Part shown: piece by piece, positions 1-64,000 of the stretch
Layout: every line of letters begins with the position of its first letter
How positions within the stretch are numbered: position 1 is the first letter of the stretch
Source of the DNA: Candidatus Aceula meridiana
GTDB lineage: Bacteria > Omnitrophota > Gorgyraeia > Zapsychrales > Aceulaceae
Length of the DNA: 64,000 nucleotides
Assembly: GCA_030765185.1 (NCBI GenBank)
Contig: JAVCDE010000024.1
Coordinates: 315,538-379,537 of the forward strand
Direction: 5' to 3'
Program-made: the position numbers and the translations under genes
The notes under the pieces: generated by a model
What the model saw: only the letters and a program-made list of their open reading frames with translations
What the model was told of the DNA's origin: nothing
The model's database searches: none

Positions 1-84
1 ATACCCCCCTACCCTATGTCAAGTCTGTTTTTTAATCCCCTCCTTTTTTTAAGGAGGGGCATTTCCACAACTTTCTAAAATCTA

Positions 85-720
85 TTAATGATGACAACTA
101 CACTTCAAATCTTTTTTATTCTTTACAAATAACAACGGAAACGCAATATCACTCGCACAGCATGGTAGCCAAACTGCTAAAAACAAAAAAACGAAAATAG
201 AAATATACGCCAACAAGCTCAAAGGATTGCCGATAGCCATGATTACATGGAAAAGCGATGCCCATGTACTAATCAAAACATGCGCGCCGTGAGGAAATTT
301 TGTGTGAGGCCAAAAATATGCGATGCCGATACCTAAAAATGCCAAAGGATTGATCAGCCACCATCTTTCAATAAAGCCTACGTGCATTTCGCGATTTGGC
401 ATATTAAGAAGGGTCTCTCCTAGGTAAGGAATCACTGAGTCACTTAAGGTAGCAATGCCAACGGCGCCAACATATCCAATAAGAATAAGTGGTAAAATGT
501 GGCACTTTTTCCCGGACTCTGCGCATTTATGACGCCTGTACATTGCCGTCGTGGCAAGCGCGCTTAAAACAACATGCAAAGGATGCAAAACATAAAACGC
601 ATTATGCGCCATTTCCCGAGGCATGCCTTGAAAGAAAATCATTAGGGAAATGCCAAAAAGTGCACCGAATATTGTAAACGGTGCGTGGTGAGTCAACTCT
701 TCTTTAATTAATTTCCACAT
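85..720 (-). CDS. hypothetical polytopic membrane protein, His-rich (possible metal-binding/transport)
   Basis: 211-aa ORF; several hydrophobic segments; many conserved-looking His/Cys; no family recognised. Confidence 0.4.
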   Translation of the reverse strand: MWKLIKEELTHHAPFTIFGALFGISLMIFFQGMPREMAHNAFYVLHPLHVVLSALATTAMYRRHKCAESGKKCHILPLILIGYVGAVGIATLSDSVIPYLGETLLNMPNREMHVGFIERWWLINPLAFLGIGIAYFWPHTKFPHGAHVLISTWASLFHVIMAIGNPLSLLAYISIFVFLFLAVWLPCCASDIAFPLLFVKNKKDLKCSCHH

Positions 721-734
721 TTTTTAACCTTTTT

Positions 735-1391
735 TTAAAAACTAAGTTTTGTCTTAATACCCAGAACATTTGTCCCGTTCCATTCAGCGGAGGACGACTT
801 TGCTAACTGAAACATGTAAAAAAGCTCTCCCTTTACCGGACCAGCTATAGTGAACGTAACTCCTGTATAAATTCGATTGCGTGTAAACTCTGTGCTTTCC
901 GATTCAATAAAAATTTCATCTTCAATATAGGGCCGAATTTCAAATTTTGTCCATTTCCAGGGAAAACGCAAAGTTGTTTTATTGCGGTAACGAAACTTAT
1001 CTTCCATTTTCTCACCAATACGAAATTCAAAACGGCTTCTATTGGAAACATCAAAATCATCGATCTTTGTCTTTAGCGTTAGGTTAAAATGAGGACGATG
1101 CTCATAAGACCAAGTATTCTTTGACTGCGAATAGATACCGCGATAATTAACCCCAATATCTAGCCACTTGGCTAACCCAGAATAAACAATGCCGAGATCT
1201 GTATGGTTATAATAAAAATCGCTCGCATTATCTCCCCACCACATTTCATCCTCTAAAGACATTTTCCAGTTATCACTGATTTTCCAAGAGGCATTGTTGG
1301 TCTGCCAAATTTGAAAATCACCGTCATCATAAGCAAAAGCCAATGAAGCACAAATTAAAACAAAACTTAAAGTAAAAATAATTTTTTTCAT
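735..1391 (-). CDS. secreted/outer-membrane beta-barrel-like protein
   Basis: N-terminal signal peptide MKKIIFTLSFVLICASLAFA; alternating aromatic/polar pattern; C-terminal ...KLSF aromatic terminus typical of OM barrels. Confidence 0.4.
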   Translation of the reverse strand: MKKIIFTLSFVLICASLAFAYDDGDFQIWQTNNASWKISDNWKMSLEDEMWWGDNASDFYYNHTDLGIVYSGLAKWLDIGVNYRGIYSQSKNTWSYEHRPHFNLTLKTKIDDFDVSNRSRFEFRIGEKMEDKFRYRNKTTLRFPWKWTKFEIRPYIEDEIFIESESTEFTRNRIYTGVTFTIAGPVKGELFYMFQLAKSSSAEWNGTNVLGIKTKLSF

Positions 1392-1395
1392 TTTC

Positions 1396-1923
1396 TTAAC
1401 CCTTTCCTAATAAGATTCCTAGTATTCCAGCCCCCAAGATAATAAACGCCGGATGGATTTTTGTAAACAAAAAAAGCGCAAATGCTGCAACAACAATAGC
1501 CAAGTTTTTCCACTGCAACAATTCTGACACCTGAACTGTCTGAAACGCTACCGCAATAATCATGGCAAAAACCACAAGCTGAATCATGCTAAAAGCATTT
1601 TTAACAGAAGAAGATGTTTTGTAGTGGCTATATAGATAGGTCGCGACGATGATAAGAATAACTGGCGAGAGCATATTGGCAAAATTGGCAACAATAGCAC
1701 CGGGAACCCCTGCCATCTTGTAACCGGTATAGGTGGCAAATTTAATAGATATTGCACCTGGGAAGATTTTGACAATGCCTAGGACATCAAGAAATTCTTG
1801 CTTGGTCAGCCAGCCGTAGCGCTCGACTACTTCCTTTTGGATCAAAGGCAAAAACGAATACGCTCCGCCAATGGCGAAAAGGCCAATGCGCAAAAATGCC
1901 CCAAAAATCTGAAGCAAAACCAT
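1396..1923 (-). CDS. chromate transporter (CHR) family protein, short form
   Basis: 175 aa, ~5 TM; IGLFAIGGAYSFLPL...WLT..EF type motif typical of ChrA-family halves. Confidence 0.5.
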   Translation of the reverse strand: MVLLQIFGAFLRIGLFAIGGAYSFLPLIQKEVVERYGWLTKQEFLDVLGIVKIFPGAISIKFATYTGYKMAGVPGAIVANFANMLSPVILIIVATYLYSHYKTSSSVKNAFSMIQLVVFAMIIAVAFQTVQVSELLQWKNLAIVVAAFALFLFTKIHPAFIILGAGILGILLGKG

Positions 1924-1972
1924 AAAACTCTCTTTGTTTAATTTATTTTATAACTCGGGATTTCTAAAAAAA

Positions 1973-3487
1973 TTATAGTTTCTGCCAAGAAACAATGTCT
2001 AAAACCCAGCTTGAATCTGCCCCAATCATGCCGGGAGGAAGATGGTTGACTGTTTCCGGAACCTGATAAATATCAGGGACATTGCTCCCCATGTCAAAGA
2101 AATTTGAAACAATAGTGCCAATAACATCTGTTTGCTTGGTAACCTTAATAGTGTCCTCTGCATAAAAAATACCCATAATATCTAACTGAGATGCTGTGCC
2201 AATATTCATAGTTCCTGGCGTCATAAAGCCCATAATATTCGTAGGATAAGAATTATTACCAGGAGTGATTAAATCGACATCTATTTGGATGCTTCCTGTT
2301 GCCAAAATAGTCCCTTTTCCTGTGTATGTAATTGTTGTGTTACCACCCTTTTTGCTCATAAGAACATCATCTCCATCAACATAAATCCGACCATCGATTG
2401 TTAAATTGCCGGATCCATCCATACTGATACTGTTGGTTCCATCCGTATAGCTAAAAGAATCATTAGGCTGTATACCGCTTAATTCATCTGTTAAAATGAG
2501 TGCATTATCATGAAAATGTTCTTGAATCGTAAGACTAGGATCATCAGGATGCGGGTCAGAAAGGCTTGGAAAAACAATATCATCTCCTAAGTCATAAGGA
2601 GCTGCTGTTCCATTGTCTGAATGAACATTAAGTGCTCCTTTGTTTCCTCCCCATCCATCTGTTACGTAGACTCCATTAACTGTTTCTTTATCAAAATTCC
2701 CTGTAGCATCAACTTCGCCAACGCTAGAATCTCCGCTTAAGCCAACTAAACCATTTTTAACGCGAAGCTCTGCATTTAATGTCTCGACGGTTTCTCCATT
2801 AAAAGTTACAGTGTCTAAGGCAGGAACTTTTGCTTTTAGCGCAGCATCTAGTCCGCTATAACTATTTTTAACAAGTTCAGCGGTTCCACCTAAGTCAATG
2901 GCATAATCTCCAGGACCTAAGCCCTGTCCTAAAATAATAACAGACCCTGCAATATTAACTGTTCCATTAATCAAGCCTCCGCTATAGCCTGTTCCGGCAA
3001 AAATAGCATTGTCCCATGGAGAAACATTTGTCATCTTGGCGTAGATTTCAATCGTTGCAGTTTCATCGCCAAAGCTCCCTTGGGAACGTACCCAGATTTC
3101 TGCATCAGAAACATTTTTTAGCCATACTGTATATGAGCCCCCGTTAAAAGTTGTGTCAATGTATGGAAAAACATAAAAATTATTTGTATCCGGAGTAACG
3201 GCATAGCCATTAATATCTGCATCCCATGCCGGAAAGCTGTCATTTAAATAATCTTGTCGAAGGTCGTAGATGGCTCTTTCAACGCCAGCTTCTGCGATAT
3301 AAAATGCCGTTGCTTCTAGCCTCTGCCGTTCGGCTGTACGAAGCTCATGAGTGGCCATGAGCATTAAGGCTGCGCCAAGCCCCAACAAAACAATAATAAC
3401 AAAATATGAGATAAGAAGAATGCTTCCCTTGTTACTTTTTAATCTCTTAAAAATTTGTGGCCTCTTATGTGTTATTCTCATAATCAA
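1973..3487 (-). CDS. PilX-like pilus assembly protein (N-terminal TM, large extracellular domain)
   Basis: N-terminal hydrophobic helix ILLISYFVIIVLLGLGAALMLMATHELRTAERQR resembling PilX_N; first gene of a pilin cluster; Gly/Asp/Thr-rich body. Confidence 0.45.
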   Translation of the reverse strand: MIMRITHKRPQIFKRLKSNKGSILLISYFVIIVLLGLGAALMLMATHELRTAERQRLEATAFYIAEAGVERAIYDLRQDYLNDSFPAWDADINGYAVTPDTNNFYVFPYIDTTFNGGSYTVWLKNVSDAEIWVRSQGSFGDETATIEIYAKMTNVSPWDNAIFAGTGYSGGLINGTVNIAGSVIILGQGLGPGDYAIDLGGTAELVKNSYSGLDAALKAKVPALDTVTFNGETVETLNAELRVKNGLVGLSGDSSVGEVDATGNFDKETVNGVYVTDGWGGNKGALNVHSDNGTAAPYDLGDDIVFPSLSDPHPDDPSLTIQEHFHDNALILTDELSGIQPNDSFSYTDGTNSISMDGSGNLTIDGRIYVDGDDVLMSKKGGNTTITYTGKGTILATGSIQIDVDLITPGNNSYPTNIMGFMTPGTMNIGTASQLDIMGIFYAEDTIKVTKQTDVIGTIVSNFFDMGSNVPDIYQVPETVNHLPPGMIGADSSWVLDIVSWQKL

Positions 3488-4074
3488 TTCCTCAACTTTA
3501 CTTGAAAGCTTAGCTGATAAGACAAAGGCGTTCCTTTAATATCAGCTGTCTGCCCGGTTAAAGCAACCTCAAGAATATCTGAAGCTGCGACTTGCCTTGT
3601 AAATTGTAAAGTTTGAACATTTTGAGCAATAACTTTTATATCTGCCCCTTTTCTTCGCAAAAGCTGTGTGCCATCCGTCCCCCCTAAACAAAAAGTAATT
3701 CTATCGCTATCCCAGACAATATTTCCACCTGAAACAGTACTTGGAATTTGAAATGTAATTGTCGTGTATGCTGCGCCGGTAGCTGGTACATCGAGGATAG
3801 AGGATGGCCCTGCTTGGATAAGGTCATACTTCATCCATTCCATAGCTTTTCTAAGTTCGCTCTGCAGTCCAATCTGAGCACTATTGACCTGCCAAGAATT
3901 TTGGCCTGCCGAAGCAGAAAGGTAAAGCGCGCCAGCAACTAATAAAAATAGCAAAACCGTTACCATAACTTCTACCAACGAAAGCCCCTGCCGATTTTTT
4001 ATTCGCTTTAAACTGTTTAACCCTATTTTTCTCTTCATCATGCGTCTCTCCTTAAAAATACTATCTTTTCGCAA
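3484..4074 (-). CDS. prepilin-type N-terminal cleavage/methylation domain protein (pseudopilin)
   Basis: QGLSLVEVMVTVLLFLLVAG matches G-[FL]-[ST]-L-[IV]-E prepilin motif followed by hydrophobic helix; 4-nt overlap with upstream gene. Confidence 0.55.
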   Translation of the reverse strand: MRKDSIFKERRMMKRKIGLNSLKRIKNRQGLSLVEVMVTVLLFLLVAGALYLSASAGQNSWQVNSAQIGLQSELRKAMEWMKYDLIQAGPSSILDVPATGAAYTTITFQIPSTVSGGNIVWDSDRITFCLGGTDGTQLLRRKGADIKVIAQNVQTLQFTRQVAASDILEVALTGQTADIKGTPLSYQLSFQVKLRN

Positions 4075-4525
4075 CCATGCTTACCAAGCTTGCAATCGAA
4101 TCAATTTCATTATTTTCTTCTCCGGGCGTATCTTCTCCGGCATCTAAAGCACCGTTTAAATTAGCGTCTTCCCCGATAATTCTTCCATATTTATCTTCCC
4201 AGCAGACAACAGCTTTAACAATTAACAACTCGGCATTAGTTGAGTCAATATAAACCACTCCGGAAGAAGTAAGGTTGCTAACCGTAAACGCATTACCCGG
4301 GGTTCCGCCAGCGGCGTAATCAGCTACAATATCATCAAAGCTATGATTACGGATTTCTTCGATTTTATCTTGGGCAGCGCTTAAAGCTAAGGTTTTATCT
4401 GCAGCGATGGCTGCTGATTCAGAGGAGAAAATAAAAATTTTTAGCATGCCGACAACCACAACCGCCAAAATTGCGGCAACAATCATAAGCTCTACAAGCG
4501 TAAAACCCTGTCTACTGTTCTTCAT
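4061..4525 (-). CDS. type IV pilin-like protein (prepilin)
   Basis: N-terminus MKNSRQGFTLVELMIVAAILAVV is a canonical type IV prepilin leader/cleavage site; GGGAGG SD 8 nt upstream. Confidence 0.65.
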   Translation of the reverse strand: MKNSRQGFTLVELMIVAAILAVVVVGMLKIFIFSSESAAIAADKTLALSAAQDKIEEIRNHSFDDIVADYAAGGTPGNAFTVSNLTSSGVVYIDSTNAELLIVKAVVCWEDKYGRIIGEDANLNGALDAGEDTPGEENNEIDSIASLVSMVAKR

Positions 4526-4720
4526 CTTGTCCTCCCAAGCAAAAAGCCTATTCTTCTATCAATCCTTAGAATAGGCCCGGAGTTGTGTGCGTTAAGGCAA
4601 CTTCTTTCAAGGGCCTTTTACCGATTTTTAACCGGCTTCGCATCACCCCCCTCCACTTAAAGTATAGAACATTTTTACTTTAAAAGCCTCTTTTCCTCAT
4701 CAAGGCTTATCAGAGGGAAA

Positions 4721-5431
4721 CTAGCGATAACTTTCGTTTGTTACAATATTTCCGTTTTTATCAAAAACCTTTTCAGCGACGAGACGGCCAGTGTTATCAT
4801 ACGATTTAGCATATCCGCCCTGGTCTTGATTTGTTAAACTCCACTCATATTTTAAAGCACCGTTTCTATAATAAACTTTTCCGGCGCCGGCCTCAGAATT
4901 ATCTGTCATCCACATAGCATCTCGAAAATCCTGTTCCATGCGCAGAATTCCATCAGAATAATATTCTTTATGCGTTTGAAGCGTTCCTTGAAGGTAGGAG
5001 CTCTCGTACTTCAGCTGACCGCTGTTATAGTATTCGTATCGCATCCCGTCTCTCTTGCCTCGGCGGTAACGCTCTACACCGTGGGTATTCTTAGTCTCGT
5101 TCTTAAATTCTACTTTCCCATCCGGAATACTTTCCGTACAATCATAAACTTTGTGTTGAGTTGTTTTACATTGGGCAATTTCTTCACCATCGTCAAAAAA
5201 CCGGGCAAAATAAAAAACCCGATTAGGATCCAGATGAAGCAAAGACGTCATCTTTCCCGTCATTTTCTTTTTCGGCGCTTTCTTTTCCGGCTGAACAACA
5301 ACAGGCATCTGAACAGGAGCTGAGAGTTCAGAGTCTTTAGACGGCTGCATAATGCTCTTGTTGATATAGCTCATTAGCACAATGCCGCTAACGATAAGGA
5401 CGCCAATAATAATTCGAGATTCTTTTTTCAA
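4721..5431 (-). CDS. MORN/YwqK-like repeat protein with N-terminal TM anchor
   Basis: repeated Y(Y/E)xNGxLKYE / YYSDGILR motifs characteristic of MORN-variant (YwqK-type) repeats; N-terminal hydrophobic helix. Confidence 0.45.
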   Translation of the reverse strand: MKKESRIIIGVLIVSGIVLMSYINKSIMQPSKDSELSAPVQMPVVVQPEKKAPKKKMTGKMTSLLHLDPNRVFYFARFFDDGEEIAQCKTTQHKVYDCTESIPDGKVEFKNETKNTHGVERYRRGKRDGMRYEYYNSGQLKYESSYLQGTLQTHKEYYSDGILRMEQDFRDAMWMTDNSEAGAGKVYYRNGALKYEWSLTNQDQGGYAKSYDNTGRLVAEKVFDKNGNIVTNESYR

Positions 5432-5588
5432 AAAGTAACCTTATTTTATTCGTTTCCTATTAAACGGTTAGGTAAATTTTAACCTTAACGCATTCTAAAA
5501 AATCCTAAATAAGCTCCTAATGCTGATTTGACAAAAATCACTAACTTATAACTAGCAAATTTCGTTAAGGGCCAGTATATCAAAAAAC

Positions 5589-6038
5589 ATGTTGTTTTTC
5601 ATTAAGATTCTATATAATAACTTTATGCACATTTTAGACATTACAACCCGATGTCGCGAAGAAACCGTTGACATAACCTCTGACATACAAAGATTTCTTG
5701 ATGACAATAAATTTAAATCAGGAGTGGTGGTGGTTACCTCGCCTCATACAACCGCCGGTATCACAGTCAATGAAAATGCTGATCCAGATGTCAGGCGCGA
5801 TATCCTATCGTTTTTTAAAAAAGCTATTCCTCAAAATCAAGGATTTGCCCACGTGGAAGGAAATTCTGATGCCCATATTAAAGGAAGTCTTGTTGGCTTT
5901 TCACAAACTTTTATTGTGGAAAATGGAAAGCTGCATCTTGGCACTTGGCAGGGAGTCTATTTTATGGAGTTTGACGGTCCCCGCCAAAGGCATGTTTGGC
6001 TAAAATTTCTTAGCGAAAAATTGGAACCCCAAGACTAA
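5589..6038 (+). CDS. yjbQ: YjbQ/UPF0047 family protein (secondary thiamine-phosphate synthase-like)
   Basis: VDITSDIQ...GVVVVTSPHTTAGITVNENADPDVRRD...HVEGNSDAHIKGSLVG...GTWQGVYFMEFDGPR motifs; true start may be the internal Met (5625). Confidence 0.7.
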   Translation: MLFFIKILYNNFMHILDITTRCREETVDITSDIQRFLDDNKFKSGVVVVTSPHTTAGITVNENADPDVRRDILSFFKKAIPQNQGFAHVEGNSDAHIKGSLVGFSQTFIVENGKLHLGTWQGVYFMEFDGPRQRHVWLKFLSEKLEPQD

Positions 6039-6183
6039 AGCTGCTACACACTCTCGGTATTCTACTTCGCTCAAAATCTTTTTAGGATTATCAGACAAAG
6101 AAGGGCGAACATCCTTCAAAACAGAAAACATTTCCACGGTCCTTTGTGCTCATGTTTTCTACGGAAAAAAAGTCGTTTCTTCC

Positions 6184-6720
6184 TTATTCAATCCCAACAA
6201 TCTCAATATCAAACAATAATTCTTTGCCAGCTAAAGGATGATTAAAGTCTAAAACAACTGTTTCATCTTTAACCTCCGTAATGGTTCCATTTAAAGTTTT
6301 ACCATCCGGTGTCTGCATCTGAAGCATCATTCCTTTTTGCGGCTCTTGTTCCTGTGGCATGTTCGCCTTCGGAACTTCGGCAAATGCATCAGGGTTAACA
6401 GCACCATAGGCTTCTTCAGGGCTCACAGTAACAGTTTTCTTATCACCAACTTTAAGCCCGACAAGTTGTTTCTCTAGTCCCGGAATAATTGCTCCCTGGC
6501 CTTGCGTGTATTCTAAAGGCTCACGCCCTTCTGAAGAATCAACAATTTCACCGTTAACTTTAAGCGTGTATTCCATCTTTACCTTTTTTCCATCTTCAAT
6601 CATGACATCTGCCCCCTTTGCAATAGTTGTTGCCGCAAGCAAAAACGCCACCAGAATACCTAAGGTTATTCTTTTCATGGTTTCTCCTTTTAATGAGTGC
6701 CTGATTTGTGGAACCGGCAA
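6184..6720 (-). CDS. FKBP-type peptidyl-prolyl cis-trans isomerase (periplasmic)
   Basis: signal peptide then FKBP core (MEYTLKVNGEIVDSS...EPLEYTQGQG.IIPGLEKQLVGLKVGDKKTVTV.PEEAYG). Confidence 0.7.
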   Translation of the reverse strand: MPVPQIRHSLKGETMKRITLGILVAFLLAATTIAKGADVMIEDGKKVKMEYTLKVNGEIVDSSEGREPLEYTQGQGAIIPGLEKQLVGLKVGDKKTVTVSPEEAYGAVNPDAFAEVPKANMPQEQEPQKGMMLQMQTPDGKTLNGTITEVKDETVVLDFNHPLAGKELLFDIEIVGIE

Positions 6721-6989
6721 GCCTTAAACGACGTCAAATCAGTGCACGAATTAATCCTGTTTTTTGCAAAGCGAAAAATCAGGATACATCTTTTTTATTA
6801 ATTCTTGTTTTAATACAAATAAAAAAACGCAAGATAATCATTCTCACCTTGTAGCAAAAATTTCTTGACCTTTTAGAATAAAATCTGTTTAATTTGAGTT
6901 ATTATGCTTTATTTTATTTTTGAAGTCAAATAAAAACTAACACAAAAACAAGATACCCGCTTATCTTTCCTCTAAGAAAATTCTTAATC

Positions 6990-7352
6990 TTATTCTTTAG
7001 ATTCTACTTTATTTTCTGGAATAACAATCGAAGCCTTCTTAATCCCGCCTTTGCTGCAATATACCTTGACAAAAATAGTGTCCCCTTCTTTGGCATCAAA
7101 TGGGATGGCTTCAATAACTTCCCGAGGTTTTTGCTGTCTTCTATAATTAAAAACAACTGGATCCCCTTCTTCTTCGGTGACCCAAATTTCTTTAATATAA
7201 TGCTGATTACGATTTGTAGATACAACATGAATCATGCTTACCGTAAGAGTCTTTAATTTCATATCATAACTAAGCGTCATCTCAATCGGAGGATGAGCAA
7301 AAGCCGAGGAAGAGATCAACATAATGACTAAAAAAATAAATAATTTTTTCAT
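6990..7352 (-). CDS. hypothetical secreted protein
   Basis: 120 aa with signal peptide MKKLFIFLVIMLISSSAFA; no family recognised. Confidence 0.35.
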   Translation of the reverse strand: MKKLFIFLVIMLISSSAFAHPPIEMTLSYDMKLKTLTVSMIHVVSTNRNQHYIKEIWVTEEEGDPVVFNYRRQQKPREVIEAIPFDAKEGDTIFVKVYCSKGGIKKASIVIPENKVESKE

Positions 7353-7355
7353 ACT

Positions 7356-8051
7356 CTACGGAAGGACCTTTTCTCCTCTTAGAATAGGAGGTATCTCCGA
7401 CGTATCAATACGAATCCCACCATCATGCTCGATCTTTAAAGTATAAAGAATGCCTGGGATAAATTTTGTACCTGGAGCCTCAATTTGAGCATTCTTAATG
7501 CCTTCCCGAGAAGCCTTTTTCGAATTAAGCGCATAATCCCAAAACTCGCTCCAAATTTTTTCTTCAAAGGTGCTATGCGCTCCTTTGACTTTATACCCTT
7601 GCGGGATTTGATTGACCGGCGTGATAACATATTCTCTTGTGTTGGCACCGTCTAAAACAAAAACCTTCCAAAAAAGATAAACACTTTTACCGCGCAACGC
7701 ATTTCCCTCGACGATAAACTTATCAGCAAAGCGAGCCACCAAAGATTGAAATTGAATAATATTACTTTGAAATGTAAAGTAACGTGGAACAAGCGGCTGC
7801 CCCAAGCTATCAAATTCAAGAAATTTTATTGTAGTATCATGACTTTGCGTAATAGGATTATATAATACATCTGTTACTAAAACTTCGGCGATACGTGAAT
7901 CGCCTTGAAGACGCACAATCATCTGTTTTAAAATTTCTTTTTCATAAACAAGCTTCATATAGGCTTGATAGCCAAAATAAGCTATCGCTGCAATAAGCAG
8001 TAACGACACAAAAAACTTAATTCTTTTAAAAGAAACTTTTGTTTTTTTCAT
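7356..8051 (-). CDS. hypothetical membrane-anchored protein
   Basis: 231 aa; N-terminal TM helix; 4-nt spacing to downstream gene suggests operon. Confidence 0.35.
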   Translation of the reverse strand: MKKTKVSFKRIKFFVSLLLIAAIAYFGYQAYMKLVYEKEILKQMIVRLQGDSRIAEVLVTDVLYNPITQSHDTTIKFLEFDSLGQPLVPRYFTFQSNIIQFQSLVARFADKFIVEGNALRGKSVYLFWKVFVLDGANTREYVITPVNQIPQGYKVKGAHSTFEEKIWSEFWDYALNSKKASREGIKNAQIEAPGTKFIPGILYTLKIEHDGGIRIDTSEIPPILRGEKVLP

Positions 8052-8405
8052 CTTCTTGTGGCCTTTTATCTGTTTTGATTATTATTCTACCTCTGAAAAA
8101 TAGGGCAAGAAGGTTTATTGATGCCCGACGATGGTAGTGAATACCGAAGAATTTCTTAAGAAAAGCACTCAAGGAAGAGATACTAATTGCTGAGAAAAAA
8201 GAATATCCCCCTTAAAAGCTCAAGCGCTTGACTTACTTCCCGATTTGTGAAATTCCGTAAGCAGCACCGGCTGCCATGGCTGCGCTTAAAATCACACACC
8301 CAGAATTAAAAAGTAGCACTGCCACAATAAATACCATATAGATCGCTTTTCGAAACACTGACTCCTCCTATTTTTTAAATATTATTTTATACTCTAATAA
8401 TTGTT

Positions 8406-9581
8406 TTACTCGCCACCAAACCGATATGTTGCTGATAACATTAAAGCGTAAGACCTCCAAATTACTTCATTAAGCTGTGTATCAACAACAGCTCCGTTAG
8501 AAAAATAAACCCTATCTAAACCCTTATCAGCTTTCCAAAAGTTTAAATCCCCAGTTATCCCTGCGGTCCATGAATCGTTCACCTCGTATTCAGCGCCAAA
8601 AGAAATAACCATTCCAGTCCCTTTAGTCTCATGGATATAGCTAACCGGATGCTGAAAATCGCTTCGCAAATTCCAATCAGCCTCAGCATAATAGTCTGCC
8701 CAATGATATTCAAATCTTGAAAAGCCTTTAAACTTTTCACGAGAACCAAACAATTCAATGCCGGCCCAAGGCCCCGTCCATCGCGATTGATAAGTACTGT
8801 CTAAGCCATCGAAACCCCCCGACGCTGGTATCGTCTGGGAACCATCTGTCATGCGTAAATTTTGCTCATGATGTGAATATCCCCCTAAGACTGCGACTCC
8901 TAAATCTTCTGTCAAGAAATCCTCCCATCCTTCAATAGCTCCGACCTGAAACTGCAAGCCGCCTCCTAAAGAAAAATCCATAACATTATCGCCGTTTGAA
9001 GTATTATTTGACCGTGAAAATTCCCACCCTCGGTCATCTAGATAATAATCCGAATCTTGATTCTCTCCATTTAAAATCCACCCATAGTCAAAAGAACCCT
9101 CGAGACGAAAATTCTTATTTAAAATTACTTTAGCCTCTGTACCAATTTGATAAATCCATAAATCTGACCAAGTCAACTCTGATAAAATATTTGGATTTTG
9201 TCCATTTGTATCTCCGGCGATACTCCACCGAAGGTAATCATAGCGCATACCAGAATTCATATTAAACTGAAATTCAATCCAATCTAGATCATTCTTAATC
9301 ATTTCTTTCTTATATTTTTCTCTTTCATAAACCGGCTTAATTCCCATGCCTTCACGTTTAGGCACGACAACGGAATGCGTACTCGTAACGGCAAGCGTAG
9401 AGTAGGATTTCTTTTGATTAAGTCCTTCAACACCATCAAGCATTTGATTAACTGCTTTATTTTTGGCAATTTCTCGAGAAGGTAAATATCCGCCTTGGTA
9501 ATTCGAAGCAAAAACATCACTTGAAATAAGGCAAAAAAAGACAGCTAAACCTATGCATAATATATAAATATACTTAGGCAT
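8406..9581 (-). CDS. hypothetical secreted/outer-membrane protein (beta-rich)
   Basis: 391 aa; signal peptide; W/Y/G/D-rich alternating pattern suggesting beta-barrel. Confidence 0.35.
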   Translation of the reverse strand: MPKYIYILCIGLAVFFCLISSDVFASNYQGGYLPSREIAKNKAVNQMLDGVEGLNQKKSYSTLAVTSTHSVVVPKREGMGIKPVYEREKYKKEMIKNDLDWIEFQFNMNSGMRYDYLRWSIAGDTNGQNPNILSELTWSDLWIYQIGTEAKVILNKNFRLEGSFDYGWILNGENQDSDYYLDDRGWEFSRSNNTSNGDNVMDFSLGGGLQFQVGAIEGWEDFLTEDLGVAVLGGYSHHEQNLRMTDGSQTIPASGGFDGLDSTYQSRWTGPWAGIELFGSREKFKGFSRFEYHWADYYAEADWNLRSDFQHPVSYIHETKGTGMVISFGAEYEVNDSWTAGITGDLNFWKADKGLDRVYFSNGAVVDTQLNEVIWRSYALMLSATYRFGGE

Positions 9582-9655
9582 ATTTTTATTTTATAGACAA
9601 AAACAACGAAGGGCAAGGTAATAAAGGGATTTTTTCAAAAAAAATAAAGAAAACA

Positions 9656-9696
9656 ATAAAAGCACGCTTATATTAGCGTGCTTTTATTGTTTTTCT
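9656..9696. terminator. bidirectional Rho-independent terminator
   Basis: AGCACGC-ttatatta-GCGTGCT hairpin flanked by A-run on the left and TTTTATTGTTTTT on the right; lies between cupin gene end and next gene. Confidence 0.6.
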
Positions 9697-9709
9697 GGTC
9701 ATTCTCTTA

Positions 9710-10036
9710 TTATTCTTTAATCATCGTTAAAACCATTTTAAACCTTTCAATAGCTTTAACAGCATGCGGATCATTAGCCGGCATGATAATTACTTGATTC
9801 TCTTTGACAATATAAGATTTGCCGTTGATTAAAATCTCTGCCTGTCCATCAACCACTTGAACCATGGCATCAAAAGGCGCGCTATGCTCGCTTAATGCCT
9901 GGCCTTTATCAAAAGCAAAGACCGTAACAGTCCCAACGGACTTATCAATAACGGTTTTACTAACGACTGAACCTGCCTGATAATCAATCACATCTTTAAA
10001 ACATAAAACTTTTGATTTTAAATTCTCATCTGTCAT
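9710..10036 (-). CDS. cupin domain protein
   Basis: 108 aa; VVDGQAEILINGKSYIVKENQVIIMPANDPHAVKA cupin_2-type motif; immediately downstream of hcp. Confidence 0.65.
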   Translation of the reverse strand: MTDENLKSKVLCFKDVIDYQAGSVVSKTVIDKSVGTVTVFAFDKGQALSEHSAPFDAMVQVVDGQAEILINGKSYIVKENQVIIMPANDPHAVKAIERFKMVLTMIKE

Positions 10037-10057
10037 AGCGTTTCCCTTCTTAAAGAA

Positions 10058-11695
10058 TTAAACTCCACTCATCATAGCTTTAACATCTTCTTCAACAGCA
10101 CCGATAGGCTTGATGTCAAAAGCATCAACTAAAACTTTAGCCACACCCGGGGACACAAAAGCTGGAAGGGTCGGCCCAAGACGAATTCCTTTAAATCCTA
10201 AATGTAAAAGCGCTAAAAGCACACAAACTGCTTTTTGCTCATACCATGCAATGTCAAATGACAACGGGAGCTTATTAATATCGTCCAATTCAAAAACTTC
10301 TTTTAATTTTAGCGCGATAACCGCCAAAGAATAAGAATCATTGCACTGGCCTGCGTCTAAAACACGCGGAATGCCATCGATGTCTCCAAGATTAAGCTTG
10401 TTGTATCGGTACTTGGCACATCCAGCAGTTAAGATAACTGTATCTTTTGGAAGTTTTTCGGCAACTTCTGTAAAATAGTTTCGAGAAGTGTGTCGTCCGT
10501 CGCATCCGGCCATAACTATAAAACGTTTAATCTTTCCTGCTTTAATAGCACCAACAACTTTATCAGCTAGCTGAAGCACTTGATGATGCGCGAACCCTCC
10601 AATGATTTCGCCTTTTTCTATTTCTGTTGGCGGCGGGCAAGTTTTGGCAAGCTCAAGAATCTCAGAAAAATCCTTAGTACCACCCTCGGTCCGATTGGCG
10701 AGATGCTTAGCCCCAGGATATCCTGCCATTCCTGTTGTAAAAAATCTATCTTTGTAAGAATCTTTAAGCGGTGTAATGCAATTTGTTGTCATAAGGATTG
10801 GGCCATTAAAAGACTCAAATTCTTTTGATTGATTCCACCAAGAACTTCCGTAATTTCCGACAAAATGGCTGTACTTTTTAAACTCCGGATAATAATTTGC
10901 CGGAAGCATTTCGCTATGCGTATAAATGTCAACGCCTGTTCCTTCAGTCTGTTTTAAAAGTTCTTCCATATCTTTTAAATCATGACCTGAAATAAGAATT
11001 CCGGGATTTTTCCCAACGCCAATATTAACTTTTGTGATTTCAGGGTTACCGTATGTTTTGGTATTGGCCTCATCTAAGAGCGCCATGGCCTTAACCGACA
11101 CTTCTCCGGTCTCAAGAACCAAGGCTGTAAGCTCATCAGCGGATAAATCTTTAGCAATAGCAGCCATAGCCTTTACAGCAAAGGCAAAAATTTCATCATT
11201 ATAAAATCCTAACGCAGCCGCATGGTCTGTGTAAGCGGCAGCCCCTTTAAGGCCATAAAGCGTTAACGCCTTGAGTGAGCGAAGATCCTCGTTGTCGCTG
11301 TAAGAAATCGGGCTTACCTTAGAAGCTTTTTCTAAAGCAGCCTCTTCATTATCAGCGTTCCAAGTAATCGACCCATGCAAATCGTCACTATCTTCAATAC
11401 CTGCTTTCTTCTTAATAGCATCTCTTATCTCTAGTCCTTGATGAATTAGCGTCTTAATTCTTTTCTCATCAAAATTAGCATTGGTGATGGTGACAAACAA
11501 CGACTGCATCATAAAAACGCCATCTTTGCGATCAATAGGCAAATTTGTTTTCTCGCTGCAAAGGGCTATTCCCTCTAAAACATACATCAACAAATCCATC
11601 AAATTACTAACATCTTCGTCTTTACCACAGACGCCTTTGATGCTACATCCGGTATTTTTTGCGGTTTCTTGGCACTGATAACAGAACATACTCAT
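10058..11695 (-). CDS. hcp: hydroxylamine reductase / hybrid-cluster protein
   Basis: N-terminus [23 protein letters not shown] (hybrid-cluster Cys motif); 545 aa; conserved C-terminal Cys/His ligand region. Confidence 0.9.
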
Positions 11696-12099
11696 TTTTT
11701 CCTCCTTATTAAATTTTTGATTGTAACTTTACTAAGCTTTTCAATAACAGCTTCTTCAGCTTCCTTAATATGCTCCCTTAAAATACAAGTCTTTCTATTG
11801 TGACATATTTTTTTCTGAAACATGCAATCGACAAGTTGAACTTTCCCTTGGAATATTTTCATGACATCAACAAGTCTGATCTTTGCAGGGTTAATTTTAA
11901 GACGGAACCCTCCTTTGCCCCCTTCTTTGGATTCAACATATCCGGCCGCGATAAGTTTTTGAAAAATCTTCCTAAGATAGTGATACGGAATTTTATTCTT
12001 GTGAGAAATTTCTTTCGATGAAAGAAAATCTTTGTTGCTCTTAGCCAAATACACCAAAGACTGCACTGCGTAATCTGAGTTCTTGGTTAACAGCTTCAT
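11692..12099 (-). CDS. Rrf2-family transcriptional regulator (NsrR/IscR-like)
   Basis: [19 protein letters not shown]...LSSKEIS...[28 protein letters not shown] wHTH of Rrf2 family; three C-terminal Cys; start placed at internal ATG with AAGGGGGA SD, rather than track start 12150. Confidence 0.8.
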
Positions 12100-12111
12100 T
12101 GGTCCCCCTTC

Positions 12112-12136
12112 GACTGGGACTAATATAGTCCCAGTC
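12112..12136. promoter_or_regulatory. perfect 10-5-10 inverted repeat (candidate Rrf2 operator)
   Basis: GACTGGGACT-aatat-AGTCCCAGTC ending 12 nt upstream of the rrf2 start codon, abutting its SD. Confidence 0.45.
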
Positions 12137-12393
12137 ATAGAAAATGTCAAGTGTTTTTATTTAGCTCGAGATGACTCTAAAAATTCCATCTAGGACCGAA
12201 ATTTCTTTTATTCCTTTAAAAATATAATTCTGTGATAAAATATATTTATGGACTTACAAAAAACATGCAGCGTCTTCGAGAATATTTTTCTAAAAACTTT
12301 TAAAAAACCGTAAATAAAAAACCTTGACCAAAAAAGATACGACACACACCAGCAGAAAAATTTCGCGTCTTTTTCGTCCGCAATCCTTTTTAA

Positions 12394-14211
12394 ATGAATC
12401 TCTCTCCAACAAAATTCTTTCTTAAAAAACAAAATCTAAAGATCATATTCTTTTTAGCTCTCATCCTTATCAATTTTTTTGTTTTTTTCCCGTCTTTTTT
12501 TCATGTTGCTCGACATGATCAGCTTCTCTACGTGGGAGACCTCTCTGGCGATAATAGCTGGATTTCCCTAGCGATTAAAAAAGCTGTAACCTACAATCGA
12601 GACCAGCACTTGTTTCCGGGACACGACCCCATGCTCTTTCGCCCTCTTTTTTATTTTCTTCTAGGAACTGAGCTATGGATCTTTCAATACAATTTTGTGC
12701 TCTGGCAAATCACAGGATTTCTGTTGCACCTTGCTGTTCTTTGGTTTTTCTTAGGACTTTTATGGCAAATCCGAGAAAGCATCTTTGCAGGACTACTGGT
12801 GCTTTTCTTTTCTGTCCTATATGCAAATGTTGAGATGGTTATTTGGCATCACGTTAACAGTTACATGATCTTTGTTGCTCTAACACTTTTTTGTTTTAAA
12901 ATTTTCTATCGAATAATTTGCGACCGGCGAGTAACTTCAAGACAAGCTTGGTTTTTATTCTTCTCTCTTTTAATATCTTCCCTTATTTACGAAGGGGCAT
13001 TTCTATATTCGCTCTTTTTCTTTGTTTTTTCAAAACTTTTCTTATCCCCGCACCGCAATGAAAAAAAGCTAGCATCTCGACATTGGCGAGTCATGATTCT
13101 TGCGCCTGCTATTATCTACTTATCGTTAAACCTTCTTACACTTTTTCTAAAATGGAATACTATTTCAAAAGGGGCGTCCTCTTTAAAAACATTTTCGGCT
13201 GCTAGCTCTATAAAAGCCGTCTTTGCTTCCTCTTGGTGGTGGATTTCTGAAGGACTTTTCCCAGAGCTACTAAAACCTGCGCTTCAGCAGAGAATTGTTT
13301 TTTACTACAACGGTGCTTTCCTGGGACTAAAAAATATTTTTTCTCTTCAAAATATTCTCTCCATTGGATTTTTATCCTTATTTGGATCTATCCTAATCTA
13401 TTTAATTCTTTTACAAAAAAGCCTGTCTAAGAACTTTATCAGGGAAAGATACAAGTTTATTATTCTTATTTTAGGAATATGGACGATACAAATTATCGTT
13501 CTTGCGGTAGGACGCATTGCCTCTGGAGGTCTAAGTTTATTGGCAAACTGTAGCTATTACAACTATCTTTTCTGGCCATACCCTATTATCCTTGTTTACA
13601 GCCTAATCGATTTCAAGAAGCAGTCTTGTCGGCATAAAATTCTGAACGTAAGAAATCTTTCAATCCTATTTCTTGCAACTCTCATCGCAATTAACGGAAC
13701 CCGGACTTGGGCTCTTAATGACCGCTACCGAAGAGTCTGGAAAAAACAATTTCTGGTTACAAGAAAGATTCAAAATCTTGTTAAAAGTCATCGAAATGAA
13801 AAAAATTTCTCTTTTACGGTTGACGAACGGGATAGGCTCTATCTACCATGGATTCACAAAACTCATCCCCTCCTTAGCGAGGAGCCATACTTTTATAGTC
13901 AGATGCTTTATCCTTCTCTTATAAACGAAAACAATCCAAAATACACGATTAGTTTTACAGAGAAAGAGCGTCAAGAAATCACTCAGACCTCTCTTGAGGG
14001 CACTCTAGAGAATCTCTCAGAAAAGCCTATTCTTGTCTGGGGCGTTTCAGATCTTAAATTATTTTTCTTCTTAACAAATCTTTACCTTCAGCAAGGTGAA
14101 AAAGAAAAGGCCCTGAGACTAATAGACAGGATATTATCATTAAACCCTCACCCAAAAGAATTTCGGAAGACTTTAGAAAGCCAGAAAAATTTTATTGAAA
14201 AAAAATTTTAA
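12394..14211 (+). CDS. polytopic membrane protein with C-terminal TPR (possible GT-C-type glycosyltransferase)
   Basis: 605 aa; >10 hydrophobic helices; Asp-rich first loop (ARHDQLLYVGDLSGD); C-terminal TPR-like helical repeats. Confidence 0.4.
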   Translation: MNLSPTKFFLKKQNLKIIFFLALILINFFVFFPSFFHVARHDQLLYVGDLSGDNSWISLAIKKAVTYNRDQHLFPGHDPMLFRPLFYFLLGTELWIFQYNFVLWQITGFLLHLAVLWFFLGLLWQIRESIFAGLLVLFFSVLYANVEMVIWHHVNSYMIFVALTLFCFKIFYRIICDRRVTSRQAWFLFFSLLISSLIYEGAFLYSLFFFVFSKLFLSPHRNEKKLASRHWRVMILAPAIIYLSLNLLTLFLKWNTISKGASSLKTFSAASSIKAVFASSWWWISEGLFPELLKPALQQRIVFYYNGAFLGLKNIFSLQNILSIGFLSLFGSILIYLILLQKSLSKNFIRERYKFIILILGIWTIQIIVLAVGRIASGGLSLLANCSYYNYLFWPYPIILVYSLIDFKKQSCRHKILNVRNLSILFLATLIAINGTRTWALNDRYRRVWKKQFLVTRKIQNLVKSHRNEKNFSFTVDERDRLYLPWIHKTHPLLSEEPYFYSQMLYPSLINENNPKYTISFTEKERQEITQTSLEGTLENLSEKPILVWGVSDLKLFFFLTNLYLQQGEKEKALRLIDRILSLNPHPKEFRKTLESQKNFIEKKF

Positions 14212-14348
14212 TCTCCTTTTATCTTTTCTTTTTTTCACCATCAAGACAACAAAAAGTCCACGTTGATTATTCCAGCAAACCTATTGATAATTATCCAGGC
14301 GCAAACAATCTGCATCACTGCTTGATAAGAACAATTGTTCTTATATTA

Positions 14349-16508
14349 TTAAAATACGGTATTCATCGTTTGTAGAATATAGAAATTCTTCATGTCTACA
14401 TTATCCAAGTAAATTCTATAAAAATCTTCGTTGCTTTCAGCCCCTGTCCTGTAAATAACAACATAATAAGACCCTTGCGAAAGAATAGATTGTTGCGGAA
14501 AATGGAAGGAAACGTTCTGACCATCAGGATTATTGGAAATCTCTCGAGCAGAAACTATTTTAGAAGAAAAATTTTCTCCATAAGGAAGGTAGTAGGGTCC
14601 TTCTTTAGACTTATAATAAAGATAAGCCACAAGACCGTCCTCTGGATTGCCAACCTTATAGATACGCTGTGGCAATTCATTTAAAGCTTGCGGCTTTGAA
14701 ATCTCGAAACTAAATCCAAAAAACTTATAAATAGACGATTTTGTCCCAATATTTCGAATCCCGTTAAAGACAAGATTCTCGAATTCTTTTCGAGGTAAAA
14801 TTTGTTCCGCATCTTGTTTAAGGCGTTTTGCGTCAATGATCCACGCTTTGCCCTTCTCCAAATCTTTATCGGTAAAAATACCTTTTACTAGGTACATATA
14901 TGAGAGGACTTCCTCTTCATGAACCCAAATTCGGCTAGAAGCAATAGTCTGAAAAGAGGCAATGGCATATTTTTCAAGAATATTTCTTTCTAAAATTTCA
15001 TTAAGAAAAATATCTAAATCAAAATCTGAATAATTTTCATAAAAATTATAAATTGCCTTTGTTGTTACCGGCGGGATAAGGATAGCCCCCTCAGAGACTT
15101 GATAAATATTGTTTATATAATTCATCTTATCAAGAGCACCTTGGCTAAGATTCTGGGTAAATTCTTCCCAGAATGGATATCTTTTGTAAGTATAAATCTT
15201 TCTATCTGAGATTTGCTCAATTTTCTTCGAAATATAATTCTTTGCCATTCTGCAAGGAAAAATATCCGTTCCAAAAAGATACACGTTAAAAAGAATATGC
15301 AGAAAAAGAATAAAAGACCCAAAAATCTTTAAAACCCTTCTATGGGATTCCGACAAATTTAAGCGCATAATATGTGAAAGACCATAAGCTAAAAGAAAAA
15401 TTAAACCCACCAAGACTGGATAATAGTTAGCGCCATACTGAGAAATACCTCGTATCTCCATAAAGAGTACTGGTAACCAAACTACGCCAATCAAGAAAAA
15501 AATTCTTATTTTATCTTTCCAGGATTCTTTTACAATGCCTTGAAATAAAAGATAAAAAACACAAACAATAATGACAGGAAAAAGAATAGGCATAATCAGA
15601 ATAAAATATTTAAAAATCCAAATCCATCCCCCTCTCGCATGGACGACATCTCCAGAAATCCATTGCTGCAGAATAGGCTGATTGTAATAAAAATGGTTAC
15701 TATCGCAATTAAGATAAACGTAGTAAAAATAACTTTTGATATTATACAAAATATTAGGATAGTTAAAACAAATGAAAATAGCGGCGAATCCTAAAAAGAA
15801 TAAGAAAAAATGAACTAATAATCCCCTTAAAAGACTCCATCTAAAACTCTGAAATAAAGTAAAACATTTTTCATGATATAGGAAAGCTGCGGCATAATAC
15901 GGAAGATACGCCATTGATGTCGGCGAAGAATGTAATGAAAGGCATAAAAAACAACCAGAAAAAATAAGAAAGAAATTCTTGCGGAGATAGATGCTCGAAA
16001 CCTGAAGGAGATAAAAAGCTAAAAGAAAATTCAATAAGCCTAAAGGCTGATGTTTAGGAAATAGCAAATAAAGAAAAGACCAAACACAAGTAATAAATAC
16101 AAAGTAGCAAATAAGACCAACGGCTCTGCCAAAATAATTTCGAAGAATAAGAAAAATTAAGACTGCGGACCCTGCAAATGAAAGAGTTAAAAGAATAACT
16201 AAGGGATTAAGCGTTTCATAGTCTTTGAATATTCTCTGAAAGATTGCTAACAAAAAAAACAAAACTTCTTTTCCATGAAGCCAGACTTGATGATTGTTGT
16301 CAAAACCCTTATGTATTTCAGAAATAAAATGAACATCAAAAATATTCTTTGCTGTTTTAAGATAATAGACATCTGCATCGGTCGGAAAAGGAAGCATATC
16401 CCATGTCATTGCAATAAAACAACCTGCAATAACTAGCGAAACGCAGACAACAAAGAACGTTGTCCGCGTATTAAAAAGGATTCTAATTTGTCTAATACAA
16501 GAACGCAT
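14349..16508 (-). CDS. polytopic membrane protein with large C-terminal soluble domain (possible GT-C-type glycosyltransferase)
   Basis: 719 aa; ~11 TM in N-terminal 400 aa; first loop PFPTDADVYY; C-terminal ~300 aa hydrophilic. Confidence 0.4.
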   Translation of the reverse strand: MRSCIRQIRILFNTRTTFFVVCVSLVIAGCFIAMTWDMLPFPTDADVYYLKTAKNIFDVHFISEIHKGFDNNHQVWLHGKEVLFFLLAIFQRIFKDYETLNPLVILLTLSFAGSAVLIFLILRNYFGRAVGLICYFVFITCVWSFLYLLFPKHQPLGLLNFLLAFYLLQVSSIYLRKNFFLIFSGCFLCLSLHSSPTSMAYLPYYAAAFLYHEKCFTLFQSFRWSLLRGLLVHFFLFFLGFAAIFICFNYPNILYNIKSYFYYVYLNCDSNHFYYNQPILQQWISGDVVHARGGWIWIFKYFILIMPILFPVIIVCVFYLLFQGIVKESWKDKIRIFFLIGVVWLPVLFMEIRGISQYGANYYPVLVGLIFLLAYGLSHIMRLNLSESHRRVLKIFGSFILFLHILFNVYLFGTDIFPCRMAKNYISKKIEQISDRKIYTYKRYPFWEEFTQNLSQGALDKMNYINNIYQVSEGAILIPPVTTKAIYNFYENYSDFDLDIFLNEILERNILEKYAIASFQTIASSRIWVHEEEVLSYMYLVKGIFTDKDLEKGKAWIIDAKRLKQDAEQILPRKEFENLVFNGIRNIGTKSSIYKFFGFSFEISKPQALNELPQRIYKVGNPEDGLVAYLYYKSKEGPYYLPYGENFSSKIVSAREISNNPDGQNVSFHFPQQSILSQGSYYVVIYRTGAESNEDFYRIYLDNVDMKNFYILQTMNTVF

Positions 16509-16553
16509 TTATAAAATTATTGTGTTGAATTTATTAACTATTTGAAAACAAAA

Positions 16554-18995
16554 CTATTTCTTTAAAAACATTCCGAAAAAAAGCGTATTCAAAAAATATA
16601 AAATTAAGGCTAAGGATAAAACAAAGTTGAACCCTAGAAACTGTGCAACCGTAATGGCCAAAATCGATCCCAAAACACTAAATCCGCTATTAATGCCCCA
16701 CGCCCAAGGAATTGCATCTGGAAAATCTTTACTGAGGAACTGCAGCCCGGCCGGAAAAAAGAAACCGAGGGTCAACCCAACAGGAAAAATAAGAAGACAA
16801 GCCCCCAGGGCTCTTACAGCAAAAGAATAGTTAATAAGAAGATCGACAACTTTTCCTGCCCCAAAAATTAACAGAAGCAAAAAAGCAGCAAGCATAAAGA
16901 AAAAGCTTCGATGAAGAAAAACTTTTGATTTTAATGATTTCTCGAGGAAAGAAGCCAGCAGGCTTCCTAGACCTGAGGAAAAAAGAATCGCGGCCAAAGT
17001 AATCGAGATTGAATAAATCGGGCTTCCTAACAATAATACAAATTTCTGCATCAAAGGAATTTCAACAAACATAAATCCTAAGCCCAAAGTTGCAAAATAG
17101 GCGATAAACGATACTTTTTTACACCTAGGGATGGCTTTTATGCCAGTTTTTTTTGAAAGAAAAAGAGGAAGAAAAATAAACAAAAAGATAAAAATAAGCG
17201 CCTGCAAGAGAACAAGAATCTGAGTCAAAAACATGACTGTTCCTAAATGATGCTCCCGAATAACATTAAAAGGATTAAAAGAGCTAATCTTGTAATGCTT
17301 ATAAAAGAATGGATCATTGTCTGTTACAACCGAAACGTCGAAAGGATACCTCTTCTCAAAGGCCTCTCTCTCGCCCTGCCGGAATGCTGCAAGGTAGGAA
17401 TCAAAAATAATTGGCATTGGATACTCTATGTTAGATGGAAAAATGAATAACTCATTCTTATTTCTTAAATACTTGATGATTTGTTCTCTCTCATCTTTTA
17501 AAAATGGCGTCTTCTTGATAAGCATTTGCCAAGACTCGCCTCCGCCAATAATAATATGCTCCCACGGTCTTTGCGCTCCCATAGTCTTAAGGGCGTCTAG
17601 GGCAATGGCATAAAGCCTTAAGCTCTCGCGTGGCGGATATCCTGTCCAACAGCGACAGAAACTAATCCTCCCGTCATCCTTGAGAACGCTAAGATAATCA
17701 AGAATAGCTTCCTTTGTGTATAAATAGCTTTCGGAATATGTATAAGCGCCCGTTGATAAACCAGAGAAGGTGTCGACTAGATTGACAATTAAAAGATCAA
17801 AGTCACCATCTTTAAATCTTTTTACAAAATGTCGACCATCAACAGGATAAATTTTAACTCCCTCTAGTCCGTAAACCTTCCCAGAATATTCATAAAGTGG
17901 CCCACCTTCAGACATTGCGCGAAATATCCCTGGATTAATCTCTGCGCCAGCTACTGCGTGGGCATCATGACTTTTGGCAATAAAAATATCCCGACCACCG
18001 CCAGTCCCGATGATAAGAACTTTCGGCTGACGAAGCCCGACATAGCAAGCTTCACTATCAAGACTAAAAACTTTTAACTGAGAATTCTTTTCGGCAAGGC
18101 CTTCTGAAGATAGCTTATAGACAACAGTCCCTGCCAAAAAATTATTTGAAATATAGGCTAAGTCTGGGGCTGGGGTTACATTAATTTGAAAAGTTTTACG
18201 ATTGAATTTCCGAATCTTCTTTTGATTTTCCTTGCCTTCCACTCGAACGACATCTACACGACCCAAAGGTGTCCATTTTGAATAAAGATTTTTATATTGT
18301 CCTTCTGAGAAAGTTCCAGGAAGGTACTCCCAACCTTTCGCCTCATCAATTTTATAATTCTGGACTTCAGGTATTTTTATAAAGCCTACGAGGAAAACAA
18401 TAGTCAGGATAGCAAAAAGTATTTTATATTTGGCATTTCTCTTAGCTATCCATAAAAAAGAAAGGCAGAGCCCGATAAAACATAACAAAGCAACAGAATG
18501 TACGATCGCCAAAGAATTGATTAAAGGGTAAAAAAGAACGGTTCCTAAACTAGCTCCGGCAAGGTCAAAGAAATAAATTATAAAATTCTTTTTGGGATTT
18601 GTATGAAAAATGTACGAAATAAGAAAACCTATGACAACAAATGGAACAGCTAAGATAGAATAAGAAAGAAGCAACATAAAGATCCCATGGAGATTCTTAA
18701 ACAAATCAACCAGGTAAGATATCTGGGTAGGAAAATAAATAAGCGTGACCATGCTTAAAAACGTCAAAACCGAAGCTAACGCTAAACATATGGGAACAAC
18801 ATGCTTCTTTCCTGCTAGCTTTTCTTTATTTAAAATATAGGCGTTCGCTCCAATTCCATATCCAAGTATGGCAAAAGGAATAACGATGTAAACGACATGG
18901 TTCCATGTTTTTAAATTGAGAACTTGCGTTGCAAACAATTCAAAAGAAAGCGCTAATGACGAAACATAAAATATAGAAATGTAGGAAAGAAGCAT
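16554..18995 (-). CDS. spermidine-synthase-like aminopropyltransferase domain fused to polytopic membrane domains
   Basis: 813 aa; central VLIIGTGGGRDIF...AVAGAEINPGIF Rossmann/AdoMet-type motif of SpeE-like fold, flanked by N- and C-terminal TM bundles. Confidence 0.55.
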   Translation of the reverse strand: MLLSYISIFYVSSLALSFELFATQVLNLKTWNHVVYIVIPFAILGYGIGANAYILNKEKLAGKKHVVPICLALASVLTFLSMVTLIYFPTQISYLVDLFKNLHGIFMLLLSYSILAVPFVVIGFLISYIFHTNPKKNFIIYFFDLAGASLGTVLFYPLINSLAIVHSVALLCFIGLCLSFLWIAKRNAKYKILFAILTIVFLVGFIKIPEVQNYKIDEAKGWEYLPGTFSEGQYKNLYSKWTPLGRVDVVRVEGKENQKKIRKFNRKTFQINVTPAPDLAYISNNFLAGTVVYKLSSEGLAEKNSQLKVFSLDSEACYVGLRQPKVLIIGTGGGRDIFIAKSHDAHAVAGAEINPGIFRAMSEGGPLYEYSGKVYGLEGVKIYPVDGRHFVKRFKDGDFDLLIVNLVDTFSGLSTGAYTYSESYLYTKEAILDYLSVLKDDGRISFCRCWTGYPPRESLRLYAIALDALKTMGAQRPWEHIIIGGGESWQMLIKKTPFLKDEREQIIKYLRNKNELFIFPSNIEYPMPIIFDSYLAAFRQGEREAFEKRYPFDVSVVTDNDPFFYKHYKISSFNPFNVIREHHLGTVMFLTQILVLLQALIFIFLFIFLPLFLSKKTGIKAIPRCKKVSFIAYFATLGLGFMFVEIPLMQKFVLLLGSPIYSISITLAAILFSSGLGSLLASFLEKSLKSKVFLHRSFFFMLAAFLLLLIFGAGKVVDLLINYSFAVRALGACLLIFPVGLTLGFFFPAGLQFLSKDFPDAIPWAWGINSGFSVLGSILAITVAQFLGFNFVLSLALILYFLNTLFFGMFLKK

Positions 18996-19217
18996 ACGCT
19001 AAAATTTTAAATAATCAATGGTTACCAAGCTTGTTTTAAAAACCCATCAAGCATCGTGGCTCGGACGAAAACTCACCAACGCACGATTCTTTTTAAGATA
19101 AATAAAAACCTCTTCCCTCTCGAAAAAGAAGTCTTTTGGTGTTGAAAATAAAAAAATGGTGGCACTGAGATTTTTTAAGGCAATCTCAATATCCACCAAG
19201 ATTTGCGAAAAAATCTT

Positions 19218-19238
19218 GGTGGAGGCGAGGAGAATCAA
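19218..19238. repeat. att direct repeat (left boundary), partial copy of tmRNA 3' end
   Basis: TGGTGGAGGCGaGGAGAATCA vs tmRNA-end TGGTGGAGGCGcGGAGAATCG. Confidence 0.7.
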
Positions 19239-19457
19239 TCAAGCAATTCTTCACAACCCCTTTATTTGCAATGATTTTACTAAATTATCGTCGAGAATGC
19301 AAGAATAATTATTGTGCGAGGAGTTACATTTAGATACGCTCAAGTGCGAGGGTTTTGATGTGGGATGGGCACCATTTGGGCACCATTCTTCTGTGTGCCA
19401 GATTCGTGACAGGTTTTAAAAACATTCAGACTATAAAGAGGATCAGTTTTTTCATTA

Positions 19458-20507
19458 CTATTCGATAGATTTCCCAAAATAGGCATACCACCCATCGGTT
19501 AAATATCCTGTTTTCTTCAACACAATATCACTAATGTAAATCTTCCCATCAAACGCAAAGATAAAATATCGCATATCATCGGACATCCCCCTAGGCCATA
19601 TCATGCTATACCCTGGTGCGTTCGCGCCAAGAAATCGTACTAATAGCTTTTCATTTCCATTCTCCTTCACCATCAAACTGCCAGAATTATTTTTGTATAC
19701 TGTAATCTTTTGATTACCGAACACTCTTCCATGATTAGCAATTCCCCTATTATTTGGCCCCCAGTAAACTTCTCGATCATCAATATAGCCAACCTTCCCA
19801 AATCGAGCTGAATAGGCAGGCGAATTTTCATAAATTTTTATGTTTTTCATTTTAGTAATTTCTTTTGAAATAAGATCGTATTGAAAAAATGCCTTTTCAA
19901 AATTTCCATAATAGTTATTACCTAAGTGAAATCTAAGTTTATTCTCTAAAAAAATCCTCTTTCCATCGTTAGCGACAGACAACTGAGACATCTCTTGAGG
20001 CGTATCAATGACTTCCTTTGTGCCGTCTTTTATGTTAAAAATACAGAGTTTCTTGCCATACATCATTAAATAAGCGAATCTGTTCCCGTCAGGGAACCAC
20101 GCTGGCTCCCAACAATTTTGACCCTTTTCGATAATGTTCATCTTCCCACTGTCTAAATCAATAAGGACTATTCCTACAGCATAAGTTGATGCATTATATG
20201 TCCGAGCCAATATTTTCGTTCTGTCAGGTGATATCTTAGAATCATCCTCATCAAAATCAACATTATCACACACTTTCTTCTCATTCCTACCCTGAAGATT
20301 CATTGAAAAAAGCGAATGCCCTTTTATCACATAAACTTTCTGACTCCCATCAATCCATGAAGTATCTGGCAAAACGCCAAGCATTCTTCCTTCTCGATTA
20401 ACTACAAAAATAAAAAAGAAAAAAATGACTGTTATTGTAATAGCTGCTGCAATGATAGCACCAATAAACAAAAAAACTTTCTTCATCACAATCTCCTTTT
20501 TAAACAT
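19458..20507 (-). CDS. membrane-anchored beta-propeller (TolB/WD40-like) protein, island cargo
   Basis: N-terminal TM helix then repeated ...DG(S/T/N)...(I/V/F) units typical of TolB-like propellers; 349 aa. Confidence 0.4.
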   Translation of the reverse strand: MFKKEIVMKKVFLFIGAIIAAAITITVIFFFFIFVVNREGRMLGVLPDTSWIDGSQKVYVIKGHSLFSMNLQGRNEKKVCDNVDFDEDDSKISPDRTKILARTYNASTYAVGIVLIDLDSGKMNIIEKGQNCWEPAWFPDGNRFAYLMMYGKKLCIFNIKDGTKEVIDTPQEMSQLSVANDGKRIFLENKLRFHLGNNYYGNFEKAFFQYDLISKEITKMKNIKIYENSPAYSARFGKVGYIDDREVYWGPNNRGIANHGRVFGNQKITVYKNNSGSLMVKENGNEKLLVRFLGANAPGYSMIWPRGMSDDMRYFIFAFDGKIYISDIVLKKTGYLTDGWYAYFGKSIE

Positions 20508-20650
20508 TCTAACACGCTGCTCAAAAAAATTCTAAAAGTTATTGGAATTTAGTGTGTGTCTCTATAAATAAAAAAGACCCCGCCAAGGGGGTGTTGCGAC
20601 TTTTCTGGAGATTTTTACCCGACCATCAGGCTACGAACCTGATTCTTTTA

Positions 20651-20722
20651 CTTCCTAACTTATTGATATAAAACAAAAAGGCACATAACCTTGTGAGCTA
20701 TGTGCCAGATTTGTGCCAAAAT
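20651..20722. repeat. ~72-bp repeated intergenic element, copy 1 (hairpin GGCACATAAC..TATGTGCC + T-run on minus strand)
   Basis: ~66/72 identical to 35021-35092; on the minus strand it forms an 8-bp stem followed by TTTTTGTTTTAT, i.e. an intrinsic terminator after the cargo operon. Confidence 0.65.
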
Positions 20723-20780
20723 TAAATATCAAAACGCTTTTTTTATTGCTGACTGAACATTTTCATTCGGCTAGCCGCTT

Positions 20781-21548
20781 TCATCCATGCTTAGCTTTTT
20801 CTTTAAGGCTCTCTTTCCACAAAGTAGGATTAATCTTAACATTAAACTTTTCATGAACTAAACACATAAAATAAGATAATGCTTGAGACACCCTAAAAGA
20901 GTCAAACGTCCATTTGTCGCCGAGAGATGAAACATCTTCATGCACAGCTTGGTTTCTGCAAGCGTCCATCTTTTTAATTTCTTCAATGTCAAAAAGGTAA
21001 TCTCTAATCGGCTGGTAACCCTTGGGAGGTTCGCATAAAGCAAAAAGTATATCAATCTTATCTAAGAGTGATTTTCTTTCCAGCTTCTCTTTTTCGATAA
21101 ACTCACTAATTATTTCTTCTTCCTTTTTTTGTATATCAAGAAATTTAACTTTTTTCTCTCCGTACCTACCCGCAAATGACAATACCGACACCTCCTTAAC
21201 TACTTTAATCATGTCGTAAAGAAAACTATCGATAACTGAATGTGCAAAAATCAACACAGATGCATCAAAGAAATTCTTTGTATTATCAGCATCTAGCTTT
21301 GCCATAGATTTTGCTATCTCTCCGCTTCCCCCTGAACTATCAAAAAACCCCTTCTTATCAATGAAGATGCTATCGTACTGGCTGCCCTTTTCCATTTCAC
21401 TTACAAATCTTTCCGCCTCTTGCTGAAACTTACCATTAATTTCATTTTCTAGTGAGAAATAAGCTCTTCTAAATTGACTAATCTGATGTATTTTTTGAGT
21501 GGCGTTTATCCATGAAGTTGTGAATAACCTCTCCGCATTTTCGTTCAT
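20781..21548 (-). CDS. hypothetical protein, island cargo gene B (HEPN-like Rx4H motif; possible NTase-like GS..DxD motif)
   Basis: 255 aa; C-terminal ACRNQAVHED (R-x4-H); N-terminal half FFDSSGGSGEIAKSMAKLDADN (GS-x11-DxD); 30-nt gap to upstream gene A. Confidence 0.45.
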   Translation of the reverse strand: MNENAERLFTTSWINATQKIHQISQFRRAYFSLENEINGKFQQEAERFVSEMEKGSQYDSIFIDKKGFFDSSGGSGEIAKSMAKLDADNTKNFFDASVLIFAHSVIDSFLYDMIKVVKEVSVLSFAGRYGEKKVKFLDIQKKEEEIISEFIEKEKLERKSLLDKIDILFALCEPPKGYQPIRDYLFDIEEIKKMDACRNQAVHEDVSSLGDKWTFDSFRVSQALSYFMCLVHEKFNVKINPTLWKESLKEKAKHG

Positions 21549-21578
21549 TCTCGTTCTCCTTTGCTGAATTCTTCTCTC

Positions 21579-22217
21579 TTAGCTAGTGACAAACGGAAAG
21601 AACCCGTTCGGCTCTGGCAACAATTTGGCGATCGCATGGCCACTAGTATTTTTGACAAAAGCCGGAGCAAGAAGCCAGACTTCATTAAAAGGTTCAATAG
21701 GCATATCACCACAATGTGCATATAGTTTATCTAGCATTAAATTATTTTTATCAAAATTTAAATATATCAATAAGTTTGTACTCCTAACTACGCTATATTT
21801 CTTGTCGAGCTTCTTCTGAATTGCCTGTCTCGCATACATCAACGCTTCTTCCAAGGCAATAGGTCGGTATTCTTTTGCTTCAGACGGCCTTCCCTTCTTG
21901 ACCCACTCTCTATATTCCTCTGTTCTTTTACGTCCTTCTTTTTGTCTTTCTGTAATTTGATAGTCAACAATTTCATTATCAATCTTAACAATTGCATCAG
22001 CTGGCTCTTCATGGTTCTCGCCCATTTTAACCTGCACGGCACAATGCTTTAACTTCTGGAATCCTATACAAAAGTGAGAAATTATCCAAGCCTCCATTAC
22101 GATGTCATAACCGGTCTCAATAAAAATTCTCTCATCGTTCAAAGGTTTGATCTCAGCCAACAGTTGATCTGGTGACTGAAAAATAAAGAAATTCTTAGAA
22201 ATTTCACTCATGTGCAA
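21579..22217 (-). CDS. hypothetical protein, island cargo gene A
   Basis: 212 aa; charged central segment ERQKEGRKRTEEYREWVKKGRPSEAKEYRP; no family recognised; operonic with gene B. Confidence 0.45.
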   Translation of the reverse strand: MHMSEISKNFFIFQSPDQLLAEIKPLNDERIFIETGYDIVMEAWIISHFCIGFQKLKHCAVQVKMGENHEEPADAIVKIDNEIVDYQITERQKEGRKRTEEYREWVKKGRPSEAKEYRPIALEEALMYARQAIQKKLDKKYSVVRSTNLLIYLNFDKNNLMLDKLYAHCGDMPIEPFNEVWLLAPAFVKNTSGHAIAKLLPEPNGFFPFVTS

Positions 22218-22407
22218 TATTTTAACATAATGGTTAAGGGAATTATAAATAAAAATGCGGATAACACAAGCGGATAATTGTGGCTGCTGAATAAATTATC
22301 TTTTTCACCGACCCTCAGACTGGCAACCTGAAGGTCATGAAAGACAAAGCATTGCAGATACATTAGCTATATTTTTGCTAGTCGGTTAAAAAGCCGACCA
22401 GCTTTTG

Positions 22408-22599
22408 TTATGGAGTTCTTTTATTTTTAAAAAACTCAATAACTACCTGAGGTTCAAACCGCAAATACTTTCCTAATTTCACATGCGGAATAGCCTCCAG
22501 ACCTTGACAGGTCCTTTGATAGATCCAGCTAACGGGAACACTGAGGATTTGCGCCATCTCTTGAACTGATACCAGTCTCATTTGTTCCATAATATTCAT
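22408..22599 (-). CDS. AlpA/excisionase-family HTH DNA-binding protein
   Basis: 63 aa; MAQILSVPVSWIYQRT...LPHVKLGKYLRF motif of excisionase-type HTH_17; overlaps XRE gene by 1 nt. Confidence 0.6.
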   Translation of the reverse strand: MNIMEQMRLVSVQEMAQILSVPVSWIYQRTCQGLEAIPHVKLGKYLRFEPQVVIEFFKNKRTP

Positions 22600-22802
22600 T
22601 ATTCATCCAAGAAATATGATGTAGGTTTCTTGAGAACCTTGGAAACCTTTACTAAAGTCTCCAAGGTAGGCAAAGAAATTCCATTTTCATATCTAGAAAT
22701 ACTTTTTTGTTTAGCTTTTATTTTTTCGGCAAGGTCTGTTTGTGTTAAATCTAATTCTACGCGAGCTATCTTGATTTTCTTTCCTAGTTTTTTCGCATCC
22801 AT
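22599..22802 (-). CDS. XRE-family HTH transcriptional repressor
   Basis: 67 aa; IKIARVELDLTQTDLAEKIKAKQKSISRYENGISLPTLETLVKVSKVL is a canonical HTH_XRE; divergent from a consensus promoter. Confidence 0.8.
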   Translation of the reverse strand: MDAKKLGKKIKIARVELDLTQTDLAEKIKAKQKSISRYENGISLPTLETLVKVSKVLKKPTSYFLDE

Positions 22803-22821
22803 AAAGACTCCTAAATACTAC

Positions 22822-22849
22822 TTGACAAATATACCCTTCAAGGTATAAT
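22822..22849 (+). promoter_or_regulatory. consensus sigma70-type promoter with CCTT-c-AAGG dyad in the spacer
   Basis: TTGACA-16nt-TATAAT; 20 nt from the divergent XRE start; points toward the recombinase gene (phage immunity-region-like layout). Confidence 0.55.
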
Positions 22850-23113
22850 TTAGACATACACGCTAAAATAAAAAATGCACCTAACTGTAATTAATATATA
22901 CCTCTGAATGGATAAAATCAACAATTAAACATTAAAATGCCAGTCTCCGCAATCACCCCAAATATTATTAAGCCCTCATTACAAATTTCTCTGTGCTGGA
23001 AAGATTGCCATTCTGCCCAGAAGGTTCTCGATGTTGTTTGTCAAATTATTGCCTCTGAATACGTTGTGACCGCTAAAGAGCATCCTGAACTTTTTTCGAC
23101 TAAGGAATAATCT

Positions 23114-24829
23114 ATGCGCGCCTCTATTTACGCCAGATACTCTTCTCAAAATCAAAGCGAAAAAAGCATCGAAGACCAGATAAGGGTCTGCAAAAAATAT
23201 TGTACAGAAAACAATATCACGGTTAATGAAAATAGCATCTATATCGATGAAGCTACGTCAGGCTCTCTTGTAAAAAGATTCGGCCTCGGAGCCCTTGAAA
23301 TCGCAGCCGAAAACAAAGAATTCGACGCCATAGTAGTTGACGATCTCTCGCGTCTTTCCAGAAGCAATCACCAGATGCTTACCCTGGTTCTCAAATTTAA
23401 CTACCTTCAAGTCAAGCTCATTTCTGTTTCTGACGGAATCATTACAGATGATGAAAATTCCAAGCTCGGGATTCAGATGCGGGGACTTATTAACGAGCTC
23501 TATCTCGACGACTTAAAGAAAAAAACTATGCGAGGACTTGAAGGACAAAAACTGCGAGGTTTTAGCGCCGGAGAAAGTGTCTACGGCTATCTGACAAATC
23601 CCTTCGGTGATCTAAAAATGAATCGAAAAGGCATAGCGAAATATGAAGGCAAGGTTCACAAGATTAATCCTGATGAAGCCGAGATAGTAAAAAGAATTTA
23701 TTTGGACTTCGTTTCCGGAAAAAGTACTCACAAGATCGTTGAGCAACTCAATATCGATAAAATCCCGACAAAAAAACACCTCAAGGGTGGCTGGAACATA
23801 TCAACGGTCTGCCGAATCCTTAAAAATGAGAAGTACATCGGTATCTGGAAATGGAAGACACATAAAAGCGTTAGAGACCCAATTACGGGGAAGAGAAAAT
23901 CTATCTCTCGCCCAGAAAGCGAACATCTCTCCTTCTCTCGGGAAGATCTTATTATCATTAATAAAGAGCTCTGGAACAAGGCCCAGGAGCACTGGGCCGA
24001 CCTTAAAGGAACCTGGCCAATAAGCAAGAAAAAGAAAACTTACTATCAACAGAAAAGCTATGTTCACACTAGCCCTACTCACCTATTCTCAGGGCTGATG
24101 AAATGCAAAGCCTGCGGAGGTGCTATTTTGCTTGTCAGCGGTAAAGGATTAGGATATTACGGCTGTTACAATGCCCGGCGAAAAACCTGCAACAACACCC
24201 TGCTCGTTCCTCGTAAAAGGCTTGAGCAGATCATCATTGGTAAGCTGCGAGAAAAACTGCTAACCACGAATAACCTAGAATATGTTTATCGGAATATCGA
24301 AAAACTAATTGCCTCAGGACTCAACGAAGTCCCTGAATTGACAAAAAAGAAAAAGGCACAACTTGAAAAAATTAAGACAGAAATGCACAATTATCTAAAT
24401 TTTATTAGGGCTGGAAATTTCTCAAAGACCGTATCTGAGGCCTTGAATGAAGCGGAAAAGAAAAACAGCGAACTGGAGCAAGAAATTACGGCCTTAGAAT
24501 TTCAACAAAATAATAATTTTAAGGCGCCGCCGAAAGAATGGATCAGTCATCGGCTAGAACGACTAACTGAAACGCTAAACAAAGATACCGTCGCCTCTTC
24601 CTCAGCGCTTAAAGAACTATTGTCACCGATAACCCTTGAGCCTATCTTAAATAAAGAAGTCGACTTATATCGCCTTTTTGAAGGCAACGACAAGGAATTC
24701 AAGCCCTATTACGTAGCCCATACAAAAATCAACACCTTGTCCCTATTAGACGAGAAGGGCCAAGGTGCGAATTGGTATCAATGGTGGAGGCGCGGAGAAT
24801 CGAACTCCGGTCCTTGTGTTACCCAATAA
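23114..24829 (+). CDS. large serine recombinase (site-specific integrase)
   Basis: N-terminal resolvase catalytic domain (ASIYARYSSQNQSE...QIRVC, Ser nucleophile), recombinase domain, C-terminal zinc-ribbon Cys pairs and coiled-coil; 571 aa; last 16 codons are encoded by the tmRNA 3' end. Confidence 0.9.
   Translation: MRASIYARYSSQNQSEKSIEDQIRVCKKYCTENNITVNENSIYIDEATSGSLVKRFGLGALEIAAENKEFDAIVVDDLSRLSRSNHQMLTLVLKFNYLQVKLISVSDGIITDDENSKLGIQMRGLINELYLDDLKKKTMRGLEGQKLRGFSAGESVYGYLTNPFGDLKMNRKGIAKYEGKVHKINPDEAEIVKRIYLDFVSGKSTHKIVEQLNIDKIPTKKHLKGGWNISTVCRILKNEKYIGIWKWKTHKSVRDPITGKRKSISRPESEHLSFSREDLIIINKELWNKAQEHWADLKGTWPISKKKKTYYQQKSYVHTSPTHLFSGLMKCKACGGAILLVSGKGLGYYGCYNARRKTCNNTLLVPRKRLEQIIIGKLREKLLTTNNLEYVYRNIEKLIASGLNEVPELTKKKKAQLEKIKTEMHNYLNFIRAGNFSKTVSEALNEAEKKNSELEQEITALEFQQNNNFKAPPKEWISHRLERLTETLNKDTVASSSALKELLSPITLEPILNKEVDLYRLFEGNDKEFKPYYVAHTKINTLSLLDEKGQGANWYQWWRRGESNSGPCVTQ
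24782..24802. repeat. att direct repeat (right boundary) inside tmRNA 3' end
   Basis: see left repeat; lies in T-arm/acceptor/CCA region of tmRNA. Confidence 0.7.
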
Positions 24830-25179
24830 TAGCCTCTACATGCATAGTTTGTTTTTTAGAATCTCATCTCAGTCACTTTAAACAAACAAACATTACTGAA
24901 ACCAGCCTTTTAAATCTCATTTCACTAATAAAGGCAACCAGTGAAACCAGCCTACTAAATGACCTCTCTTAAAACCCGTAGACAAAACTCTAAGAAAGGG
25001 CCTAGTTTGGTTAAACTAGGGCTGGTTCGCCAGCGAAAATCGGTTCAACGATTTCGTTAGCTTGCGCAATTAGTGTATTTGCGTTTAATTTGTGCCAGGA
25101 TGATTAACGAGGCCAACCAGGCGTCCTCGGCATGCCACTACTATCGGAGTCAAACTCAAGTCGAAACCAGGTCGCCCCC
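24782..25179 (-). ncRNA. ssrA: tmRNA (SsrA)
   Basis: minus strand 5' GGGGGCGACCUGGUUUCGAC...GCAUGCCGAGG... and 3' ...CCGGAGUUCGAUUCUCCGCGCCUCCACCA; acceptor stem with G3-U70 wobble; adjacent to smpB. Confidence 0.8.
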
Positions 25180-25240
25180 ATAGTGAAAAAAGTATACTTG
25201 ATGAAAGAAGAAAATGCAAGGGGTAGTTAAAAGACAAGGT

Positions 25241-25726
25241 CTATTTTCTACTTGTTCGTACGGCTCTATCTAAGTCCTTCTTGATATCACGCTTTTTAAT
25301 GGTTTCGCGCTTATCATAAAGTTTTTTACCCTTCACAAGCCCAAGACTCACCTTCACAAAATTATGTTTATTCAAAAAAATAGATAAAGGAACCAAGGTC
25401 AGGCCTTTTTGAATCATTTGACCTAAAATCTTTTTGATTTCGTTTTTATGCAAAAGAAGTTTACGCGCGCGGTCGCTGTCAGGATTTAAATAGCTTGCTT
25501 GCGCATACGGGTCGATATGAAGGCTGTGCAAAAGAATTTCTTTTTTCTCAATACGGGCAAAACTGTCTCTAAAATGAACATGCCCTGCGCGAACAGACTT
25601 GACTTCGCTTCCCTTTAGTTCGATACCGCACTCATAGCGATCGACAACAAAGTAGTTGCGAAAAGCTTTTTTATTAGTTGCAATATTTTTTGATTCCATA
25701 GGACAAGACTTTCTTTCTTTTGACAA
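25241..25726 (-). CDS. smpB: SsrA-binding protein SmpB
   Basis: NKKAFRNYFVVDRYECGIELKGSEVKS...HIDPY...LLLHKNEIKKI motifs of SmpB; likely true start at internal ATG (25699). Confidence 0.9.
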   Translation of the reverse strand: MSKERKSCPMESKNIATNKKAFRNYFVVDRYECGIELKGSEVKSVRAGHVHFRDSFARIEKKEILLHSLHIDPYAQASYLNPDSDRARKLLLHKNEIKKILGQMIQKGLTLVPLSIFLNKHNFVKVSLGLVKGKKLYDKRETIKKRDIKKDLDRAVRTSRK

Positions 25727-25831
25727 TAATCACGTTATTATACCATAACAAAAACAAGGCGCAATCACCCCGAGGAACAATTGATACATACGCTCCCTTT
25801 GAAAAAGGTCTCTTAAGTATAAATCCTTCGG

Positions 25832-25860
25832 TTGACAGGTTGAGCTTTTGCCGATATACT
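25832..25860 (+). promoter_or_regulatory. sigma70-type promoter upstream of tRNA-Leu locus
   Basis: TTGACA-17nt-TATACT, ~20 nt before first tRNA-Leu 5' fragment. Confidence 0.45.
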
Positions 25861-25881
25861 TTTTTTAGCTGAAAGATTTCT

Positions 25882-25906
25882 GCCGAAGTGGCGGAATTGG
25901 CAAACC
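25882..25906 (+). pseudogene. tRNA-Leu 5' fragment (acceptor + D-arm only)
   Basis: GCCGAAGTGGCGGAATTGGCAAACC matches 5' third of a tRNA-Leu; no anticodon/T arms follow. Confidence 0.5.
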
Positions 25907-25968
25907 AGCTTTCCTTTTTTGATTAAAGCGGTAGTTGGCGCGCACCTGTTCCTTTTTTAAAAATTTCT

Positions 25969-25993
25969 GCCGAAGTGGTGAAACTGGTAGCCC
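25969..25993 (+). pseudogene. tRNA-Leu 5' fragment, second copy
   Basis: GCCGAAGTGGTGAAACTGGTAGCCC; same 12-nt leader ATTTCTGCCGAAG as first copy. Confidence 0.5.
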
Positions 25994-26059
25994 AGATTTC
26001 CTTAAATAAATTTTAAAAGAAGCTGGTGCACACTCACTCCATCTCAAATAAATATTTTT

Positions 26060-26143
26060 GCTGGAGTGGTGAAATTGGTAGACACGCACGTTTCAGGGGC
26101 GTGTGGAAGCGATTCCATGTGGGTTCGAGTCCCACCTCCAGCA
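26060..26143 (+). tRNA. tRNA-Leu (anticodon CAG), type II with long variable arm
   Basis: acceptor GCTGGAG/CTCCAGC+A, D-arm GGTAG, anticodon stem CACGT/GCGTG with loop TTCAGGG (CAG), variable stem-loop GGAAgcgaTTCC, T-arm GGGTTCGAGTCCC; CCA not encoded. Confidence 0.8.
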
Positions 26144-26181
26144 CAAATATTTATTTAGGAAAAGTGAGTGTAGACTCTTAA

Positions 26182-26239
26182 GTACGTTTCAGGGACGTGT
26201 GGCTTCGCGGCCATAAGGGTTCGAGTCCCTTCTTCGGTA
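26182..26239 (+). pseudogene. tRNA-Leu(CAG) 3' fragment (anticodon arm to acceptor 3' strand)
   Basis: GTACGTTTCAGGGACGTG...AAGGGTTCGAGTCCCTTCTTCGGTA; its acceptor 3' strand CTTCGGT pairs with the GCCGAAG of the upstream 5' fragments, not with the intact gene. Confidence 0.5.
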
Positions 26240-26312
26240 TAAATCTCTAACTAGAAAAAACAAGTGCAGGCGTACACGCTTCAAAAGTAAAGCACTAAAC
26301 AAAAGGATTTTT

Positions 26313-27716
26313 ATGAGTAAAACTGTTCAACTTGCTGTCATCGGAGCCGGACCAGCCGGATATACGGCTGCATTCTTAGCTGCCAGCAAAGGGTTAAATA
26401 TCGCTTTAATCGACGATAGTGGTTTAATCGGCGGCACTTGCCTGCACAAAGGTTGCATCCCCTCTAAAACTCTTTTACAAATCGCTAAAACAATTAACGC
26501 CGCCAAGCAAGCCGAAAAATTCGGCGTAACATTTTCTAAGCCTAAAATTGATATTAAAAGAATTAACGCTCACAAAAATGATATTGTCAAAAAGCTTTCA
26601 TTAGGACTTGCCCAGCTTTCCAGACAACGTAAATTAAATTTCGTAACGGGCACAGCACAATTCCTAGACTCTAAAAACCTTTCCGTTGAAAAGCAAGATG
26701 GCAGTAAACTTTTCCTCACTTTTGAAAAATGCATTATCGCTACAGGATCAACGCCAATCATCCCCTCTTTTGCCTTAGAGAAATCAAAAAATATTATCAC
26801 ATCAGAACAAGCCCTAGACCTAGAAAGCATCCCCAAAACTTTGCTGATTGTTGGTGGCGGCTATATCGGACTTGAAATGGCTCAAACCTATAGCTCTTTG
26901 GGCTCCAAGGTAAGTCTCTGGGAAATGACTGGAAGTCTTTTACCAGAGTCAGATGAAGACCTTGTTCGCCCGCTTCTGCGGACTTTAAAAAAAGAAATCA
27001 CCATAAAGCTTGGGACCGCTGTCAAAACTCTTACCCCCTCTGGCAAAAGCATCAAAGCCTGCGCCGAGGAAAAAGGCAAAGAAATAACAGAACGTTTTGA
27101 AAAAGTTTTGGTGGCCGCTGGAAGAAAGCCCAACAGTAGGGGGATTAATCTTCAAAAAACAAAAATCCAGCTAGATGAAAAAGGCTTTATTCAAGTTGAT
27201 AGCACTCTTAAGACAGCTGAAGAAAATATTTATGCAATCGGCGATGTAGTTGCCGGTCCCCTGCTCGCACACAGAGCCTCCGCACAAGCGCATACTGTCG
27301 TTAAAAATGTATGCGGTGAAAGCTCTGCTTTTACACCTAGCGCTATCCCTTCGGTTGTCTACACAAGCCCTGAAGTTGCTTTCTGCGGCCTCACAGAAAC
27401 ACAAGCCCAAATACAAAACAAAGACGTTGAAATTTCCAAGCTATCTTGGGCAGCTTCCGGGCGAGCCTTAAGCCTTAATCAAACACAGGGCTTAACTAAG
27501 CTTATCTTTAATTCTTTAACAAAAAAATTGGTAGGCGCAGGAATTGTCGGCGCTGATGCAGGCGAACTTATTGCAGAATGTGTTTTAGCTGTCGAAGCAG
27601 GCCTAGATGCCAAAACCATTGCCTCAAGCATCCATCCTCATCCAACGTTATCGGAAACCATTAAAGAATGTGCAGAGAAATTCTTGGGCGAGTGCGCCCA
27701 TTCGCTTAAGAACTAA
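26313..27716 (+). CDS. lpd: dihydrolipoyl dehydrogenase
   Basis: AVIGAGPAGY FAD motif; GGTCLHKGCIPSK redox-active disulfide; NAD and dimerisation domains; 467 aa. Confidence 0.85.
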   Translation: MSKTVQLAVIGAGPAGYTAAFLAASKGLNIALIDDSGLIGGTCLHKGCIPSKTLLQIAKTINAAKQAEKFGVTFSKPKIDIKRINAHKNDIVKKLSLGLAQLSRQRKLNFVTGTAQFLDSKNLSVEKQDGSKLFLTFEKCIIATGSTPIIPSFALEKSKNIITSEQALDLESIPKTLLIVGGGYIGLEMAQTYSSLGSKVSLWEMTGSLLPESDEDLVRPLLRTLKKEITIKLGTAVKTLTPSGKSIKACAEEKGKEITERFEKVLVAAGRKPNSRGINLQKTKIQLDEKGFIQVDSTLKTAEENIYAIGDVVAGPLLAHRASAQAHTVVKNVCGESSAFTPSAIPSVVYTSPEVAFCGLTETQAQIQNKDVEISKLSWAASGRALSLNQTQGLTKLIFNSLTKKLVGAGIVGADAGELIAECVLAVEAGLDAKTIASSIHPHPTLSETIKECAEKFLGECAHSLKN

Positions 27717-29214
27717 CAACGGGCAGTCTAACGCAGAATCTAACTCCGTAGTCTTTACCTTCTTTTTCAATATTTTCAACATAAACATCGCCGCCATGCT
27801 CGGTCATGAGATCTTTACATAAAGCCAAGCCAATGCCGGAGCCTGCTGAACGGCTCGTAAAGAAGGGTTCAAAGATGTGTTCTTTCTGTGATTCAGAAAA
27901 TGTTGGGCCTGTGTTTTCAAAATAAGCTGAAACTTTATTCTCATCCGGTTCATAAACAGTAGAAATTTTAAGATACCTCTTTTCTCCTCGGTCTAAAACA
28001 CCTAAGGCCTCTATTGCATTAACCGAAATATTCATAAAAGTTTCCTCAAGATGAATCGAGTCTACAAAAACATCAGGCAAATTCTCACCGGCAAAAAAAT
28101 CCCAATTGATGCGCTTGATGCGAAATTCATCTTTCAAAAGACGCAATGCTCGCTCAACGCATATATTCATATTAATATTTTCTTTTCGAATTTCTTTATG
28201 CCGAACTAAATCCATCAGGTCATTAAGCATCTCCTTCATATATGAAGATTGCTCTAAAATTAAATCAACAGATTTAAAATAGGGGTCGTCTTGTTTCATG
28301 CTGTTATGCATAAACTTGGCGAGTCCGTGAACCGCGGTAATCGGCTGACACATTTGATGTAAAATTCCTGCCGAAAGTGATGCAAAAATTGAGGCCTTGC
28401 CCATATCAGCCAATTTAAGCCGTGCTTTCTTGACTTTATTTTGTGCCTGCGTAACCTCGCTACCTAATTCTCTTAAGCGTAATAAAAAGGCAACATTGTG
28501 ATATTTCACAAGTGCATAGCCCATAGTCCCCATTGCCAAAAAAAGCATTAACAAACCAAAAGGATAAATGCTCATACCATAATTATTAAGAGCCGTAAAA
28601 TTGCTCAAGGACGTTAAAACAAAAGCAGCCATGATAAGCTCTAATTTGCGTCGATAAGGCTTGTCCATTTCTCGACGCTGTGGAAGCCTAATGAAATTGA
28701 TATAATGACGCATAATATTAAGAAATGCATAGGCAAAGCACAAAAAGCTAAAGGAAAGAAAAATAATTTGTTCGCTTTGCGCTTTAGGAGAAAATCCCCA
28801 AGGATATTCTTCAATGCCAATAAAAAACGGATTCCCCCACGTCTGTAGAAAAAGAATAAAAACGCCAATATAGACAATCCAAACAAAAATCCTCTTTTGT
28901 TTATAGTGCTCGGTAACAACAAGCGAGATGTGCATCAAGGTGACCGGAACTAAAACAATCCCTAAATAAACAATTTTTCCCCAGAAAAATGCAACCGGGT
29001 CCACCCAGGCGTTAAGGCTTAGGGCATAGCCTAAAAACCACATTGAACAGCTGATGTAAAAATAAAAAACCGCGCGATGAAAACTCGCACGGGCAGCTGT
29101 TCCTAAAATAAACACCCCCATAAAAAATGCCAAATTGCAAAAAATAAAAGGAATTAAAGACGAGACATTAAAATAATAATATGGAGATTGTAAAATTGTA
29201 GTCCAATTTGCCAT
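27706..29214 (-). CDS. sensor histidine kinase with N-terminal multi-TM sensor domain (orphan)
   Basis: ~7 N-terminal TM helices; HisKA H-box (LHQMCQPITAVHGLAKF); HATPase_c G-boxes (GSGIGLALCKDLMTEHGG); no adjacent response regulator. Confidence 0.8.
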   Translation of the reverse strand: MANWTTILQSPYYYFNVSSLIPFIFCNLAFFMGVFILGTAARASFHRAVFYFYISCSMWFLGYALSLNAWVDPVAFFWGKIVYLGIVLVPVTLMHISLVVTEHYKQKRIFVWIVYIGVFILFLQTWGNPFFIGIEEYPWGFSPKAQSEQIIFLSFSFLCFAYAFLNIMRHYINFIRLPQRREMDKPYRRKLELIMAAFVLTSLSNFTALNNYGMSIYPFGLLMLFLAMGTMGYALVKYHNVAFLLRLRELGSEVTQAQNKVKKARLKLADMGKASIFASLSAGILHQMCQPITAVHGLAKFMHNSMKQDDPYFKSVDLILEQSSYMKEMLNDLMDLVRHKEIRKENINMNICVERALRLLKDEFRIKRINWDFFAGENLPDVFVDSIHLEETFMNISVNAIEALGVLDRGEKRYLKISTVYEPDENKVSAYFENTGPTFSESQKEHIFEPFFTSRSAGSGIGLALCKDLMTEHGGDVYVENIEKEGKDYGVRFCVRLPVVSS

Positions 29215-29272
29215 GATGTTTATTGTACCATAAAGTTTTTTATTTGGGCAAAGTGCAGGCCCTTATTTTTTG

Positions 29273-29716
29273 CTACTTATCCATTGCGTTAAATTCGGCC
29301 CTATCCCCTATGCTAATATCGTTGGCATCAGCCCACCCAGCATTCGCCTCTAAAACATAACGACAGCTTTCTGCCGGTCCATATGTTGGGCATTTTTCTT
29401 GTAAGCACGGAGGAGTATTTTTTTCAATATAGATAATTTTCTTTCTCTGATCCAGCCAAATAATATCTAAAGAAATCAGCGTGTTTTTCATCCAAAAGGC
29501 TACTTGCGAAGGCTCTCCAAACACAAACAGCATTCCTTTATCGCGCTTAAGTGACTCGCGATATTGAAGTCCTTGAGTTTGCTGTGCGTCTGTTAAAGCT
29601 AGCTCCACATCGAGGCAAACTTCGTCAAAACAAACCTGCGGGGCATTAGGCCCAAAACATCCTGACATAAAAAAACATCCCAAGATAATTATTCCTATCA
29701 TTTGTTGTTTTTTCAT
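29273..29716 (-). CDS. DUF192 domain protein (secreted)
   Basis: 147 aa; signal peptide/lipobox; core MLFVF...WMKNTLISLDIIWLD typical of DUF192 (COG1430). Confidence 0.55.
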   Translation of the reverse strand: MKKQQMIGIIILGCFFMSGCFGPNAPQVCFDEVCLDVELALTDAQQTQGLQYRESLKRDKGMLFVFGEPSQVAFWMKNTLISLDIIWLDQRKKIIYIEKNTPPCLQEKCPTYGPAESCRYVLEANAGWADANDISIGDRAEFNAMDK

Positions 29717-31071
29717 TTGTAAGACTCCTGTTCTTCGGTTAATCGAATATAGTCACGAAAAGTTGTTTCTCCTGTAATTTCTTGAGACACTGTTGCTATC
29801 CTTTGAGATGTGTATGGATGTGTCCGCCAATACGAAAATGGTCGCGATGGCCTTTTCGCATTAAGCGCGTGTAACTTCTCTAAAAACGTTTCCATCGCCC
29901 TAGGATCATATCCTGCTTTTTTAAGATACTTAACCGCAAGCTTGTCCGCTTCTATTTCATCAGCACGAGAATAAGAAGAAATAATTGATGCAAAAGCCAG
30001 GCTAACACCCTGTGCCATGCGAGCGTTGCCACTGGTCGCAGCCAAAACCATTAAAAGGCTGTATCCATACTGGGCTTGCAGACGTTTAATGGCATGCTTA
30101 GCCGTAATATGTGCAAATTCATGGGCGATAACTCCAGCGAGCTCATCGTCAGTATCTGCTTCATTAATCAAACCGGTAAAAACATAAATAGGCCCTCCGG
30201 GCAAGGCAAAGGCATTGACCTCATCATCTTTGGTAATCACATGCCCTGAGTACAATAATTCTTTACGATCACAAACTTTAGAGAGACGATCAACAATTTT
30301 AGAAACGCGTTCATTAATATCAATATCCGTATTAATTTCAAAATTCTTTTCAACATAACGAACAATAGACTCACCCATGGCAATTTCTCTCTCAGTACTA
30401 ATAAAATACATTTCTTCTTGCTCGGTAGCAAGATTGTATTCGGTCCGAACACAGCCTGTAAAGCAAAAACAAACAATTAGCATCAAAATAGAAACACCGA
30501 ATTTCTTAAGCATCTTACAAAGCTTGGCCATGGGGAGCCCTACAATATTAAAATAACATCCCTCAATACGCTTAATAAAAAACGCGCCCTTTCCATCAAT
30601 ATCAAACCCACCAGCTTTATCTTTAGACGATGTGTGCCGATAATAGCTATCAATTTCTTTATCCGTTAGCCGCTCCATAACGATTTTTGTTTTCTCAAAA
30701 TCAACTAACGTCTTTTTTGTCTTAGCATCAACAATAGCTACTCCTGAATAAAGCCAATGTGGTGCACACATTAAGGCTTTCAAATTCTTTTTAGCCTCTT
30801 TGATACTTTTAGGCTTTCCGACAACTTTTTTCTTATGTGTAAAAACAAGGGTATCAGAGCCGATAACAACACCCTTGTCTAAACGAGCGGCCACATCCTG
30901 AGCTTTTAAAAGAGCATTGGCCTTAACCAAGTGTGCTGCCCCTTGAGTCAGGATTGACTTTTCTTCGGCGCGGGATGGAATTACCTTAAAAGGGATTCCA
31001 AGCTTTTTCAAAAGCCGCCGACGATGGATAGATTTTGACGCGAGAATAATGTTGGGAGAAAGTTTTTTCAT
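29713..31071 (-). CDS. Maf-like nucleotide pyrophosphatase fused in frame to lipoprotein-type M48 metallopeptidase
   Basis: N-terminal 190 aa Maf fold (IILASKS..RR.LL..LG, GSDTLV, GLPM); then internal signal/lipobox MLIVCFCFTGC; then M48 domain with HEFAHITAKH zinc motif; no stop between. Confidence 0.6.
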   Translation of the reverse strand: MKKLSPNIILASKSIHRRRLLKKLGIPFKVIPSRAEEKSILTQGAAHLVKANALLKAQDVAARLDKGVVIGSDTLVFTHKKKVVGKPKSIKEAKKNLKALMCAPHWLYSGVAIVDAKTKKTLVDFEKTKIVMERLTDKEIDSYYRHTSSKDKAGGFDIDGKGAFFIKRIEGCYFNIVGLPMAKLCKMLKKFGVSILMLIVCFCFTGCVRTEYNLATEQEEMYFISTEREIAMGESIVRYVEKNFEINTDIDINERVSKIVDRLSKVCDRKELLYSGHVITKDDEVNAFALPGGPIYVFTGLINEADTDDELAGVIAHEFAHITAKHAIKRLQAQYGYSLLMVLAATSGNARMAQGVSLAFASIISSYSRADEIEADKLAVKYLKKAGYDPRAMETFLEKLHALNAKRPSRPFSYWRTHPYTSQRIATVSQEITGETTFRDYIRLTEEQESYK

Positions 31072-31625
31072 GCGTTCAGAAATTCAGCAATATCAAAAAC
31101 CGCTGACAAAGTACACCCTAAAGCCTCAACAGCCTCGGTTGCGCCTTCTTTACGGTCAACGAGGCAAATACACCCATCGAGTTCAAAGCCCTCTTTTTTC
31201 ATCACTTCGATAGATTGCACAAAAGCTTTGCCTGTCGTCGCCACGTCATCAATCAAGATAACTTTAGCCCCTTTCTTTAAAAGAGGCCCCTCGATTTGTT
31301 GTTGTTTGCCATGAGCCTTAGGAGCTTTACGGATGATAAAGCTGTTGACAGGATTCCCTTGCTCAAAGCTTAAAGACGCTACTGCCCCGACCATAGGGTC
31401 TGCACCTAGCGTTGGGCCACCGATAGCATCGACATTCTTATCTTTAGCCATCCCAAGAATAATCTTGGCGCTCAAATATGCCCCTTCAGGGGTCAGAGTT
31501 ACTTTTCGAGCATCTAAATAATAATTACTCTCTTTGCCAGATGAGAGAATAAATTTCCCCTTAGCAAATGCATCTTTAAGAAGAATATCGAATAAACGTT
31601 TTTTATCTGTTTGAATGTCTGACAC
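31068..31625 (-). CDS. pyrE: orotate phosphoribosyltransferase
   Basis: LSSGKESNYYLD...; PRPP-binding VILIDDVATTGKA; 185 aa. Confidence 0.8.
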   Translation of the reverse strand: MSDIQTDKKRLFDILLKDAFAKGKFILSSGKESNYYLDARKVTLTPEGAYLSAKIILGMAKDKNVDAIGGPTLGADPMVGAVASLSFEQGNPVNSFIIRKAPKAHGKQQQIEGPLLKKGAKVILIDDVATTGKAFVQSIEVMKKEGFELDGCICLVDRKEGATEAVEALGCTLSAVFDIAEFLNA

Positions 31626-31756
31626 ATTAACCTCTTTCGTTTAATATTAATACTATTAAAGATATTGTAAAATAATTAATGCCTTTGAGCAAGCGGATTG
31701 TCTTTAAAGATATCTTTGAGTATGGTATCATATGTGCATAATTTCACACTAATCTC

Positions 31757-32491
31757 ATGATGAACATTAAACCCCTTTTATTCGGCTTAACGAGTCTTAT
31801 TTTTCCAAGCAACTGCCTTGTCTGTAAGGAGGTCTTATCTGGCGTCAAGTCAGTAGATGCTGTGATTTGCGAGACTTGCGAACAAGGCCTAAAGCCAAAC
31901 ACCCAACCTTTTTGCCCAAAATGTTCTCGTCATTTAAAAAATCCGACCTTAGATGTACCCTGCTCGGAATGCCAAAGGCGTGAACCCTCTTTCAACCAGG
32001 CCTGGGGCACAAGTTTTTACAACAGGGAAATGAAGAACGTTATTCACCTCTTCAAATATAGAAATAAAATAGGGCTTCGACACCTATTTCAAAAACAAAT
32101 GGTTACATTTATTAATGATTACCGCGTTCCTATAAAAACTTTCGATGGCCTCGTCGCCGTACCTCTCCACCCAAGCAAAATGCGTGAACGCCAATACAAT
32201 CAATCCGAAATCTTAAGCGAAATGATTAGCCGCGTCTTTAATGTCCCAGTCTTAAAAAACACTATTATCCGTGCTAAAGCAACAAAACCTCAGGCATTAT
32301 TAAACGAAAAAGAGCGCTGGACAAATGTTAAAGACGCTTTTAGAATAAGACAACCTTTGAAGCTTGAAGGTCAATCAATCCTAATTATTGATGACTTAAT
32401 GACAACAGGCGCAACAGTTTGTGAAATCGCCCTTACTCTTAAGAATTCCGGAGCAAAAGATGCCAGCGCTTTAACACTGGCTATTGCGTAA
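31757..32491 (+). CDS. comF: ComF-family protein (competence, phosphoribosyltransferase domain)
   Basis: N-terminal Cys-x2-Cys pairs (zinc finger) and C-terminal PRT motif ILIIDDLMTTGATV. Confidence 0.7.
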   Translation: MMNIKPLLFGLTSLIFPSNCLVCKEVLSGVKSVDAVICETCEQGLKPNTQPFCPKCSRHLKNPTLDVPCSECQRREPSFNQAWGTSFYNREMKNVIHLFKYRNKIGLRHLFQKQMVTFINDYRVPIKTFDGLVAVPLHPSKMRERQYNQSEILSEMISRVFNVPVLKNTIIRAKATKPQALLNEKERWTNVKDAFRIRQPLKLEGQSILIIDDLMTTGATVCEIALTLKNSGAKDASALTLAIA

Positions 32492-32617
32492 AAAAATAAA
32501 ATTTAAGAAAATTCTAATTTTTCGATTTATGAAAAGCAGGATAAATTCGCACAGTGATTTATGTCACTGCGATCCACACGTGTTTCGCAGCGTAAAGTAT
32601 AAAACACTTACTCATTT

Positions 32618-33709
32618 ATGAAAATTCTAAGAAGCTACATACTAAAAGAAAGCATCATCCCTTTTGCCTTATCGTTAAGCGTTTTAACCAGCGTGTTTCT
32701 TTTAGGAAACCTAGTTAAACTTACCGACATGGTCATCAACCGCGGTGTAAGCCTAGCCCTTATCGGCAAAGTATTTATGTACTACATTCCTTTCTTTTTG
32801 ACCTACACAATGCCTATTGCCTGCTTAATCGCCGTCATCCTCACCTTCAGCAGATTTTCCGCTGATAATGAAATCCTGGCAATGCGCGCAAGCGGCATTC
32901 AATTAAAAAAAATTCTTGTCCCGGTCTTTGTCGTAGGAATTCTTTTAAGCCTGTTTTCCCTTATTTTAAATTTGAGAATTATTCCCCATGCGTATCATCA
33001 GCAGCGCAGAATTCTAAAAAAAGTGGGAACGCAAAACCCAACCGCTCTTTTAGAGGCCGGAACTTTTATCAACGCGTTTAAAGATCAAATTATTTTTATT
33101 TACCGCATCGATGGCAACAAGCTCTTTAATGTCCGTATCTATCAGCCACAACCAAACGGAAAAATGACCCGCACTATTACCGCTCAAAAAGGCGAATTTA
33201 CTCAAGTCCCCGGCAAAGAGCAAATTAAACTAAAATTGATGAACGGCACCAGCGACGAGCCAGACCTGGAGAACCCCAATAACTTTTACAAATTACGATT
33301 TAATACCTTTTTTAAAACACTCGATCTTTCGCAAAAAGGCGGCAAAATCGAAAAAAAACCAAAAGGCATGACCCTAGAAGAGCTTAATGAAAAAATTGAC
33401 GAATATGAAGCTACAGGAATCAATACAACACCTCTAAAAATTGAATTTCACCGCAAAATTTCCTCGTCATTCTCGGTTTTAGTCTTTATCATGCTTGGTT
33501 TTCCTCTGGCTGTGGTCACGCAAAAAAGAGCCAAGAGCGCTAATATAGCCATCGCTATGATTTGTGGAGCTAGCTATTATCTTTTAACCTTAGGATGTGA
33601 GGCCTTAAGCGTCCAAGAGGTTGCCCCCGTGGCATTAACCATGTGGGTGCCTAACATCATCGGAGGCATCGTTGCCTCTATTTTAAATTACCGCGTATGC
33701 GTATCGTAG
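32618..33709 (+). CDS. LptF/LptG-family lipopolysaccharide export permease
   Basis: YjgP/YjgQ architecture: 3 TM, ~170-aa periplasmic insert, 3 TM; tandem paralogue follows with 13-nt overlap. Confidence 0.7.
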   Translation: MKILRSYILKESIIPFALSLSVLTSVFLLGNLVKLTDMVINRGVSLALIGKVFMYYIPFFLTYTMPIACLIAVILTFSRFSADNEILAMRASGIQLKKILVPVFVVGILLSLFSLILNLRIIPHAYHQQRRILKKVGTQNPTALLEAGTFINAFKDQIIFIYRIDGNKLFNVRIYQPQPNGKMTRTITAQKGEFTQVPGKEQIKLKLMNGTSDEPDLENPNNFYKLRFNTFFKTLDLSQKGGKIEKKPKGMTLEELNEKIDEYEATGINTTPLKIEFHRKISSSFSVLVFIMLGFPLAVVTQKRAKSANIAIAMICGASYYLLTLGCEALSVQEVAPVALTMWVPNIIGGIVASILNYRVCVS

Positions 33710-34800
33710 AACGTTACAATCTCATTGCAATCATTCAGGCCTTTTTGGCAATCATTCTTATTTTTGCCTTTCTCTATGTCTTGATTGACGTGGCCAGCAA
33801 CTTAGATGAATTTATCAAACAAAAAGTTCCTCTTCACATCTTAGCCCAATACTACCTAACGTATTTACCGATAATCTTATCGCAAACCATGCCCATCGCC
33901 TGCTTAATCGCATGTCTTTTGACATTCAGCAATGCTAATGGCCATAACGAAATTATTGTGCTTCGTGCCGGGGGTCAAAGTTTTTGGGATATTGCCCGCC
34001 CTGCCATTGTCTTTGGAATTTTAGTCTCAGCAATGATGTTTTGGATGAATGAAAGTTTTGTGCCTCAGGCAACTATGACCTCGGAGTCTATCCGAGATGA
34101 AAATATTGTTATCAAAGGCGATGCCAAGCGCAAAAGAGAAGAAATTAAAAACCTTACATTTTATGGGCTCAACAATCGATTATTTTTTGTTGATCTATTT
34201 TCACCTGCCGATGAAACATTAAAGGGCATTACCATCATCGGACAAAACGCAGACCAGCAAATTCGAGAAAAGATTGTCGCGCTTGAAGGCAAGTGGACCG
34301 GCATCGCCTGGAAATTTTACAAATGTCAAATGACAACCGTTAAAGAACCCGGTAATCCTCGCAGTGAAGAAGTACGCTATTATGATGAAAAATTAATGGA
34401 TATTAAAGAAACACCTAAAGATTTTATGCGTCAGCGTCTTAATGTATCGTCAATGAACATCAAGCAGCTGGCCTCCTATATCAGACGCTTTGAACACAGC
34501 GGTGCCAAAAAGGCTATTAATAATCTACGCGTAGACATGCATCAAAAGATTGCTTTTCCTTTTGGTAATCTTGTTATTCTTCTGGTCGGCTTGCCCTTGG
34601 CTTTAATGACTGGCAGGCGCAAAGCCTTAACGTTTATGTCTCTGGGCTTAGCTGTTATGATTGGATTTGCGTTTTATGTTACAAATGCGGTAGGCTTAGC
34701 GTTTGGCAAAGGCGGATTGCTCGCCCCAATATTCTCTGCCTGGATGGCTCCAGCGCTTTTCCTCTGCGTTGCGGTATATCTAATTCGAACCCGATTCTAA
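33697..34800 (+). CDS. LptF/LptG-family lipopolysaccharide export permease (paralogue)
   Basis: same architecture; shared motif YL..LP.ILSQTMPIACLIA.LLTFS with upstream gene. Confidence 0.7.
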   Translation: MRIVERYNLIAIIQAFLAIILIFAFLYVLIDVASNLDEFIKQKVPLHILAQYYLTYLPIILSQTMPIACLIACLLTFSNANGHNEIIVLRAGGQSFWDIARPAIVFGILVSAMMFWMNESFVPQATMTSESIRDENIVIKGDAKRKREEIKNLTFYGLNNRLFFVDLFSPADETLKGITIIGQNADQQIREKIVALEGKWTGIAWKFYKCQMTTVKEPGNPRSEEVRYYDEKLMDIKETPKDFMRQRLNVSSMNIKQLASYIRRFEHSGAKKAINNLRVDMHQKIAFPFGNLVILLVGLPLALMTGRRKALTFMSLGLAVMIGFAFYVTNAVGLAFGKGGLLAPIFSAWMAPALFLCVAVYLIRTRF

Positions 34801-35020
34801 ATGAATGTAACGATTTGCGGAATATAAATGAACACAAATCGTTACATAATTTATTCAGCAAACACTGGATAAGTCTTCCCTTACCCTTCAAATCTTTTCT
34901 GATGACTTTTAAGCAAAATCCACTTTAGCGAAATGAGCAACCCTGCACAAAACGCTAGGGAAGTCTACTTTGACCCCATACGTGAAACGCATCTGGCAGG
35001 CATCTAATCTGAAGAAATCA

Positions 35021-35092
35021 TTTCCTAACTCATTGATATAAAACAAAAAGGCACATAACTTTGTGAGCTATGTGCCAAATTTGTGTCAATTT
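35021..35092. repeat. ~72-bp repeated intergenic element, copy 2
   Basis: near-identical to 20651-20722; hairpin GGCACATAAC-ttt..-TATGTGCC with T-run on minus strand; located between convergent lptG and deaminase genes. Confidence 0.65.
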
Positions 35093-35152
35093 TTCTATCG
35101 ATTAAAAAAACGACAGGCATTTTCTAGTTGACACTTACGCCTGCCTGCCCTC

Positions 35153-35590
35153 TTACTCCCCGATGTCTTCTTTCCAAAGTTCAGGATAATTTTTAATAAA
35201 CGTTTCCATAAGTTGATAACATTCCTGGCTGTCAATGACTACCACGTTTACACCGCGTTTCTTTATATAATCCTCTGGACCACAAAAAGTACGATTTTCA
35301 CCCACCACCACCTTTGGGATTCCGTATAACAAAACAGCACCACTACACATATCGCAAGGAGACAGCGTCGAATACAACGTTGCTCTCTGATAGTCGGATG
35401 CTTTAAGCCGTCCCGCGTTCTCTAAGCAGTCCATTTCGGCATGTAGGGCTGTGCTTTCTTTTTGAACACGCTGATTATGGCCGCGGCCGACGATCTTTCC
35501 ATCAATCACAAGGACCGATCCGATAGGAATGCCGCCCTCAGCAAGGCCCTTTTGAGCTTCTTCAATCGCCGCTTTCATAAATTCATCCAT
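35153..35590 (-). CDS. cytosine deaminase, CDA-fold (FCY1-like)
   Basis: HAEM..E and PCDMCSGA zinc-binding motifs; C-terminal tail ...VVVIDSQECYQLMETFIKNYPELWKEDIGE resembles yeast-type cytosine deaminase C-terminus; 145 aa. Confidence 0.6.
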   Translation of the reverse strand: MDEFMKAAIEEAQKGLAEGGIPIGSVLVIDGKIVGRGHNQRVQKESTALHAEMDCLENAGRLKASDYQRATLYSTLSPCDMCSGAVLLYGIPKVVVGENRTFCGPEDYIKKRGVNVVVIDSQECYQLMETFIKNYPELWKEDIGE

Positions 35591-35617
35591 TATCTTCTCC
35601 TCATCGCTTCCTTATTT

Positions 35618-36337
35618 TTATCTCCCGAACGGATTTTCTGCATCAGTTTCGCGGCCGACAATGGCATCAACTGCGCCATCGGAGAAACCACCGAAGATCT
35701 TAGCAGCCTCGCCTAAAGGCCTACCGATTAAATCTTTAACAACATCTTTAAAATTATTCCACTCTCGTTTATCTTGATATAAAAGAAAGAAATCCTTGCC
35801 CACTACACCTTCTTTTGCCACCTTAATTCCAAGACCTTCCTTAATGCTCCTATCTACTGTTGTAATGTTACCTCGCTTATCCAAACCCTTAACATAAACC
35901 TCACCTTCAAAACATTTAACATCTGTGGCATCGTCGGACTCAACAGTCCAGCCCGTGCCGCGTACACCGGCGATGGCGGTCGGAGTTTTGACTTCAAAAG
36001 TTTCTCCTGCATCCATTTTTTCAATAAACAAAAACAAGCGACCGCGTGAAAGTAAAAAGGATTTCTCCAACAAATCGGAAATTGTTATCTGAGAGTTTTC
36101 TTTCAAAGTAAAGACGCGGCTAATCTTTTCACCAAAACCAATAGTGCACTCAGACTTTTTTTCGGTTTTAAGAGAGTAGCCATCGGATAAACCGTCGCCT
36201 TTGTGGGCATTTCTCCAGCGGGCCGTCTCTGAGGACCTCAAAAAAACCTCGCCCTTAGTTTCGATAACTTGATACTCGCCGGCAAAGGCAAACGTTGGCA
36301 ACAAAATTAAGACGATGAGTAAAATTAATCTCCTCAC
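35618..36337 (-). CDS. FecR-domain protein (secreted)
   Basis: signal peptide; ...TPTAIAGVRGTGW... FecR-type motif. Confidence 0.5.
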   Translation of the reverse strand: MRRLILLIVLILLPTFAFAGEYQVIETKGEVFLRSSETARWRNAHKGDGLSDGYSLKTEKKSECTIGFGEKISRVFTLKENSQITISDLLEKSFLLSRGRLFLFIEKMDAGETFEVKTPTAIAGVRGTGWTVESDDATDVKCFEGEVYVKGLDKRGNITTVDRSIKEGLGIKVAKEGVVGKDFFLLYQDKREWNNFKDVVKDLIGRPLGEAAKIFGGFSDGAVDAIVGRETDAENPFGR

Positions 36338-36721
36338 TTATTCTTTTCTCCTAACGCTAAAAGTTGAACCGCCTAAAGATACTGTCTTAATCCTTACATC
36401 ATAGACAGCTTTTTTACCACAGGCTTCAACGATCCACTCCTCGAAAATAACTTCATCCTTTTTTCCGACAATTTTTGTTTCAATAATTTTGTAAGGACAA
36501 TTCGGCATATAGGCTTTTTGCTGAATATCGACAAATCTTGCAATATCACTTTTTAAAATAGTTCCTGCAGATGTTCCCGCGGGGATTGTTATAGTATTTA
36601 TGACACCACAGCCATTAAAAACCAAACAAATAAATCCAATTAATATAAATTTTCGCACCACACCCCTCCGCCGTCTTAAAAGCTGTCCTACTATTTTTCT
36701 TCTATTTTCTTCAACACCCAA
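36338..36721 (-). CDS. hypothetical small lipoprotein-like protein
   Basis: 127 aa; hydrophobic N-terminus with FNGCG lipobox-like motif; abuts FecR gene. Confidence 0.3.
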
Positions 36722-37269
36722 GCTATGTTTTGACCTAACGTCTTCATCGTTGATATGCCCTCATCGTCTTTGGCCACATCGCCTTTTTCAAGGCCAAAGC
36801 CCATATTCCAATACTGCGAACCCGGGACCACCATCTGACTAATAAGAAAAAAATGATTAATAGAGTCAAAAGTGTGGATGCTGCCGGCCCGACGCACCGC
36901 CACAACAGCCGCACCGACTTTGCGGCGAAACATCTCATTGTTGGCCTTGGCCACAAACCCAGCGCGGTCAATCAGGGCTTTGAGCTCAGCCGTGACATCA
37001 GCAAAATACGTAGGCGATGCCAGAATAATTCCGTCAGCTTTAACCATCTTTTCAATACAAAAATTGATATCATCATTTTTGACAGCACATTTTTTATCCT
37101 GGGCATCAAAACATTTGTAACAGGCAATGCAGCCTTTAAGTTTCTTTCCGGAAAGCTCAACGAGCTCGCAGTCAATGCCTTCTTTTTCAAGCTCTTTAAA
37201 AACCTTTTCTATGAGTTGTGTGGTGTTTCCACCCTTGCGTGGGCTTCCGTTAAATGCGACGACTTTCAT
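36691..37269 (-). CDS. NADPH-dependent FMN reductase / flavodoxin-like fold protein
   Basis: [17 protein letters not shown]-terminus and overall flavodoxin-like pattern. Confidence 0.65.
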
Positions 37270-37325
37270 AGCTCCTCCCCATATTTTCCTTTAAAGTAAA
37301 ACGCAGATTTTTCTTCAAACCATCC

Positions 37326-38681
37326 CTATTTTTGGCTTTCAATTAAAATCGGATAAATTTCTTCTAAAGTGGTCATCCCATTTTTGACCTTTTCGATAGC
37401 ATCCATGGCCAACGTCCGTCCTCCGTTTTGAATCACAATTTTCTGAAGCTCGCCTGTTGTAGCTTTACGCAAAATTGCCTCTCTTAATTCCTGGCCAAAG
37501 AACACAATTTCAAAAATAGCAACACGATTTTTATATCCTGTGCCACGACAATTTTCGCATCCCTTTCCTTTGTAAAGAATGATGTCTTGCGGGCCTGCCT
37601 TACTTTTTAAATCGACATAAGAAACTTCTTCTTGTTGGATGTCTTGATGCGGACGCAATAAATTGACATCAAAATGATAATGCAATTTTATTTTTTGCGC
37701 TTGTTCGCTGTTAATATGATGGGCGGTCTTGCAATGTTCACAAATTTGGCGAACAAGCCTTTGAGAGATTGCAGCGCTCAAGGCAAAAGAAACTAAAAAA
37801 TGATCCAGGCCCATATTAGTCAAGCGAATAATAGTCCCAATGGCACTCGTGGCGTGGACAGAACTAAAGACCATGTGGCCTGTGATTGCTGCACGTAAGG
37901 CAACGTCGGCGGTTTCTTTATCGCGAATTTCACCAACGAGAATAATATCAGGGTCTTGCCGAAGAATCGACCTTAATCCCTCTGCAAACCCCATCCCAGA
38001 CTTTGATTCAATATCACACTGATTCATCCCTTCGATACGATATTCGACAGGATCCTCTAACGTAACAATGTTGTTTTCCGGAGTATTAAGATGATTAATA
38101 AGCGCATACAGCGTTGTTGTTTTACCGCTGCCTGTTGGCCCACAAATTAGCATTAGCCCGCTTTTTAAATTTAATGCCTTTTCAAGATTTTTTAAATCAT
38201 AAGGATCGACACCAAGCCTACTAAGTTGGTAAATACTTGCATTTCCTTCTAAGATTCGGATAGCCATTTTTTCTCCGCTTACCGTAGGAAATGTAGAAAG
38301 GCGGAAATCATAACTCGATACCCCGAATTGAGCAGAAAAACGCCCATCCTGAGACTTACGTTTGGCCATAGCGTCTGGCTCCATACCAGCCATAATCTTA
38401 ATGCGCCCGAGAATATTAAGAAAGGAACCTTCTTCAAGATGAAGAACATCCTCAAGAAGCCCATCGATACGATAACGAACTTTTAAATATTTGTTGGAGG
38501 GCTCGATGTGGATATCACTGGCATGCTCTAAAACAGCCTCTTCAAGAATAAGGTTAACGACATTACTACTTAAGTGGGAATGCTCATCCTTTGTCTCGCT
38601 GGCACCTAGATTCCAACGAGATTTCTTTGCCTCAGGAAGTTCTGCCAAAATTGCTTGATATCGTTCCTCTAATCTACTCAT
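37326..38681 (-). CDS. type IV pilus / type II secretion assembly ATPase (GspE/PilB family)
   Basis: Walker A LICGPTGSGKTTTLYA; Asp/His boxes; C-terminal tetracysteine (CEHC...CENCRGTGY). Confidence 0.85.
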   Translation of the reverse strand: MSRLEERYQAILAELPEAKKSRWNLGASETKDEHSHLSSNVVNLILEEAVLEHASDIHIEPSNKYLKVRYRIDGLLEDVLHLEEGSFLNILGRIKIMAGMEPDAMAKRKSQDGRFSAQFGVSSYDFRLSTFPTVSGEKMAIRILEGNASIYQLSRLGVDPYDLKNLEKALNLKSGLMLICGPTGSGKTTTLYALINHLNTPENNIVTLEDPVEYRIEGMNQCDIESKSGMGFAEGLRSILRQDPDIILVGEIRDKETADVALRAAITGHMVFSSVHATSAIGTIIRLTNMGLDHFLVSFALSAAISQRLVRQICEHCKTAHHINSEQAQKIKLHYHFDVNLLRPHQDIQQEEVSYVDLKSKAGPQDIILYKGKGCENCRGTGYKNRVAIFEIVFFGQELREAILRKATTGELQKIVIQNGGRTLAMDAIEKVKNGMTTLEEIYPILIESQK

Positions 38682-38709
38682 ACAGGCACCCTCCGCTTTT
38701 AATAAGAAC

Positions 38710-38976
38710 CTATCTTTCTAATAAAACATCAAACAAATCTTTTTGAAAATATGTTTTTTCATTGTCCTCACCTACACGTAACAAATGTTCGTTGAGCGCG
38801 CGTACAATCTTTCCCTTGATGTTAGCTGTGATGTGTTTTCCATTGCGCGCTTTCTGTACTTGCTTATGCGTTAACTGTTCTCTAGACGCCTTAATCAGAT
38901 CATCATTCTTTAATGAAAGGCTCTCCATAATTTCATTTAAAGGCGATGGTTGATTACTTTTCATGAAGCCTACCAA
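38710..38976 (-). CDS. hypothetical small protein
   Basis: 88 aa between pilB-like and PilZ genes; no motif recognised. Confidence 0.3.
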   Translation of the reverse strand: MVGFMKSNQPSPLNEIMESLSLKNDDLIKASREQLTHKQVQKARNGKHITANIKGKIVRALNEHLLRVGEDNEKTYFQKDLFDVLLER

Positions 38977-39422
38977 TATAACTTCTTAAACCGCTTAGAA
39001 TACCTCTTAACCCATTTATGGGAAGCTTCTTCGAGTGAGACTTCTTCACCTGCCTGCAGCATCAAGAGGTCGCGGTATTCAGAAATTAGATAAATCTGCT
39101 CAATCATTTTAACTTTAAATGCTTCACGCAACCTGAAGAAGCTTACCGCAATATCAAAAATATTTGTCTCAGCATTACGCACACACCGCACGACCTTGGC
39201 CTGAACATTAAACAATTTATCTTCAAAAGGCATCTTAATCAAAATAACAGAATCGATGTCTACAGGATTCTTCCCGGAAAACAACAGCCCGCCCAAGCTA
39301 AGATTGTCTGTCTTTGACTGATTTTTTTCTTTAATGATATTACCTTCTGAGTCGATGACCTCATAGGAAAGAGGCAACGATAGCGGATGCCGAATAAATT
39401 GACGTTTTTCTGTTTTACTCAT
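38970..39422 (-). CDS. PilZ-domain protein
   Basis: RQFIRHP (RxxxR) and DNLSLGGLLFSG (D/NxSxxG) c-di-GMP-binding motifs. Confidence 0.6.
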   Translation of the reverse strand: MSKTEKRQFIRHPLSLPLSYEVIDSEGNIIKEKNQSKTDNLSLGGLLFSGKNPVDIDSVILIKMPFEDKLFNVQAKVVRCVRNAETNIFDIAVSFFRLREAFKVKMIEQIYLISEYRDLLMLQAGEEVSLEEASHKWVKRYSKRFKKLYW

Positions 39423-39434
39423 AATCCCTCCTCC

Positions 39435-39860
39435 TTAAAGAAGATGCTGAAACCTTAACAAATCATACTGAGGAACATTATTTCTCATAAAATCTGCTCC
39501 CCAACCTACAAGCTTCCCTTTTTGAAATAAAAGGGGGGTGAGCTCTTGAAACTTAATAGGTTCATATTTCCCGCCCATTCTATCATCTCTCGTACTCGTA
39601 AAATAATAAACGACCTCAAAGGTTTGACGACCGACATCGATGACTTCAATCTTATGAGGATTATCAACAGATTGGTAGTCGTCAAGGTATCCGCCTTTTT
39701 TGGTCTCAGTTCCCATGATGCTAAGGACTTCTTGTTTGCTCATGCCGACTGAAAGCATTTTTAAATTGGTTTCATTCTCAAGAGCTGTTTTTTTGTATAC
39801 GCTTATAACAGAACATCCCGCTAGCGCTAAGCACATTAAGACGATTAATATTCTCTTCAA
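39435..39860 (-). CDS. hypothetical lipoprotein
   Basis: signal peptide with lipobox LALAGCSV; 141 aa. Confidence 0.4.
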   Translation of the reverse strand: MKRILIVLMCLALAGCSVISVYKKTALENETNLKMLSVGMSKQEVLSIMGTETKKGGYLDDYQSVDNPHKIEVIDVGRQTFEVVYYFTSTRDDRMGGKYEPIKFQELTPLLFQKGKLVGWGADFMRNNVPQYDLLRFQHLL

Positions 39861-39903
39861 ATTTTCCTCCTATTGTTCACTTATAAACGGAACTCGTCAA
39901 CCT

Positions 39904-41082
39904 CTACAAATATTTCTTATATAAATTTAACGTTGTCTGAGCAACATCCCTTTTTGTATACGAGACCTCTACCATCTTACGTCCTGTTTCTCCCAATCGT
40001 TCCCGAAGGTCTTTGTCTGCCATCACCTGAATAATCCTTGATGCTAACTCTTCAGAATCTTTTACAGGAATCACAAACCCATTAATGCCATCAGAAATGA
40101 TCTCCGGCATTCCTCCCGTTTTTGTCACAATCATCGGGCGAGAACATGCCATGGCCTCCAGCATAGTTAACCCAAATGGCTCGAAACTCGATGATGGATA
40201 AACACAAGCCTGTGAAAGTTTATAAAGGGCCGGCATGTCCGTTAAATCATAAGAATCAATAAGAACATTCTCTCTTAGGCCAAATTTCTCAACAAGCTGA
40301 ACCATATAAGCAATATCTTTTTGCTGCGTGTCTCCCCAATCAATAATATTTTTTGTTCCAGCCAGGACAAGCATAACATTCGGATATTTCCTTTTAACAG
40401 TGCGCAAAGCCTTTATACTGACATCACATCCTTTAGCAAGTCCCATACGCGCCGGATGAAAAATAATTCTTTTTCCTTTTAGCTGAGGATATTTCTTAAG
40501 AATTTTGCTCGTGTTAGCCTTAGGGCTAAATACCTCCTCATCAACTCCGTGATGAATTGTTGTCACGAGGTTGTGGTCGCATCCAATCCCATTTAGTTCT
40601 TTTGCGATAAAATGACTGACCGCAATGATATGACTCCACTGTATTGTAGAAGTCAGTTCTAAGAACTGAACATCATCCCACGCATTATGCGCCGTCAAAA
40701 AAAGAGGAATGCCATGCTTGAGAGCTAATCTCTCCAGCGCCTTAATGTGCGCTTTGCTAAAATAATTCATGTTGTGCACATGAAGAACATCCGGTTTATT
40801 TTTATCAATAAACTTCTTAAAAACCCTTGAAACTTCTACTTGAATTCCTTCTAAACCTCTTCTGTATAGCCAGTTTAAATCCATGATAGGATTTCGGGTG
40901 ATTTTGACACCCTTATAAACTTCTTCCCCGGGATAGCCCTCAAAGCTACACGTTAGCAAACTTGCATTATGCCCCATGTCCACAAAAGTCGGCAACAAAA
41001 TCGTCAAATGAGTCTCAACGCCACCGATAACAGGAGGAAATCCCCAGTGCAAATGTGCAATATTTAATTTCTTTTTTGGCAT
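39904..41082 (-). CDS. glycosyltransferase family 4
   Basis: GT-B fold; C-terminal EPFGLTMLEAMACSRPMIVTKTGGMPEII motif. Confidence 0.8.
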   Translation of the reverse strand: MPKKKLNIAHLHWGFPPVIGGVETHLTILLPTFVDMGHNASLLTCSFEGYPGEEVYKGVKITRNPIMDLNWLYRRGLEGIQVEVSRVFKKFIDKNKPDVLHVHNMNYFSKAHIKALERLALKHGIPLFLTAHNAWDDVQFLELTSTIQWSHIIAVSHFIAKELNGIGCDHNLVTTIHHGVDEEVFSPKANTSKILKKYPQLKGKRIIFHPARMGLAKGCDVSIKALRTVKRKYPNVMLVLAGTKNIIDWGDTQQKDIAYMVQLVEKFGLRENVLIDSYDLTDMPALYKLSQACVYPSSSFEPFGLTMLEAMACSRPMIVTKTGGMPEIISDGINGFVIPVKDSEELASRIIQVMADKDLRERLGETGRKMVEVSYTKRDVAQTTLNLYKKYL

Positions 41083-41101
41083 AATAAACGCATCCCTTTC
41101 T

Positions 41102-43426
41102 TTAAAGATAATAATGCTTTTGTTGCCCTGCTTTTGGCCGGGTAAAAATATGTTCTTTGCCTTTTCCGATTAAACGAACGCGGCCGAAAACTTCTATTTT
41201 TATTTTTGTCCTCGACTTACCTTCTACCCGAATACGGACTTCATTGTTTTTAACCTCAAGTCGCAAAATATAATTCTGCCACGAGAGAGAACAACCAATT
41301 TTACCCCAAGTTTTTGGCATAAAAGGGTCAACGCACAAATGAGTTTTTTTATAGTAAACGCCAGCAAACCCATTAACTACACATTGCCATACGCCTCCTA
41401 AAGAGGCCGCATGAATTCCTTCATCCGTATTGCCATGAAGATTACTAATATCAGCCCTTAAAGCAATATTAAAGAATTGATATGCCTGGCTCAGTGATCC
41501 TGCCTGAAGCGCCATCAAGCAATGAATTGCCGGGCTCAGGGATGATTTATGCAATGTTCTTTTCACATAAAACCAATAATTACTCTCTTTAACCTTATCG
41601 GTATAAACATCCCGGAGCAAATACAACATCATTAAGACATCCGCTTGCTTGACAAACTGAGTCTTATTGTAGTCTTTGACCTTTACTCCTTTAGGCAAAA
41701 GCGGAATGCCGTTTTCATCAAAATTAACGATTTCGATATAACGCTTGCGAAAAAAACCATCAAACTGTTCAATAACGTTGTTCTTGTTTATTTTCACGAC
41801 CAGGCGCGCGGCAATAAATTTCCATAGCGCTACTTCTTTTTCTGTCAGACTCATTCTAGAACACAAAGATGCACCAGCTTTTTTGTCTTTTATTTTAAGT
41901 TGTGTGTATAGCTTATGGGCCGTTAAAAGATTCCATTTCGCCATAACATTGGTAAATGCATTGTTGTTAACATGCTCATGAAATTCATCCGGGCCGATGA
42001 CGTTTCGGATTTCATATTTTCCCTGTTTGTTTTTTGAAACACGACTAGCCCAAAATCTGGCGGCGCTAAAAATCAATTCGTATCCGGCTTTTTTTAAAAA
42101 TTCATTATCGCCTGTAATCAAAGCATACTGATAGCAAGCATAAGCAATATCAACCGTGATATGGTGCTCAAGCTCATTGGTCTTGATTCGGATAATGCGT
42201 CCGTCTAAGTCCTTGGCCCATGTAGGTGTTTCTTCTTCACCGGTTTCGGCAGACTCCCAAGGAAACATCGTACCCTTATACCCCTGTTTTTTAGCAATCT
42301 TACGGGCTGGATCAAGACGCTTATGACGATATAAAAGCATATTTTTTGCTATTTCCGGGAAGACATATGCATAAAACGGCAATAGAAAAATCTCCGCATC
42401 CCAAAAAATATGTCCACGATACCCTTCGCCGCTTAATGTTCGGGCACCAATACTCGACAACCCTGCATCATTGCTGGCGCAAATCAACATATGATAAATA
42501 TTAAATCTGAGATTTTTCTGAATATCGCTCGTCCCGCCGATTGTGACATCCGCGGTTTTCCAAAGGTCGTTCCAGGCATGAGCATGTGATTTTAAGAGGC
42601 TATCAAAATTAACCTTAAAGGCCTTACGAAATTCCCGACGGCTGTCTTCCTTACCCTTTTTAATATTTTCAATTTCTGCGTAAGAAGAAATATTCACGAT
42701 GCGTGTAAAAATAACGGATTGCCTCTTTTTGAGCTTTAGCCTGAGAATGCTGCTATCGGCCAAAGTTTTCTTGCGGCCAATTTTATAATAGAGTCCGCTA
42801 CGGTAGATAATCTTATGCCTTTTCTCCAGCGTTTCTAAAAGCCGATAACTTACGTTTTCTTCATGGTCTGATTCCTGGACATTAAAATGTATTTTGTTGC
42901 CCTCATGCACGCCTCCTTTATTAAACACAGACGTATCAATTCCGGATTGCACTTCAATCTCGACATCACCATCTAAAGGCGTTAAGACAATCTGCATAAC
43001 ACCGATATTCTTATTTTCCATGGAGACAAATCTTAAAGACTGATAATCAAAACGCCTATTCTTGACGTCGCGATATATTGTCCGTCTCAAAAGAAGACCG
43101 TCTTGCATATTCAGCGTTCTTTGATGACTTTCGATATCCATTGCGGCCGCGCCAAACTTTTCACCTTTTAGAATAAATTTGAAAAAGAATGGGTTGGGCA
43201 AATTAACAAGGTCTGATACCTGAGAAGTAAGCCTGTCATAAACGCCGGTAATAAAGGTACCCGGTTCGGCGCCCTGGGGACGCTCTTCTAAAACACCTCT
43301 GGCGCCCCAATAGCCGTTGCCCAAGGCAAACTGAGTTTCGCGGATGCCCTGTAGGTCTTCTTGGAAGCCATTTTCTCTGATGCACCAAAGGTCTTTGAGC
43401 TTATGTTGCGCATAAAAATCTTTCAT
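41102..43426 (-). CDS. glycoside hydrolase family 65 disaccharide phosphorylase
   Basis: 774 aa; central (alpha/alpha)6 domain motif GEGYRGHIFWDAEIF; N-terminal beta-sandwich. Confidence 0.75.
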   Translation of the reverse strand: MKDFYAQHKLKDLWCIRENGFQEDLQGIRETQFALGNGYWGARGVLEERPQGAEPGTFITGVYDRLTSQVSDLVNLPNPFFFKFILKGEKFGAAAMDIESHQRTLNMQDGLLLRRTIYRDVKNRRFDYQSLRFVSMENKNIGVMQIVLTPLDGDVEIEVQSGIDTSVFNKGGVHEGNKIHFNVQESDHEENVSYRLLETLEKRHKIIYRSGLYYKIGRKKTLADSSILRLKLKKRQSVIFTRIVNISSYAEIENIKKGKEDSRREFRKAFKVNFDSLLKSHAHAWNDLWKTADVTIGGTSDIQKNLRFNIYHMLICASNDAGLSSIGARTLSGEGYRGHIFWDAEIFLLPFYAYVFPEIAKNMLLYRHKRLDPARKIAKKQGYKGTMFPWESAETGEEETPTWAKDLDGRIIRIKTNELEHHITVDIAYACYQYALITGDNEFLKKAGYELIFSAARFWASRVSKNKQGKYEIRNVIGPDEFHEHVNNNAFTNVMAKWNLLTAHKLYTQLKIKDKKAGASLCSRMSLTEKEVALWKFIAARLVVKINKNNVIEQFDGFFRKRYIEIVNFDENGIPLLPKGVKVKDYNKTQFVKQADVLMMLYLLRDVYTDKVKESNYWFYVKRTLHKSSLSPAIHCLMALQAGSLSQAYQFFNIALRADISNLHGNTDEGIHAASLGGVWQCVVNGFAGVYYKKTHLCVDPFMPKTWGKIGCSLSWQNYILRLEVKNNEVRIRVEGKSRTKIKIEVFGRVRLIGKGKEHIFTRPKAGQQKHYYL

Positions 43427-43495
43427 CGCAATTCCCTTCTTAAAGCTTATTGTTCAAGCTTATTTTATTAAAGAAATAATTTTTGCTTTGCAAAG

Positions 43496-43882
43496 CTACG
43501 CTGTCCAGCCATAATACGCTAACACCACACCAAAAATAAAAACTGCGCTGGCTTGCACCATAAGGGCAGTTTTGTTTCTTGTGTAAAAGGCAACAAATCT
43601 TTTAAGGTTGCGAGGAAACATAATCAGCCAAATGCCTTTAATAATGCCGCCCCATCCATAGATGGTAATAATCACTCGCCAGCTTAATTCCCACACGTTA
43701 TGATTAAGAACAATAGACAAACCAACAACCAACGCTAAAACTCCACCAAAAAAAACAAGAGCAGCATTTTTACAATAATCTTCTAAAATGCTTTGAAAAA
43801 AATCTCTGTTGAAAAAAAGTCCAACAGAGATGACCAGCATACTTGTCCCCAATAATTTTGCGATAAAAATTGATATAGACAT
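43496..43882 (-). CDS. small 4-TM membrane protein
   Basis: 128 aa; four hydrophobic helices; GGAGGT SD. Confidence 0.4.
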   Translation of the reverse strand: MSISIFIAKLLGTSMLVISVGLFFNRDFFQSILEDYCKNAALVFFGGVLALVVGLSIVLNHNVWELSWRVIITIYGWGGIIKGIWLIMFPRNLKRFVAFYTRNKTALMVQASAVFIFGVVLAYYGWTA

Positions 43883-44045
43883 AAATGACCTCCAGGTTTA
43901 TGGAGCGTTAGCGATCATAAATCTGCAGAGAGAATTTATCCTTCGAGTCCTTGACGAAGGATAAACAACCTCCCTAGATAAGTCCGACGCTAATTCGTCG
44001 GCTGACGAACTTTTCTGCGATTAAAACCTCCGAAACATTCTTATC

Positions 44046-44099
44046 CTATTTCTTCGGTTTTTTCTTTTCTTTTTTTGGCTTATTTTTACCTTTTCCCAT
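44046..44099 (-). CDS. tiny Lys-rich ORF (17 aa, MGKGKNKPKKEKKKPKK)
   Basis: ATG preceded by GGGAGGT at optimal spacing and a TAGTATAAT -10-like element; below ORF-track size cutoff. Confidence 0.3.
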   Translation of the reverse strand: MGKGKNKPKKEKKKPKK

Positions 44100-44204
44100 T
44101 TTTTACCTCCCTGGATGAGCCCCACCCTGGCGGAGCGAATTTGCCCTGACTGATGTAGACCAGGGTTTCTACTATTGTTAGATCACTTGATTATACTAAT
44201 ATCT

Positions 44205-44582
44205 CTATTCCCAGCCTACCGGATCTGAAACGGCCTCTTCGGATTTGCTCTCATCTTTATTGCGTTTCGGCATAAAATGTACATTATTCGCGGTAATTCT
44301 TACGCGGCTCTGGGTCTTGCCGTCTTTTTCCCATCGGTCTTGCCTTAAGCGGCCTTCAACGATGATTCCACTTCCCTTTGAAAGATACTTTGAGCAATTT
44401 TCAGCAACGACACCCCATACCTCAACATCAAAGTAAGACACTTCAGAAACCTTCTCGCTATTTTTTGTATAAATACGATTGTTGGCAATCGAAAGACTGC
44501 AAACAGCTTTTCCTGAAGGTGTGTACTTCATCTCTGGATCTCGTGTTAAATTTCCCATAATGTTTACACTATTTAAACTCAT
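44205..44582 (-). CDS. ssb: single-stranded DNA-binding protein
   Basis: OB-fold N-terminus MSLNSVNIMGNLTRDPE.KYTPSGKAV..SIA; C-terminus DPVGWE is non-canonical (no DDDIPF tip). Confidence 0.75.
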   Translation of the reverse strand: MSLNSVNIMGNLTRDPEMKYTPSGKAVCSLSIANNRIYTKNSEKVSEVSYFDVEVWGVVAENCSKYLSKGSGIIVEGRLRQDRWEKDGKTQSRVRITANNVHFMPKRNKDESKSEEAVSDPVGWE

Positions 44583-44635
44583 CCTTCACTTCCTCTCTAT
44601 TTAGCTTTCAATTTTTATAAAATTTATTCTTAACC

Positions 44636-45064
44636 CTACTCTGCGGTTAAAACTTTCTCGATCTGCGGAAAATATTTCTTGATGACCATCATTTCCTCAG
44701 GAGCTAAACTATTTCCCATTTTTGCGGCCATAGAACCAAACATTCCTCCCATGCCGCCCATATTATTTTGCTCCATCTGTGCTTGAGCAAATCCTGTGGT
44801 AACTTTTTGCATCAGCACAGGAAAATCTTCTATAGAAACCCCGAACCTATCAAGAAGATTTTCTAATTCTTTAGCATATTTAGCAGCCGTCGGGGCAGAT
44901 GGATTAGACTCAATGTCCTGACCATATTTCTCAAGCAAAGTTTTATACTTTGGATAAAGCTGTAAAAAAACTTTAACGCTAGCATCGCTGACTGTCTGAA
45001 AGTCAATGGCAAATGCACAAACACAAACCGAAAGCATTAAAATAGCAATAATGGTTGTTTTCAT
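44636..45064 (-). CDS. secreted Met/Gly-rich protein (possible periplasmic metal-binding)
   Basis: signal peptide; MGGMGGMFGSMAAKMG Met-rich tract; adjacent to ZIP transporter gene. Confidence 0.4.
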   Translation of the reverse strand: MKTTIIAILMLSVCVCAFAIDFQTVSDASVKVFLQLYPKYKTLLEKYGQDIESNPSAPTAAKYAKELENLLDRFGVSIEDFPVLMQKVTTGFAQAQMEQNNMGGMGGMFGSMAAKMGNSLAPEEMMVIKKYFPQIEKVLTAE

Positions 45065-45100
45065 GGTACCTCCCCTAATTGTTTATAAAACTTCCTTAAC

Positions 45101-45814
45101 CTATCCTATCAACCTTTGCCCTAGCATACCGACCATAAAACCCAAACAAGCCCAAAGTGCCGGAATCCAATGCTTCTTCTTGGAAGACTGCGGTGCAATG
45201 TCTTGAAACACCAAATACAAGATCCCGCCAGCGGCAAACATCATAACCGCAGCAACAATTTTAGGATGCCCCTCTAAAAGCGTCTTTCCTAAAAAAACAG
45301 CCGGGATACCAGCCAAACTTAACACAACCATTGTTGTGAATATTTTTGCTTTTTTAATATTAATTCTGCAGCATTCCTTGTAAGCATTAAACCCTTCAGG
45401 AAGGTTTTGTGCTGCGATAAAAAAAGCTAAAAGTATGGCAAGTTTATGTTCTTTGGCAAAAAGGGCGCCTAAAGCAATCGCTTCAGGAATAAAATCCATC
45501 ATCATCGCCAACATCTGTGCGCGAGACCCACCTTTTTGACTTAAATGCTTATCAACCATAGAAAAAACACCAGCCCCTAACAAAAAAGTTGAAAGTATTG
45601 CGAAGGTGTTTAACTTATGCAAACCCGGAGGAACCAAAACTAAGGCAATAGCGGCCACAAGAAGTCCGCCTCCAAAGGCAATAATGCCGCGTAAGACATC
45701 ATCTTTGATTTCACCCTCAGGAAACTTTTCAATACTAGCGATAAAGCCACCAACAAAAATAGCAAACCCGGCTAAAAATGAATAAACTATAAGTTGAATA
45801 ATTTCGCTCATCAT
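45101..45814 (-). CDS. ZIP-family metal cation transporter (ZupT-like)
   Basis: HK...LAFFIAAQNLPEGF signature; 8 TM; 4-nt overlap with alr. Confidence 0.75.
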   Translation of the reverse strand: MMSEIIQLIVYSFLAGFAIFVGGFIASIEKFPEGEIKDDVLRGIIAFGGGLLVAAIALVLVPPGLHKLNTFAILSTFLLGAGVFSMVDKHLSQKGGSRAQMLAMMMDFIPEAIALGALFAKEHKLAILLAFFIAAQNLPEGFNAYKECCRINIKKAKIFTTMVVLSLAGIPAVFLGKTLLEGHPKIVAAVMMFAAGGILYLVFQDIAPQSSKKKHWIPALWACLGFMVGMLGQRLIG

Positions 45815-46938
45815 CCTCTTATCCTCCCTAAACTACACGTAATCTCATAGCTAATTGTTCTCGCTAGCCATGCCAGTTCATCGGCTGTGACTTCTTCGCG
45901 TCCTTGGCGGCCAAGGATACAAACCTCATCGCCGACTTTAATATTTTTTAAACGGCTGACATCCGCCATAATCTGATCCATGGTAACTGTGCCGATAACC
46001 GGGCACCTCTTCCCTTTAATTAAAACAGAAGTCTGATTAGAAAATTTACGAAAATACCCATCATGATAGCCAATAGAAATAGTTGCCACTCGCATCTTTT
46101 TTGATGCCACAAACGTATGTCCATAACTTATGCCACGCCCTTTAGAGATACTTTTAACAAAACACACACGCGCTTTAACACTCATCACAGGCTTTAATTT
46201 AATTCTGTTTTTTATCCTTGGAGACGGATAAAGACCATAAAGCATGAGCCCCGTGCGTGCCAAATTAAAACCTTTATGGCCAAACGCGGCAAAGCCCATA
46301 CTGTTGGCGGCATGGACATATTTAATCGTAAATACTTCCTTTTTAATTTGAGCGACAATACGCTTAATGACGCTAATTTGATACTTAGTAAAATTCTTGT
46401 TGGTATCTGCTACAGGAAAATGCGTGCAAATCCCCTCAATAATAATCCATTCTAAATTCTTAACGGCCTTTATAAAATCTATTGCATGCGCCTGGCAAAC
46501 ACCAAGACGCCCCATGCCGGTATCAATCTTAATATGAACTGCAATTTTCTTTTTCTTCTTAGCGCCGATCCTATCAAGGGCGAGGACTAACTCCAGAGTG
46601 CAGACAACGGGTGTAATATTGTGCTCGACTAAATATTTTGCATTCGTTGGCAATGCGCTCTCAAGCATCAAGATGCGCTTTTTAATTCCTGCTTGGCGCA
46701 AGGCAATGCCTTCGTTAATATCTGAGACACCAAAAAACTCTATCTTCTCCTTGTTGAGTGTGCGGGCAGCTTTTTGGAGACCATGACCATAAGCATCAGC
46801 TTTTACAACAGCCAAGATGCTGGTATCTTTTCCGGCAAAGCGTTTAATGGCTTTAAAATTACTTTTTAAGGCTTTAAGGTCGATATCGACCCAAGCCACA
46901 GGTGGACAATTCTTAATTTTCATCGTCTCACCTGACAA
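45811..46938 (-). CDS. alr: alanine racemase
   Basis: PLP-lysine motif AVVKADAYGHG; 375 aa. Confidence 0.85.
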   Translation of the reverse strand: MSGETMKIKNCPPVAWVDIDLKALKSNFKAIKRFAGKDTSILAVVKADAYGHGLQKAARTLNKEKIEFFGVSDINEGIALRQAGIKKRILMLESALPTNAKYLVEHNITPVVCTLELVLALDRIGAKKKKKIAVHIKIDTGMGRLGVCQAHAIDFIKAVKNLEWIIIEGICTHFPVADTNKNFTKYQISVIKRIVAQIKKEVFTIKYVHAANSMGFAAFGHKGFNLARTGLMLYGLYPSPRIKNRIKLKPVMSVKARVCFVKSISKGRGISYGHTFVASKKMRVATISIGYHDGYFRKFSNQTSVLIKGKRCPVIGTVTMDQIMADVSRLKNIKVGDEVCILGRQGREEVTADELAWLARTISYEITCSLGRIRG

Positions 46939-47606
46939 TCCTGAGGATATAAATACATAGGCTTCACGCCTTGCGTAAGCTCTTTTCTATTTTTAAACTT
47001 TTCTTGCGCTGCCTCAGCTAAAAAACATGCTTGAGGGTTACTGTCTTTTTCTTCTACAAAAAAAACTTTTTTGCGCGTGTCACGGAAATGCTTCTCAATC
47101 TGTTCTTTAAAAAGCACAACACCGTCTCCAACGAAAAGGGTGTCATTTTTAACATCTTTTAAGAAATCTTCAATACTTGTTAAAAGACAATCTGTCTTTG
47201 GTTTTATTTTGCCTTTTACACATGCGTACAACCTACCATAAACCATGTTTCGTTTGGCATCGCAAATAACTGCAATATCGCCATCTGTTTTAGCAGCTTG
47301 CGCCATAGCAATTAAATCCAAACTGCAAGCACCTACAACAGGTTTTTGGCATGCAAAAGCAAAGCCTTTGATAGTAGATATTCCAACGCGCAAACCTGTA
47401 AACGATCCCGGACCAAGGCCCACAGCAAATCCATCAATCTTTGAAAAAGGTGTTTTTGTTTTCTTTAACATGCTATCAACCGCAGGAACAATGGCATCGG
47501 ACAATACTTTGTTTAAGCGAATGTTGCGTGAAGCTACAGTCTTATTATTTTTGACAATACACAAGCTAAATGTCCGACTCGAAGTATCAATACTTAAAAT
47601 ATTCAA
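46920..47606 (-). CDS. tsaB: tRNA threonylcarbamoyladenosine biosynthesis protein TsaB (YeaZ)
   Basis: N-terminal ILSIDTSS... ASKHA-fold; between tsaE and alr. Confidence 0.7.
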
Positions 47607-48064
47607 TCTTTAATCTCCTTTAAAATCTCTCGAGAGCGTTTGTCTTTGGCTGATAGCGTGAATATTCTTTCGTGGTCGCTAACATGTTTGGCTTTAATCC
47701 CTAAGAAATCCTTAGGTAAGAAATCCCCAAGTTTATCCGCCCATTCAATAACCGAAATTCCGTTATCATAAAGAAACTCCTCTAATCCAAATGTTTCAAG
47801 TTCGCCGGGCCTTTCAATGCGATAAAAATCAAAATGATAAAGCGGACATTTTCCTTCATAGATATTCATCAAAGTAAACGTTGGGCTGCTCACCTTATTG
47901 CTTGAAATGTTAAGACCTGCTGCGATGCCTTTAGTGAGGCTTGTTTTTCCCGAACCAAGCTCGCCAAAAAGACAGACAATGTCGCCGGGCTTTAAATATT
48001 TCGCTAAGCGAGTGCCAAGCGCAATGGTTTCCTTGTAGTGTTTGGAAAGAATTTTCTTATGCAT
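47603..48064 (-). CDS. tsaE: tRNA threonylcarbamoyladenosine biosynthesis protein TsaE (YjeE)
   Basis: P-loop [15 protein letters not shown]; 153 aa. Confidence 0.8.
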
Positions 48065-48165
48065 AGCTAATATTTAGCAAACATTGAGTTCTTGAAGCGA
48101 GTTGAGCTTAGGCTCCATAAAAAACCATCCTCTAAGCCGAAAGGGCTCAATGTTTGCTCATTTTC

Positions 48166-49068
48166 TCAAAGATGCTGATAACCTTTAACTTTTGTTCTTT
48201 TTATTTTTCCGGCTTCACATTTAAACCAAACACCCTTTTGAGTCGTGACTTCGCCAACGCAAAAACACTTTAGCTTCTTTTGTCGGAAAAGCTTTTTAGC
48301 CTTTTGAGGCGATACGGTAAAAATAAGTTCAAAATCTTCGCCATCATAAAGCGCTTGGGCCAAAGTTACTCGTGGATTGCGAGGAATGCTTGCCTCATCA
48401 AGAATTGCGCCAAGCTTGCTTTGTTCTAAAATATGATTTAAATCGGCTACAAGCCCATCAGAGACATCAATCATAGCAGTTGGCTTAAAAGACTTAACCA
48501 AAATTTGAGCCTCTTTTGTCCTCGGTGTAAACTTAAGATGCTTTCCTGTTTTCAAAGAGCGGCCCAGCGATCCTGTCACAAAAATCTTATCTTTCGCTTT
48601 CGCACCACAGCGCAAAACCAAATTCTTTTTTTCAACCTCGCCTGTGAGCGTAATATTAATTACAAGTTTTTCTGATGATACCGTGTCTCCGCCAACTACG
48701 CTTACACCAAACTTTTTTGCTAAGCCGTTAATGCCTCGATAAATATCCTTAATAGCGTGCAGACAAGTATTTTTAGAAACCCCTAAAGATACAACAGCAA
48801 ATTTTGGCACTCCCCCCATAGCGGCGATGTCGCTGATATTAACAGCTAAAGCCTTTTGACCAATAAGTTTATAGTTATCTTTTTTTGTAAAATGCACATT
48901 TTCGATGAGCATATCTGTTGTCAGAAGAAAGTGCTTCTTTCTATTTAAAGGCAGCACCGCAGTATCATCACCGATGCCCTTGATAACTTCTTTTCCAACA
49001 GGTACGCTTTTTTTGATGACATCAATAAGGCCAAACTCTCTCAAACCTATCAGAGATCTTTTTTTCAT
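48166..49068 (-). CDS. thiL: thiamine-monophosphate kinase
   Basis: AIR-synthase-related fold; IGDDTAVL...TTDMLIENVHF motif. Confidence 0.7.
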   Translation of the reverse strand: MKKRSLIGLREFGLIDVIKKSVPVGKEVIKGIGDDTAVLPLNRKKHFLLTTDMLIENVHFTKKDNYKLIGQKALAVNISDIAAMGGVPKFAVVSLGVSKNTCLHAIKDIYRGINGLAKKFGVSVVGGDTVSSEKLVINITLTGEVEKKNLVLRCGAKAKDKIFVTGSLGRSLKTGKHLKFTPRTKEAQILVKSFKPTAMIDVSDGLVADLNHILEQSKLGAILDEASIPRNPRVTLAQALYDGEDFELIFTVSPQKAKKLFRQKKLKCFCVGEVTTQKGVWFKCEAGKIKRTKVKGYQHL

Positions 49069-50102
49069 TTAAACAATCTCTTAATCTTTTTGGCATTAGG
49101 CGCGCGTACAACGCCGCACTCGGTGACAATTCCGGTAATCAAATTACGCGGGGTTACATCAAATGCCGGATTATAAACTTTAATATTTTTAGGTGCGGTG
49201 CGTTTTCCGGCTATAGTTGTAACTTCATTAGGGTCTCTCCGCTCTATTGGGATACTTTTGCCAGTTTTTATTTTAGTATCAAAAGTTGACAATGGGGCTA
49301 CCACATAAAACGGAACTTTATGATGCTTAGCCAAAACCGCTAAATTATATGTTCCAATTTTATTAGCGCTATCGCCGTTTAAGGCAATACGGTCAGCGCC
49401 TGTAAAAATCATATCAACTTTCTTCTGCTGCATCAGAGTTGCTGCCATGTTATCACAAATCAGCGTGACATCAATTTTCTGTTTTTGAAGCTCCCAGGCG
49501 GTGAGTCTTGCGCCTTGTAAGAGCGGACGCGTTTCGCAGGCGAACACTTTAAATCTTTTTTTCTTTTGTTTTGCTGAATAAAAGACACCTAAAGCTGTTC
49601 CGTAGTCAACAGTAGCCAGTGCCCCGGCGTTACAAATTGTCATCAATGTTTGTCCGTCTTTAACAAGCTTGGCACCGTTTGCGCCCATTTGCCGGCAAAC
49701 TTTCTTGTCATGGTTAAAAATTCCCATGGCTTTGACTTTAAACTTCTTCTTTAAGGCATCGACGCTTGCGCTGGGATTTTTAAGAGCAACGTCTTCCATA
49801 TCGGAAAGAGCGTTGAATAAATTAACTGCCGTAGGCCTCGAGGAGCCAATATAATTACAAATTTTCTTCAGTTCCTTATCGAAAACTTTCCTATTCTGCG
49901 TTTTAATTCTTTTGATTCCTAAAAGCACGCCAAAGGCCGCTGCAGCTCCTAGGGCCGGTGCGCCGCGCACAGCCAGCGTCTTAATAGCGGACCAAAGTGC
50001 TTTGGTATCTTTACAGGTTAGAAATTTTAATTGGTTAGGAAGTTTTCTTTGGTCAATGATGCGAACTGCACCGCTAACCCATTGGATAGTCGGAATTGAC
50101 AT
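49065..50102 (-). CDS. mtnA: S-methyl-5-thioribose-1-phosphate isomerase / eIF-2B-family protein
   Basis: eIF-2B alpha/beta/delta family pattern (RPTAVNL, GAD.IA.NGD..NKIGTY..A..A). Confidence 0.7.
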   Translation of the reverse strand: MSIPTIQWVSGAVRIIDQRKLPNQLKFLTCKDTKALWSAIKTLAVRGAPALGAAAAFGVLLGIKRIKTQNRKVFDKELKKICNYIGSSRPTAVNLFNALSDMEDVALKNPSASVDALKKKFKVKAMGIFNHDKKVCRQMGANGAKLVKDGQTLMTICNAGALATVDYGTALGVFYSAKQKKKRFKVFACETRPLLQGARLTAWELQKQKIDVTLICDNMAATLMQQKKVDMIFTGADRIALNGDSANKIGTYNLAVLAKHHKVPFYVVAPLSTFDTKIKTGKSIPIERRDPNEVTTIAGKRTAPKNIKVYNPAFDVTPRNLITGIVTECGVVRAPNAKKIKRLFK

Positions 50103-50103
50103 C

Positions 50104-51609
50104 TTAAGCGTCCTTATTCATTTCGATTCTTGGAAACAGAGCTTCATGGGTTTCAAGCTTTGTCCCGCTTTTAAGCCCACCCCATTTTGCTGTTGTTGAA
50201 ACAGCTCCTAAAATTTTTAACGCTTCTTCTGTTTTAGACGGCATTACCGGACTCAAATGCACAGCACTTGCGCGCATGGTTTCGGTAGCCACATAAAGAA
50301 TAGTGCCAGCACGCGCAAGGTCCTCTTTTGCAACTTTCCAAGGAGCCTGCCTCTCTAAATAAGTATTCACATGACGCACAACTTTCATAACAACTTCAAT
50401 GGCATCGTGAACACGCATCTTCTCAATTTGCTCTTTTATTTCACTGCTAAGGGCATTGACCTGCGCTTGAATATCTTTATCTTCTACGGTTAGCTTTTGA
50501 GGCTCAGGAATCTTTCCATCAAAATATTTTCCGATTAGTCCGCTGACACGATTCAGGAGATTGCCGAAATCATTGGCCAAATCGCTGTTGTATCGTTTGA
50601 TAAAAGATTCCAATGAAAAATTAGCATCAGCACCTAAAACCATTTCGCGCATGAGATAATACCGCACGCTGTCTACGCCATATTGATCGACCAAATCAAG
50701 CGGGTTGACCACATTACCTAAAGATTTGCTCATCTTTGTTTCACTAATAAGCCACCAGCCATGCGCGAATATTTTCTTAGGAAGTGGTAGCCCCAATGAA
50801 AAAAGCATTGTCGGCCAATAAACGCAATGCGTGGTTAAAATATCTTTAGCCATCAAGTGCACAGACAAAGTCCACCAGGTATCAAATTTCTTTTGATCGC
50901 TATTAAATCCAATGCCGGTAATATAATTTAAAAGCGCATCAAACCAAACATAGGTCACATAATCACTATCAAACGGTAGTTCGATTCCCCAGCTCATGCG
51001 TTCTTTAGGACGAGAAATGCATAAATCATTTAAGGGTTTCTTTAAAAATCCTAAAACTTCATTTTTTCGGTGTTCCGGCTGAATAAAATCGGGGTGTTCA
51101 TTGATGTGGTCAACAAGCTTTTGCTGATATTTGCTCATCTTAAAGAACCAATTGCGTTCTTTAAGGCATTTCACATCACGAAATTCGCCAGACTCTTTTT
51201 CGGTCTCAGTAATAAAACGTTCTTCAGCTACCGAGTACCATCCTTCGTACTCATCAGCATAAATATCTCCTGAATCATAAACTTTTTGCAAGACAGCCTT
51301 CACAACTTTGATATGACGGTCTTGTGTGGTGCGAATAAAATCATCATTTTGAATCTCAAGTTTTTTCCACAATTCCGTAAAGCGTGGTGCCAAGTCATCA
51401 CAATGATCTTGCTCGCTCATAGACCTTTTTTGAGCAGCCTGCTGAACTTTTTGCCCATGCTCATCTAAACCTGTTAAGAAAAAAACCTGGTCCCCTTCTG
51501 CCTTATGATAACGCGCAAGCACATCGGCTAAAATCGTAGTATAAGCATGGCCGATATGCGGCTTATCATTAACATAATAAATAGGAGTTGTGATATAAAT
51601 TTTACTCAT
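50104..51609 (-). CDS. metG: methionine--tRNA ligase
   Basis: class I HIGH (HIGHAYT) and KMSKS motifs; 501 aa. Confidence 0.95.
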   Translation of the reverse strand: MSKIYITTPIYYVNDKPHIGHAYTTILADVLARYHKAEGDQVFFLTGLDEHGQKVQQAAQKRSMSEQDHCDDLAPRFTELWKKLEIQNDDFIRTTQDRHIKVVKAVLQKVYDSGDIYADEYEGWYSVAEERFITETEKESGEFRDVKCLKERNWFFKMSKYQQKLVDHINEHPDFIQPEHRKNEVLGFLKKPLNDLCISRPKERMSWGIELPFDSDYVTYVWFDALLNYITGIGFNSDQKKFDTWWTLSVHLMAKDILTTHCVYWPTMLFSLGLPLPKKIFAHGWWLISETKMSKSLGNVVNPLDLVDQYGVDSVRYYLMREMVLGADANFSLESFIKRYNSDLANDFGNLLNRVSGLIGKYFDGKIPEPQKLTVEDKDIQAQVNALSSEIKEQIEKMRVHDAIEVVMKVVRHVNTYLERQAPWKVAKEDLARAGTILYVATETMRASAVHLSPVMPSKTEEALKILGAVSTTAKWGGLKSGTKLETHEALFPRIEMNKDA

Positions 51610-52405
51610 TTTCCTCTTCAGGTTTTCCTATTTTAACTTTTACAATCTTACCTTCTCCTAAATCCACTTTAACGGTTTGCGTTAAAAAGTTAGAATCAAT
51701 CACCTTGCCACGACCATCTGGCGTATTCATCTTTGATCCCTTCCGGGGCATGGTCTTGGCATATTGTTTATAGAGGGGAAATTCATACGCCATACAACAT
51801 TTAATGCGACCGCAAACACCGGAAATTCTCGACGGATTAATAGGTAAATTTTGCTCTTTGGCCATCTTAATTGTCAGTGGGTGAAATTCCTTCATATAAG
51901 ACGAGCAGCAAAAATTCCGTCCGCAAGAGCCAATGCCGCCGACAGTCTTTGCTTGATCACGCACACCGATCTGCTTTAGTTCAATGCGAGCCCGAAAAAT
52001 ACCAGCAAGCTCTTTGACCAAATTTCGAAAATCCACGCGTTCATCCGCAATAAAGAAAAAGACAACCTTGTTATTATCAAAGCTATACTCACAATGAACG
52101 ACCTTCATTTCTAATTTTTGTTCTTCAACTTTCTTGACGCAGGTTTCCATGGCCTCTTTGGATTTTTCTCTATTTTTCTCAATGCGGCCAAGGTCCTCTT
52201 CGCTAGCAAGCCTCAATACTTTTCCGGGAAGATTTTCAATCTTTCCTTCTGGCAAAGTATCAGCCTCAGATATTACTTTTCCAAATTCTGTACCTCGGTC
52301 AATATTCAAAACAACATAATCACCGCGCTTGCATTCCATATCTCTAATATTATAAAGGGAGACACCGCGATACTCGCCGAGCTGCACCTGAACTACTTTT
52401 TCCAT
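51602..52405 (-). CDS. PSP1 domain protein (YaaT/RicT-like)
   Basis: PSP1 C-terminal pattern with Cys-rich segment GSCGRNFCCSSY...GVCGRIKCC; located after holB as in Bacillus yaaT. Confidence 0.7.
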   Translation of the reverse strand: MEKVVQVQLGEYRGVSLYNIRDMECKRGDYVVLNIDRGTEFGKVISEADTLPEGKIENLPGKVLRLASEEDLGRIEKNREKSKEAMETCVKKVEEQKLEMKVVHCEYSFDNNKVVFFFIADERVDFRNLVKELAGIFRARIELKQIGVRDQAKTVGGIGSCGRNFCCSSYMKEFHPLTIKMAKEQNLPINPSRISGVCGRIKCCMAYEFPLYKQYAKTMPRKGSKMNTPDGRGKVIDSNFLTQTVKVDLGEGKIVKVKIGKPEEENE

Positions 52406-53358
52406 GCTTTCTCCTTAATCAAAGTTAAAGGGATTTTAACGTTAAAATTATCCTGTACAGCGCGTGTCGCCGTTGTAATATCCGTTAAAATCTTCTCAAC
52501 ATCGTCAAATGAATACTTTTCTTTAATCGCTCCTAAATCTTCACTTCGATCAAAATGAATAAGTTTTTCTTTAGGAACATCTAATTTTATTAATGCTAAA
52601 TCTTTAAACCAGCAAAAAAGAAACCACAAAGCCTCTTTGGCTTCAGCCTTATCTCTGACGATTTCTTTGATATATTCCTCCGCATCCGGAGCAAAAACAA
52701 ATTCGTCAATGACACGATTCTTACGAATAAAAATATCTTTAAAGTCTTGCTCCGAAATCTTTCCCAAACATCCTTCAGAAGAATACGCTAAGAAGTGTGA
52801 AATTTCATCCCCCTGTTTGTGCTCTTTAATCAGGCTCTTTTTAAGCTCCTTAGGCCCAAGTGGAAAAAAACTCATCAGCTGACAACGTGATTTTACCGTC
52901 GATAAAACTCTCTCTAAAACAGACGTTGTCAAAAGAATCAAACTGTTCGATGTTGGTTCTTCCAATGTTTTCAAAAGAGCATTGCTCGCCTCAAGAGTTA
53001 AATTCTCAGAATCTTTGATAATAAAAACTTTTGTCTTAGCCTCAAAAGCACGAAGCTGAACACGGCTTAGCATCTGGCGGACATTTTGAATTTTAATCGG
53101 TTCACCATCAAAACCGAAAGCATGAACATCCGGATGCTGCCCGTTATTAATTTTTACACAAGAACTACACTCATCACACGGCATTGCATTTTTTGCTTCT
53201 TCGCAGTTGACAAGCTTAGCGACTTCAAAGGCTGTTTCACTTTTGCCGACTTTTTTAGGCCCTACAAAAAGATAGGCATGAGCTAAGCGGCCACTCTTAA
53301 AAAACAAAGAAAATCTCTCAACAATCGCTTCTGAGAATTGTACAGTGTTGACGCTCAT
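52393..53358 (-). CDS. holB: DNA polymerase III subunit delta'
   Basis: AAA+ N-terminus HAYLFVGPKKVGKSE.A...A; zinc-module Cys (CDECSSC); follows tmk. Confidence 0.75.
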   Translation of the reverse strand: MSVNTVQFSEAIVERFSLFFKSGRLAHAYLFVGPKKVGKSETAFEVAKLVNCEEAKNAMPCDECSSCVKINNGQHPDVHAFGFDGEPIKIQNVRQMLSRVQLRAFEAKTKVFIIKDSENLTLEASNALLKTLEEPTSNSLILLTTSVLERVLSTVKSRCQLMSFFPLGPKELKKSLIKEHKQGDEISHFLAYSSEGCLGKISEQDFKDIFIRKNRVIDEFVFAPDAEEYIKEIVRDKAEAKEALWFLFCWFKDLALIKLDVPKEKLIHFDRSEDLGAIKEKYSFDDVEKILTDITTATRAVQDNFNVKIPLTLIKEKAWKK

Positions 53359-53984
53359 ATCTTAAATAGCTTTTCAACATAGCCTCGAATACAATCTTCG
53401 ATTTTCTCGCGGCTTTGATTCGCTTTAATAACTTTAACCCGACCAGGATTCTTTTTGGCAATTGCTAAATATCCGCGACGCACCTTATTGTGATATTTCA
53501 AAGATCTTTGCTCAATGCGGTCTTTTGTTTGCAAAATACGAGAAAGGCCCTTATGTGTTGGCATGTCTAATAAAAATGTTAAATGAGGTTTAAGTTCTCG
53601 TGTGGCAAACTTTCCAATAATGTTAATAAATCCGATATCAACGCCACACCCATAACCTTGATAAGCAAGAGTTGAATCTAAAAACCTGTCGCAGACAACA
53701 ACCATGCCTTTTTGCAAAGCCGGTAAAACAATCTCATCAACCAACTGCGCGCGTGCTGCCATATACAAAAGAACCTCGCACTCTTTGGTCATGCTTTTAT
53801 TTTTTACATCTAAAAGAATGCTTCGGATACGCTCACTAATTTTAATGCCACCTGGCTCACGCAAATGCAAAACCTTTTTTTTTCTCTTCTTAAGATAGCT
53901 GCACAAAAGCTTTGCCTGTGTACTTTTACCGCACCCTTCTGAGCCTTCCAGCGTTATAAAGATCCCTTTTAGCTTCTTCGCCAT
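53355..53984 (-). CDS. tmk: thymidylate kinase
   Basis: P-loop ITLEGSEGCGKST; DR(F/Y) motif; 209 aa. Confidence 0.9.
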   Translation of the reverse strand: MAKKLKGIFITLEGSEGCGKSTQAKLLCSYLKKRKKKVLHLREPGGIKISERIRSILLDVKNKSMTKECEVLLYMAARAQLVDEIVLPALQKGMVVVCDRFLDSTLAYQGYGCGVDIGFINIIGKFATRELKPHLTFLLDMPTHKGLSRILQTKDRIEQRSLKYHNKVRRGYLAIAKKNPGRVKVIKANQSREKIEDCIRGYVEKLFKI

Positions 53985-55345
53985 GTCTGCCCTTCTTTGC
54001 CGTCCTCAACGATAATCCCTTTTTCTTTCAAAATATCCCGAAGCTCATCAGATCGCTTAAAATCTTTATTTTTGCGTGCTTGGGCGCGCTCTTCTAAAAG
54101 CTTTTCTTCGTCAGTTGCCAATGCCTTCTCTTCAAAATCCATCGAAAGTCCCAAAACATCACGCGCAAGAGATTGAATAAGACCATTCGCCTGCGACAGC
54201 ACAACATTATCTTTTGCCTTATTAGCCAGCGTCACCATTTCAAAAAAACAAGCCAACGCCCTTGGTGTATTAAAATCATCATCCATCGCCGCCATGAACT
54301 CTTGGCGTTGCTTTTCGATCTCTGGCGGCAAATTCCTACCGTCTTTCGATGCTTCCGTATTCTTTGCCTCGGCGTTAAGAATTTTAAACCGTTCGATATT
54401 CTTGCGCATATCCGCCATCTTCTCTTCGCTAAAATCAATCGGTGAAGCATAATGAGATGAAAGAAAGAAAAATTTTAACTCATCAGCAGAATACTTCTTT
54501 AATGCATCTTCAATAGTAATAAAATTTCCTACGGACTTGGCCATTTTTTGGCCATCAATAGTCAAAAGCCCATGATGAATCCAATATTTGGCGAATGGTT
54601 TTCCTGTTAAGGCTTCAGATTGCGCGATTTCATTCTCATGGTGTGGAAAAATAAGGTCGCGTCCGCCGGCGTGAATATCCAAAGTTTCGCATTTTAAATA
54701 TTTCATACTCATCACAGAGCACTCGATATGCCAGCCCGGACGTCCCTCGCCCCAAGGACTTGTCCAGGAAGGTTCTCCTTCTTTAGATTTCTTCCAAAGG
54801 GCAAAATCAAGTGAATCTTTTTTCTTTTCACCTTTATCGATGCGCACACCTTCAAGCATCTTATCGACACTTTGCCCGGAAAGTTTCCCATAATCTTTAA
54901 AAGAACGGACAGAAAAATATACATCTCCGTCAGAGGCATAGGCATGGCCTTTTCCAATAAGCTTTTCAATATGCACAATCATATCCGGGATGCTTTCAGT
55001 GGCCTTAGGCTCAACATCAGCACGATTAACTTCCAATGCATTTAAATCTTCATAGTAGGACTTGATATTATTTTCAGAAACTTCTTTTGCGCTTAAGCCT
55101 AATTCATTAGCTTTATTAATAATTTTATCGTCGATGTCTGTAATGTTGCGGATAAAATTAACCTTAAAGCCCTGATGCTTAAGGTAGCGACGAATCACAT
55201 CAAAAATATAAAGGCTACGCGCATGGCCAATATGACAGCGGTCATACACTGTGACCCCGCAAGAATACATATTAATATTTTTGGCCTTAATCGGCTGAAG
55301 TTCTTCTTTTTTCTTTGTGATAGAATTTGTAATAACAATGCTCAC
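53969..55345 (-). CDS. cysS: cysteine--tRNA ligase
   Basis: HIGH (HIGHARS) and KMSKS (KMAKSVGN) motifs; zinc ligand Cys; 458 aa. Confidence 0.95.
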
Positions 55346-55348
55346 GAA

Positions 55349-56092
55349 TTACTTCCCCTTACCCTTTTCTAGTTGTTCAATCTTCTTTCTTAACTCTTCT
55401 AATTGCTGCCAAACGGGGTCTAAAACATGGACATGATCCATGGTGTTATCAATTTTCTTGCCGTCTTGCTTAGTCACACGACCCGGAACGCCAACGACAG
55501 TAGAATTCACCGGAACATCTTTTAGAATAACTGCGTTTGAGCCAATATAAGAATTATCACCTATTTTAATATTTCCTAAAACTTTTGCTCCGGCACCAAC
55601 AACAATGTTGTTACCCAAAGTTGGATGACGCTTGCCAGTTTCTTTACCTGTTCCGCCTAAAGTTACACCCTGAAAAAGCGTAACATTTTTTCCAATGATG
55701 GTTGTTTCACCAACGACCACTCCCGTTCCATGGTCAATAAAAAGGCCCTCATTAATTGTTGCTCCAGGATGAATTTCAATCCCTGTAAAAAACCGCGCGG
55801 TCTGCGAAATAAAACGCGGCAAAAATGGTACATTCTTTTTAAAAAGAATATTTGCCAGCCGATAAGCCACAATGGCATGCAAGCCCGAGTAGAGAAAGAC
55901 AATCTGAAAATTACCCCTTGCAGCAGGATCTTTGTCTTTGGCAGATTTTATCTCATCAGAAAATTTAAACGTGACAAAAATATACCAAAGGAGAACAACG
56001 ATAATTATATTAAGTAAAAATGTCATACAAGCCCCCGTTATTAAATGGCCTCGTTTTAGCAAGGCAAATTTACCCCAGCCTCTTCTTCTCAA
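55349..56092 (-). CDS. cysE: serine O-acetyltransferase with hydrophobic N-terminal extension
   Basis: DPAAR...YSGLHAIVAYR...FFTGIEIHPGA and hexapeptide repeats; N-terminal 20 residues strongly hydrophobic. Confidence 0.85.
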   Translation of the reverse strand: MRRRGWGKFALLKRGHLITGACMTFLLNIIIVVLLWYIFVTFKFSDEIKSAKDKDPAARGNFQIVFLYSGLHAIVAYRLANILFKKNVPFLPRFISQTARFFTGIEIHPGATINEGLFIDHGTGVVVGETTIIGKNVTLFQGVTLGGTGKETGKRHPTLGNNIVVGAGAKVLGNIKIGDNSYIGSNAVILKDVPVNSTVVGVPGRVTKQDGKKIDNTMDHVHVLDPVWQQLEELRKKIEQLEKGKGK

Positions 56093-56118
56093 GAGGCGAG
56101 GGGTTTCCTTAAATCTTA

Positions 56119-56580
56119 TTAATCTGTTAACAAAACTACGGCATAAGCCGCAATAGCCTCTGGCCCTAAGCCCTCTTGCGTCTTTGCTTTAATATTAACG
56201 AGCTCTTCGCTAACATTTAAGATTTCCGCAAGTTGTGTGCGCATCTTTGGCTTAAAAGGCTTTAGATTTGGTTCATCTGCAATCACAATGGCGTCGATAT
56301 TGCTAACACTCAAATTCTTTTCATCGGCTAAAGCTTTCACAAGCTTCAAAAGTTTTGCGCTATCAATATCTTTATATTCTTCATCAGTATCTGGAAAATG
56401 TTCACCAATATCCCCTAAGCCCGTTGCGCCTAAAAGCGCATCACAAATCGCGTGAATCACAACATCTGCGTCCGAATGCCCTTCTAATCCTTTTTTAAAA
56501 GGAATATCTAGCCCACCTAAAACAAGTTTACGTCCCTCAACAAGCTTATGAATATCATATCCGATGCCAATTTTCTGCAT
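56119..56580 (-). CDS. ispF: 2-C-methyl-D-erythritol 2,4-cyclodiphosphate synthase
   Basis: [10 protein letters not shown]...GHSDADV..HA..DALLGA motifs. Confidence 0.9.
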
Positions 56581-56597
56581 TGCATTACTCCAATTTA

Positions 56598-57284
56598 TTA
56601 TTTTAATAACCCTTGCGCAAAAACAATATCTTCAGGTGTTGTAATTTTAATATTGCAATAGTCGCCATCAACAACTTTAACGCCAACTCCTAAGGCCTCC
56701 GCTAATGCAGCGTCATCAGTGGGCGTCTTATCCCCCAGCCTTTCATAAGCCTTGGCTAAAATTTCTTTTTCAAAAACTTGTGGCGTTTGCACTTCGCGCA
56801 AAGACTCTCGGTCTAATGTTTTTTGAACCATATTGGTTTTTAAATCAATGATTTTGATTGTCGGTTTAACCTTTACAGCTGCGATCGCAGCCTTGTTTTC
56901 CTGTGCTGCGATTATAACCTTAGAAAGCAAATCCTCCGTTATAAAAGGACGCGCCGCATCATGAATTACAACAAACTCGGTATCGTCATCGGAATTTTGC
57001 AGACCAGTTAAAACAGAATCACAACGTCTCTCGCCACCGGCTACAATCTCTTTGACTTTTTTAAAACCGTGTTTATCTACTTCCTCTTGAAAGGGCTCTT
57101 TCTCCCCTTGCGGCACCATAATAATGACGCTTTCGATTAAATTACTTTTTTCAAAAATCTCTAAGCTATAGCAAAAAAGCGGCTTACCCTTAAGAGGAAT
57201 CAAGGCTTTTGCTTGACCCGCTTTTAACCGAGTACCCAGCCCTGCAGCAGCTAATAATACTTGTATTTTCATGTGTAATCCCAA
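56598..57284 (-). CDS. ispD: 2-C-methyl-D-erythritol 4-phosphate cytidylyltransferase
   Basis: AAGLGTRL N-terminal motif; VIHDAARP. Confidence 0.85.
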
Positions 57285-57391
57285 TTTTTAACTTAAGGTA
57301 TTTTCCTTACGTGTCCCATAATATTTCGGCTCTTGTCACTATCCGCCTAGGGATTCTCTCCTGAGGCTATAATTTTACCAAGGGATTACCT

Positions 57392-58369
57392 CTAAGTTAA
57401 TTTTGCAAAAATCATACGTCCGGCTTGTGTCTGAAGCGCAGATGTTACCTCTACGACAACTTCTTCGCCGACTTTTGCTCTTGCCTCTGAAACAACAATC
57501 ATGGTTCCATCATCTAGATATCCGACCGCTTGATTATGCTCTGTTCCTTCTTTGATAAGCTTAGTAGTAATCCTGTCTCCCGGAAAAACGACTGGCTTAA
57601 CCGCATTAGCGAGCTCATTAACATTTAAAATCTTAATACCTTGAATAGACGCATTACGATTTAAGTTAAAGTCTGTCGTACAAATTCTTGCTTCAATGCG
57701 TTTAGCCAAATGAAGAAGCTTCTCATCTACCTCTCTAATCTCTGGCAAGTCCTCCTCATGCACCTTAATGTCAATTGCTGGATCTTTTTGCATATCACGC
57801 AAAATTTCCGAGCCGCGGCGGCCTCGTTCTCTTTTGATGCTATCTTTTGAATCTGAAAGCTGTTGTAATTCTTTAAGAATAAAACGCGGGATAACTAGCC
57901 GAGCCTGAAAGAAATCTGTTTTAACAATATCCACCACGCGTCCATCGATAATTGCGCTCGTATCCAAAATAACAACATTCTCAAAAAAGTTCTCTTTGCG
58001 AAAACGCACATAAGGAATAATTAAATTAAAATCATCTTTGCCTCGAATCGCCATGGCCACGCCTAAATAACAAAACAACATCGTCATAACAACTTGTGCA
58101 AGTGATGTAAAATAGTCATCAATTGGCAGAAGCCTCAAAATATCGGTAATAAGCTTAGCTACAACCATACCCAAAAGAAGCCCAAATACCATGCTGGAAA
58201 GACCTCTTAAAGACACGCGATACATATTTGACTCAAGCGCAATAAGAATAAAGCCAAAGCCTGCCCCTGCAAGCATGCCTATCAAGGGCTGCTGCCAGAT
58301 GTCCCCGATTTGCTGGCCAACAATAACGCTAACAAGCAAGAAAAAAACACGAACAATAAGCAATGTCAT
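57392..58369 (-). CDS. PIN/TRAM-domain membrane protein (YacL-like)
   Basis: N-terminal TM helices; PIN core (ILDTSAIIDGR); C-terminal TRAM; same position as Bacillus yacL. Confidence 0.65.
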   Translation of the reverse strand: MTLLIVRVFFLLVSVIVGQQIGDIWQQPLIGMLAGAGFGFILIALESNMYRVSLRGLSSMVFGLLLGMVVAKLITDILRLLPIDDYFTSLAQVVMTMLFCYLGVAMAIRGKDDFNLIIPYVRFRKENFFENVVILDTSAIIDGRVVDIVKTDFFQARLVIPRFILKELQQLSDSKDSIKRERGRRGSEILRDMQKDPAIDIKVHEEDLPEIREVDEKLLHLAKRIEARICTTDFNLNRNASIQGIKILNVNELANAVKPVVFPGDRITTKLIKEGTEHNQAVGYLDDGTMIVVSEARAKVGEEVVVEVTSALQTQAGRMIFAKLT

Positions 58370-58391
58370 AATAACTCCTTTTTAAAAACGG

Positions 58392-59768
58392 TTATAAATG
58401 GCTGATCGCTTGTTTTAAGCTTTCAACCGGAATAATTTCGAAATTCTTTGTCTGCGTCTGTATATCTTTAGCCTTCAAATTATTCTTAGGAAGCAGGCAA
58501 CGCTTAAACCCTAACTTTTCTGCTTCTTTAACGCGGGCCACCACTTGGCTGATGCTTCTAATTTCTGCAGATAGGCCCACCTCGCCTAAAACAACTAAAT
58601 CTTGTGGAATATTTTTATCTAACAATGCCGAGGCTACGGCTAAGGCTACAGCCAAATCAGCTGCCGGATCAACAACTCTTACACCTCCAACGACATTTAA
58701 AAAGATATCCTTATCCTGCAGCGATAGGCCCATTTTCTTTTCTAAAACCGCGGCTAATAAACTTAGCCGATTAGAATCAAAACCCTGAGTTTTTTGCCGT
58801 GCCATGCCAAAATTTGCCCGGCTGACCAATCCTTGAATCTCAACTAAAAAAGGCCTTGTCCCTTCCATAATAGGAACAACCACAGACCCAGAAGTATTGA
58901 CCGGCCGCTCAGATAAAAAAATCTCCGAAGGGTTCCTAACTTCTTTTAGCCCGCTTACTGTCATTTCAAAAACACCAATTTCATTGGTCGCGCCAAAACG
59001 ATTTTTCGTCGTCCGCAAAATACGATAGGTTGAATATCTTTCGCCTTCAAAATACAAAACCGTATCTACTAAATGCTCTAACACGCGCGGTCCGGCAAGC
59101 ATGCCTTCCTTAGTCACGTGCCCAATAAGAAAAAGCGCGATTCCTTTAGCCTTAGCCACTTGCGTTAAAAAAGACGCGCATTCCCTAACCTGGCTAACGC
59201 TTCCCGGAGATGAAGTCACCTCGGGATGATAAACAACCTGAATCGAATCAATCACAACCACATCAGGCTTTAAGGTCTCAAGCTGTTTAAGGATCACTCC
59301 TAGATCAACTTGATTGACGATATAAAGCTTTGAATTCTCATTTTCGCTTAAGCGGTCGGCACGCATCTTAGTTTGGGCAACAGATTCTTCCCCACTTACG
59401 TAAAAAACTTTTTGTCCCTTTTGGCTTAACGTGCACGCGATCTGCAAAGCAAGCGTTGATTTGCCTATGCCAGGATCACCACCTAAAAGCGTAACCGAAC
59501 CACGAACAACGCCACCGCCTAACACACGATTAAATTCTTCATTATCTGTTTTTAATCTTGGCACCGATTCGCCTAAGACATCGCTAAGCAGAACTGGCTC
59601 ATCAGTCGATGCCGACGCTGTGCTATGCGCGCTTAGAGAAGAAGAAGTATTTTCTTCAACCAAAGAATTCCAGCTCCCACAGCCCGAACACTTGCCAGAC
59701 CACGCAGGAGACTGCGTGCCGCACTCTTGGCAAACATAAACAGTTTTTGATTTTGCTATTTTTACCAT
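58392..59768 (-). CDS. radA: DNA repair protein RadA
   Basis: C4 zinc finger YVCQECG...CSGCGSW; Walker A LLGGDPGIGKSTL; KNRFG; Lon-like C-terminal domain; start placed at internal Met to avoid 150-nt overlap with upstream gene. Confidence 0.9.
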   Translation of the reverse strand: MVKIAKSKTVYVCQECGTQSPAWSGKCSGCGSWNSLVEENTSSSLSAHSTASASTDEPVLLSDVLGESVPRLKTDNEEFNRVLGGGVVRGSVTLLGGDPGIGKSTLALQIACTLSQKGQKVFYVSGEESVAQTKMRADRLSENENSKLYIVNQVDLGVILKQLETLKPDVVVIDSIQVVYHPEVTSSPGSVSQVRECASFLTQVAKAKGIALFLIGHVTKEGMLAGPRVLEHLVDTVLYFEGERYSTYRILRTTKNRFGATNEIGVFEMTVSGLKEVRNPSEIFLSERPVNTSGSVVVPIMEGTRPFLVEIQGLVSRANFGMARQKTQGFDSNRLSLLAAVLEKKMGLSLQDKDIFLNVVGGVRVVDPAADLAVALAVASALLDKNIPQDLVVLGEVGLSAEIRSISQVVARVKEAEKLGFKRCLLPKNNLKAKDIQTQTKNFEIIPVESLKQAISHL

Positions 59769-59781
59769 AATAATTTTTAAT

Positions 59782-60756
59782 TTAAAACTTAATACTGCGA
59801 TGAATCCCAAACATATCGGTTTCTTCAACGCCTGTTGCTTCACGCGGCTTTCGAAGCCGGTAATGAAAACCTGTTTCCCTCTCTCGCCCTTGGTCGTTTT
59901 GGCGGCGAATGGTCCATTGACGCTCAACATCGTTTCCTTGAATAATTGGCTCCATCTTTAATCTTGCCAACTGCTCGTGGAACTTTTGAAAATCTTGTGA
60001 AAGATCTAGCTCCCCTATCACTCTAACGCCAATCCCGTCACGCTCGGAAACACTTGTTTGTCTTAAATCAATCGTGGGGTAAAGCCCTTCAAAGCCGGCG
60101 ATAATATAATCGTAAGTAAAATTCTCAATCTCACCGTCATAAGAAGTTAGCAGTCCGCTTAAGAAAATTTGATCTGAAAACCCCGAAACTCGCATTTCTC
60201 CAGAAACCTCCCCTGCTGAGAAAATATCTCTTGCGCCAACCCAGGAAAAAAAATCCAACAAAGAAACATTGCGAAGCCCTAAATTTAAATCAACATCATA
60301 CGGTGAAACAAGGCCAAAATAGCCAACACATTTTAAATTTCCCAATTTAAGCGGCTTTAAATAAAACCGATCGCCACGAACTTCAAAATTTCCACTAGAA
60401 GGAAGAGGGCTCTTTGCAAAAAACGTTTCTACATCAGAAGGCGTCACACTTCCTTTTAAAAAAAGATCCGGGTCTTTCGGGTCTTCTATAATACGGGCGC
60501 TTCCTTCAATTCGAGTTGTAATCTCAAAAAGCATTGCTTTAAAACGGTCAGCGTCTAACGAAAACCGAATATCGCCCGTGTTTTCTTCAAAAGCATAAAA
60601 CGACAGCTGGCCATCTTTAAAAAAGTTAAAATCAATCTTAACTTCCTTAGCTGAGAAATCAGCTTGGCCCTCAAAAGTACATACAAGGCTTGCCGTAACC
60701 TTAGGAACCCAACAAAGCCAAAGGGCTACGAGCAGTAATAAAATTTTTTGATTCAT
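59782..60756 (-). CDS. hypothetical secreted protein (occupies the slot where disA sits in Bacillus)
   Basis: signal peptide MNQKILLLLVALWLCWVPKVTAS; no DisA motifs. Confidence 0.35.
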   Translation of the reverse strand: MNQKILLLLVALWLCWVPKVTASLVCTFEGQADFSAKEVKIDFNFFKDGQLSFYAFEENTGDIRFSLDADRFKAMLFEITTRIEGSARIIEDPKDPDLFLKGSVTPSDVETFFAKSPLPSSGNFEVRGDRFYLKPLKLGNLKCVGYFGLVSPYDVDLNLGLRNVSLLDFFSWVGARDIFSAGEVSGEMRVSGFSDQIFLSGLLTSYDGEIENFTYDYIIAGFEGLYPTIDLRQTSVSERDGIGVRVIGELDLSQDFQKFHEQLARLKMEPIIQGNDVERQWTIRRQNDQGRERETGFHYRLRKPREATGVEETDMFGIHRSIKF

Positions 60757-60761
60757 AAAAT

Positions 60762-63182
60762 TTAATCAAAAACCAAATGATCTTTATTGCGCTTAACTTT
60801 AATTACACTTCCCTCTTTAAATTTTCCGCCGATCAAATCTTCTGCGAGAGGGTCTTCGATATAGCGCTGAATAGTTCTCTTCAAGGGTCTGGCGCCGAAA
60901 GACGGATCGAAACCTTTTTCGATTAAAAGCTCAAGGGCGCCTTTATCAAGCTCAATCTTAAGACCATTATCGACAAGCCTTTCAGAGAACTCTTTAATCT
61001 CTAAATCAACAATCTTTTCTAAATCTTCTCGAGTTAATGATTGGAAGACGATAGTATCGTCTAAACGGTTTAAAAACTCCGGCTTAAACGTCTTTTTAAT
61101 TTCATCTAAAAGGCGTGTTTTCATATCTTGATAAGTTACTTCTTTATCTTGCGAGGCAAAGCCCAACGAACCCTTTTGGCGCAAAATTTCTGCGCCAACA
61201 TTCGATGTCATAATCACGATCGTGTTTCGAAAATCAACACGACGTCCCATGCTATCGGTTAGGCGTCCTTCTTCTAAAACTTGTAACAAAATATTGAAAA
61301 CATCCTGATGTGCTTTTTCAATTTCATCTAAAAGCACAACCGCATAAGGACGACGTCGAACTTTCTCGGTCAACTGGCCACCTTCCTCGTATCCGACGTA
61401 TCCCGGAGGTGCACCGACTAAACGAGAAACATTAAACTTGTCCATATACTCAGACATATCCAGCTGAATAATAGCCTCTTGATCACCAAACATAAACTCA
61501 GATAAAATACGAGCAAGATATGTTTTTCCAACTCCAGTCGGCCCTAAAAACATAAAAGAACCAATCGGACGTGATGGATTTTTGATTCCAGCACGAGATC
61601 GCCGTACCGCACGAGCAATAGCGCCAATGGCTTCTTTCTGCCCAATAACAGATTTAGAAAGATTCTCTTCGAGCTTTAAAAGCTTTTCGCTTTCTTTCTG
61701 CTCTAACCGAATCAAAGGGATTTTGGTCCATTGTGAAATTACGCGTGCAACATCCTCTTCAGTAATTGTTGTGATGACTGAGTCGCGTTTTTGCATCCAC
61801 TCTTTACGTCTGGCCTCCAAATTATCACGTGCCTCACGCTCTTTATCCCGCATCTGGGCAGCTTTTTCAAAATCTTGGCTTTTAATATAAGCTTCTTTAT
61901 CTTCCTTTAACTGCTCAATATTTCCTTCCATCTCTTTAATGTCGTCCGGAATGACCATAACGTTTAAACTAGCTCTGGCCCCGGTCTCATCCAAAATATC
62001 AACAGCCTTATCCGGTAAAAAACGTCCAGAAATATAGCGGTCAGTTAATTTCGTTGCCGCCTCAATTGCCTCCGGTGAATATCGGACGCGATGATGAGCT
62101 TCATATTTATCCTGAAGTCCTTTGAGAATTTGAATCGTCTCCTCAACAGATGGCGGATCAACCATAATCGTTTGAAATCGCCTTTCCAGCGCAGCATCTT
62201 TTTCAATATTCTTTCGATATTCATCAATCGTTGTCGCACCAATACACTGAATCTCCCCTCGCGCCAATGCCGGCTTTAAAATGTTGGCCGCGTCAATTGC
62301 GCCTTCAGCAGCTCCAGCACCAACGAGGGTATGGATCTCATCGATAAATAAAATAATCTTTTTTGAACGTTTAATCTCATCCATAATCGCTTTAATGCGT
62401 TCTTCAAATTGCCCGCGATATTTAGTCCCAGCAATCATCATCGCGAGATCTAAGACGATAATATCCTTTTCGCGCAAATTTTCTGTGACATCGCCCTTGA
62501 CAATCAGTTGAGCGAGGCCTTCGACAATAGCCGTTTTCCCAACGCCAGCTTCACCGATTAAAACAGGATTATTTTTATTGCGTCTTGTTAAAATCTGAAC
62601 AATACGTTCAATCTCTAACTTGCGTCCGATTACAGGGTCAAGTTTTCCTTCCCGAGCAAGCTTATTTAAATTGCGGCCATAAGCATTAATCGCAGGAGTC
62701 TTACCCTTTTTAGCTTCTGGCTCTTGCGCGCCAAAGCCCGGAATGCCAGAACCTAAAAGCTCCATAATTTCTGTTCGGGCTTTTTCTAAATCAACACCCA
62801 TATTTAAGAAAACGCGAAAAGCGACACCTTCGCCTTCGCGAATTAATCCTAACAAAAGATGCTCAGTCCCAATATAGTTGTGGCCTAAAGCACGGGCCTC
62901 TTCAGCGGAAAGCTCTAAAACTTTTTTTGACCGAGGCGTAAAAGGAATGTCTCCCATCACCTGTGTTTGCGGCCCTGGCTTGACCAATTTTTCTACTTCA
63001 ATGCGAATAGACTCAAGGTCTAGGCCTAGCTTTTGCAGAACTGCGGCAGCAACACCTTCGCCTTCGCGAACTAACCCAAGCAAAAGATGCTCTGTGCCGA
63101 TATAATCATGGTTAAAACGCTTGGCCTCTTCTTTAGCTAAAATAATTACTTTACGTGCTCTTTCTGTAAATCTGTTAAACAT
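60762..63182 (-). CDS. clpC: ATP-dependent Clp protease ATP-binding subunit ClpC
   Basis: duplicated Clp_N repeats; two AAA+ modules ([16 protein letters not shown]); UVR coiled coil; 806 aa. Confidence 0.95.
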
Positions 63183-63234
63183 CTTTTCCTCCTATTAAAC
63201 TATTAAAACGAATAAATAATAAATAAATGAAAAA

Positions 63235-64000
63235 TTATTTTTCCAACTTTTCTCGGATCAGTGATGCCCTCTTGGCATCACGCTCTGTTGCCGAGAGCTT
63301 TTTTCCTTCTATCTTTTGAAGATGCGCCGGCTGAATCATAATAAAAAGTTCATTAATAGCCTGCGTATCAACATCTTTAATAACACCTGAATCAATGCCA
63401 AGTCGGACCATTGATAACAAGTCAACAGTCTCTTGGCTTGAAATAATATGCGCGTTTCTTAAAACACCGTAGGAACGACAAATCTTATCCTCTAAGACAG
63501 CTTTATTTTGAACCAACAATGTCTGGCGTGCCTGCTCTTCTTGTTCGATAACCTGACGCACAAGGCCATTAATATTTTGTAAAATATCTTCCTCGCTATG
63601 ACCCAAAGAAACTTGGTTAGATATCTGGAAAAAATTTCCAATCGCCTGCGTTCCCTCTCCATAAAATCCTCTTGAAGCAAAACTAAGCTTAGCAATAGCC
63701 TCAAGTACTTTATTAATCTGCTTGGTCATGACTAGAGCCGGCAGATGCAACATCACCGATCCTCGGATGCCAGTTCCGGTATTTGTCGGACATGCGGTTA
63801 AATAACCCCACTGATCATCATAAGCAAAATTAATATTCTTTGATAACTCATTATCGATAGTATCCATAATTTTCCACGTCTCGAACAAATTAAAGCCCGA
63901 CTGCATAGCCTGAACGCGCAGATGATCCTCTTCGTTGATCATAATCGATAAAATCTCTTCTTTAGAAAAAGCAATTGCGCGCCCTTCTCCAGAGGCAGCA
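63235..64000 (-). CDS. mcsB: protein arginine kinase McsB (5' end beyond window)
   Basis: guanido-kinase active site CPTNTGTGIRGSVMLHLPAL; frame stays open upstream of track Met to the window edge. Confidence 0.8.
   Translation of the reverse strand, partial: AASGEGRAIAFSKEEILSIMINEEDHLRVQAMQSGFNLFETWKIMDTIDNELSKNINFAYDDQWGYLTACPTNTGTGIRGSVMLHLPALVMTKQINKVLEAIAKLSFASRGFYGEGTQAIGNFFQISNQVSLGHSEEDILQNINGLVRQVIEQEEQARQTLLVQNKAVLEDKICRSYGVLRNAHIISSQETVDLLSMVRLGIDSGVIKDVDTQAINELFIMIQPAHLQKIEGKKLSATERDAKRASLIREKLEK

Follow-up and report, generated by a model that had tools for sequence, protein, structure and literature searches.

The ssrA islands of Dehalococcoides (DsiB; 2011, BMC Genomics 12:287; PMC3146451) are the closest described precedent for the locus studied here and have the same anatomy. 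Other islands and prophages that occupy tRNA and tmRNA genes do so by means of tyrosine integrases (Williams 2002/2003; Islander, PMC4383910), and streptococcal integrative and conjugative elements (ICEs) use a single serine integrase to enter rumA (Ambroset et al. 2016, PMC4701971). We analysed a window of 64,000 nucleotides from Candidatus Aceula meridiana (GenBank assembly GCA_030765185.1, contig JAVCDE010000024.1, positions 315,538 to 379,537) and report that the segment from approximately 19223 to 24788 (~5.57 kb) is probably a small integrative element, which its own large serine recombinase (LSR) would have inserted at the 3' extremity of ssrA by site-specific recombination between attP and attB. 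A sequence-only reading had seen here the "classic" signature of such an insertion; the anatomy stands, while "classic" does not, since targeting of tRNA and tmRNA genes (tDNA) is classically a property of tyrosine integrases, with one serine precedent described (Dehalococcoides).

The ssrA locus and its direct repeat

The tmRNA gene, which adjoins smpB, is intact as had been read from the letters (Table 1). Specifically, it aligns with the whole of Rfam RF00023 (181.7 bits, model positions 1-374); T-arm and acceptor stem are both preserved, G3:U70 included, and ARAGORN gives the tag peptide as AQANEIVEPIFAGEPALV. On the smpB side the locus is syntenic with its relatives.

Table 1. Features of the ssrA locus; att-site assignments are predictions (positions are those of the window)
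Feature	Position	Strand	Basis or remark
Putative displaced native ssrA 3' tail with downstream hairpins (B arm of the old attB)	19150-19223	-	
attL core, second copy of the 20-nt tmRNA end	19217-19236	+	19/20; mismatch at 19228 (A, C in attR)
Non-coding conserved island terminus, P' side	19237-19395		Direct repeats GGGCACCAT x2, GTGCGAGG x2
Cargo ORF, 349 aa	19458-20507	-	N-terminal membrane/signal segment, weak beta-propeller (PD40/TolB-like) similarity
Terminator-like hairpin 3' of the 255-aa gene	20652-20719	-	Within 68-nt repeat
Cargo ORF, 255 aa, HEPN-domain protein	20781-21548	-	Remote homologs
Cargo ORF, 212 aa	21579-22217	-	
HTH_17/excisionase-family DNA-binding protein, 63 aa	22408-22599	-	Pfam PF12728, 28.7 bits (cut-off 27)
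XRE/Cro-CI-type HTH regulator, 67 aa	22599-22802	-	Pfam HTH_3, 5.1e-16
Conserved promoter/operator block	22813-22857	+	Sigma-70 promoter scan
p57, conserved 57-aa ORF	22937-23110	+	tblastn
LSR, 571 aa as integrated	23114-24829	+	Pfam domains
P-arm half-site GGTGCGAATTGGTATC, within the LSR reading frame	24764-24779	+	36-locus consensus
attR core, last 20 nt of functional tmRNA	24782-24801	+	Repeat, Rfam, 36-locus consensus
B' half-site, T-loop motif AATCGAAC	24798-24805		
tmRNA (ssrA), intact	24782-25179	-	ARAGORN; Rfam RF00023
smpB, host gene, conserved side of the locus	25241-25726	-	Pfam SmpB, 2e-55

The repeat TGGTGGAGGCG[A/C]GGAGAATC is present in exactly two copies in the 64-kb window, both on the plus strand and with starts 5,565 bp apart; 19 of its 20 nt are identical, the sole mismatch being position 12, and base 21 differs between the copies. 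The sequence-only reading was right that the repeat is direct and has two copies, and has to be corrected in length (20 rather than 21 nt) and left coordinate (19217 rather than 19218). No match to the repeat was obtained in 100 dinucleotide-preserving shuffles, and the ~175-nt terminus next to its left copy is likewise single in the window. The G+C content of the island is not distinct. At the right copy the LSR ORF runs through the att site, as had been noted, and its stop falls 48 nt within the tmRNA gene; 24782-24829 comprises its final 15 codons and the stop, antisense to the tmRNA 3' end. At the left copy the tmRNA terminal UCCACCA pairs with bases downstream of it in a 13-bp stem, after which come another hairpin and a U-run, and the fold of 19150-19245 (minus strand; -27.9 kcal/mol, z = -4.8, 0 of 200 shuffles equally stable) indicates that tail and flank still form terminator-like hairpins.

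In the nearest available relative, whose SmpB is 83% identical, the tmRNA gene ends in the same way and no recombinase follows it. Three related loci (L125-127) have smpB-side synteny and the tmRNA end in common with the window and lack the LSR; their native tmRNA end agrees with attR of the window, not with attL. In the closest relatives both LSR and cargo are missing from an otherwise syntenic locus. We found neither an island-free genome of this species nor an exact empty site that retains the left flank. That flank (an 813-aa gene) is syntenic with ssrA in no relative, and compared with the sequence that follows ssrA in the nearest relative it shows no significant similarity.

The congener Ca. 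Aceula lacicola carries two LSR-less units downstream of ssrA, which are bounded by tmRNA-like repeats and share the ~175-nt terminus. The terminus of the window is 80% identical to L128:12137-12313 over 177 nt (tblastx, blastn), including a nearly identical block of ~80 nt, and a second copy lies at L128:18962-19136. These units bear on an alternative in which the repeat at 19217 is not attL but a tmRNA 3' fragment of separate and earlier origin, left as a scar by a previous island, with the true left end lying elsewhere and the 5.6 kb being composite. Tandem accretion in A. lacicola and Dehalococcoides fits such a history, as do the two or three tandem attL sites in L024 and L031, the 17/22 tRNA-Ser 3' fragment 160 nt outside the LSR-type attL of L030, and an identity of 20 nt, which is long for a serine recombinase. 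We nevertheless consider it unlikely: there is no better candidate for the P' arm between 12000 and 23000, repeat and terminus are single in the window, the terminus directly abuts a tmRNA-like repeat in three independent copies, and Dehalococcoides LSR islands also show 20-bp repeats with one fixed mismatch (PMC3146451).

The recombinase clade and its attachment sites

The LSR matches the Pfam families Resolvase (7.8e-27), Recombinase (1.3e-20) and Zn_ribbon_recom (5.8e-8), its Y-A-R-Y-S10 lines up with the catalytic region of the TP901-1 integrase, and more than 100 homologs align with it across 98-100% of its length. The best named family is NCBIfam CcrB (E = 3.9e-29; 101.7 bits against a cut-off of 900 bits), and identity to phage and plasmid LSRs is at most ~30% in the collections searched. 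The protein and its relatives form a tight clade, 57-81% identical, from Omnitrophota, Chlamydiota and other metagenome-assembled genomes. In 35 of 41 related loci the LSR ORF enters the 3' end of a tRNA or tmRNA gene, convergent every time (tRNA-Ser 24, tmRNA 8, tRNA-Asp 3), and of the 120 closest LSR proteins at least 74 have tRNA-antisense tails. Two separate kinds of evidence, the overlap in 35 of 41 loci and the nearest relative without a recombinase, favour the proposed integrative element. A chance repeat beside an ordinary resident recombinase gene that merely abuts ssrA, with no island at all, would agree with the undistinctive G+C content and the lack of a same-species empty site, but is hardly credible given 0 matches in 100 shuffles, the family-wide link to tDNA 3' ends with its nucleotide-exact geometry, and the absence of LSR and cargo in the closest relatives.

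The P-arm consensus of the family, GGTTCGAATTGGT (36 loci), reproduces the tRNA T-arm in inverted form. It lies within the last conserved LSR codons, …G-S/A-N-W…, where G-S-N is written GGT TCG AAT with one synonymous codon each (33/33, 30/30 and 36/36, respectively); neighbouring conserved residues use almost all synonymous codons. The distance from P arm to T-arm motif is a constant 43 nt (31/31 loci). The junction consensus AAGGGTTCGAATTGGTnnCAnTGG is under DNA-level constraint, and the fixed codons together with an inverted T-arm copy at constant spacing argue that a recombinase half-site is located inside the recombinase gene.

Moreover, in L024, L026 and L031 the P' arm, at the far end of the element and at the predicted distance, is the exact reverse complement of the locus's own P arm (16/16; 13/16 in L030), and variant bases co-vary between the two arms. 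The chlamydial attP is a 16-bp inverted repeat with a 16-bp spacer, centred on a GA that lies 6-7 nt before the tRNA terminus; compared with attP, the tRNA has its T-arm motif 5 bp nearer the centre. This offset matches the motif-distance geometry of serine integrases that Rutherford et al. reportedly described in 2013. Identity to the tRNA ends exactly after position 7 in L032 and after position 6 in L042. No attL was located for the Omnitrophota loci other than that of the window. By comparison with these relatives, the crossover dinucleotide of the window would be the GA at 19222-19223 (attL) and 24787-24788 (attR). The parental sites were reconstructed as …AAAAAATCTTGGTGGAGGCGCGGAGAATCGAACTCCGG… (attB) and …GGTGCGAATTGGTATCAATGGTGGAGGCGAGGAGAATCAATCAAGC… (attP).

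In the model we favour, that of an LSR-integrated element, attP would span the 3' end of the LSR gene, whose last conserved codons would double as a P-arm half-site mimicking an inverted T-arm, with crossover at the GA that lies 6-7 nt before the tmRNA terminus. The TGGTGGA that follows the P arm would substitute for the terminal …TCCACCA of tmRNA, so that ssrA would stay intact, while the native tail and its terminator hairpins would have been shifted 5.6 kb away, to attL. The LSR would also swap its C-terminal tail, from 38 element-encoded residues in the circle to 15 tmRNA-antisense-encoded residues in the chromosome, and tail reconstruction predicts 594 aa for the circle form. No such protein form or circular junction is on record.

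The window departs from the chlamydial pattern at P', where it meets the palindromic expectation at 5 of 16 positions as against 13-16 of 16; it instead copies tmRNA at positions 8-20 (12/13), a stretch in which chlamydial members share only 4-9 nt. It is possible, although we lean against it, that a genuine LSR-integrated element is now a fossil, having lost excision because its element-side half-site decayed, with the 5.6 kb becoming fixed chromosomal DNA like the A. lacicola units. Those units persist without a recombinase, the LSR genes or junctions of L034, L037 and L038 are disrupted or truncated, and the missing record of a circular junction also fits. However, no domain is missing from the complete LSR ORF, the promoter of p57 and LSR is a perfect consensus, neither the XRE gene nor the operator block is damaged, and attL and attR agree at all but 1 of 20 positions. 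The attP sites of well-studied serine integrases are imperfect palindromes, and the other Omnitrophota junctions (L032, L042) likewise lack palindromic P' arms, which suggests that the Omnitrophota subclade may use a different P'. Where the sequence-only reading took the element to be probably still excisable, we would say only that it may excise.

Core module and cargo

A core module is common to the relatives and consists of a divergent XRE gene, a consensus promoter, p57 and the LSR. The XRE protein, a putative repressor, recurs in the corresponding place in 21 related loci (65-81% identical). The promoter/operator block, 80-92% identical in at least 12 loci of different lineages, contains a perfect sigma-70 consensus (TTGACA-16-TATAAT, 22822-22849; promoter scan 12/12) directed towards the p57-recombinase operon. 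p57 ends 3 nt upstream of the recombinase start codon and has tblastn matches in the corresponding interval of ~30 loci (lowest E 7e-12), with no match in the profile libraries. The sequence-only reading, whose gene list lacked p57, correctly placed an XRE gene and three further ORFs (212, 255 and 349 aa) between the repeats. Its "AlpA-like excisionase" is an HTH_17/excisionase-family gene by a match that is marginal. The 63-aa product matches PHROG 66 "excisionase and transcriptional regulator" (6e-5) and, below cut-off, TIGR01764 (E = 0.0029); no tblastn match was obtained in other related loci, and the protein is a candidate directionality factor.

The 212-aa cargo protein has no match in Pfam, PADLOC, PHROGs, NCBIfam or PDB sequences, and its AlphaFold single-sequence model (pLDDT 35) is unusable. 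The 255-aa protein, without a direct Pfam or PADLOC match, has 407 remote homologs (E <= 0.001); in a 40-sequence alignment H103, R198 and H203 are invariant, the latter two within R198-N-Q-A-V-H203, and 6 and 2 of the 40 members match Pfam HEPN_RiboL-PSP and HEPN_Apea, respectively, suggesting an RNase-type toxin or defence protein. The 68-nt repeat behind its gene recurs at 35022-35089 (94% over 68 nt, blastn), and a terminator with an 11-bp stem and T-run was predicted at 20706-20680 (minus strand). For the 349-aa protein the Pfam PD40 match (E = 3.6e-4) falls just short of the cut-off, NCBIfam propeller matches are weak, and PADLOC and PHROGs gave none. The element has no replication, packaging or transfer genes and would thus rely on other systems for movement between cells.

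Comparison with known systems

The Dehalococcoides islands, like the present element, are integrated at the ssrA 3' end, lie between ssrA and a 20-bp direct repeat with one fixed mismatch, encode a CcrB-like LSR of ~540-570 aa at the ssrA-proximal edge whose ORF always overlaps the att site and stops outside the island, and lack transfer genes. They also resemble Ca. Aceula lacicola in tandem accretion and recombinase-less units. In contrast, the six-gene module of Dehalococcoides (DsiA small serine recombinase, RecF-like protein, ParB, Mom, a tRNA-like locus and an RNA-polymerase-domain protein) is absent here; the core is instead XRE, promoter, p57 and LSR, the host phylum is Omnitrophota, and the LSR clade (compared with DsiB by description) also targets tRNA-Ser and tRNA-Asp.

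SCCmec elements with CcrB are likewise small and non-conjugative, and occupy the 3' end of a gene that is both essential and single-copy, whereas the present element has no CcrA partner and targets ssrA, not rlmH. An att site inside the integrase gene is also found in the streptococcal rumA ICEs and in phage Mx8, and in all three integration therefore alters the length and sequence of the integrase C-terminus; however, the rumA ICEs are conjugative elements of Firmicutes whose protein-coding target is altered by integration, and the Mx8 integrase is a tyrosine recombinase.

The phage serine integrases (A118/LI, TP901-1, Bxb1, phiC31) share with this LSR the order resolvase, recombinase, zinc ribbon, and with the chlamydial attP an inverted repeat of ~48 bp, a non-palindromic dinucleotide and a distal motif 5 bp further out than in attB. 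Here, unlike in those phages, the target is the T-arm of an RNA gene rather than a protein-coding or intergenic site, and one half-site is embedded in the integrase coding sequence. Finally, the tyrosine-integrase islands agree with the present locus in the intact tDNA with its restored 3' end, the displaced direct 3' fragment and the integrase beside the tDNA, but their enzyme family is unrelated, and their arm-type attP of ~250 bp differs from the short palindromes and shared core of 4-9 nt of the chlamydial members. The LSR clade is large and barely described, and its targeting of tRNA and tmRNA gene ends is a role usually ascribed to tyrosine integrases.

Anatomy and gene content of the ssrA island

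We consider it likely that the ~5.6-kb segment between two copies of the tmRNA 3' end is an integrative element. The sequence-only reading of this locus, an intact tmRNA gene and a displaced 3' fragment in direct orientation with an integrase gene between them, was essentially right, and the same features make up the Islander signature, except that the latter includes a tyrosine integrase: the sole recombinase of the island is serine-type, and no tyrosine-recombinase domain was detected among the island ORFs scanned. The single tmRNA gene predicted by ARAGORN is a full-length match to the Rfam tmRNA model (181.7 bits, model positions 1-374), and the alignment shows a regular T-arm as well as a G3:U70 pair within the acceptor stem. 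Its 3' end, read on the plus strand, is TGGTGGAGGCGCGGAGAATC (24782-24801), and the pattern TGGTGGAGGCGNGGAGAATC has one further occurrence in the 64-kb window, in the same orientation at 19217-19236; this left copy had been placed one base too high (19218-19238). The pattern gave 0 matches in 100 dinucleotide-preserving shuffles, and the sole difference between the two copies is position 12 (A left, C right). As had been proposed, the ORF of the large serine recombinase (LSR) crosses the att site, and its last 15 codons and stop overlap the tmRNA gene in antisense. Recombinase and SmpB each have a 100% identical protein on record in an NCBI MAG of Candidatus Aceula meridiana (phylum Omnitrophota).

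Table. Features of the ssrA island and its tmRNA-side border, from left to right
Feature	Position	Strand	Remark
Repeat	19217-19236		tmRNA-distal end of island
Non-coding stretch	~160 nt after repeat		short internal direct repeats
349-aa ORF		minus	weak beta-propeller similarity
Terminator-like hairpin	between 349-aa and 255-aa ORFs		
255-aa ORF	20781-21548	minus	HEPN superfamily
212-aa ORF	next to 255-aa ORF	minus	
HTH_17/excisionase-family ORF, 63 aa	22408-22599	minus	
XRE-type HTH ORF, 67 aa		minus	
Promoter	22822-22849	plus	TTGACA-16-TATAAT, perfect
p57, 57-aa ORF	22937-23110	plus	
Recombinase (LSR), 571 aa	23114-24829	plus	
tmRNA gene (ssrA)	24782-25179	minus	
smpB	beyond tmRNA gene		

No replication, packaging or conjugation gene was found in the island (Table), and searches with PADLOC, PHROGs, NCBIfam and PDB sequences gave no identification of the 212-, 255- and 349-aa cargo proteins. 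The 255-aa protein had no direct match in any profile library and a word-index homolog search returned only the protein itself, while an exhaustive HMMER search gave 407 remote homologs. Across 40 aligned homologs H103, R198 and H203 never change, corresponding to the HEPN Rx4H motif (class motif Rx4-6H), and PF18735 (HEPN_RiboL-PSP) was matched by six of the 40; we therefore read the protein as HEPN-type. The single-sequence AlphaFold model is all-helical, at low confidence (pLDDT 40), in keeping with the all-alpha domain of the superfamily. By family membership this protein is probably a toxin or defence RNase. For the 212-aa protein the corresponding model has a pLDDT of 35. The 349-aa protein was also compared with a 343-aa protein of an ssrA-associated unit in Ca. 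Aceula lacicola, and the two are unrelated. The 63-aa protein had been called an AlpA-like excisionase; its HTH_17 domain scores above the Pfam cut-off (28.7 vs 27 bits), but TIGR01764 stays below its own cut-off. Serine integrases act unidirectionally and need a directionality factor for excision; both this protein, which is present in the window only, and p57, which is family-wide, are candidates for that role. For the Ca. Aceula meridiana genome, 5.6 kb are thus identified as accessory DNA with a probable HEPN toxin/defence gene.

A 68-nt sequence is present both in the island after the 255-aa gene (20652-20719) and ~14 kb away outside it (35022-35089). The two copies are 94% identical and contain a terminator-like hairpin (11-bp stem, then a T-run). 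The sequence might be a terminator module used at both places, or else a small repeat element.

The recombinase clade and its attachment sites

The LSR has a resolvase domain (PF00239, E = 7.8e-27, residues 5-149) in which the motif I-Y-A-R-Y-S10-S, with the serine nucleophile, aligns with I-Y-T-R-V-S-T of the TP901-1 integrase and is invariant in 33 relatives. PF07508 (Recombinase, 1.3e-20) and PF13408 (zinc ribbon, 5.8e-8) are present in the order expected for large serine recombinases, and a coiled-coil is hinted at by DMPK_coil (E = 0.0022, below cut-off). Among named families CcrB scores best, at 101.7 bits, far below the equivalog cut-off of 900; the island has no further recombinase as CcrA partner and sits in ssrA and not in rlmH, which places the protein outside the SCC Ccr group. 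The nearest recombinases in the phage and plasmid collections searched are ~30% identical, and no relatives were found in IMG/VR viral contigs. A protein search gave 651 relatives, the best 120 of which are 63-100% identical and mostly from Omnitrophota. Among these 120 the C-terminal tails resemble translated antisense tRNA: …NWYQ-W-RRGWDSNPG… corresponds to TGG (CCA end), the acceptor strand and GGATTCGAACC. The T-arm signature is present in the tails of at least 74 of the 120, and ~20 have the tmRNA-typical TGGTGG start.

Scanning one genome per GTDB species gave 41 loci. In 35 of the 41 loci the recombinase ORF enters the 3' end of a convergent RNA gene, which is tRNA-Ser in 24 (anticodons TGA, GGA, CGA or GCT), tmRNA in eight (including L004, where the contig ends inside the gene) and tRNA-Asp in three. 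In L021, L025, L027 and L039 the locus sequence stops before the recombinase 3' end (at a contig end in L021, L025 and L027); L037 is truncated and L032 enters non-tRNA sequence. The clade members are 57-81% identical, and their record titles name Omnitrophota, Chlamydiota, Elusimicrobia and Auribacterota, together with a few implausible labels that may be binning errors. Near-identical XRE-p57-recombinase modules are found on contigs labelled Aenigmatarchaeota archaeon, Actinomycetota, Actinomycetes, Eubacteriales and Clostridia (L017, L023, L027, L007 and L034); since these are mostly short MAG contigs, mis-binning is likelier than true hosts. The core module, i.e. the XRE gene, a 45-nt promoter block and p57, occupies the same positions in most loci, and the genes of the window outside the XRE-p57-LSR module are unconserved across related loci. 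In a rough neighbour-joining tree of the recombinases, without support values, the tRNA-Asp users group together, and the tmRNA users fall into two sets within the tRNA-Ser users, a pattern suggesting that the clade switched target more than once.

In the closest related locus (L001, recombinase 78% identical) the LSR gene also lies in ssrA. Housekeeping genes (Rrf2 regulator, methionine biosynthesis, PdxJ, GAPDH; L001:8707-9688) start ~350 bp beyond the XRE gene, so this element may comprise just ~2.3 kb, XRE-p57-recombinase alone; no recognisable end was found on its far (left) side.

The consensus of 36 aligned junctions reads …AAGGGTTCGAATTGGTnnCAnTGGCGGAGG…GGGATTCGAACCC…. Near the conserved protein end, GGTTCGAAT encodes G-S-N and corresponds, in reverse complement, to the T-arm motif of tRNAs, ATTCGAACC. 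In each of the 31 loci in which both motifs could be recognised, the span from this P-arm motif (the element half-site) to the T-arm motif is 43 nt. The codons at the P arm are fixed (Gly GGT in 33/33, Ser TCG in 30/30 with six codons possible, Asn AAT in 36/36), while Leu, Ala, Pro, Thr and Tyr residues just upstream, conserved to the same degree, draw on almost the full set of synonymous codons. Judged from this codon usage, conservation of G-S-N acts on the DNA and not on the protein, and because of this constraint we infer that the end of the recombinase gene doubles as a half-site. GG at positions 5-6, counted from the tRNA 3' end, is invariant (36/36 junctions). Identity to the tRNA end stops right after position 7 in L032 and right after position 6 in L042.

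The geometry of a partner half-site was predicted from a centre between positions 6 and 7, and it was matched exactly at the far end of four chlamydial elements (4.1-9.3 kb), with 16/16 matches in L024, L026 and L031 and 13/16 in L030. Each partner is the reverse complement of the element's own P arm, private variants included, and these co-vary (GTACG with CGTAC in L024, ATTCG with CGAAT in L031). Accordingly, the chlamydial attP is a 16-bp perfect inverted repeat with a 16-bp spacer and a GA centre. The T-arm motif of the tRNA lies 5 bp nearer the crossover centre than the attP motifs; a 5-bp offset is said to separate attB from attP half-sites in the serine-integrase structural model of Rutherford et al. 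from 2013. The core shared by attL and attR in these elements is only 4-9 nt. Palindromic P' arms were detected only in the chlamydial subclade, and a search of the relatives for far-end repeats with a minimum of 16/22 matches, or of 9 nt in an exact stretch, succeeded in L030 only.

Two of the chlamydial loci have two or three tandem attL-type sites upstream of one recombinase gene (L024:2046, 3762 and 5370; L031:2370 and 3108), spaced 0.7-1.7 kb and built of CGGAC, an 11-nt spacer and half of the P'-arm palindrome; the host-side arm AAAGACTT is common to all three L024 sites. This suggests either repeated integration with decay or recombinase-less mini-elements. In L030, a 17/22 copy of the tRNA-Ser 3' end (7355-7376) lies 160 nt outside the recombinase-type attL at 7515; it may have been left behind by another island that used this tRNA earlier. 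Several recombinase genes of this clade enter non-tRNA sequence (L042:11655-11730, L043, L044:6255-6345 and L032:1390-1470). Such genes may belong to unintegrated (attP) forms or sit where two tandem elements meet. Behind the LSR genes of L042-L044 neither a tRNA nor an Rfam family was found, and L042, L044 and protein P0020 share the conserved tail CSCDE(V/I)R(T/N)FYRQN, with synonymous changes between them.

On balance, we are inclined to regard these recombinases as a large serine-integrase clade that spans several phyla and is specialised in tRNA-Ser, tRNA-Asp and tmRNA 3' ends, with a T-arm half-site, a mimic of their own and repeated retargeting. Across MAGs of Omnitrophota, Chlamydiota, Elusimicrobiota and Auribacterota, such integrases would read the near-universal T-arm sequence (GGTTCGAAT/ATTCGAACC) as distal half-site motif and carry its mimic (P-arm motif GGTTCGAATTGG) within the last codons of their own gene. 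Crossover would occur at GA (or GG) in the acceptor stem, the element supplying only the last ~6 nt of the RNA. Retargeting among tRNA and tmRNA genes could recur since all tRNAs share most of the sequence that is recognised. Each integration would also swap the recombinase 3' end for antisense tRNA or tmRNA sequence, with the transcript pointing into a highly expressed RNA gene, and the integrated copy might for this reason be down-regulated; such integration-dependent down-regulation is speculative, and we think it improbable.

Host relatives and mobility of the window element

No second genome of the same species was found by exact look-ups of the LSR and of an 813-aa flank protein in the assembly index, and an exact 31-mer from the tmRNA 3' region had no match in JGI metagenomes. 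The closest SmpB (83% identical) is encoded in three assemblies (L125-L127), and the next useful relative is Ca. Aceula lacicola (69%, L128-L131). All share with the window a gene order on the smpB side (lpd, histidine kinase, DUF192, Maf/M48, phosphoribosyltransferase, LptF/G), which reaches the tmRNA gene and ends there. An island-free allele, as the sequence-only reading anticipated among relatives, was recovered in part. In L125-L127 ssrA is unoccupied: the last 60 nt of the tmRNA are those of the window but for one base and are directly followed by unrelated sequence, with no recombinase within 5 kb of sequence behind the gene. This is not a precise empty site, however; the genes beyond ssrA differ between the window, L125-L127 and A. 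lacicola. The native end in L125-L127, …CTCCGCGCCTCCACCA, matches the right-hand copy of the window, so the odd base of the left copy would either have come with the element or have arisen later, by mutation in a fragment without function.

The left flank of the island (14349-18995) holds genes for multi-pass membrane proteins of 719 and 813 aa, without Pfam or NCBIfam match. Relatives of the 813-aa protein are common in metagenomes (best 49% identical) and never adjoin ssrA there, and hence gave no empty site. Aligned in MAFFT with the sequence behind ssrA in the nearest relative, the left flank showed a suggestive similarity, which was no better than in shuffled controls and is discounted here. 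The smpB-ssrA gap is only 61 nt in the window (25180-25240), and a GNAT acetyltransferase gene (156 aa) lies between these genes in the nearest relative (L125:9720-10190; also L126 and L127). The tmRNA tag predicted by ARAGORN for the window is AQANEIVEPIFAGEPALV and would end in LV vs …EPVLA in the two closest relatives; the C-terminal residues of the tag normally matter for protease recognition.

Downstream of ssrA, A. lacicola has two stretches (1.35 and 6.8 kb), each ending in the ~175-nt terminus of the window island (80% identity over 177 nt, with an 80-nt block almost identical) followed by a tmRNA-3'-like repeat. Neither contains a recombinase, and they look like a tandem accretion of recombinase-less units, by analogy with Dehalococcoides. 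In the window, the displaced tmRNA tail and the flank downstream of it still form a 13-bp hairpin, after which come another hairpin and a U-run (z = -4.8), as expected of the original ssrA terminator region. The A. lacicola units lie at L128:10931-12433 and 18962-19136 (same in L129-L131), and the second one has housekeeping-like genes (DEAD helicases, ABC-F, MazG, RsmH). There the last 22 nt of the tmRNA, together with 125 nt of flank, occur twice at a distance of 1,356 bp (79% identity), a duplication longer than a site-specific crossover would leave.

The P arm of the window, GGTGCGAATTGGTATC (24764-24779), its spacing and its GGA core fit the family, and by analogy with the relatives the crossover would lie at GA (24787-24788 and 19222-19223), in an 11-nt block identical in both copies and before the mismatch. 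The element would then supply just the last six or seven nucleotides of the tmRNA, the attP junction on the circle would read CCAAGGTGCGAATTGGTATCAATGGTGGAGGCGAGGAGAATCAATCAAGCAATTCTTC and the empty attB GATTTGCGAAAAAATCTTGGTGGAGGCGCGGAGAATCGAACTCCGGTCC. Reconstruction of the circle predicts a 594-aa recombinase ending …WWRRGESIKQFFTTPLFAMILLNYRRECKNNYCARSYI, compared with 571 aa ending …WWRRGESNSGPCVTQ in the chromosomal form; tail lengths vary freely among relatives and, as a consequence, nothing points to a function of the tail. Inverted half-sites, a 2-bp crossover and the ~5-bp attP offset are all found in the chlamydial relatives, while in the window the palindromic partner of P matches P' at a weak 5/16 positions, with an ATCAAT core roughly in register, and positions 8-20 of P' copy the tmRNA (12/13). 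Either ssrA-targeting members use another kind of P' arm, the two A. lacicola termini having P' of the same kind, or the P' of the window is decaying. That the window copy is no longer mobile is possible, and we hold it to be somewhat doubtful.

Significance and comparison with known systems

The island alone is a further case of a known, rarely reported kind, and the moderate interest of the finding lies in the clade and its site build. The use of tRNA and tmRNA genes as integration sites counts as a hallmark of tyrosine integrases, whereas here a conserved serine-integrase clade in poorly studied phyla does so, with a site architecture legible from the sequence (T-arm mimic in the integrase ORF, fixed 43-nt geometry, GA crossover). 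Island finders that need a tyrosine integrase or long repeats will miss its elements, given the short chlamydial repeats. As a natural series of close serine integrases with different RNA-gene targets, the clade should be useful for studies of specificity reprogramming, and integrases with attB in conserved tRNA sequence could be landing-site tools for uncultivated or genetically intractable bacteria. To our knowledge, the listings of TIGER (Mageeney et al. 2020) being outside the scope of this statement, the clade and its site build have not been described.

An att site inside the integrase gene is known for streptococcal ICEs in rumA, where the C-terminus of the serine integrase changes, and for phage Mx8, which has a tyrosine integrase (PMC4701971). 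The closest likeness is to the ssrA-specific genomic islands of Dehalococcoides (PMC3146451). On the side of ssrA they are bordered by the gene of a CcrB-like LSR, DsiB; in every case its ORF overlaps the att site and reaches a stop only in ssrA or the neighbouring island. They also have a 20-bp ssrA repeat with one fixed mismatch; the window island has an edge LSR overlapping att and a far repeat of similar length, also with one mismatch. Both recombinases are "CcrB-like" by nearest named family, and the window LSR is likened to DsiB by description. Dehalococcoides also has tandem and recombinase-less islands without transfer genes, as seen here in the recombinase-less units of A. lacicola and the lack of transfer genes in the window. 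The two differ in their modules: that of Dehalococcoides has six genes (DsiB, DsiA, a RecF-like protein, ParB, Mom with an embedded tRNA-like locus and an RNAP-domain protein), none of whose domains occurs in the island ORFs, whereas the module here is XRE-p57-LSR.

Follow-up and report, generated by a model that had tools for sequence, protein, structure and literature searches.

Gene B, the downstream member of a two-gene pair carried on a mobile island in an Omnitrophota genome, probably encodes an RNA-cutting toxin or defense protein, which its sequence and those of its relatives place in a large unnamed family of the HEPN superfamily. Its upstream neighbor, gene A, belongs to a family that is rare, unrelated to B, and not a conserved partner of it. 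We favor, with a probability of roughly 0.6, the explanation in which B is an Abi-like HEPN RNase cargo gene that is complete in itself, whereas A either was recruited locally or is simply an independent neighbor. Neither the nucleotidyltransferase (NTase)-HEPN fusion nor the dedicated two-gene module suggested by the initial annotation survived testing. Because B is an orphan HEPN protein and A a rare, unrelated neighbor, the locus is best regarded as plausible mobile-island cargo of a fairly ordinary kind. Positions below are those of the window, i.e., the whole stretch of 64,000 nucleotides analyzed.

The described layout of two minus-strand genes ending at a hairpin and T-run terminator was confirmed from open reading frames, spacing, and folding energy (Table 1). 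A and B share strand and frame and are separated by exactly 30 nt, and the Shine-Dalgarno site of B is strong. The terminator hairpin has a folding energy of −18.7 kcal/mol (z = −6.2), and 0 of 200 shuffles gave an equally good fold. Both are real genes, since homologues of both exist elsewhere. Neither protein itself was matched by any Pfam, NCBIfam, PADLOC (including the PADLOC-DB v2 defense-protein HMMs), or PHROG model, in agreement with the first impression that neither belonged to a known family. The surroundings of the pair contained no tandem repeats of the kind expected for a type III-like RNA antitoxin, and an Rfam search of window positions 18 to 27 kb detected the tmRNA and one tRNA only, with no such antitoxin.

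The proposed ssrA island is borne out by the tmRNA gene, the serine recombinase gene overlapping it, and two copies of a 20-nt sequence from the tmRNA 3′ end. A and B lie inside this 5.5-kb island, which is inserted at the 3′ end of ssrA. The pair had been described as the main cargo but is not the sole cargo, as a gene for a membrane-anchored beta-propeller protein is also aboard. Two small helix-turn-helix (HTH) genes upstream of A (22408..22802) are island regulators and may share one transcript with A and B; neither a promoter-like site nor a U-run terminator was found on the minus strand at 22212-22407.

TABLE 1 Features of the ssrA island and of the A-B gene pair (window positions)
Feature	Position	Strand	Description
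Att repeat copy	19217..19236	(-)	Displaced original tmRNA 3′ end at the far island boundary; 19/20 identical
Beta-propeller gene	19458-20507		349 aa, membrane anchored; further island cargo
Intrinsic terminator of the A-B transcript	20670..20706	(-)	3′ of B; 11-bp stem at 20680-20706, then UUUUUGUUUU (U-run)
Gene B	20781..21548	(-)	255 aa, ATG start, NCBI P9M07_04875; putative HEPN-superfamily protein with family-specific N-terminal helical extension
Rx4H motif of B	20940..20957	(-)	Codons R198-N-Q-A-V-H203; ACRNQAVHED read from sequence; catalytic motif of HEPN RNases
Supposed NTase motif of B	21285..21347	(-)	Residues 68-88, FFDSSGGSGEIAKSMAKLDAD; loop and start of helix 75-120; no real motif
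Shine-Dalgarno site of B	21556..21560	(-)	AGGAG, inside the 30-nt A-B spacer, 7 nt before the ATG of B; read from sequence
Gene A	21579..22217	(-)	212 aa from TTG at 22217; 210 aa from ATG at 22211 (NCBI call); P9M07_04880
HTH_17 excisionase-like gene	22408-22599	(-)	Pfam HTH_17 1.5e-6; upstream of A, same strand
XRE/HTH_3 gene	22599-22802	(-)	Pfam HTH_3 5e-16; upstream of A, same strand
Large serine recombinase	23114..24829	(+)	Pfam Resolvase, Recombinase, Zn_ribbon_recom; 3′ end overlaps the tmRNA 3′ end
tmRNA gene (ssrA)	24782-25179	(-)	
Att repeat copy	24782..24801	(-)	Island-borne 3′ end of the functional tmRNA gene

Several lines of evidence favor assignment of B to the HEPN superfamily. 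First, the R-x4-H sequence that had been read as a HEPN-type signature held up: in an alignment with 65 homologues (21-36% identity), no columns other than those of R198 and H203 are invariant, and the family consensus around them is LDxxRHxIVHG, or R-[NH]-x-x-V-H. Second, the AF2 model of B (pLDDT 96.6) is all-helical, with zero beta-strands, and contains the all-alpha four-helix up-down bundle core that is the criterion for the superfamily. Third, several relatives are recognized by HEPN models, with 10 of the 65 matched by Pfam HEPN_RiboL-PSP (PF18735) across the Rx4H region (best match, 5e-6 and 27.0 bits against a cutoff of 28.4), 4 by HEPN_Apea (PF18739), and single members by LA2681, MAE_28990, and HepT. 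The gathering threshold of PF18735 is reached neither by B nor by its relatives, and curated HEPN family models gave no match to B itself at an E value of ≤1.

The B family is large, comprising at least 407 representative clusters at 50% identity (E ≤ 1e-3), and its members, mostly of ~255 aa, are distributed patchily across bacteria and at least one archaeon. It is covered by none of the models in Pfam, NCBIfam, and PADLOC, and the longer homologues (P0029, P0090, P0091, P0104, and P0116) have no recognizable extra domains. The PADLOC screen suggested for both proteins and their families gave nothing convincing, with four isolated matches among the 65 B relatives (E values of 0.003-0.009) and none among the nine members of the A family. 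By sequence, the B profile matched no solved structure, and Foldseek searches with the B model returned nothing significant in the PDB or BFVD. No homologue was found by tblastn in phage and plasmid collections or by a pattern scan of viral contigs.

The N-terminal half of B had been likened to a minimal NTase, which would make B a fused NTase-HEPN protein. What speaks for such a fusion is a pattern in a single sequence, G74-S75-x10-D86-x-D88, whose spacing is x10 rather than the x11 first given. The MNT motif hG[GS]-x9-13-Dh[DE]h is not maintained across the 65 homologues, in which the DxD columns vary and GG is partly conserved, and Pfam NTase models match neither B nor these relatives. In the B model, G73-G74 lie in a loop and D86 and D88 within helix 75-120; an NTase alpha/beta fold, with its catalytic Asp on a strand, is ruled out by this strand-free model. 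As the GS..DxD residues are unconserved and the model has no beta-strand, B does not have an NTase-plus-HEPN architecture, and we attach practically no credence to the fusion.

The nearest described relatives of B are RiboL-PSP-HEPN (PF18735), Apea (PF18739), and MAE_28990/MAE_18760 (PF18737), which are Abi-like HEPN families defined by Anantharaman et al. 2013 (PMC3710099). Like them, B has an all-helical HEPN core and a strictly conserved R-x4-H, its relatives score just below the RiboL-PSP cutoff over the Rx4H region, and B-family loci lie near restriction-modification (R-M) and other conflict genes, as described for those families (PMC3710099). Unlike them, B itself matches none of their models, and the B family has its own conserved N-terminal helical extension of ~90 residues and its own near-invariant positions (AHS..D at 102-107, S160/K164, and C172-x-P174). 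The features that gave RiboL-PSP its name, an L-PSP fusion or ParB operon (PMC3710099), are absent from the window and from the 12 other B loci compared.

These 12 distinct loci (L001, L004, L006, L008, L009, L011, L013, L014, L023, and L026-L028) provide the genomic context of the family. In L004, hsdR lies immediately upstream of the B homologue, with an IS3-family transposase and HipA_2 nearby. Genes near the homologue in other loci include those for TIR, a tyrosine integrase, and HsdR (L011); IS110, ArdC, and T4SS genes (L008); two HTH_3 genes, DUF5131, and HEPN_AbiV (L009); a Gp49/HTH_3 (HigBA-like) pair (L023); and NYN_YacP (L014). Since the family recurs in mobile, defense, and toxin-antitoxin (TA) neighborhoods, the description of B as a candidate toxin or defense protein is reasonable; its description as novel is not supported, as B represents an unmodeled family of a well-known superfamily, near RiboL-PSP, Apea, and MAE_28990.

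The same loci bear on another reading, that B is a nontoxic HEPN-fold protein with an RNA-processing, nucleotide-binding, or regulatory role and that the pair is incidental island cargo without a conflict function. Some HEPN families are indeed nontoxins (PMC3710099), neighbors are housekeeping or uninformative in about half of the B loci (L001, L006, L013, and L026-L028), and no PADLOC model matches. Set against this are the strict invariance of both catalytic residues, the patchy distribution over bacteria and an archaeon, the recurrence of R-M, TIR, TA, IS, integrase, and conjugation genes next to B homologues, and the mobile-island location found here, and we regard a nontoxic role as unlikely.

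The proposal of a two-gene module with A as the cognate antitoxin or regulator of B is not supported by the neighborhood comparison: by tblastn and HMM searches, an A homologue is present in 0 of the 12 other B loci, and no B homologue was found in A-family loci, of which only two (L015 and L016) have long flanks. At least four B homologues (L001, L006, L008, and L011) have no same-strand neighbor within 300 nt, and the B family therefore evidently can stand alone. In an all-against-all BLAST of open reading frames within 2.5 kb in the 13 B loci, only XRE-type HTH_3 genes recurred, in four loci; HTH_3 was rejected as a conserved partner, as such genes are too common for this recurrence to mean anything.

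A lineage-specific version of the pairing, in which A (as antitoxin, sensor, or regulator) restrains the HEPN RNase B in a dedicated two-component TA or defense system, is in our view unlikely. The shared strand and frame, 30-nt spacer, Shine-Dalgarno site for B, and single terminator after B are consistent with it, as is the order of a small gene upstream and a toxin downstream, an arrangement reminiscent of TA systems of types II and VII. Several B homologues likewise have a nonhomologous neighbor close by, which could mean that partners are interchangeable: in the closest relative (L014), NYN_YacP lies 60 nt away, and unknown proteins of 196 aa (L009) and 321 aa (L013) are encoded at distances of 51 and 17 nt, respectively. 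In addition, A relatives occur in defense-island-like regions. The absence of A from the other B loci, the A relatives found without B, and the B homologues lacking a close same-strand neighbor all argue the other way, and A is neither an MNT protein nor equipped with a DNA-binding antitoxin domain. The pair differs from HepT/HEPN-MNT type VII systems (e.g., PDB 7ae2 and 8xdj) in that its upstream gene does not encode an MNT nucleotidyltransferase, in that B is twice as large as HepT, and in that the A-B pairing is not conserved. The 30-nt spacing and Shine-Dalgarno site would also be expected of a true two-gene system.

A has eight detected homologues, from Bradyrhizobium or soil (24-29% identity), which were recovered with an alignment of two sequences that had been built on a weak tblastn match to a plasmid. 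As a single query, A retrieved only itself in a word-index search and nothing from genome contigs, phages, or viral contigs. Invariant residues of the family include D72, T87, G93, R94, Y100, K134, K137, Y139, and YLN150-152. The relative in L015 adjoins genes for a Gabija-like OLD-type AAA_15/AAA_21 plus TOPRIM ATPase, a UvrD helicase, and SIR2, and that in L016 adjoins SIR2_2. Pfam searches with A and the eight relatives gave no match to an NTase, DUF1780 (PF08682), or a DNA-binding antitoxin domain.

A weak resemblance suggests that the fold of A may be a degenerate version of PD-(D/E)xK, like that of DUF1780 (PA4535). A alone gave only noise against solved structures by sequence, and its single-sequence AF2 model was unusable (pLDDT 35.6). 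The best nonrepetitive match of the A profile in the PDB was PA4535 (1y0k), weak, with a PDB-wide E value of 1.1 and an aligned segment of PD...hEh..V.(D/E)EGR+..(D/E)E(Y/W)RE. Comparison of A with DUF1780 by hhalign gave a P value of 0.004 and a probability of 9%, and a reciprocal search with the DUF1780 HMM placed A-family open reading frames at ranks 1 to 3 of 1528 (E values of 0.15-1), with the window A unranked. The structure 1y0k has been described as a PD-(D/E)XK fold with the motif PD-EXX-K, the Lys of which has moved to the second core helix (PMC3424549). In a manual, low-probability alignment, E40 (Asp in relatives), D72, Q85 (Glu in relatives), T87, and K134/K137 fit PD-EXX-K. Collinear elements that A may share with DUF1780/PA4535 are an acidic residue in helix 1 followed by (Q/x)PD, the stretch h-E/Q-h-x-x-V-x-(D/E)-E-G-R-+-x-x-(D/E)-E-(Y/W)-R-E, and a basic +K..(K)xY helix with an hhh(F/Y)(L/V)N strand; as in PA4535 (PMC3424549), the canonical (D/E)xK Lys is missing from A and a conserved Lys is present in the following helix. 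In contrast, A has no significant sequence-profile match to DUF1780, which is confined to the Pseudomonadales in a conserved, housekeeping-like context, whereas members of the A family come from Omnitrophota and Bradyrhizobium and lie in island or defense contexts.

If this fold were correct, the pair might constitute an undescribed defense or addiction system of two nuclease folds, a DUF1780-like degenerate PD-(D/E)xK protein (A) and a new-family HEPN RNase (B), in which the upstream partners of B-type effectors (A at this locus, NYN_YacP in L014, the closest relative, and unknowns elsewhere) would be interchangeable and would serve as swappable sensors or antitoxins. We view this system as speculative and quite unlikely.

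The favored explanation, of a self-contained HEPN cargo with a neighbor recruited locally or independent of it, comprises the following. (i) B is a full-length member of a widespread unnamed HEPN family closest to RiboL-PSP-HEPN, Apea, and MAE_28990. (ii) B would most likely dimerize, and R198 and H203 would form a metal-independent endoribonuclease site, by analogy with characterized HEPN enzymes. (iii) B would act as a self-contained, toxin-like effector in abortive infection or defense or in stabilization of the island, as whose cargo it is carried. (iv) A is cotranscribed with B here but is not a family-wide partner; it would be either an island or defense-island gene independent of B or a regulator that B acquired locally.

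The accepted view of the mechanism of HEPN systems is unchanged by these findings. Should B prove to be an active RNase toxin or defense effector, a function would be provided for a family of at least 407 clusters of hypothetical proteins, one more stand-alone HEPN family would be added to catalogues of defense systems, and Omnitrophota, a phylum that has been little studied, would gain one of its rare examples of cargo on a mobile island.

Genes A and B both lie on a serine-recombinase island inserted in ssrA, as the initial annotation had proposed. The functional ssrA is overlapped in antisense over its final 48 nt by the recombinase coding sequence; its 3' end is supplied by the island and therefore also encodes the recombinase C terminus. 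The tmRNA 3' end (GATTCTCCGCGCCTCCACCA) is repeated, apart from a single mismatch, in the displaced original 3' end, which has its own hairpin and T-run, and this repeat sets the extent of the island at about 5.5 kb. The island genes are those for the recombinase, an XRE/HTH_3 protein, an HTH_17 (excisionase-like) protein, A, B, and a 349-aa beta-propeller-like protein; the A-B pair is thus a major part of the cargo, but not all of it. The divergent XRE/recombinase intergenic region contains a perfect sigma-70 consensus (TTGACA-16-TATAAT), overlapping inverted repeats centered on GGTATA that probably serve the XRE repressor as operators, and a 57-aa ORF that stops 3 nt short of the recombinase start.

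Features of the ssrA island and its A-B locus (window coordinates)
Feature	Position	Strand	Description
Island	~19237-24801		extent set by tmRNA 3'-end repeat
Displaced tmRNA 3' end	~19195-19236		own hairpin and T-run
tmRNA 3'-end repeat	19217-19236		one mismatch
34-nt direct repeat, copy 1	19391-19424		just 3' of 349-aa gene
Third cargo gene	19458-20507	-	349 aa; N-terminal hydrophobic/TM segment; weak PD40/TolB/Dpp5-type beta-propeller similarity
Additional hairpin and T-run	20577-20592		between B terminator and 349-aa gene
Terminator stem	20680-20706		11 bp, 3' of B
34-nt direct repeat, copy 2	20698-20731		just 3' of gene B
Gene B	20781-21548	-	ORF, 255 aa; NCBI locus tag P9M07_04875
Gene A	21579-22217	-	ORF, 212 aa from TTG; NCBI locus tag P9M07_04880
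XRE/recombinase intergenic region	22803-23113		divergent
Sigma-70 consensus	22822-22849	+	TTGACA-16-TATAAT
57-aa ORF	22937-23110		
Large serine recombinase gene	23114-24829	+	Resolvase, Recombinase, and Zn_ribbon_recom
tmRNA gene (ssrA)	24782-25179	-	ARAGORN and Rfam

Both ORFs were placed correctly by the initial annotation, and the 30-nt spacer that it gave is exact; NCBI starts A at an ATG at position 22211 (210 aa). A adjoins B in a common frame, with a separate ribosome-binding site for B (AGGAG, 7 nt 5' of its ATG) and one terminator common to both, a strong hairpin (dG, -18.7 kcal/mol; z = -6.2) followed by UUUUUGUUUU. Neither a minus-strand promoter-like site nor a U-run terminator was found in the gap between the HTH_17 gene and A; the A-B transcript may begin at the XRE promoter. 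The second copy of an imperfect 34-nt direct repeat (74% identity) overlaps the terminator hairpin; the repeat may serve both genes as a terminator or regulatory element, or it may be left over from modular acquisition of cargo. No Pfam, NCBIfam, PADLOC, or PHROG model matched either protein.

Gene B encodes a protein with a HEPN fold and an invariant Rx4H motif. A word-indexed protein search returned only B itself, and exhaustive phmmer searching recovered 407 representative clusters at an E value of ≤1e-3 (172 at ≤1e-10), mostly of ~255 aa and aligned end to end. In an alignment of 65 phmmer homologues (21 to 36% identity to B), the sole invariant columns were R198 and H203, within the consensus LDxxRHxIVHG, while H103, S104, D107, S160, K164, C172, P174, and D195 were nearly invariant. 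The AlphaFold2 model built from this alignment (pLDDT, 96.6; pTM, 0.90) is entirely helical; entries lower on the list for gene B were 1wwp, Csm6 (6tug), and 1wol. Pfam scanning matched HEPN_RiboL-PSP in 10 of the 65 family members and HEPN_Apea in four, and LA2681, MAE_28990, and HepT in single members. The top HEPN_RiboL-PSP match, to family member P0013, scored 27.0 bits against a cutoff of 28.4 and covered residues 129 to 224, spanning its LRHDIVHG. These matches are independent evidence for the HEPN assignment.

The initial annotation had further called part of the N-terminal half of B reminiscent of the minimal nucleotidyltransferase motif and raised the idea of an NTase-HEPN fusion. Both quoted peptide motifs are present, although the spacing is GS-x10-DxD rather than x11. 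The supposed DxD columns vary among the 65 homologues, and in the model G73-G74 sit in a loop and D86/D88 fall within helix 75-120. A minimal nucleotidyltransferase requires a beta-sheet bearing the acidic residues, and the model of B has no strand; the NTase half, and with it the fusion, is therefore rejected.

B is thus a HEPN-superfamily protein of an unmodeled family neighboring the Abi-like RiboL-PSP, Apea, and MAE_28990 families, in which Rx4-6H is conserved and which are distant kin of AbiD/AbiF (Anantharaman et al., PMC3710099).

A conserved A-B module is refuted by the 12 other distinct loci fetched for B homologues. No A homologue was found in them by tblastn, nor by an A-family HMM search of all six-frame ORFs of the B loci. 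Several neighborhoods carried mobile, defense, or toxin-antitoxin genes: a type I hsdR 148 nt upstream, with an IS3-family transposase and HipA_2 nearby (L004/5); a divergent TIR gene, tyrosine integrase, and HsdR (L011/12); IS110, ArdC, and VirB3/VirB4/TrbC (L008); an upstream Gp49/HTH_3 (HigBA-like) pair (L023-25); and two HTH_3 genes, a 196-aa unknown 51 nt upstream, DUF5131, and HEPN_AbiV (L009/10). In the last (L009:3041-5556; L010:1434-3949), the DUF5131 gene lies 34 nt after the B homologue and is followed by a 393-aa unknown, and the HEPN_AbiV gene is convergent, placing two distinct HEPN families within 2.5 kb. An archaeal chromosome (L013) has a 321-aa unknown 17 nt downstream and an HTH_3 gene; the remaining loci (L001-3, L006/7, L026, L027, and L028) have housekeeping or uninformative neighbors. 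Beside the closest homologue (L014, 145-1343; 49% identity), an NYN_YacP gene (PIN-like nuclease fold) 60 nt upstream holds the position that A holds in the window; a frameshift or an error in sequencing divides this homologue, P0004, into two ORFs. The sole recurring neighbor type, an XRE HTH_3 gene (4 of 13 loci), is too common to inform. The B-type HEPN genes thus resemble accessory genes that stand alone, without a fixed partner, and their neighborhoods are often but not always of the mobile, defense, or toxin-antitoxin kind. The family was not found in phage, plasmid, and IMG/VR collections and had no convincing match among PADLOC models. A HEPN toxin or defense role for B is plausible.

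Searches with A alone of the indexed protein database, genome contigs, phages, and viral contigs found nothing. A tblastn match led to WP_247477048.1, on plasmid pCW1_1 of Bradyrhizobium sp. CW1 (25% identity over 155 residues; database E value, 1e-3; pairwise E value, 4e-11); used as a seed, it retrieved one locus from a Bradyrhizobium MAG and six from soil metagenomes. Family members had no match in Pfam or PADLOC, and no A-family locus contained a B homologue. Only two relatives have long flanks, both amid defense-type genes. On pCW1_1 (L015:2221-5528), the A-family gene directly follows a Gabija-like pair made up of an OLD-type AAA_15/AAA_21 plus TOPRIM ATPase and a UvrD helicase, and a SIR2 gene is found ~5 kb away; at the second locus (L016:5977-9234), a SIR2_2 protein gene lies ~1 kb away. 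These neighbors suggest that A-family genes may themselves belong to defense islands.

Predicted secondary structure and conserved residues suggest a restriction-endonuclease-like core for A, running from a helix that carries an acidic residue through a strand, "PD", and a further strand bearing (E/Q)-x-T to a long basic helix and the hhhYLN strand. Across nine aligned sequences, D72, T87, G93, R94, Y100, R116, K134, K137, Y139, and Y150-L151-N152 are invariant, and an acidic residue is kept at E40. The top nonrepetitive PDB match of the family profile was PA4535 (1y0k, DUF1780; E value of 1.1 over the whole PDB, per-sequence P = 6e-6), with PD...FEVFFVLDEGRRLNEEWREE aligned to PD...IEITEVLEEGRKRGDEYRE. 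PA4535 is classified as a divergent PD-(D/E)XK fold with the motif PD-EXX-K and its lysine shifted into the second core helix (Steczkiewicz et al., PMC3424549), a pattern that A appears to share. Against the full PA4535 sequence, obtained via a Pseudomonas veronii DUF1780 gene, hhalign gave P = 0.004 with a probability of just 9%, and a permissive alignment was collinear over helix 1, PD, E, EGRR, and the +K..Y helix. In the reciprocal DUF1780 HMM search, A-family ORFs ranked 1 to 3 of 1,528 (E values, 0.15 to 1), with A of the window unranked; a single-sequence AlphaFold2 model of A (pLDDT, 35.6) was unusable. A DUF1780-like degenerate PD-(D/E)xK fold is accordingly a tentative lead rather than a finding, somewhat short of an even chance.

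The observations of the initial annotation are confirmed, and its interpretation is partly supported. By analogy with characterized HEPN enzymes, B would dimerize and cut RNA without metal ions. As a toxin-like effector it would serve abortive infection, defense, or island maintenance and would be held in check by its own conserved N-terminal helical extension or by A. The A-B pairing occurs at this locus alone, so A is no cognate antitoxin for the B family as a whole; it may have been recruited locally as a regulator or be a conflict-type gene in its own right. B represents a new, unmodeled family inside a very well-known superfamily and is therefore of modest interest.

Follow-up and report, generated by a model that had tools for sequence, protein, structure and literature searches.

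The only intact tRNA-Leu(CAG) gene in the window, by which we mean the whole 64,000-nt stretch analysed here from Candidatus Aceula meridiana (Omnitrophota), an uncultured bacterium of an Antarctic lake, is flanked by partial copies of another form of the same gene, and this other form is intact at the equivalent locus of the nearest relative. From left to right, the locus consists of a promoter, two 5’ pieces, the live tRNA-Leu(CAG) gene, one 3’ piece and lpdA. Judged by its sequence, the live gene is a divergent allele. The locus most likely represents a clear case of tRNA gene turnover, rather than a new kind of genetic element. We consider it probable, with moderate confidence, that the pieces originated as local tandem duplications, with slippage or unequal crossover maintaining their resemblance to the gene, and that the earlier gene (type B) was recently swapped for the divergent one (type A).

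The live gene and its setting

The type-A gene was identified on the forward strand at 26060-26144 as an intact type-II tRNA-Leu(CAG) (ARAGORN; Rfam RF00005), in agreement with the initial annotation of this DNA, and 26060-26143 scores 50.5 bits against the Rfam tRNA gathering score of 29. It has a GCTGGAG/CTCCAGC acceptor, a discriminator A and the variable arm GGAAGCGATTCC, without an encoded CCA, and shows the features of a type-II tRNA: a long variable arm (GGAAGCGAUUCC), an A at 26143 and GG in the D loop. Neither the two 5’ pieces (F1 and F2) nor the 3’ piece (psi) has a tRNA match in Rfam even at E<=10, and therefore the intact gene alone qualifies as a tRNA. The gene is enclosed by an inverted repeat, with the left arm on the forward strand at 26030-26059 (I1, I9; z 6.2) and the right arm at 26144-26171, formed by a 39-nt spacer without an ORF (r1, forward strand, 26145-26183). 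The leader/trailer stem across 26030-26171 has 24 bp and a folding energy of -59.5 kcal/mol (z -7.2).

The promoter reported in the initial annotation was confirmed. It is of the sigma-70 type (TTGACA-17-TATACT, forward strand, 25832-25860), agrees with the consensus at 11 of 12 positions, and would serve the tRNA and, by extension, lpdA. The promoter is conserved across the phylum, and the same pattern precedes the tRNA or lpdA in 17 related loci that we examined, being found in L033, L055, L057, L061, L065, L093, L098, L104, L108, L110, L113, L168 and L169, as well as in L037, L159, L162 and L165, all of which have lost the tRNA; L075 has a variant second hexamer, GATATGAT. A 16-mer, CTCTTAAGTATAAATC (forward strand, 25810-25825; repeat families D3 and D5), ends 7 nt before the -35 box and has the sequence obtained by fusing the left and right flanks of the 3’ piece, the sole non-trivial composite match among 24,231 tested. 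It is retained at 14 of its 16 positions in L033, and may represent the remains of a tRNA 3’ terminus together with the start of a trailer. We rejected the idea of a 420-nt tandem unit bounded by 15/16-mers, as the flanks beyond the 16-mer are unrelated.

Downstream, lpdA (dihydrolipoyl dehydrogenase) occupies 26313-27716 on the forward strand and is probably co-transcribed with the tRNA unit, because no terminator-like site was found on the forward strand between the promoter and lpdA. The leader between the promoter and the live gene measures approximately 200 nt. To the left, smpB (reverse strand, 25241-25726), which is divergent from the tRNA promoter, and the tmRNA gene (reverse strand, 24782-25179) provide anchors for synteny. 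The tmRNA gene itself hosts inserted elements: one with a serine recombinase in the window, and others with tyrosine integrases in relatives. A search of the genome contigs with SmpB returned distant relatives only, at <=60% identity. An exact search with the LpdA protein of the window gave no match, although a cluster search did retrieve this protein.

The two 5’ pieces each form part of a longer leader unit on the forward strand. Unit U1 (25876-25968; repeat family D2) consists of the leader ATTTCT, the piece F1 (25882-25906, GCCGAAGTGGCGGAATTGGCAAACC), a hairpin and an AT-rich tail, and unit U2 (25963-26059) consists of the same leader, F2 (25969-25990, type B), a hairpin and the proximal leader CTCACTCCATCT...AATATTTTT. 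Both pieces have the tail CCAGnTTTCC, and the pattern GCCGAAGTGGYGRAAYTGG matches at 25882 and 25969, and with two mismatches at 26060, against 0.07 matches expected by chance. The two pieces described in the initial annotation are thus present, with two corrections: the first piece starts at 25882, and the match to a tRNA-Leu 5’ end covers about 21-22 nt instead of 25, as the D stem lacks its 3’ strand. A tRNA-Leu with the 5’ end GCCGAAGTGGCGGAATTGGCAGAC would be a possible source of F1. The units recur with periods of 87 and 91 nt, and U1 and U2 remain similar when the tRNA-like part is left out (z 6.7). The divergence between copies is too great for Tandem Repeats Finder (TRF) to detect the arrays.

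The 3’ piece, psi (forward strand, 26184-26240; repeat family D1), is the 3’ part of a type-B tRNA-Leu(CAG). As the initial annotation had described, it runs from the anticodon stem to the acceptor 3’ strand CTTCGGT followed by A, and contains the anticodon arm, the variable arm and the T arm. It is called as a tRNA by neither ARAGORN nor Rfam, and its fold alone is no more stable than that of shuffled sequence (z 0.27). The GCCGAAG of the 5’ pieces does pair with its CTTCGGT, as was claimed; the further claim that the acceptor of the intact gene does not is incorrect, as GCTGGAG can also do so through three G.U pairs. Behind psi lies a second spacer, r2 (forward strand, 26241-26306), which is homologous to r1 (z 5.3) and absent from L033. 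Its final GCA immediately precedes CTAAACAAAAGGA; in L033, this sequence comes directly after the tRNA. The 3’ half of the live gene with r1, and psi with r2, form a pair with a period of 96 nt.

Allele history in related lineages

The nearest relative is represented by four contigs (L033-L036) that are identical at this locus, and its LpdA is 79% identical to that of the window. All four contain an intact tRNA-Leu(CAG) of the GCCGAAG type (type B) at the equivalent locus, thus providing the ancestral gene that the initial annotation had postulated. The gene order to the right of the tRNA-Leu locus is the same in the window and in L033, where a single leader unit with a type-B piece precedes the intact type-B gene, no 3’ piece is present, and lpdA begins only 19 nt after the tRNA.

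The live gene of the window is identical to the L033 gene at 70 of 85 positions (82%), against 361 of 401 for the neighbouring tmRNA. In the 5’ part, the two differ by C3T, A5G, C16T and at leader position -2, with GCTGGAG, T16 and the leader TTTTT in the live gene, and GCCGAAG, C16 and TTTCT in the native type-B gene. The first 46 nt of the live gene are identical to those of the tRNA in locus L061, a natural tRNA that combines GCTGGAG with CTTCGGC. By comparison, psi is identical to L033 (6664-6720) at 54 of 57 positions, and its T stem and acceptor motif was found in L033-L036 only, among all loci compared. The contrast between these values for psi and for the live gene bears out the earlier suggestion that the ancestral gene was replaced by a second tRNA-Leu copy.

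The leader units are likewise shared. U2 is the orthologue of the single L033 unit (z 7.4), and F2 with its leader is identical at 28 of 28 positions to the leader and 5’ end of the L033 tRNA; U1 is an extra unit, found in the window only. Between the window and L033, 23 nt of the 5’ piece are identical, and the remainder of the unit is only 60% identical, a pattern of a perfect piece with a diverged remainder that could also result from selection. The hairpin behind the piece has been kept, with 6 of its 18 pairs changed on both sides.

A third lineage (L168/L038, one MAG) contains a piece of type A (GCTGGAG) and a type-A gene (..CTCCAGCA), followed by a homologous spacer of 40 nt and then by a decayed 3’ copy. 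The variable arm of this 3’ copy is of type A (GGAAGCGAT), with the live gene of the window as its only other occurrence, and r1 is homologous to the spacer behind the L038 gene (z 6.8, 0 of 2000 shuffles). The junction of ACTGG with CTGC is the same in the leader units of the window, L033 and L168. The number of units varies, being one in L033, two in the window and at least two in L168, and both L169 and the second unit of L168 have a decayed 5’ piece. Across three orthologous lineages, the pieces vary with the gene’s allele, and from the comparison with L033 and L168/L038 we conclude that the flanking half-copies are old, track the allele and differ in number. We found no donor genome for the type-A allele.

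We additionally identified similar partial copies flanking tRNA-Leu(CAG) in six other Omnitrophota loci (L057, L075, L093, L137, L065 and L113), which are not homologous to those of the window. Partial copies occur in 6 of 13 Omnitrophota loci and in 1 of 87 other loci (Fisher p 9e-6). In L113, there are three units of about 125 nt, each ending with the last 20 nt of tRNA-Leu(CAG). L055 lacks the units present in L057, and none were found in L104, L098, L065 and L061. Across lineages, the lengths of the pieces are 12, 19, 22 and 27 nt.

Origin of the partial copies

The observations are consistent with one transcription unit, comprising the promoter, the leader, the live tRNA-Leu(CAG), its trailer and lpdA, in which F1, F2 and psi would be dead partial copies of the previous type-B occupant, presumably without a function of their own. 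The gene in the Aceula family would bear partial copies of itself on both sides: a copy of the 5’ end with a few nucleotides of leader and, in some lineages, a copy of the 3’ half in the trailer. Such copies would arise by local tandem duplication, in units of approximately 87-96 nt, and slippage or unequal crossover between short direct repeats would keep them gene-like, in a form of concerted evolution, and alter the number of units. In the lineage of the window, the type-B gene would recently have been replaced by the type-A allele, which probably arrived with its 39-nt trailer by recombination with a related lineage similar to L038/L168, and F1, F2 and psi would have been left behind as mismatched fossils. 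The identity tracts of 23-28 nt are short for RecA-driven conversion, which counts against this mechanism.

We found no significant residual similarity between the leader units and the remainder of the tRNA (z about -1 to 0.2), and therefore the case for an origin of these units by duplication is built on the unit length, on L147 and L093, in which the duplication is better preserved, and on analogy. In L147, the residual similarity to the tRNA is marginal (z 1.9), and the leader units gave no sub-threshold tRNA matches in Rfam. Two simpler schemes were rejected. The units are not uniformly decayed full tRNA copies, as no significant residual similarity is present in the window, L033, L057, L075 or L093, and they are not tandem duplications of upstream sequence together with the 5’ part, as the stretch between gene and piece is unlike that upstream of the piece in six lineages; a comparison of the leader unit with the sequence upstream of the piece likewise revealed no similarity.

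The initial annotation had also taken the 5’ pieces to be the other half of a broken gene. This proposal is unsupported, since L033 has the orthologous unit together with an intact gene, and the third lineage has the equivalent unit with the other acceptor type. There is a residual chance that F2 itself derives from the old gene, split by misaligned recombination with a donor locus, from which the same map would be expected.

The annotation had further suggested repeated integration and excision at this tRNA. In such a scheme, which we consider unlikely, psi would be the native 3’ half, displaced as attR, the live gene a rebuilt attL copy whose 3’ half came from the element, and the 5’ pieces traces of rarer elements that recombine with the 5’ part of the gene, with the elements themselves later deleted. 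It is favoured by psi, which provides the expected direct repeat of a tRNA 3’ part (26184-26240) and starts exactly at the anticodon stem, a classical crossover region; by tRNA-Leu(CAG) fragments in L056/L121 and L071 that comprise the 3’ part only and have the same left boundary, that of L056 being 160 nt from a tyrosine integrase gene (PF00589); and by the occupation of the tmRNA gene next door by recombinase elements, both in the window and in relatives. However, the 5’ strand of a simple attL hybrid would still be the native GCCGAAG, a mismatch to CTCCAGC, and the 5’ part of the live gene is of the foreign type, and so not the native one that this scheme requires. Only 39 nt, without an ORF, separate the gene from psi; these are shared with L038, and are therefore not a random deletion remnant in the lineage of the window. 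There is no integrase and no island DNA at the tRNA-Leu locus of the window, and the 5’ piece units are vertically inherited with an intact gene in L033 and L168. A phage origin of the type-A 3’ half found no support: two scans of viral contigs gave no match either to this half or to the anticodon arm. Integrase-linked 3’ fragments of other alleles do occur, as in L056.

Less probable again, in our assessment, is that the half-copies are functional parts of the precursor RNA that selection keeps matched to the gene: platforms for RNase P or RNase III processing, decoy acceptor strands controlling how the tRNA folds and matures and how the co-transcribed lpdA is expressed, or stable small RNAs derived from the spacers. 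Equally doubtful is the related proposal that the tRNA-Leu(CAG) gene of Omnitrophota, located in the 5’ leader of the lpdA transcript, is flanked by selected copies of its own ends, in part as minihelix-like platforms, that would govern the folding of the precursor and its cleavage by RNase P or RNase III, and thereby the balance between tRNA-Leu and lpdA, with the window caught just after a swap, when the copies did not yet match the new gene. The pieces follow the allele in three lineages, F is 100% conserved against 60% for the remainder of the unit, the hairpin is kept, the live gene lies on the 24-bp leader/trailer stem (z -7.2), and the copies are enriched in Omnitrophota. Moreover, the 5’ copies of L075, L093 and L137 find a pairing partner in a 3’ strand with GGCA at its end, resembling an acceptor minihelix. 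Against a function, the units are missing in close relatives, the piece has decayed both in L169 and in the second L168 unit, the pieces differ in length, and those of the window no longer match the live gene; the covariation, moreover, comes from only three independent lineages.

The annotation had itself raised the alternative that the pieces belong to a longer conserved structured RNA. No known RNA family in Rfam matches them, and the units of distant lineages are non-homologous. A covariance model of the leader unit (R1), which scores 108.5 bits on U2, matches the Aceula clade only, and we thus rejected an ancient structured RNA family common to all Omnitrophota. A minus-strand protein was also rejected as the cause of the conservation, because the antisense ORFs (25865-26089 in the window, 7657-7989 in L035) share only the 5’-piece motif.

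An assembly artefact, either a chimera of type-A and type-B strains or a mis-resolved tandem repeat, is very improbable. The version of the locus found in the window is on record from a single MAG contig and assembly, but the repeats share exact runs of 16 nt at most, a divergence too great for them to collapse or form loops in an assembly graph, and the junctions contain no repeated k-mer. A separate assembly, that of L038/L168, shows the equivalent arrangement of gene, spacer, 3’ copy and multiple leader units, and L033-L036 provide four identical, independent contigs of the one-unit state.

Finally, that F2 and psi are halves of a split tRNA-Leu still in use, with the live gene and its long stem as an intervening sequence, is scarcely credible: F2 (positions 1-22) and psi (27-76) would be adjacent after the folding of the U2 hairpin (approximately 25987-26031) and the long stem (26030-26171), and GCCGAAG pairs with CTTCGGT, but AGACTCTTAAGT stands in place of positions 23-26, with loss of the 3’ strand of the D stem, L033 has a 5’ piece without a 3’ piece, the L038 3’ copy is decayed, and we know of no bulge-helix-bulge splicing system in bacteria.

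Known systems and significance

We found no directly relevant paper in the literature on tyrT/rtT and on bacterial tRNA pseudogenes. The tyrT-tyrV locus of Escherichia coli K-12, in which three copies spaced by 178 nt run into the 3’ end of tyrV, each with a tRNA end, resembles the window in having tandem units (the rttR / RtT RNA region) in the same transcription unit, with a terminal tRNA piece in each; L113 follows this design too. From their position between promoter and gene, the window repeats may likewise be transcribed with the tRNA. The window differs in that its repeats also lie upstream and bear a tRNA 5’ end, in that their allele is not that of the live gene, and in that they show no relationship in sequence or in Rfam to RtT (RF00391), either at the gathering threshold or at E<=10.

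Integrase islands and prophages leave behind attL/attR duplications of tRNA 3’ parts (Williams 2002; summarised in PMC6563490). The window shares with such footprints an orphan copy from anticodon stem to 3’ end downstream of the gene, and an intact gene whose 3’ half is of other origin. However, the locus has neither an integrase nor island DNA, the foreign type extends to the 5’ strand of the live gene, and this mechanism would not be expected to leave 5’ pieces.

Elements that recombine with the 5’ part of a tRNA gene are on record, though they are rare (PMC6563490), and include archaeal cases (Zhao and Williams 2002, as cited in PMC6563490). These would similarly yield an orphan 5’ fragment by the original promoter and a rebuilt gene downstream, but the 65-115 nt between the two in our loci encode nothing and have no recognisable promoter, and the unit is vertically inherited in three lineages, with a varying copy number. 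The tRNA pseudogenes of animal mitochondria (for example PMC4223735) arise by tandem duplication-random loss. There, as here, redundant tRNA copies decay and a pseudo-tRNA is left beside a live gene; in contrast, the window belongs to a bacterial chromosome, its end pieces stay near-identical to the gene and have not decayed uniformly, and an allele replacement has occurred on top. Finally, unlike the split and permuted tRNAs of Nanoarchaeum, Caldivirga and Cyanidioschyzon, F2 and psi together are incomplete, lacking positions 23-26.

The locus offers a dated, three-genome view of the turnover of a single-copy essential tRNA gene, in which a whole-gene swap leaves copies of the old allele behind as fossils. 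For those who annotate such pieces, an integration scar should not be the default reading. The enrichment of partial copies around this one tRNA gene in the poorly known Omnitrophota (6/13, compared with 1/87 elsewhere) points either to a lineage-specific mutational process, or to an undescribed role of tRNA end copies in processing.

Organisation of the tRNA-Leu(CAG) locus and its probable transcription unit

The sole tRNA called by ARAGORN in the 64-kb window is a tRNA-Leu(CAG) at 26060-26144, consistent with its Rfam tRNA score of 50.5 bits. All the elements described around it in the initial annotation are present in the sequence: a TTGACA-17-TATACT promoter (25832-25860), two upstream 5' pieces of tRNA-Leu (F1 and F2), and a downstream 3' piece (psi, 26184-26240) that spans the anticodon stem through CTTCGGT+A. 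Matches to GCCGAAGTGGYGRAAYTGG lie at 25882 and 25969, with one further match at 26060 that has two mismatches, against 0.07 expected by chance; ATTTCT as leader and CCAGnTTTCC as tail are common to both 5' pieces. These pieces are genuine tRNA-Leu 5' ends, as annotated, but the match spans about 21-22 nt rather than 25, and the start of the first is corrected to 25882. The CTTCGGT of psi, described as pairing with the GCCGAAG of the 5' pieces and not with the GCTGGAG of the live gene, can, with the help of G.U pairs, match GCTGGAG as well; a natural tRNA of this kind occurs in L061, a metagenomic locus. The L061 tRNA-Leu(CAG) (1040-1123, minus strand of the locus) has GCTGGAG as its 5' and CTTCGGC as its 3' strand, with U3.G70 and G5.U68 as the resulting wobble pairs, and either is the wobble intermediate that links the two acceptor types or arose by their recombination.

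Downstream, lpdA (26313-27716) encodes an LpdA that matches a protein of the Omnitrophota MAG Candidatus Aceula meridiana (Ace Lake, Antarctica) with 100% identity. The gene order, minus-strand tmRNA (24782-25179, ARAGORN) and smpB, followed on the plus strand by the promoter, tRNA-Leu(CAG) and lpdA, was found in many Omnitrophota contigs. The promoter pattern recurs among the related loci examined, with a variant second hexamer, GATATGAT, in L075, and is kept in relatives whose locus has lost the tRNA (L159, L162 and L165 of the Aceula lacicola group; also L037). In that group it lies immediately 5' of lpdA; in L159, L160, L162, L165, L166 and L037 a Mem_trans gene stands between smpB and the promoter, and tRNA-Leu is absent from the locus. 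In the nearest relative, L033, lpdA starts just 19 nt after the tRNA, and no terminator-like site was found on the plus strand in the window; with the recurrent promoter, this indicates that the tRNA-Leu(CAG) probably lies within the lpdA leader. We additionally identified two AT-rich contigs outside the Omnitrophota synteny set (L099 and L109; tRNA acceptor GCCGCAG, LpdA 35-36% identical), in which lpdA starts about 100 nt after tRNA-Leu(CAG), so the linkage of the two genes may extend beyond one phylum.

Related loci and probable replacement of the tRNA allele

The nearest relative is represented by four independent contigs (L033-L036) with an identical intergenic region, and with LpdA 79% and SmpB 83% identical to those of the window. 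Their layout comprises the promoter, one unit (leader, then GCCGAAGTGGTGAAACTGG, then roughly 70 nt), an intact GCCGAAG-acceptor (type-B) tRNA-Leu(CAG), and lpdA immediately after; the initial annotation had advised looking for such an intact tRNA-Leu in related genomes, and it is present here at the same locus. Psi is identical to the 3' part of the L033 gene at 54/57 positions, and F2 with its leader to the 5' end at 28/28, whereas the live GCTGGAG-acceptor (type-A) gene of the window matches only 70/85; the tmRNA genes of the two organisms agree at 361/401. Thus, the live gene is the odd one out, and the pieces are what is expected of the resident allele. The live gene carries GCTGGAG/CTCCAGC and differs from type B in its variable arm and T stem, every change being compensatory.

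In alignment A1, the leader unit carrying F2 (U2, 25963-26059) aligns with the single L033 unit, the live gene falling where L033 has its own gene. Leaving out the tRNA-like 22 nt, similarity was highest between U2 and L033 (z 7.4), followed by U2 and the unit carrying F1 (U1, 25876-25968; z 6.7), and by U1 and L033 (z 3.9). On this sequence evidence, the 5' pieces predate the exchange of alleles. F1 and F2 differ at six positions, two of which perfect a small hairpin with the leader.

A third lineage, comprising two contigs (L168 and L038) of MAG GCA_036681025.1 (SmpB 70%, LpdA 58%), shows the promoter, a unit that opens with GCTGGAGTGGTGAAACTGG followed by CTGC (a piece of type A whose junction is that of L033), a second, decayed leader unit, and a tRNA gene ending in CTCCAGCA. 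Its 42-nt spacer is homologous to window 26145-26183 (z 6.8; 0/2000 shuffles), and 3' of this lies a decayed tRNA copy with the variable arm GGAAGCGAT, found elsewhere among the loci compared only in the live gene of the window. A further locus, L169, has a type-A gene after a 190-nt leader with a decayed piece.

The flanking copies therefore track the allele of the gene, type B with type B in L033, and a type-A piece, gene and 3' copy in L168/L038; type-B pieces and a type-B 3' copy around a type-A gene were found only in the window. The simplest reading of these sequences is a swap of a type-B for a type-A gene that left the type-B copies in place. The window lineage would formerly have held a type-B gene flanked by type-B copies, and this gene would recently have been replaced, for example through allelic recombination, by a type-A allele from a donor lineage resembling L038, the trailer after the gene (r1, 26145-26183) probably being replaced along with it. 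Misaligned recombination, in which the two ends of the old gene paired with the 5' piece and 3' copy of the donor, would yield the same map; it is the less favoured route, since U2 resembles the L033 unit more closely than U1 does.

It is unlikely that the pieces are footprints of mobile-element integration at tRNA-Leu(CAG). Recombination at the 5' portion of tRNA genes has precedent, though it is rare (PMC6563490), and 3'-only tRNA-Leu(CAG) fragments with the same start base as psi do exist, as in L056 beside a tyrosine integrase. However, the window locus contains no integrase or island DNA, two scans of viral contigs, for the type-A 3' half and for the anticodon arm, gave no hits, the 39-nt spacer after the live gene is common to the window and L038, and the live gene is of the foreign type in its 5' strand too. 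The 3'-only fragments of L056 (3014-4410), L121 and L071 start exactly at ACGTTTCAGGG; that of L056, lying 160 nt upstream of the tyrosine integrase gene, is likely the attP or an att junction of an element targeting tRNA-Leu(CAG).

Elsewhere in the window, a large serine recombinase of 571 aa (23114-24829, plus strand; Resolvase, Recombinase and Zn_ribbon_recom domains) ends within the 3' end of the tmRNA gene, overlapping it at 24782-24829, and is adjoined by small HTH proteins (HTH_17, HTH_3); the observation also takes in 22408-22802 on the minus strand. A mobile element has probably integrated in the tmRNA gene; a search of the window for a further copy of the tmRNA 3' end found none. In relatives, other mobile genes occupy this tmRNA/smpB neighbourhood: ORF6N and tyrosine integrase genes lie just past tmRNA (L163, 2009-3583; L165, 4238-5814), and a Mutator-family transposase just past smpB (L168, 1813-2997).

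Origin, recurrence and possible function of the partial copies

The units are of similar length (U1 87 nt, U2 91 nt, L033 89 nt; 96 nt for the pair of the 3' half with r1 and psi with its spacer r2, 26241-26306), which fits one tRNA plus a short spacer, and r1 and r2 are homologous (z 5.3). The number of leader units varies by lineage, with one in L033, two in the window and at least two in L168. We infer that slippage or unequal crossover between short direct repeats changes the unit number, and the same process would hold the pieces identical to the ends of the gene. The identity tracts between copies are only 23-28 nt, and the remainder of each unit has no significant similarity to the tRNA body or to upstream sequence. 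A known parallel is E. coli tyrT-tyrV, with distal 178-nt repeats that include the tRNA 3' end.

A metagenome scan with the anticodon arm gave at least 120 loci, with a full gene in 100 of the matches listed. Among these, partial self-copies stood beside the gene in 6/13 loci with Omnitrophota synteny versus 1/87 others (L147; Fisher p 9e-6). In L057, L075, L093 and L137 the 5' copies are 12-19 nt with the same short leader, each co-varying with its own gene, and in L065 a 3' copy begins 3 nt past the gene. Downstream of its tRNA-Leu(CAG), L113 (524-923) contains three tandem units, each about 125 nt long and closing with the final 17-20 nt of the tRNA, an architecture shared with the E. coli tyrT/rttR repeats. 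Covariance model R1 matched only the window, L033 and L168, distant Omnitrophota units not being homologous to the Aceula unit, and close relatives differ, the copy of L057 being absent from L055; therefore, partial copies arise repeatedly. Separately, two hairpin units stand 330 nt upstream of the L137 tRNA; in them the initial 11-12 nt of the tRNA are paired with their exact complement, and the unit ends in TCCCGGCA, resembling an acceptor minihelix. At the corresponding place upstream of its tRNA, L125 carries 68-nt tandem repeats.

Rfam gave only tRNA family matches over this region of the window and none over the units of 13 related loci, antisense ORFs were not conserved, and the fold of psi by itself is no more stable than that of shuffled sequence (z 0.27). 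RNAalifold on five units predicted two hairpins, a small one of leader and piece and a further one, with 6/18 pairs changed on both sides, across just three independent lineages and with a covariation term of -0.56 kcal/mol. The live gene with its flanks (26030-26171) is predicted to form a 24-bp leader/trailer stem (26030-26059 with 26144-26171; -59.5 kcal/mol, z -7.2), which could be a processing stem or a trace of inverted duplication; its leader arm is common to the window and L033, and its trailer arm to the window and L038. With 26185-26239 taken out, the flanks of psi (26175-26184 and 26240-26245) together read as the 16-mer CTCTTAAGTATAAATC, identical to 25810-25825, just 5' of the -35 box, and the similarity stops at the edges of the 16-mer. 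A function of the pieces is possible, though the data are explicable without one.

The tRNA gene turnover seen at this locus is real and well resolved: a single live gene, several dead partial copies left from the prior allele, and a recent swap. It is a variant of phenomena already known, namely tRNA-linked repeats and duplications of tRNA fragments, and it raises a modest but genuine question, namely why half-copies accumulate around tRNA-Leu(CAG) in Omnitrophota.
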